From positions 16,300-48,299 of the forward strand of contig CALWNN010000025.1 in assembly GCA_944382845.1 (NCBI GenBank): a stretch of 32,000 nucleotides of DNA. Direction: 5' to 3'. The position numbers were made by a program, and so were the translations under genes. This document shows positions 1-32,000 of the stretch, piece by piece. The number at the start of each line of letters is the position of its first letter. Position 1 is the first letter of the stretch. The notes below the pieces were generated by a model. It saw only the letters and a program-made list of their open reading frames with translations, had not been told where the DNA came from and searched no databases. Origin of the DNA: an uncultured Clostridia bacterium. GTDB lineage: Bacteria > Bacillota > Clostridia > Oscillospirales > Ruminococcaceae.

Positions 1-125
1 TCGTCGTAGATGCCTACCGACTGAAAAACAGATTTAAGCGTATGATAGCCATCGGGTCTTTTTCCTACAACGTCAAGAATCAAATTGATTTTTGCCGCAG
101 CTTTAACTGTAATAGTGTCAGCCAT
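1..125 (-). CDS. ispE: 4-diphosphocytidyl-2-C-methyl-D-erythritol kinase, N-terminal 41 codons; the gene runs off the left edge
   Basis: Reverse translation from the ATG at 125-123 gives [41 protein letters not shown]. The AKINL.L.V..KR.DGYH block is the conserved IspE N-terminus. It is absent from the ORF track because the window edge truncates it. Confidence 0.7.
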
Positions 126-142
126 AAAAATCTCCGTTTCCT

Positions 143-1324
143 TTAATGTGAACTGTTTTTAAGCTCTTCGAGAAATTTTTCGATTCTGTAAAGAGCCTCT
201 TTTAAATGGTTAAGGGAATAAGCGTATGAAACGCGAATGTAACCTTCGCCGCAAGCCCCGAATGCGTCACCGGGGACAACCGCTACCTTTTGGGAGTAAA
301 CAAGCTTTTCGCAGAAGTCTTTGCTTGAAAGTCCTGTGGATTTGATTGACGGGAACACATAGAAAGCGCCGTCAGGCATTATGCAGTCAAGTCCAAGCTT
401 GTTAAAGCCGTTAGCAACAAAACGTCTCCTTATATCATATTCCTGAACCATTTTAGCGACTTCGTCCCTACAGTGTCTTAAGCCTTCCACAGCAGCATAC
501 TGGCTTGTGGTAGGTGAACACATAATTGCATACTGATGGATCTTAAGAATATGAGAAACTATTTCTTTCGGACCTGCAAGAAAACCAAGCCGCCAGCCTG
601 TCATTGCAAAGCCTTTTGAGAATCCGTTTATAAGTATGGTACGTTCTTTCATTCCCTCGCATTGAACTATTGAATAGTGCTTTTCTCCATAGGTAAGTTC
701 GCTGTAAATCTCATCTGAAACAATTACAATGTTTGTTTTTCTGATCACTTCGGCGATCTTTTCAAGGTCGTCCTTTCTCATAACAGCTCCCGTAGGGTTG
801 TTAGGGTAGGGAAGAATAAGCATTTTAGTTTTGTCTGTTATTTTCTCCTTAACTTCTTCAGCGGTTACCTTAAATCCGTTTTCAGCCTTTGCTTCAATCG
901 TAACCGGAATTCCTCCGGAAAGAGAAACAAGGGGAGCATAGCACACAAAGCTCGGCTCGACAATAAGTACTTCGTCGCCGGGTTCAACCATTGCCCTTAT
1001 CGAGGCGTCAATACCTTCGGAACCGCCTACGGTAACTATGATTTCGCTGTTTGGATCGTATGAAGTACGTACGGTCTCCTCAAGATAAACCGATATTTCT
1101 TTGCAAAGGTCTTGTAGTCCTCTGTTTGAAGTATATGTAGTCTTGCCCTTTTCAAGGGTCATAATAGCAGCCTGTCTGATTTTCCATGGAGTCTGAAAAT
1201 CAGGCTCACCCACGCCGAGAGAAATAACTCCTTCCAGGGTCTGGGCAATATCGAAGAATTTTCTTATTCCCGAAGGCTTCATTTCTCTTGCAGCCTTAGC
1301 AACAATCTTTTCGTAATCCATCAT
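143..1324 (-). CDS. Class I/II PLP-dependent aminotransferase (aspartate/aromatic aminotransferase-like)
   Basis: 393-aa ORF. It has the PNNPTG motif and the PLP-lysine block [15 protein letters not shown] typical of fold-type I aminotransferases. Its ATG overlaps the stop of the upstream regulator (ATGA overlap). Confidence 0.9.
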
Positions 1325-1800
1325 GGAGATACAAATCCTCTTTCGTCAATTTCTTCTTCTGTAATTATAATGCTGTTGTCCTTGTAGCGTTTAAGGACAA
1401 AGTGAGTCGCAGTTGAAAGTACGCCATCAATTGGAGCAAGACGTTGAGCTACAAACTGAGAAATATCACGTAAATTAGTTCCGCTTATGGTAATCCCAAG
1501 ATCATATGATCCTGACATAAGCCAGCAGGCTTCTACCTCTTCATAGGAACTTACGGTTTTGGCAATATTGTCAAATCCGCTCTGAGCCTGAGGAGTTACC
1601 TTGAGTTCAATAAAAGCTGTAACTACCTCATCTTCGGTAAGCTCATTATTGATAACGGCAGTATATCCTTTGATAACTCCCTTGGTTTCAAGTTCACGTA
1701 TTTGTTCAGCCACAGTCTTTTCATCTCTGTCAAGCATAACTGCAAGTTCAGAGGTAGTAAGGCGGGCATTTGATTTCAGCAGTTTTAGAAGTGCGTTCAT
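1321..1800 (-). CDS. Lrp/AsnC family transcriptional regulator
   Basis: 159 aa starting at MNALLKLLKSNARLTTSELA (HTH), followed by a RAM-like C-terminal domain. GGAGG lies 7 nt upstream of the ATG at 1800. The ORF-track start at 1818 is probably an over-extension. Confidence 0.85.
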   Translation of the reverse strand: MNALLKLLKSNARLTTSELAVMLDRDEKTVAEQIRELETKGVIKGYTAVINNELTEDEVVTAFIELKVTPQAQSGFDNIAKTVSSYEEVEACWLMSGSYDLGITISGTNLRDISQFVAQRLAPIDGVLSTATHFVLKRYKDNSIIITEEEIDERGFVSP

Positions 1801-1881
1801 ATTATAACCTCCGGTCAATTAAACTGTTCATAGTAATTATACTATTTTACAAGTGCAATGTCAATTTTTTTTCAGACATTT

Positions 1882-1915
1882 AAAAAATACGGCAGCCACA
1901 AAAGCCGCCGCATTT
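1882..1915 (-). terminator. Rho-independent terminator downstream of the VWA gene
   Basis: The minus-strand RNA has a GCGGCGGC...GCUGCCGU stem (one G-U pair) followed by a U-run, directly after the stop at 1926. Confidence 0.5.
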
Positions 1916-1925
1916 TTATTTGATT

Positions 1926-4244
1926 TCATATATCGATATCGCTTATGGCAAGAGAAATTTCCTCGCCGTCCATAGTAGCCTTGTAGAAATTCTTATATTC
2001 CTTTATGCTGCCGTCCTTTGCAAATTCAGCTCCTGCGTATTTTCTTATGACAATATCCTTTGTGAGGTCAACGTTCATTGCGTCGTAAACTCTCAGTATA
2101 TATGTATCGGGAGAGTTAGCGTCTCTTATAAGGGCAACAGCATTGGCGGCTCTTTTTCCGTCAATTATCACAACAGCCGGAACTCCGTCGTAAAGTCTGT
2201 CCTTTATTGTATCAAAGCACTTGTCGCCGTCGGAGAGAGCATATGTCACAGAGCTGTCTTTCCACTGATAAACGTTGAGGCAGCTTATTGCCCTGTAAAA
2301 TTCGGCTTCGCCTTTTCCGTAATTTGTTTCTATCTTTTCAATTCCGTTTTTGGTGTCAATTCCGAGAAGTTGAACCGTTCCCCATTTTAATTCTTCATTA
2401 TTTATAGGCTTGCTTAATACCGTAAGACCCTTTGACAGAGCTTCGGAGCGAATATTTTCTTTGACCGAGAGAGTTTCCCCTTTTTTCTCAAAATCAAGGT
2501 ATGTAAGACAGTCGGTAAATCGGTCTGTTGAAGCCGCAATAAAGCTTAAGCTTCGCAGTCCCGATTTAGCCTTGTAGTCGTCCTCTACGGTTGTATCCCT
2601 GAGATCATATCCGTCTGAGGAATATTTTTTTCCGCCGTCGTCGTCAGGCTGTGTATCGCCAAGAGAAAGATTCAAATTTCCTGTAAACCAATCTCTCGCA
2701 AAAACGGCAAGGCCAAATGAAACTGTGTCGGCTTCATTGGTTCTGAAATCTGCAAACGAATATCCGTTTACAGCAGGAACAAAACCTGTGTTGTAAAGCA
2801 TATACCCTACGCCTGAGATCTCGTTTGAATCATTCTCAACCGTAACCTTGTCGTAATTGAGAGTAGCGACTATCTGATTGTGGATATCGTTAAGAGCGTT
2901 TGCGTCAGAGGCGGAATAATACTTTCCGTCCGTTTGCTCTGCAATATTCTTAAGAACAGATTTGTCAATGTCGTTTCCAATGCTTACGGTTAGAATTATT
3001 ATGTTCTTATCCTCTGCAGCGGCGGCAATTTTCTTGATGTCGGGACTTGTTTCCTCGGTAGTGTCGCCGTCGGTCAGCATAACAATAATATTGACGGTTT
3101 TCTTATCAGTGCTGTCAAAGCTATCAATGCAATTCATAAGAGCCGATTGGATATATGTCCCGTTAAAGTATTCGTCCTCGTTTTTGATTCTGTCAAGAGC
3201 GTCTGAAAGCGCCTTTTTATCAGATGTAAAATCCTGAAGAAGCGTGTAGCTTGCAGTGAATTTGCTTACGGCGCATTGGTATGATTCGTCAAACTTTTCA
3301 ATAAGGTCCTCTGCAAAATCAAGCCGTTTAAACTTTACGTCGTTTTCCGGAGAGCTTGCAAGAACGTCCTTTGAATACATCGAGCCTGAATTGTCGATAA
3401 GAAAATGAACTCTTGTTTCGGCGACTGCATTTATGGTCTGACCCATACCCACAACATAAGTGCCGTAGGCGTTTATCTCGGCGGAAACAGTTTTTGTCGA
3501 GGAGTCAACTGTTGATTTCACAGCCTCAAAAACATTGTTTTCAGTGTTGAATCTGAATACTGAAAGTCCGTTTTCCACAAAGCTTTCATCGCTGAGTTTG
3601 AATGTAAGTGTACAGCTGTCAAACATTTGTGTTCCGTATATTTCATAGACATCTGACACGATACCGGTGTTTGCGTTGAAGCTGACAAGATTTATCGTAT
3701 CCACAACAGCCCCGTAAATATGAGCCGTACCTTTCATGTCCGCAGTCAGGTCTCCGCAGGTTTTTTTGATACTGAATATCCTTTCACTGTCCATTGTTGA
3801 ACCGTCAGACCATTTTTCCGACGGGTCAAGTCCTGCCATCAGTTCATATCCGTCTGAAACGCCATCGTTGTCCGAATCGGGATTCAACGGATCTGTTCCA
3901 AGGGATATCTCGTTTTCATCAGAGATACCGTCTCCGTCGGTGTCGGGAGTAAAAGGATTTGTTCCCTTTGCCTCTTCATTCTTGTTTGTGATTCCGTCAG
4001 AATCGTCATCCCGGTCGCTGTCGGAAATAACAGACATTACTCTGGTGTCGGCGTCTATCTGTTTGACTATAGTCTGGTATTTTTCAAGCTTTGATTTTTC
4101 TGTTATTTGATATACTATAATAAGTACAAGAACTACAAGTACAATTATAGTAAATATCCCAGCAATTATCGGAGCTTTGTGGGATTTGTACAGATATTTT
4201 TCATAGTTTATACTTTGTTTTCTGGTCATTATATTTTTAGCCAT
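1926..4244 (-). CDS. Membrane-anchored protein with thrombospondin type-3-like Ca-binding repeats and a von Willebrand factor A domain
   Basis: 772 aa. It has an N-terminal TM helix (APIIAGIFTIIVLVVLVLIIVYQI), Asp-rich repeats (DDDSDGITN, DTDGDGISDENE, DSDNDGVSDGYE), the VWA MIDAS motif in VHFLIDNSGSMY, and a later MLTDGD. Confidence 0.8.
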   Translation of the reverse strand: MAKNIMTRKQSINYEKYLYKSHKAPIIAGIFTIIVLVVLVLIIVYQITEKSKLEKYQTIVKQIDADTRVMSVISDSDRDDDSDGITNKNEEAKGTNPFTPDTDGDGISDENEISLGTDPLNPDSDNDGVSDGYELMAGLDPSEKWSDGSTMDSERIFSIKKTCGDLTADMKGTAHIYGAVVDTINLVSFNANTGIVSDVYEIYGTQMFDSCTLTFKLSDESFVENGLSVFRFNTENNVFEAVKSTVDSSTKTVSAEINAYGTYVVGMGQTINAVAETRVHFLIDNSGSMYSKDVLASSPENDVKFKRLDFAEDLIEKFDESYQCAVSKFTASYTLLQDFTSDKKALSDALDRIKNEDEYFNGTYIQSALMNCIDSFDSTDKKTVNIIVMLTDGDTTEETSPDIKKIAAAAEDKNIIILTVSIGNDIDKSVLKNIAEQTDGKYYSASDANALNDIHNQIVATLNYDKVTVENDSNEISGVGYMLYNTGFVPAVNGYSFADFRTNEADTVSFGLAVFARDWFTGNLNLSLGDTQPDDDGGKKYSSDGYDLRDTTVEDDYKAKSGLRSLSFIAASTDRFTDCLTYLDFEKKGETLSVKENIRSEALSKGLTVLSKPINNEELKWGTVQLLGIDTKNGIEKIETNYGKGEAEFYRAISCLNVYQWKDSSVTYALSDGDKCFDTIKDRLYDGVPAVVIIDGKRAANAVALIRDANSPDTYILRVYDAMNVDLTKDIVIRKYAGAEFAKDGSIKEYKNFYKATMDGEEISLAISDIDI

Positions 4245-4386
4245 TTAGCAACCGCCTTTATCAAATTAAATAACAAATTTATTATATAACATTTATAATA
4301 AAATGTCAATCATTGTTCAATAAATAATATGAATGTGGTTAGCAAAATATTAACATAAATATTTTCGTTAAAAATTAAAAAAAGGG

Positions 4387-4415
4387 TTGACAAACAAAAT
4401 AAGTTGTGATAAAAT
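4387..4415 (+). promoter_or_regulatory. Sigma-A type promoter for the tRNA-Ser pair
   Basis: TTGACA (4387-4392), a 17-nt spacer ending in TGA (extended -10 like), and TAAAAT (4410-4415). This is about 28 nt upstream of the first tRNA. Confidence 0.5.
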
Positions 4416-4442
4416 AAATAAGTCGCTTAAATGATGCAAAAG

Positions 4443-4534
4443 TGGAGAGGTACCCAAGTGGTTGAAGGGTCCGGTCTTGAAAACCGGTAGGCGGGTCAAA
4501 CCGTGCGTGGGTTCGAATCCCACCCTCTCCGCCA
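4443..4534 (+). tRNA. tRNA-Ser (anticodon UGA), CCA encoded
   Basis: The cloverleaf folds by hand. Acceptor GGAGAGG/CCTCTCC, anticodon stem CCGGT/ACCGG with loop CTTGAAA, a long variable arm, T-arm GTGGG-TTCGAAT-CCCAC, discriminator G plus CCA. Confidence 0.9.
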
Positions 4535-4592
4535 ATTATATTTTGCCTAAGGGCAATCAAGCGGGTGTAATCCGCTGTTTTTATATTTGTAA

Positions 4593-4682
4593 GCAGAAAT
4601 ACCCAAGTGGTGAAGGGGCTCCCCTGCTAAGGGAGTAGGTCTGGAAACGGGCGCGAGGGTTCAAATCCCTCTTTCTGCGCCA
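4593..4682 (+). tRNA. tRNA-Ser (anticodon GCU), CCA encoded
   Basis: Acceptor GCAGAAA/TTTCTGC, anticodon stem CTCCC/GGGAG with loop CTGCTAA, a long variable arm, T-arm GAGGG-TTCAAAT-CCCTC, then G plus CCA. Confidence 0.9.
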
Positions 4683-4713
4683 TATTGGTGAGGCCAAATG
4701 GATGCTCACCCCT

Positions 4714-4739
4714 AAAAGCCCGTAATTACGGGCTTTTTT
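4714..4739 (+). terminator. Rho-independent terminator after the tRNA pair
   Basis: AAAAGCCCGTAATTACGGGCTTTTTT: a perfect GCCCGTA/TACGGGC stem followed by T6. Confidence 0.7.
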
Positions 4740-5353
4740 CATGTTTTTTTGCTGAAAATTTTAAGTGTAAAACCGTGGATGCTTTTTCGCCTTTTTTATC
4801 AACCGGAAGGATTTGAACTCTCGAGAACTTAATATTGTCAAATAAATCGGTAAGTTTTGAGCAAATTTCTCTATTAACTTGCCGATTTTATATAAAAACT
4901 TGCACAAAGTTTTTAATTCAACTTTGTTGGATTTGACCGTCTTTGTCTGATATCATAAAATGTGATAAACGACAAAACGGTCTTTTTTTATTTCTCAAGG
5001 AAGGACGTGATACCCGTGTGGCAGCTATACTATTAAAATGGAAAATAAATCAAAGGTGGAAATCAATGAACAACAAACTTATAATCAACACAACTCTGCT
5101 TGGCAAGAAATCAGAATGCAAAACAAAAGCCTGTGTGGCGGAAAAAGCGATAGCAGTTTCCAATGAGGTTGTAGGTTTCATTTTGAAATCTGTAACCTCT
5201 TCACTATTGATAATGGCGGTGGGATGTGACTTAATATAGGGAATTGAACAGACCGAAAAATCTGAAAGTCGATAATCAAATGGAATGGGGCGGCAAGATG
5301 AATGCTCTGTGAGAAGCGGTCACGGAAACTATCAATGCAGAGGTGGTCTTCGT

Positions 5354-5479
5354 ATGAAAAAGCGAAAATATTATCTGTATTTGACGGCGGAGGAGCGGCG
5401 GTATATCTTCAATGTGCTGCTTGACTATCGCAACAAGCTGATAACACAGGGTAAATATACAGATGCCATTGAAGGATGA
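5354..5479 (+). CDS. Small hypothetical protein (41 aa)
   Basis: GAGGTGG lies 7 nt upstream of the ATG at 5354. The product is MKKRKYYLYLTAEERRYIFNVLLDYRNKLITQGKYTDAIEG. I recognise no function. The ORF-track start at 5285 has no RBS. Confidence 0.3.
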   Translation: MKKRKYYLYLTAEERRYIFNVLLDYRNKLITQGKYTDAIEG

Positions 5480-5624
5480 TACGATGATCAAACTTTGTGC
5501 TATGTGTACGAATGAGGTTAAACGAATCGATGGTATCATTAATTTTGAAAAGGCTATTAGGTATCAGCAGTCGAAGTAAGAGAAAGCCGTATCGGTGTGA
5601 TATAGCTTGTACATAAATAGGTTT

Positions 5625-6080
5625 TTAAAGTCCGATGTACTGCTTGATTGTGTAAACATGAGTTTTCATATCAAAAATTTCTATATACGGGTCACCCTTA
5701 TCATATAACCATCGTTCAATAAAAGTTGGCTTTATTGCAAATAACCTTTCGCTTTTTAATGAGGTATAGGCATCATAAGAACCTTTAAAGCATTTTTTGA
5801 AGCATTTACAAAAAGATAAATTATCCAAAGGGTGTCCCAACTCTTTGCAGATTCCTTCAATTTGAATATTATCAATACATAATGCAACATTGTTGTTAGT
5901 TAATATCTGATGATACTTTCTGAATGTTACATCTGTCTGAAAGTAAAATATACCGTCGATTTGAACCACGCTCATCATTCGAGATGATACAATATCATTT
6001 TCTGATGTTGAAAGTACCATAGTTTTTCCGTTTATAAACTCGGAAAGAAAAGCTGTATATTTATCATAAAAAGAATTCAT
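5625..6080 (-). CDS. Pyridoxamine 5'-phosphate oxidase-like FMN-binding split-barrel protein
   Basis: The pattern GKTMVLSTSENDIVSSRMMSVVQIDGIFYFQTDVTFRKYHQILTNNNVALCIDNIQIEG matches the PNPOx-like family layout. GGAGG lies 8 nt upstream of the ATG at 6080. The ORF-track start at 6131 is probably an over-extension. Confidence 0.6.
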   Translation of the reverse strand: MNSFYDKYTAFLSEFINGKTMVLSTSENDIVSSRMMSVVQIDGIFYFQTDVTFRKYHQILTNNNVALCIDNIQIEGICKELGHPLDNLSFCKCFKKCFKGSYDAYTSLKSERLFAIKPTFIERWLYDKGDPYIEIFDMKTHVYTIKQYIGL

Positions 6081-6148
6081 AAATAGCCTCCAAACAATTG
6101 CAAAGTAATATGAATTATACCACATTTCCATGAATTAAAAAGAATCTT

Positions 6149-6769
6149 TCAATAGTTATTCTTTAATTCATTCTTCATAATACTGATAAACGCTTGAACA
6201 GAATCAGAAGGGTTCTTTGAATACACTATTCCATATGGCATTTTATAATCCCATTCCATTGGGATTGTTACGAGGGAGGGATGGACGTCTTTCCAAATAT
6301 CCAGCGTTTTCATCACACAAACTGACTGCTCACATTCATTGAAAACGCTTGTATCATAGAAATGCGGGGTATCGGCAATTGTTAGCTTGGTATGTTTTTC
6401 CTCTATTTCATCTCGTATTTTGTTTATTACAGGGGATTCTCCCCGTTTGACCATCATAATCGTTTCTCCGTCCAGGTCTCCCCAACGAAGACTTTCTTTT
6501 TTTGCCAACCTGTGCTTGCGTGGAACGGCAATACAACATTCTACCGGCTTAAGAGGAAAAATATTATACCGCTCCTTCCAGGTAAGAGAATCGCAAGGAC
6601 CGACAAAGCAGTCGATTTCTCGTCCCAGCGAATCCAGCATGGCTTCCATACTGGCCGGGCTGTCGTCAAACGGAACGATATGGATTGTAATCGGCAGTGT
6701 CCCATCATCAATCTTCGTCCATAAATCCACCAGTGTTTTGCAAGGTCGCAGAATCGATGTGCCGACTTT
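6149..6769 (-). pseudogene. LysR-family regulator lacking its N-terminal HTH; only the effector-binding domain remains
   Basis: The open frame begins KVGTSILRPCKTLVDLWTKI... immediately after an in-frame stop at 6770-6772. This is where a LysR substrate-binding domain normally starts (about residue 90). There is no winged-helix part, and the only start is a GTG at 6730. The frame abuts the stop codon (6777) of the AT-rich ABC gene. Confidence 0.7.
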
Positions 6770-6776
6770 TCAGATG

Positions 6777-9104
6777 TCACTTTACCAACTCGATAATTTT
6801 TATTTTCGAGTATTTTCTTAACGGAATTATAACCGAAAGCATGCTTAGCAACAGCGTAACAGCTAATGTGATAAGAATAACAATAAATCTTATATGTATA
6901 AAATTTATACCTGTATTAATAAGCATATTATCAAGTAAAAATTTGTTTATTGCATATATAAATATAATATTCAATATCAAAGCCACAAAAAATGATATCA
7001 CAGAGACAACCAGACACTCAAGTGTAAAAATGTTCATTGTATCAGCCTTATTAACACCTAGAGTTCTTAAAATGCCGATAGTTTTTTTATTATCGTTAAT
7101 GCTGTATGAATATAACGAAACCATTTGTAAAATAGAAAGTAATGATATTATTCCAACACCTATGATAAAAATTATTGCCAGAGAGTCCACATTATATGAT
7201 AGTGAGTAAAGCTGTTCAAGATCATGATTGAAAATTTTAATGCTATTATTGTTAAGGTTATGAATATCGTGATTTATTGTTTTATCATTATTCAACAGCA
7301 TATACGTACTATTATTATAGCATGCATATTCTTTATATAATTCTTCAAACAGTTTCGGCATTACAAAAAATTCACCGTCATCAGATGTTATCCCAACAAT
7401 TTTAAAATTATCTCCTATATAATCATAAAGGTTTATTACACCCCAGAATGTGCTTCCATATTTTTTTGCGTACAAATCATCGATCTTATATGATGTGCCT
7501 ATTAAATCATCAACTGTTTTCTTATTCAGTTCAAGAAATGAATCGGAGATGAGAATTTCGTTATCCTTTTGTGGCATACGACCTGCTATAAGGTCTGTGT
7601 CATTATTCGCAGCGCATATATCACAGTACCTTGTAACTTGAGTATATAAATTTTGCTGTGATATAACACCGAATCCAGGCATATATACACGATCACCTGA
7701 ACCGCATAACGGATCTGTATTATATGAAAATACAATTATACTTCCAAGCGGCTCATCACCATAGCCAATATTTATTGATATATTTTCAACGTTCTTTTCG
7801 CATATCTGAGAAATTATTGCTGTTATCACATATTCCTTATCGTCAACAATTATGGTTGAACCTATTGATACATCAGAACTGCCAACTTTGTTTATAACAT
7901 CAGCTGAAATCGCTACTTCATTTTCTTTTTTGGGGAACTCGCCTTCGAAAGTACAATATTCAGATGATTCTTCCACCATATCAATACCCGTTACGTCATT
8001 GATTAAGCTTTTCCCCAGCTGAATTTCATAAGTTCCGACACGACGTATTATCCGTTCTTTGTCAACACAATCAGTAAGCAAATTATAGTACTTTTTCCCA
8101 CATGTAATGTTTTCGTCAGCAACAAGCATGGAGTATTCATCAGGAGGAGGCATGTAAAGAGATAGAACATTAATATCATGATCATTAATATAGTTTGTTA
8201 TAGGCACACTATCATCTCTGAAAAGTATTTCAGAAAGAAGCAGTATCAAAAGTGTTGTAATACTGAATATCATAACAGAAATTATACACCTTGTTGCACG
8301 CTTAGACATTGCTTGTTTTGCAAACATAAAACACTCTTTATATGAAAGCCTGCTGACACTTTTTTTCAAAGTAATATTTGGGGAATCATTATCATCTGTA
8401 GGAGTAATTGATTTTTTTTCGATGTCGTTTCTTATCTCGTCGCTTTCAATGGTACCATAAGCAATTTGAATAATTCTGTCTGCATAAGCATTTGCAAGAA
8501 TATCGTCATGTGTTACAACAACCACCAGACGTTGAGATGCTATTTTTTTCAATAATTGAAATACAACCTCGCTGTTTTTTCTGTCCAAATTTCCGGTTGG
8601 TTCATCTGCAAGTAGAATTTTTGCCCCAGACGCCATTGCTCTTGCTATAGCAACTCTTTGCTTTTGTCCACCACTCAGCTTGCCTGAATCTTTATCAAGC
8701 ATATCATTCAGTCCAAGTTCTTGAGAAATCGCTGTAATAACATCATTTTTTAATTTTTCATCTGTATTATGCAGATTTAGCGGAAGTGCTATATTATCAT
8801 ATACCGTCACATTCTCCAGAAGATTAAAGTCCTGATATATGAATCCAAGCTGTGAGCCTCTAAAAACATCCCACCATTCTTCGTCCTTATCATCAATCCG
8901 TTCATTGTCAATGTAAACCTCTCCGGATGTAGGCTTATCAAGACCACCAAGAATATTAAGTAATGTTGTTTTTCCACAACCGCTTGTTCCGCAGATTACA
9001 ACAAGCCCTTTATTCGGAATTTCCAGATTCAGCCCATCAAGTGCAGTTATATACTCTCCTTTGATATCTGAATACTTTTTAATAACATTATTAAGCCGAT
9101 ACAT
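6777..9104 (-). CDS. Fused ABC transporter: N-terminal ATPase plus C-terminal FtsX/MacB-type permease
   Basis: 775 aa. Walker A GTSGCGKTT, signature LSGGQKQR, Walker B ILLADEPTGNLD. These are followed by one TM helix, a roughly 350-aa extracytoplasmic domain and three C-terminal TM helices (FtsX topology). GAGGTGA RBS. Confidence 0.85.
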   Translation of the reverse strand: MYRLNNVIKKYSDIKGEYITALDGLNLEIPNKGLVVICGTSGCGKTTLLNILGGLDKPTSGEVYIDNERIDDKDEEWWDVFRGSQLGFIYQDFNLLENVTVYDNIALPLNLHNTDEKLKNDVITAISQELGLNDMLDKDSGKLSGGQKQRVAIARAMASGAKILLADEPTGNLDRKNSEVVFQLLKKIASQRLVVVVTHDDILANAYADRIIQIAYGTIESDEIRNDIEKKSITPTDDNDSPNITLKKSVSRLSYKECFMFAKQAMSKRATRCIISVMIFSITTLLILLLSEILFRDDSVPITNYINDHDINVLSLYMPPPDEYSMLVADENITCGKKYYNLLTDCVDKERIIRRVGTYEIQLGKSLINDVTGIDMVEESSEYCTFEGEFPKKENEVAISADVINKVGSSDVSIGSTIIVDDKEYVITAIISQICEKNVENISINIGYGDEPLGSIIVFSYNTDPLCGSGDRVYMPGFGVISQQNLYTQVTRYCDICAANNDTDLIAGRMPQKDNEILISDSFLELNKKTVDDLIGTSYKIDDLYAKKYGSTFWGVINLYDYIGDNFKIVGITSDDGEFFVMPKLFEELYKEYACYNNSTYMLLNNDKTINHDIHNLNNNSIKIFNHDLEQLYSLSYNVDSLAIIFIIGVGIISLLSILQMVSLYSYSINDNKKTIGILRTLGVNKADTMNIFTLECLVVSVISFFVALILNIIFIYAINKFLLDNMLINTGINFIHIRFIVILITLAVTLLLSMLSVIIPLRKYSKIKIIELVK

Positions 9105-9146
9105 TTTTCACCTCATTATAATATTTCAAAAAGCAAAGCTGTATTT

Positions 9147-9782
9147 CTACAGCTCTGCTTCAACGCTTTTCGAATACTCAATTATAAAATTGATTTCGGA
9201 TATAACGAATTTCCACATCCAATGGGCATTTGACGTGTCATACTCTTTGCTATCTTCTTTTGACCAGTTGCCCACAACCAAGTATGGGTTAAGCCATTCT
9301 TCTTCCGGCTCATGATTCATCCAATAGGAACCATTATAAGTAAATCCTTCTGCATTTGAATCTATTGCTTCGAAGAATCCGCACTGCTTAAATTGCTCCA
9401 TATGTTTGTTTCCGTAGTACATCATATCATAATGCTTACTCTCACAGTAATCCTTTATAAGAAGCAGTTCTTCATTAGATATATCCATTTTTCCATCAAA
9501 ATCAAAGATTACAATAATATGATACACATATTGATTTTCAGCATCGCCTATTGTTTCATCAGTAAACTCCGAAATTTTTTTGTAATTAATAGTAACCTCC
9601 TTCTCTGGATCAAGGTCACCATAATACATAACGATTGAGTTTGAAGAGTTTATATTTTCCATAAACATTTTCTGCTGTGTACTGGGTCTGTAAAACCAAC
9701 CAAATGGGTCAATTATTACAAAAATGATTGCAACAATAATCATGATAAATACTACAACAGCTATCAGAATCTTCTTTTTCAT
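9147..9782 (-). CDS. Membrane-anchored hypothetical protein (single N-terminal TM, about 180-aa external domain)
   Basis: 211 aa. MKKKILIAVVVFIMIIVAIIFVIIDPF is the anchor. The GGAGA RBS lies in the 31-nt gap after the upstream gene. It is the middle gene of the 3-gene operon, and I recognise no motif. Confidence 0.6.
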   Translation of the reverse strand: MKKKILIAVVVFIMIIVAIIFVIIDPFGWFYRPSTQQKMFMENINSSNSIVMYYGDLDPEKEVTINYKKISEFTDETIGDAENQYVYHIIVIFDFDGKMDISNEELLLIKDYCESKHYDMMYYGNKHMEQFKQCGFFEAIDSNAEGFTYNGSYWMNHEPEEEWLNPYLVVGNWSKEDSKEYDTSNAHWMWKFVISEINFIIEYSKSVEAEL

Positions 9783-9813
9783 AATAATAAATCATCTCCG
9801 TGACAACAAAGAA

Positions 9814-17897: not shown

Positions 17898-19121
17898 ATG
17901 GAAATTATTAAAGGTGGTATTACTTCTGCAAAAGGATTTAATGCTTCTTCAACAGGGGCTGGTATAAAATATGGAAACAGGGATGATATGGCTATGGTCT
18001 ATAGTGATGTTCCTTGTGTTGCATATGGTGTATTTACTTCAAATGTTGTGAAGGCGGCACCGGTAATATGGGATAGAGATATTGTTGAAAAATCGCCTTA
18101 TGTTCAGGCAATTGTTGTAAACTCTGGTATTGCAAATGCTTGTACCGGTGAGATTGGACTTGCTGTCTGCAGGGAGACTGCTGAAAAAACTGCAAGTATG
18201 CTTGATATTCCATCTAATGCTGTTCTTGTATGTTCAACAGGTATAATTGGAAAACAGCTTCCTATAGATAAAATAAAAAAAGGAATAGAGAATCTCTCTA
18301 AAGATCTTGATTCTACATATGAAAAAGGACATAAAGCAGCGTGTGCCATTATGACGACAGACACGGTATCGAAAGAATATGCTGTTCAGTTTAATATAGG
18401 CTGTAAAACAGTTACAATAGGTGCAATGTGCAAAGGCTCCGGAATGATACATCCTAATATGTGTACTATGTTGGCGTTTATTACAACAGATATTTGTATT
18501 TCAAAAGATTTATTAAAAAAAGCAATTAAGAACGATGTTCTTGACAGCTTTAATATGATATCGATCGACGGTGATACTTCAACTAATGATTCGTTATTGG
18601 TTTTGGCAAATGGTATGGCTGAAAATGAAATGATAACCGAAGAAAATGATGATTATAGTGCATTTTGTGCAGCCTTACAGGAGGTTACTAAGCATCTTTC
18701 AAAGATGATCGCTTCTGACGGTGAGGGTTCAACAACTCTGATGGAAGTTACAATAAAAAATGCTGATACCAAGGAACACGCCAGAATTATGGCAAGATCG
18801 GTCGTTTCATCATCACTGGTGAAATCGGCTATTTATGGCAATGATGCAAACTGGGGACGTATTCCTTGTGCCCTTGGGTATTCGGGAATAGAATTTAATC
18901 AGGAGATTTACGATATATATTACATAAGTTCAAATGGTAATATACAAGTTGTAAAAAATGGATTGGATTCGGGTTATGACGAGAGTATTGCAACAAAAAT
19001 ACTCTCGTCAGACGAAGTAATTATATTAGTTGATTTAAAAATGGGGCATGAAACAGCAACGGCTTGGGGATGCGACCTAACTTATGATTACGTAAAAATT
19101 AATGCTGACTACAGAAGTTGA
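17898..19121 (+). CDS. argJ: Bifunctional glutamate N-acetyltransferase / amino-acid acetyltransferase
   Basis: 407 aa starting at MEIIKGGITSAKGFNASSTGAGIKYGNRDDMAMVYSD, with AGGAGG 7 nt upstream. It has the autoprocessing site PNMCTMLAFITTD and the family C-terminus DLTYDYVKINADYRS. The ORF-track start at 17517 runs through IS debris. Confidence 0.9.
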   Translation: MEIIKGGITSAKGFNASSTGAGIKYGNRDDMAMVYSDVPCVAYGVFTSNVVKAAPVIWDRDIVEKSPYVQAIVVNSGIANACTGEIGLAVCRETAEKTASMLDIPSNAVLVCSTGIIGKQLPIDKIKKGIENLSKDLDSTYEKGHKAACAIMTTDTVSKEYAVQFNIGCKTVTIGAMCKGSGMIHPNMCTMLAFITTDICISKDLLKKAIKNDVLDSFNMISIDGDTSTNDSLLVLANGMAENEMITEENDDYSAFCAALQEVTKHLSKMIASDGEGSTTLMEVTIKNADTKEHARIMARSVVSSSLVKSAIYGNDANWGRIPCALGYSGIEFNQEIYDIYYISSNGNIQVVKNGLDSGYDESIATKILSSDEVIILVDLKMGHETATAWGCDLTYDYVKINADYRS

Positions 19122-20012
19122 TTTCATAACCTTGATGAAGTTAGAAATGCTGTAAAGGAAAACACAAGGGCGATCTATATTGAAACCCTTGGAAACCCCA
19201 ACAGTGATGTTCCTGACATTGAGGAGGTAGCAAAGCTTGCTCATGAGCTTGGGCTTCCCCTTGTTGTTGACAACACATTCGCAACGCCTTATCTTGTAAG
19301 ACCTATTGAATACGGAGCTGATATAGTCGTTCATTCAGCGACAAAATTTATTGGCGGACACGGAACGACTTTAGGCGGAGTTATAGTTGACGGAGGAAAA
19401 TTTGACTGGGGTCTTTCTGGAAAATATCCTGCGCTTTCCGAGCCTAATCCTTCCTATCACGGAGTTGTGTTTACAGACGCTGCAAAGGACGCTCCTTTCG
19501 CAACATATATCCGTGCGGTCATTTTAAGAGATATGGGAGCCTGTATTTCCCCGTTTTCCGCATTTATGCTTTTGCAGGGAACCGAGACCTTGTCTTTAAG
19601 AGTTGAAAGACAGGCTGAAAACACAAAGAAGATAGTTGAGTTTTTAAATTCTCATCCTCAGGTGGAAAAGGTAAATCATCCGAGCCTTAATGAACATCCC
19701 GACAACAAAATTTACAAAAAATATTTTTCAAAGTGAGGCGGCTCTATTTTTACATTTGAGATAAAGGGCGGAGTAAAAGAAGCTTATGCTTTTATTGATT
19801 CCTTGAAAATATTTTCACTTGTTGCCAATGTTGCGGACGTAAAAAGCCTTGTGATTCATCCGGCGACTACAACTCACAGCCAGCTTACAGGAAGTGAGCT
19901 TGAAGAGCAGGGAATAAAACCGAACACGATCCGCCTTTCTATCGGAACAGAGCATATTGACGACCTTTTGACTGACCTTGAAAACGGCTTCAAAGCTGCG
20001 GCTGAGGTCTGA
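19122..20012 (+). pseudogene. metY: O-acetylhomoserine sulfhydrylase, 5'-truncated and interrupted by an in-frame TGA
   Basis: The frame is open from the codon after the argJ stop. FHNLDEVRNAVKENTRAIYIETLGNPN...HSATKFIGGHGT (PLP lysine)...KKYFSK*GGSIFTFEIKGG...SIGTEHIDDLLTDLENGF. The first roughly 140 residues are absent. The TGA is at 19734-19736, and both halves are in the same frame. Confidence 0.8.
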
Positions 20013-20038
20013 GTTGAGTAAGTACAAGGAGTGATATT

Positions 20039-20971
20039 ATGGCAAGAATATACAGATCGGCGGAAGAACTTATCGGAAAAACCCCGCTTGTAGAGCTTTG
20101 CAGAATTGAGGAAAAGCTTGGACTTAAAGCAAAGCTTATTGCAAAGCTTGAGTATTTAAATCCTGCCGGATCGGTAAAGGACAGAGTTGCTAAGGCAATG
20201 ATAGATGAAGCTGAGAAAAGCGGAAAGCTAAGAAAAGACAGCGTCATTATCGAGCCTACAAGCGGAAACACCGGCATCGGACTTGCAAGCGTTGCTGCTG
20301 CAAGAGGCTACAAGGTAATTATAGTTATGCCTGAGACCATGTCGGTTGAAAGGCGGCAGCTTATGAGGGCGTACGGGGCAGAACTTGTATTAAGCGACGG
20401 GAAAAAGGGTATGAGCGGTGCAATTGAAAAAGCCGAGGAACTTGTAAAAGAAATTCCCGGAGCAATTATTGCAGGGCAGTTTGTTAATCCTGCAAATCCC
20501 AAGGTTCACTTTGAAACAACAGGTCCTGAGATTTTCGATGACACAGACGGTAAGGTGGATATATTTGTTTCCGGAGTTGGAACAGGCGGAACTGTTACCG
20601 GGGTGGGAAAATATTTGAAATCAAAAAAGAGCGATGTGAGAATCGTTGCCGTTGAACCGGCTTCAAGCCCTGTTTTGTCTGAAGGAAGACCCGGAAGTCA
20701 CAAGATACAGGGAATAGGAGCGGGATTTGTTCCCGAAATTTTAGACACGGAAATTTATGATGAGGTTATTGCAGTATCGGATGAGGACGCATTTGAATTT
20801 GGCAGGCTGATGGGAAAAGCCGAGGGAATACTTGTGGGAATTTCTTCGGGAGCTGCTGTTTGTGCGGCTGCTGAAATTGCAAAAAGACCTGAAAATCAGG
20901 GCAAGACGATAGTTGTGCTCTTACCCGATACCGGAGACAGATATCTTTCAACTGAGATGTTCAGTCAGTGA
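20039..20971 (+). CDS. cysK: Cysteine synthase A (O-acetylserine sulfhydrylase)
   Basis: 310 aa. LNPAGSVKDR (PLP lysine), TSGNTGIGLA, GVGTGGT and SSGA motifs. AAGGAG RBS. Confidence 0.95.
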   Translation: MARIYRSAEELIGKTPLVELCRIEEKLGLKAKLIAKLEYLNPAGSVKDRVAKAMIDEAEKSGKLRKDSVIIEPTSGNTGIGLASVAAARGYKVIIVMPETMSVERRQLMRAYGAELVLSDGKKGMSGAIEKAEELVKEIPGAIIAGQFVNPANPKVHFETTGPEIFDDTDGKVDIFVSGVGTGGTVTGVGKYLKSKKSDVRIVAVEPASSPVLSEGRPGSHKIQGIGAGFVPEILDTEIYDEVIAVSDEDAFEFGRLMGKAEGILVGISSGAAVCAAAEIAKRPENQGKTIVVLLPDTGDRYLSTEMFSQ

Positions 20972-20976
20972 GAATT

Positions 20977-21021
20977 CCGTCGGCAACGCAGCCCCAAAGC
21001 GCTGTGCTGCCGGCGGTTTTT
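20977..21021 (+). terminator. Terminator between the convergent cysK and GH32 genes
   Basis: CCGTCGGCAACGCAGC...GCTGTGCTGCCGGCGG is a long GC-rich stem with wobble pairs, followed by T5. Confidence 0.6.
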
Positions 21022-21024
21022 GTA

Positions 21025-22368
21025 TTATTCATCACGCAAAGTGATATTCATTGCTCTCATGGGGTAAATTTGTGCGGATAAGCCGCGGACTAAAACCGAA
21101 ACCTCCTTGCTGTCGGGGTAAAATCTTGTGCTTAAAACTTTTCTGCCCTTGTCAAGATAAATTTCAAGTGATGACGTGTCAGCAATGATTCTTATGTCGT
21201 TGCAATTATCCATTTCGGCATACCTGATATCTCGTCCGAAACCGACCATGCCAAGAAATTTAAGCTCAAAAAGTCCGTTTTCGTAATGCAAAACAATATC
21301 CTTGTCAATGATGATTTCATATTTGCCTGAAACCTCAGCCGTAAGATCAAATGGCAACTTGAATTTTTCGCAAGACCCGTCAGCAATGATAATTTCATCT
21401 TCTCTTAGGGAATTTATTTCAGTGCAGGGAAGCTGAGAAAGAGTACCATGCTCATTTACCCTTACCTCTCTGGGAAGTGTAAGACAGTGTTGCCATCCAA
21501 GTGCAACTGTGGGATTGCTGTAGGGTATGTCGCCTATACCCATCCAGCCAATAATTATCCTTCTGCCGTCAGGCGTTTCAAAAGTCTGAGGGGCGTACCA
21601 GTCAAATCCGCAGTCCCACTCGGTATAACGTCCTAAGCTGTCCTCTGAAAATTTAAAATATCCCGAACTGTAAACGTTCTGGAATATGACTTTATGGTGA
21701 GGGACTCCCTGGGGAGAAAGACTCAGAAATTTTCTTCCTGAAATTTCAAAAAGGTCGGGACATTCCCACATGAATCCGAAATTTTCGGTTGTTATTTTTT
21801 CTTCAAAGACCCAGTTCTCAAGATCGTCGGAACTGTATATCATAACGCATCCCTTGTCCTCAAGCGTTCTCGCACCCAGCACCATTTTGTATTTTCCTTG
21901 TTCAGAATAAATTTTCGGATCGCGCACATGACAGGAGCAATAAGAGGGATAATCTTTGTTTTCGAGCACAAGTTTTTTGCCGCTCATTACTTTTCCGTCT
22001 TTGGTTGTAACGTGAAGAACGTTTGCGCCTCTTCCGGAAGTCACATAGTCGTGGTCGCCATCTTCCATAACGTTTCCTGTGTAAAAAAGGTGCATGGTAT
22101 CGTCTGTGCAGATTGCACTTCCTGAGAAAACCCCGTCCTTGTCATAAGGAGTATCAGGGTAAAGGACAGTGCCGGTAAATTCCCAGTTTAACAAATCAGG
22201 GCTTTCATAATGCCCCCAGCACTTGCGTCCCTCTCCCAAAGGACTGTCAGGAGAGTACTGAAAGAAAACATGGTATTTTCCTTTGAAATAACATAAACCG
22301 TTGGGGTCGTTGAGCCAACCTTTTTGAGGCTCTAAATGCAGCTTTTGCCGCCATTTATCATTATTCAT
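21025..22368 (-). CDS. Glycoside hydrolase family 32 (sucrose-6-phosphate hydrolase / beta-fructofuranosidase)
   Basis: 447 aa from MNNDKWRQKLHLEPQKGWLNDPNGLCYFKGKYHVFFQYSP (WMNDPNG-type nucleophile block), with RDPK and WECPDLF motifs. AGGAGA RBS. The 26-codon extension in the ORF track lies in repeat copy A. Confidence 0.9.
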   Translation of the reverse strand: MNNDKWRQKLHLEPQKGWLNDPNGLCYFKGKYHVFFQYSPDSPLGEGRKCWGHYESPDLLNWEFTGTVLYPDTPYDKDGVFSGSAICTDDTMHLFYTGNVMEDGDHDYVTSGRGANVLHVTTKDGKVMSGKKLVLENKDYPSYCSCHVRDPKIYSEQGKYKMVLGARTLEDKGCVMIYSSDDLENWVFEEKITTENFGFMWECPDLFEISGRKFLSLSPQGVPHHKVIFQNVYSSGYFKFSEDSLGRYTEWDCGFDWYAPQTFETPDGRRIIIGWMGIGDIPYSNPTVALGWQHCLTLPREVRVNEHGTLSQLPCTEINSLREDEIIIADGSCEKFKLPFDLTAEVSGKYEIIIDKDIVLHYENGLFELKFLGMVGFGRDIRYAEMDNCNDIRIIADTSSLEIYLDKGRKVLSTRFYPDSKEVSVLVRGLSAQIYPMRAMNITLRDE

Positions 22369-22380
22369 ATTAATTCTCCT

Positions 22381-22721
22381 TTTGAAGATTTCAAATTTAA
22401 ATCGGAGCAAAGCGTTGATAATTACATCTCCATCGGAGCTATACATCTCTTTCAGAGCTAAACATCTCCTTCGGAGCTAAACATCTCCTTCGGAGCTGTG
22501 CTTAATCACGTTGCGACGATTGCAATCATCGCCGAGGAGCTTTGCTCCTCAGTTTTTCAGTGGGGGATTAAAACCCCCACTGAAAAACTGAATGGAACCT
22601 CGCCTCCCATAGGAGGCGGATCATCCTATAGGAGGCAGATCATCCCATAGGAGGCGGACCCGCCTAATATGAGGCAGACCTGCCGAACATTCGGCAGGGG
22701 GACATCGGCGACTTAGTTATA
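22381..22721. repeat. Modular hairpin-array intergenic repeat, copy A (341 bp)
   Basis: It aligns end to end with 25511-25773. It holds 4 tandem 19-nt modules ACATCTCCTTCGGAGCTNN (22424-22499). A conserved core follows with palindromes GCGACGATTGCAATCATCGC, GAGGAGC-TTT-GCTCCTC and TTTCAGTGGGGG-ATTAAAA-CCCCCACTGAAA. Then come 5 tandem modules of about 20 nt of the CCTCCCATAGGAGGCGGATCAT type, ending GACATCGGCGACTTAGTTATA. Confidence 0.9.
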
Positions 22722-22753
22722 TGCGATTCAAATAACAATTTAATGCTTCTATC

Positions 22754-22786
22754 AAAAAACGAGCGGCTCACAGCGAACCGCCCGTT
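22754..22786 (-). terminator. Rho-independent terminator of the GH94 gene
   Basis: The minus-strand RNA reads AACGGGCGG-UUCGCUGUGA-GCCGCUCGUU followed by U6. It begins 16 nt after the stop at 22802. Confidence 0.6.
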
Positions 22787-22801
22787 TATTATGATTATAA
22801 A

Positions 22802-25210
22802 TTAACCAAGAACAACTTCTATCTTAGTGTTTTCAGTCATCTTGCACTGGCAGACAAAGTTTCCTTCAACAGCCTCGCCGTTTACAGTCATTGACTTTAC
22901 TCCGCTCTGAACGTGGTCGGGGTTCTTGATGTCAATTGAAAGGTGACAGCCTCTGAAGTTCTTTTCGATCTTGAATCCATCCCATGCGGAAGGAATAGAA
23001 GGATTGATAACAAGTCCCTCTGCGTTTGGTCTCATACCACATATACCTTCAACACAGCCTACCATTACGGTTGAACCTGTACCTGTAAGCCAGTGAACGT
23101 GTGAACGTCCTGCGAACGGTGAACGTGTGGATTCGGTAAACTGTCCGTGAACATACGGCTCAAGAACTCTTATCTCTGCCTTGTCATTCATGCTTGCAGG
23201 AGCGGATTCAAGGAAATACTCGAATGCTCTGTCGCCATGTCCGAGAAGGGATTCGGCAAGAATTGCCCAGCCCTGTGTCTGAGAGAAGATACCGCCGTTT
23301 TCCTTTGTATCAGGATTGAAGATGTGCATAAGTGCGCCGTCAAAGTAGTGATCAACATAAGGCGGTTCAAGAAGCTTGATTCCGTATGGAGTGTTAAGAA
23401 TCTCGTGAACCTTTTCCATTGATATTTCAGCCTGTTCCTTGGTTGCAAAGCCTGAGATAACAGCCCATGACTGAGGATTGAGCCACATATTGGCTTCAGG
23501 GTCGTTCTTGGCGCCGACTACAACGCCGTCTTCTCTGATTCCTCTGATAAATCTGTCCTCGTCCCAGCACTTTTCAAGGCTCTTAGCAAGCTCACCCTGA
23601 ACCTTTTCAATGTAAGCAACATATTCAGTATCGTTTCTGTCCTGAGCATAGCCCTTGATAACAGTCATAGCGTAGTAAAGCTGGAATGCAACGAAAGTGG
23701 ATTCGCCCTTTTTGCCCATTCTCAGGCAGTCATTCCAGTCGGCATGAAGTCCTGCCGGCATTGCATGATCGCCAAGTCTTTCCATTGAGAAACGAATAGC
23801 TCTCTTGAGGTGGTCGTAAACGGTATCCTCACCGCCGTTAGCGTAAACGATAACTTCATCAAGGAATGCCTTGTTTCCGCTTTCTCCGATGTATTTCACA
23901 ATTGTCGGGAACAGCCAGAGAGCATCGTCGGCTCTGTAGGAAGGATGACCTGTCTGCTGAGCGTACTCGGAAGCCTCATTGTTTTCATCGGGGCAATTTT
24001 CGTGGCCTGCGTTGTGGTCAAATTTAACAAGGGGAAGTCCGCCGCCGTTATCAACCTGTGCGGAAATCATGAATCTGATCTTTTCAGCAGCAAGCTCAGG
24101 ATTGATGTGAATGATACCCTGAATATCCTGAACAGTATCTCTGTAGCCGTAGCCGTTTCTCAATCCGCAGTAGATAAACGAAGCAGCTCTCGACCAGATG
24201 AATGTGATAAAGCACTGGTAAGCGTTCCATACGTTTACCATGTTGTTGAATTCATCGGATGGGGTGAATACCTGGAAGTTGTTGAGCTGACCATGCCAGT
24301 AATCAACAAGTTCTTTTATTTCAGCGTCGCACTTTCCTTTTTCTTTGTAGCTGTCAAGGATCTCGGAAGCGACTGTAGGATTTTTCTGACCGAGAACGTA
24401 GATAACCTCAACAGTTTCGCCGGGAGCGACCATTACTTCAGACTGAAGAGCGCCGCAAGCGTTTCCGTTGTAGTTGCACTTGTTGTCGCAGAAGCCTCTT
24501 TCAACGGCAATAGGATTTCCGTATGTTCTGTAGGTACCGATAAAGCTGTCAAGATTTCCGTTGTAAGCGCAAACAGGCGCGCCTACCACGCCGAAGAATC
24601 TTTCTCTCCAGTTCGAGCCGTTTTCGTCCTTGCCGCTGTTTTCATTAATGTGCTGAACGATCATGTTTTTCTCAAAGGAAGTTCTTGTAATAAAGAGAGT
24701 GTACTGAAGGTTTACCTGATCCTGTTCGTAGTTGTTTTCATTTGTAAATTCAACAAAACCGAAAAGTGAAAGGTTTCTTACAACATCGCTTGTGTTTGTT
24801 ACCTTTGTTCTCCACACTTCATAAGTCTTGTTGAGAGGAACGTAATAGGTAACCTCTGAATGGATGTCGGCATAATCCGCAGTCATAGTTGTGTAAGCTG
24901 TACCGTGGCGGCAGACAGACTTATACTTGTCAAGGGGCTTGCCGACAGGCTGCCATGAAGCTGACCAATAATCAGCAGTGTCGTTATCTCTTATGTAGAT
25001 ATAACGACCGGGAACAGAAATGTTTGTGTTAAAACGATAACGAATATGTCTGCCGTTTGCTCCGCTCTTTACAAAGCTGTATCCTCCTGCATTATTTGAG
25101 ATAATAGCACCATACTCAGGTGAACCTAAGTAGTTTGCCCATGGTGCGGGGGTATCGGGTCTTGTGATAACGTATTCTTTGTTTTCAAGGTCAAAGTATC
25201 CGTACTTCAT
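22802..25210 (-). CDS. GH94 glycoside phosphorylase (cellobiose phosphorylase-like)
   Basis: 802 aa from MKYGYFDLENKEYVITRPDTPAPWANYLGSPEYGAIISNNAGGYSF, the canonical cellobiose/chitobiose phosphorylase N-terminus. It has the catalytic-Asp block GLHADWNDCL and the C-terminal WLTGTGS. GGAGAG RBS. The ORF-track start at 25300 is an over-extension. Confidence 0.9.
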   Translation of the reverse strand: MKYGYFDLENKEYVITRPDTPAPWANYLGSPEYGAIISNNAGGYSFVKSGANGRHIRYRFNTNISVPGRYIYIRDNDTADYWSASWQPVGKPLDKYKSVCRHGTAYTTMTADYADIHSEVTYYVPLNKTYEVWRTKVTNTSDVVRNLSLFGFVEFTNENNYEQDQVNLQYTLFITRTSFEKNMIVQHINENSGKDENGSNWRERFFGVVGAPVCAYNGNLDSFIGTYRTYGNPIAVERGFCDNKCNYNGNACGALQSEVMVAPGETVEVIYVLGQKNPTVASEILDSYKEKGKCDAEIKELVDYWHGQLNNFQVFTPSDEFNNMVNVWNAYQCFITFIWSRAASFIYCGLRNGYGYRDTVQDIQGIIHINPELAAEKIRFMISAQVDNGGGLPLVKFDHNAGHENCPDENNEASEYAQQTGHPSYRADDALWLFPTIVKYIGESGNKAFLDEVIVYANGGEDTVYDHLKRAIRFSMERLGDHAMPAGLHADWNDCLRMGKKGESTFVAFQLYYAMTVIKGYAQDRNDTEYVAYIEKVQGELAKSLEKCWDEDRFIRGIREDGVVVGAKNDPEANMWLNPQSWAVISGFATKEQAEISMEKVHEILNTPYGIKLLEPPYVDHYFDGALMHIFNPDTKENGGIFSQTQGWAILAESLLGHGDRAFEYFLESAPASMNDKAEIRVLEPYVHGQFTESTRSPFAGRSHVHWLTGTGSTVMVGCVEGICGMRPNAEGLVINPSIPSAWDGFKIEKNFRGCHLSIDIKNPDHVQSGVKSMTVNGEAVEGNFVCQCKMTENTKIEVVLG

Positions 25211-25394
25211 TTCACATCTCTCCTTTAATTTTAAATTAATTTCATTTTTTATTGTGAATGCTGAGACAGCCTTTTCACAGTTACAATTATGATAACACAT
25301 TTCACATTGCTTTACAAGGGTATTTTTTAATTTTTTATCATAATTTTTTAGCTTAAACGTTTAATATTCTAAAGGTTTATTGAACGTTCAGGCG

Positions 25395-25490
25395 GCGGCT
25401 TGCCCCTGCCGGGAAGCGGCATGGGTTTTCGTGCCATAAGGCACGAAAAAAAGCGGTCCGGCACAAAGCACCGGACCGCGGGCAAGCCGC
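25395..25490. other. GC-rich 96-nt nested-hairpin (four-way-junction) element
   Basis: The outer 11-bp stem GCGGCTTGCCC (25395-25405) / GGGCAAGCCGC (25480-25490) encloses three hairpins. These are TGCCG-GGAAG-CGGCA, TTTTCGTGCC-ATAA-GGCACGAAAA and GCGGTCCGG-CACAAAGCA-CCGGACCGC. The element sits in an AT-rich spacer. Confidence 0.6.
25446..25479 (-). terminator. Rho-independent terminator of the GH5 transcript
   Basis: The minus-strand RNA has a perfect 9-bp stem GCGGUCCGG/CCGGACCGC followed by U7. It is the third hairpin of the nested element. Confidence 0.7.
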
Positions 25491-25510
25491 ATAAGACACT
25501 GCGGTAATCG

Positions 25511-25773
25511 TTTATAGATGTAAAATTTAAATCGGAGCAAAGCGTTGATAATTACATCTCCTTCGGAGCTATACATCTCTTTCAGAGCTGTGCTTAATCA
25601 CGTTGCGACGATTGCAATCATCGCCGAGGAGCTTTGCTCCTCAGGGTTTCAGTGGGGGATTAAAACCCACACTGAAAAACTGATTGGAACCCTGCCTCCT
25701 ATTGGAGGCAGATCATCCCAGAGGAGGCAGACCTGCCGAATATTCGGCGGGGGACATCGGCGACTTAGTTATA
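25511..25773. repeat. Modular hairpin-array intergenic repeat, copy B (263 bp)
   Basis: It has the same ends and core as copy A but only 2 of the 19-nt modules and 3 of the roughly 20-nt modules. The 78-bp length difference equals 2x19 + 2x20. Its last bases (TTATA) supply the stop codon of the GH5 gene. Confidence 0.9.

Positions 25774-32000: not shown

Follow-up and report, generated by a model that had tools for sequence, protein, structure and literature searches.

A hairpin-rich repeat on both sides of a GH94 gene

The window analysed here, a 32-kb stretch of DNA, carries on its minus strand a GH5 cellulase gene (25769..27010; Pfam Cellulase, E = 6e-60), a GH94 (cellobiose phosphorylase-type) gene (22802..25210; Pfam Glyco_hydro_94, E = 8e-138; 802-aa form, as called in other strains, product on record) and a GH32 gene (21025..22368; Pfam Glyco_hydro_32N, E = 1e-85), whose 447-aa product is called in L032-L036. 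Two copies of a repeated element, given like all features below on the minus strand, lie on either side of GH94. Copy B (25526..25768, 243 nt), with GH5 upstream of it, is located between the GH5 stop codon and an intrinsic terminator-like hairpin with T-run that marks the end of the GH5 transcription unit (25453..25479; a 12-bp stem with 9 GC pairs, then TTTTTTT). Copy A (22396..22716, 321 nt) is preceded by a terminator-like hairpin downstream of GH94 and followed by the GH32 ribosome-binding site, with the GH32 start codon 27 nt downstream of its 3′ end. The hairpin preceding copy A was identified by reading the sequence and was not flagged by the terminator scan, which did flag the one after copy B.

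Element boundaries were set by the empty and filled alleles of copy B and by 20 or more other family members. For copy B, the limits come from comparing these alleles and from the module map; those of copy A rest on the alignment of family members and, by analogy, on the empty site of B. The initial annotation had recognized two direct copies with common ends and a common core, which is borne out by 92-100% identity across each shared block. Its ranges (22381-22721 and 25511-25773) contain the real copies but are 15 nt and 5 nt too wide. At the low-coordinate end the excess is 15 nt of ordinary flank, alike in A and B at 11 of 15 positions and found in the empty allele as well. On the high-coordinate side it is the 5-nt target motif TATAA, host DNA that lies outside the element at the 5′ ends of copy A (22717..22721) and copy B (25769..25773), the last three bases in the latter case being the GH5 stop codon TAA. 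The element's top strand is the minus strand of the window, and a search with covariance model R1 found only copies A and B within the 32 kb, scoring copy A at 98 bits on the minus strand versus 41 bits on the plus strand and copy B at 108.7 bits.

Modular architecture of the two copies

Copy A begins with a conserved 5′ terminal segment, CTAAGTCGCCGATGTCCCC (22698..22716), whose family-wide form is CYAAGTCGCMGATG, followed by a 5′ array of five hairpin units of 19-22 nt (22598..22697). This array is the single hairpin P1 of typical family members in expanded form. Next come a long hairpin P2 (22549..22591; TCAGTTTTTCAGTGGGGG / CCCCCACTGAAAAACTGA), in which five base pairs covary family-wide, and hairpins P3 (GGAGCAAAGCTCC) and P4 (GGCGATGATTGCAATCGTCGC), together spanning 22513..22548. 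Four 19-nt units, AGCTCCGAAGGAGATGTTT, form a 3′ array inserted in the loop of hairpin P5 (22424..22497), and the copy closes with a conserved 3′ terminal segment, AATTATCAACGCTTTGCTCCGATTTAAA (22396..22423), of which GCTTTGCTCCGATTTAAA is the same or almost the same in all sub-families. Copy B has three units in its 5′ array (25690..25749) and two in its 3′ array (25554..25589).

The two copies differ in length by exactly 78 nt, with alignment gaps of 38, 39 and 1 nt, because of these 19/20-nt tandem units. The difference and its origin in 19-nt and roughly 20-nt modules had been noted initially, and the module map agrees with the unit counts given then (4 versus 2 and 5 versus 3). Tandem Repeats Finder likewise reports period-19 arrays at 22424-22497 (3.9 copies) and 22605-22684 in copy A and at 25553-25589 in copy B. 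Other details need correction. The hairpin described as a perfect 12-bp stem exists, but in copy A it extends to 18-21 bp, with 21-nt arms that are 95% complementary, and its counterpart in copy B is more degraded than the single mismatch reported. Furthermore, two of the units described as CCTCC-CATA-GGAGG hairpins prove to be truncated half-hairpins (CCGCCTCCTATGGGATGAT), whose good pairing requires neighbouring units.

A dispersed family in gut Clostridia

Copies A and B are members of a dispersed, multi-copy family in spore-forming human-gut Clostridia. Covariance model R1 located three further copies that lie beyond the window, within 10 kb, in the same species, and a single 20-nt pattern from the 3′ end matched 36 human-gut metagenome contigs. 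Many of these contigs end 25-55 nt inside the element, and one sample at ~3x coverage yielded at least 16 element ends. In gut metagenomes the family occupies about 30 distinct sites. The cotJ and spoVG genes mark the host as an organism of the spore-forming gut Clostridia type. A duplication confined to the surroundings of GH94, compatible with the presence of just two copies in the window and with a first genome-collection scan in which an A/B-specific palindrome gave chance matches only, is refuted by these additional copies and sites and is practically untenable.

A typical family member is ~165 nt long, with a conserved 5′ end, five hairpins and an invariant 3′ end, GCTCCGATTTAAA. Its hairpins are single; arrays occur only in the species of the window. 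Deletion variants (L051, L055, and copies C and E of L078) retain both termini, and in the sub-families L052/L054 and L066 the common part is the last 16-28 nt only. The ends are what is conserved, while interior modules are deleted, duplicated or swapped, much as the initial annotation had proposed for a modular family with conserved ends and variable internal hairpins. Plasmids, phages and viral contigs gave no match to the element. In keeping with the initial annotation, which had recognized no Rfam family in it, no Rfam 15 family reaches its gathering threshold on the element (best scores 22-27 bits versus thresholds of 48-79), and matches elsewhere are limited to tRNA, tmRNA and the L10 leader.

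Insertion next to TATAA in a single orientation

At 22 of 23 distinct sites the 5′ end of the element directly follows TATAA, and at the remaining site AATAA; in one of the 22, two of three strains have TATGA instead. All copies show a single orientation relative to TATAA. Their 3′ flanks are unrelated, and none of the ~35 distinct ones starts with the reverse complement TTATA. We did not find TATAA reported in the literature as a target motif.

Copy B is missing in seven assemblies (L032, L035, L037-L040 and L084) from strains that are ~99% identical apart from this, and the flanking DNA of L032 is 99.3-99.7% identical to that of the window. The empty allele reads GCCGTATAA/TTTTACATC (/ denotes the junction), with GTATAA at the left of the junction, and the filled allele reads GCAGTATAA/CTAAG...GATTTAAA/TTTTACATC, a gain of 243 nt directly 3′ of the GH5 stop codon. 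The junction is ambiguous by at most 2 nt (AA), giving a target duplication of 0 or 2 bp at this single locus with its seven empty alleles. This exact empty site, along with the extra copies and dozens of metagenome sites, upholds the earlier suggestion of a non-autonomous mobile repeat. The element ends are CYAAGTCGC... at the 5′ side and ...GCTCCGATTTAAA at the 3′ side. No long terminal inverted repeats were found between them, just a weak and imperfect 7-nt complementarity (TAAGTCG/CGATTTA). An IS200/IS605-type element would be expected to have its top strand on the lagging-strand template; by local GC skew, a noisy proxy for this replication-related strand bias, 17 of 27 sites (17:10) have positive skew in the direction of the element, which is not significant.

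The fixed one-sided TATAA, the single orientation, the lack of inverted terminal repeats and the lack of a clear target duplication point to PATEs of the IS200/IS605 type. On balance, we think it probable that this is a gene-less, PATE-like element of that type, moved in trans and carrying unstable internal repeat arrays. A Y1 (HUH) transposase of the IS200/IS605 kind, acting in trans, would move such an element as single-stranded DNA by 'peel-and-paste'. Insertion would take place 3′ of the pentanucleotide TATAA, acting as the transposon-adjacent motif, and cleavage would follow the element's own similar terminal motif, TTAAA; the hairpins near both ends would provide the handles for the transposase. 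Neither the window nor, in motif searches, ~420 kb of related loci yielded a Y1 transposase or TnpB-like ORF, and the mechanism is one we infer for that reason. Gene-less PATE-like elements have ends in common with IS605-family elements, and these elements have a TAM in the flank and, at the terminus, a TEM that differs slightly from it (PMC10055086).

The same ends could instead belong to a MITE moved by a DDE-type transposase, with CYAAGTCG...CGATTTA as very short, imperfect inverted ends and a duplicated 2-bp AA target. The two alleles of copy B are compatible with an AA duplication, TAAGTCG and CGATTTA are able to pair, and one strain, L032, has a DDE_Tnp_1 IS. However, the inverted ends span 7 nt, are imperfect and fall below 10 bp, the duplication is at most 2 bp, and the target is asymmetric: five bases are fixed 5′ of the element, whereas its 3′ side has no fixed base. 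MITEs of the DDE type, for example Correia, RUP and bcr1, usually carry longer inverted repeats and insert in both orientations, whereas here one orientation relative to the target is seen and 0 of ~35 flanks show the opposite one. We consider this origin unlikely.

Conserved hairpins without strand asymmetry

Both copies fold far more stably than their shuffled counterparts (z of -7.9 and -8.8 for copy A, -5.7 and -6.5 for copy B), with no shuffle equally stable. A check for covariation, proposed at the outset, shows that the stems carry compensatory changes: 11 base pairs have double changes, where shuffles give 4.5 +/- 1.5 and slid controls 1-4. Among the individual changes are C-G to T-A in P4 of L062 (T.G in the window) and a double change from CTCC/GGAG to CTCT/AGAG in one unit of the copy A 3′ array. 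The first subterminal hairpin, P1, begins 11 nt from the 5′ end, and the last stops 8-16 nt from the 3′ end, P5 stopping at 16 nt and an alternative GGAGC...GCTCC pairing at 8 nt. Pairing in these subterminal hairpins is retained in 76-95% of cells, with double changes. Within the P3/P4 segment, GGAGCAAAGC also pairs with GCTTTGCTCC at the 3′ end. P1 and P5 are unlike in sequence and shape; by inspection, the heptamer GTCGCAG upstream of both is the sole shared feature, and the bases 5′ of P1/P5 are not obviously complementary to TATAA/TTAAA, again by inspection.

Folding shows no strand asymmetry: in 11 of 20 copies the top strand has the more stable fold (p = 0.74). The copies are also balanced in how they are oriented to neighbouring genes, at ~16:18 downstream and 7:7 upstream. 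Equal folding of both strands and a nearly 50:50 gene orientation fit an element that acts at the DNA level rather than a gene-oriented RNA.

Two RNA-based readings bear on these hairpins. In the first, the element is a free-standing guide-RNA gene: the 3′ ~120 nt (P2-P5 plus tail) would be an omega-RNA scaffold and the adjoining flank its guide, and a TnpB-type nuclease with its gene at another locus would restore the element by cutting empty sites flanked by TATAA. The geometry is compatible with TnpB systems: the motif 5′ of the element is fixed, and its conserved, structured 3′ end runs directly into variable sequence. The interior hairpins are kept via compensatory changes. PATEs have moreover been reported to often encode omega-RNAs acting in trans (PMC10055086). 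Against this, no tnpB was found in the window or the ~420 kb of loci, the element matches no RNA family, its structure lacks strand asymmetry, no convincing internal promoter was found, and much of the putative scaffold is missing from many copies. A guide-RNA gene is unlikely, slightly more so than a MITE.

In the second, proposed initially for sugar-utilization cistrons, the repeat is a cis-acting structured RNA that benefits the host as an mRNA stabilizer, processing site or intercistronic insulator, functions sometimes proposed for BOX or REP elements. Its very stable folding and covariation would suit such a role, as would the intergenic location of all copies, several of them within operons, following one gene's stop codon and preceding the ribosome-binding site of the next. 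A gene-oriented RNA is nevertheless at odds with the absence of any orientation preference, with two strands that fold equally well, and with an inconsistent position relative to terminators, copy A following a terminator-like hairpin and copy B preceding a terminator. Copy B is also dispensable in seven assemblies. Finally, the proposed tie to GH94 and its neighbours does not hold, as other copies flank unrelated genes; the element is not a sugar-gene regulator, and a cis-acting RNA that serves the host is unlikely, the least plausible of these readings of a dispersed family.

Relation to known elements

The PATE-like reading places the element beside the PATEs, which are IS200/IS605-family insertion sequences reduced to gene-less derivatives (Dyall-Smith et al. 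2011; Meers et al. 2023, PMC10055086). Like PATEs, it is short, non-coding and multi-copy, has neither long inverted ends nor a clear target duplication (the empty allele is seamless save for the AA ambiguity), lies in one orientation right 3′ of a fixed 4-5-nt motif, ends at its own 3′ terminus in a similar, non-identical motif (TATAA versus TTAAA), and has hairpins close to both ends. Unlike PATEs, it has no partner transposase or full-length IS with the same ends in the window or the ~420 kb of loci, and in the species of the window its hairpin units are amplified into unstable tandem arrays. Two further differences sit awkwardly with a PATE: the two subterminal hairpins, P1 and P5, are dissimilar, whereas their counterparts in IS608-type elements are alike, and the interior holds three additional conserved, covarying hairpins, which exceed a transposase's needs.

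The initial comparison with BOX and BIME elements captured the architecture, but TATAA, the orientation and the ends point instead to IS200/IS605-type PATEs. Pneumococcal BOX elements have the form boxA-boxB(n)-boxC, and the resemblance is one of conserved ends around a variable count of internal modules (2-6 of the 19/20-nt units here), an intergenic location, strong folding, a length of about 100-300 nt and copy-number differences between strains. The BOX host is Streptococcus, whereas the present element is found in Clostridia, and its typical members lack arrays, the modularity being a secondary expansion in one lineage; we know of no description of a strict flanking pentanucleotide or a single orientation for BOX. 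REP/BIME clusters and REPINs are likewise intergenic palindromic repeats in variable number per cluster, and they are mobilized by RAYT (Y1) transposases, which belong to the HUH/Y1 superfamily proposed for the present element. A REP is a single palindrome of 20-40 nt, and orientation alternates from one to the next, in contrast to a composite element of typically ~165 nt (165-321 nt) whose 5′ and 3′ ends are distinct and whose units are direct tandem repeats. With TnpB omega-RNAs the element shares a ~120-nt structured segment that ends exactly at its 3′ boundary before variable sequence, and a fixed motif on the opposite flank; it differs in having no linked tnpB, no strand-specific structure and no Rfam match in sequence or structure. 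The element is a new family of a familiar element type.

Array variation and consequences for the host

Across strains, copy A has 3-6 units in its 5′ array and 2-5 in its 3′ array, and copy B has 3-5 and 2-4, respectively, with five 5′ units in the strain of L036/L081 and four 3′ units in L083. The 5′ half of copy B in L036 is A-like, suggesting exchange between A and B. The 19/20-nt arrays would be tandem duplications of hairpin units that grow and shrink by slippage or unequal recombination; with such growth, shrinkage and exchange, they behave as variable-number tandem repeats.

For a PATE-like element, effects on host genes would be incidental. Because TATAA includes a stop codon, copies often come to lie exactly behind a stop codon and ahead of the ribosome-binding site of the following gene, as with copy B and with copy D outside the window, and copies in that position are presumably co-transcribed. 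Copy A, for its part, places a 321-nt structured stretch right upstream of the GH32 ribosome-binding site.

Strain comparison defines the ends of a mobile element

The two related, hairpin-rich repeats described in the initial annotation are both present in the window sequence, and the reported 78-nt difference in their lengths is exact. Both lie on the minus strand among three minus-strand genes, supported by Pfam and by gene calls in other strains: a GH5 cellulase gene (27010-25769), a GH94 gene (25210-22802) and a GH32 gene (22368-21025). The recorded gene starts differ from the window ORFs for GH94 (832 aa) and GH32 (448 aa). Using look-ups with the GH5 protein, and further ones with the GH94 protein, we gathered the same locus from other strains. 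The repeat next to GH5 (copy B) is missing in L032, L035, L037-L040 and L084, and in the flanking DNA L032 matches the window at 99.3-99.7% identity. The empty allele reads ...GCCGTATAA/TTTTACATCTATAAACG (/ denotes an element boundary) and the filled allele ...GCAGTATAA/CTAAGTCGCC...GCTCCGATTTAAA/TTTTACATC..., a difference of 243 nt with a junction ambiguity of at most 2 nt (AA). The TATAA on one side and 15 nt on the other are thus host DNA, so the elements span 22396-22716 (copy A, minus strand) and 25526-25768 (copy B, minus strand); the core of the ranges first annotated stands, and those two stretches have to be taken off.

Copy B directly follows the GH5 stop codon, which is the TAA of its TATAA, and is itself followed in the gene direction by a strong terminator-like hairpin (25479-25453). 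A terminator-like hairpin with a T-run also lies between GH94 and copy A by our reading of the sequence, although a terminator scan did not flag it, and the GH32 start codon is 27 nt beyond the end of copy A. Both copies contain arrays with a 19-nt period and fold, on either strand, far above shuffled sequence (z -5.7 to -8.8).

Copy A was found at every readable site, with unit numbers that vary by strain: 3-6 in its 5′ array and 2-5 in its 3′ array, as compared to 3-5 and 2-4 for copy B. The 5′ half of copy B in strain L036 is A-like, which indicates exchange between A and B.

Other features of the region were also noted. An insert encoding a 555-aa large serine recombinase (27923-29590, minus strand) appears to split the spore-coat gene cotJC (Mn_catalase), the neighbour of cotJA and cotJB, at window 27700-29590, and likewise in L032 (819-9249) and L033 (4664-6492). 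In L032 the other cotJC part lies ~7.7 kb off; the intervening DNA contains AbiEi-like and ParA-like genes and the recombinase, and also carries an extra DDE_Tnp_1 IS. The insert looks like a skin-type sporulation intervening element. Window 17331-19117 holds 1786 nt with an ArgJ-domain ORF (17517-19121), where L032 has an unrelated 752 nt (17652-18404); this breakpoint removes the 5′ part of a Cys/Met-metabolism PLP enzyme gene that is intact in L032-L036. Upstream of a VWA-domain gene (window ~4244 onward), prophage-like content differs between L078/L079 (1-6400) and L080 (1-5700), one strain set carrying Bro-N/ANT together with two DNA methylases and a recombinase, and the other carrying a holin and a CHAP lysin. 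The window also contains, 150 nt apart, two long-arm tRNA genes (4444-4531 and 4593-4679; 87-88 nt; 61.2 bits each with Rfam tRNA) that have a 24-nt repeat in common.

The element belongs to a dispersed family

A first scan of a 185,579-species genome collection with the palindrome GCGAYGATTGCAATCRTCGC returned 31 loci, all 31 matching the palindromic pattern alone, by chance. This palindrome is specific to the A/B variant of hairpin P4 (the hairpins of a typical member are numbered P1-P5 from the 5′ end), for which typical members have GCGACGGTTGC, and the scan is therefore uninformative on the distribution of the family. The 3′ terminal 20-mer, by contrast, matched 36 metagenome contigs, the labelled records being human-gut assemblies, and the family-wide 3′ end is ACGCTTTGCTCCGATTTAAA or TTGCTCCGATTTAAA. 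Many matched contigs stop 25-55 nt into the element, and a single sample contains at least 16 element ends at ~3x coverage. Such a pattern is characteristic of a multi-copy repeat on which short-read assemblies break.

A typical member is 160-185 nt long and reads TATAA/CCAAGTCGCAGATG (optional GTGACCAAGGGGTCAGACCC) TCCCCCGCCTC-loop-GAGGCGGG TTCCATT, continuing as TCAG-ACTTTCAGCGGGGG-TCATAA-CCCCCGCTGAAAGT-CTGA GGAGCAAAGCTCC C TGCGACGGTTGCAATCGTCGCA GCGTGATTAAGCGAGCTTATCACGC TTTGCTCCGATTTAAA/flank. In A and B, the first hairpin has instead become an array of 3-6 units, and a second array sits within the loop of the last hairpin. We built a covariance model from 14 typical copies; it matches only A and B in the window, and detects three more same-species copies (C, D and E) within 10 kb beyond the window start, each with TATAA on its 5′ side, for a density of five copies in ~52 kb. 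On the same-species contig L078 these lie at 13406-13555 (minus strand), 15332-15515 (plus strand) and 19614-19744 (minus strand). One lacks P4-P5 and one lacks P2-P3; one diverged copy falls exactly between a stop codon and a ClpB-like gene's ribosome-binding site, and the third has one 19-nt unit more or less in L078 than in L079. Weak model matches in L055 and L046 lie outside the family.

Several metagenome loci depart from this plan. Copies at L052 1016-1129 and L054 4854-4950 form a separate sub-family with an unrelated interior, the common part being the last ~28 nt (GAGTTATCACGCTTTGCTCCGATTTAAA); both contigs end ~100 nt upstream, and the sub-family could mark the right end of an element that is longer and possibly carries genes. 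The copy at L072 797-1060 carries a ~100-nt foreign insert in the P2 loop, exactly after GGGGGTATAA and so again 3′ of TATAA, here one that a hairpin loop exposes. The insert has hairpins of its own and lacks the family ends. At L090 ~2930-2960, the contig end is an Illumina adapter (AGATCGGAAGAGCG) joined to the element, which is an artefact of that public metagenome assembly. Finally, an intergenic region absent from the window contains the 17-mer TCCGATTTAAA/CTAAGT (L032 ~18160-18180, also L033-L036), in which an element 3′ end is joined to a 5′ end. This could be the junction expected of an excised circle, two abutting and mostly deleted copies, or chance in AT-rich DNA.

Stems are maintained by compensatory change

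The structured reading of the initial annotation implied compensatory substitution in the stems, and this is what we observe. With a hand-drawn six-helix structure on the 14-copy alignment, 88.9% of alignment cells are paired, and 11 pairs have changed on both sides, above both column shuffles (4.5 ± 1.5; 0 of 500 reach 11) and controls with slid partners (1-4). The long hairpin P2 holds five of these 11 pairs, and two of its adjacent positions appear as AC with GT, AG with CT, GA with TC, GG with CC and TC with GA. Within P4, a C-G pair becomes T-A in L062 and T.G in the window. A possible long-range helix, in which GGAGCAAAGC would pair with GCTTTGCTCC near the 3′ end, is ~93% paired and invariant.

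Neither test for a preferred strand gave a signal: G.T mismatches number 43 and A.C 38, the exception being a conserved G.T pair in P4, and paired folding energies of 20 copies are equal between strands (p = 0.74). Compensatory change argues for selection acting on a folded nucleic acid, or for its hairpin-templated repair, and is compatible with RNA and DNA alike.

Insertion is one-sided and orientation-specific

TATAA lies immediately 5′ of the element at 22 of 23 distinct sites, and AATAA at the remaining one. The 3′ flanks are unrelated, with a tendency for the first base to be A, and none carries the reverse complement of the motif, indicating that the element inserts in one orientation with respect to an asymmetric target. 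The element ends share a weak 7-nt complementarity and no further inverted repeat, and the two subterminal hairpins do not resemble one another. Both termini are retained in deletion variants, and sub-families have only their last 16-28 nt in common, as expected if the transposition machinery depends on the ends. All sites are intergenic. Copy B, copy D in L078, and the copies in L050 and L059 sit exactly between a stop codon (TAA within TATAA) and the next ribosome-binding site.

Members of the IS200/IS605 family such as IS608 and ISDra2 transpose with a one-sided target, a single orientation, no long inverted ends and subterminal hairpins. Our element combines a one-sided pentanucleotide target, a single orientation, subterminal hairpins and an empty allele that is seamless to within the 2-nt (AA) ambiguity, and is also without long inverted ends or clear duplication; such a combination is the textbook hallmark of IS200/IS605-family transposition. 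Meers et al. (2023; PMC10055086), also a source for that signature, describe gene-less PATE-like elements that share ends with full-length elements, and a terminal motif (TEM) slightly different from the flanking one (TAM). Here, TTAAA would be the TEM and TATAA the TAM. Given the feature combination and the PATE analogy, we propose that the element is mobilised in trans by a Y1 transposase, in which case the junction of the excised circle should read ...GATTTAAA/CTAAGTCG....

We found no transposase in the window, and motif searches for Y1 transposase and TnpB across ~420 kb of related loci were negative for both. Two window ORFs suspected to be a tnpB/tnpA pair (143-1324 and 1321-1818) encode an aminotransferase and an AsnC-type regulator. 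Guide-motif pairing was not seen, and a replication-strand test gave 17:10, which is not significant.

The main mechanistic rival is a DDE-type MITE with a 2-bp duplication, against which the strict single orientation argues. An IS110-type element is rejected by the unconserved 3′ flank of this family, and an integron attC site by the lack of a GTTRRRY core and by the presence or absence of the element alone, not of a gene cassette.

Alternatively, the element might be a stand-alone guide-RNA cassette. Its 3′ two-thirds, which are conserved and covarying, would yield an omega-RNA-like scaffold with adjacent host sequence as guide, and a TATAA-recognising nuclease of the TnpB/IscB type, acting in trans, would re-cut emptied sites. 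We regard this as improbable; if true, it would explain the elaborate interior of a gene-less element and its ~1 copy per 10 kb.

A new family in a known class, with possible effects on host genes

As the initial annotation had anticipated, Rfam 15 contains no family matching the window elements or typical copies at gathering or permissive thresholds, which returned noise only. Searches of plasmids and phages by blastn with A and a typical copy, and scans of viral contigs, gave no match, and a literature search found no report of TATAA as a TnpB/IS605 motif. The element appears to work like a PATE, and its likeness to BOX elements is one of appearance only, confined to this lineage, where modules have been amplified. 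It is a new family in a known class; the class itself is not new.

A role as RNA stabiliser or insulator, also suggested initially, is not supported because orientation relative to genes is random (~16 co-directional and 18 convergent with the downstream gene, 7:7 for the upstream gene), terminator placement is inconsistent and copy B is dispensable. Incidental effects on host genes are plausible. By our reading of the sequence, the reconstructed empty site of A (...CGCATATAAT/TTGAAATC...) holds a perfect TATAAT, ~25 nt ahead of the GH32 ribosome-binding site, and A may have split the -10 box of a promoter here, so that TATAAC and a 321-nt structured leader remain. Because TATAA both overlaps stop codons and resembles a -10 box, insertions fall precisely at gene boundaries and could change the expression of neighbours such as GH32.

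Instability of the 19-nt arrays and the presence or absence of single copies tell apart strains that are ~99% identical, providing ready-made typing markers. This dense family also visibly fragments short-read assemblies of human-gut Clostridia, and knowledge of it aids both assembly and annotation. If a transposase or nuclease partner is found, the family would offer a clean natural system for single-strand transposition, and might also be a source of guide RNAs that act in trans in an uncultured gut lineage.
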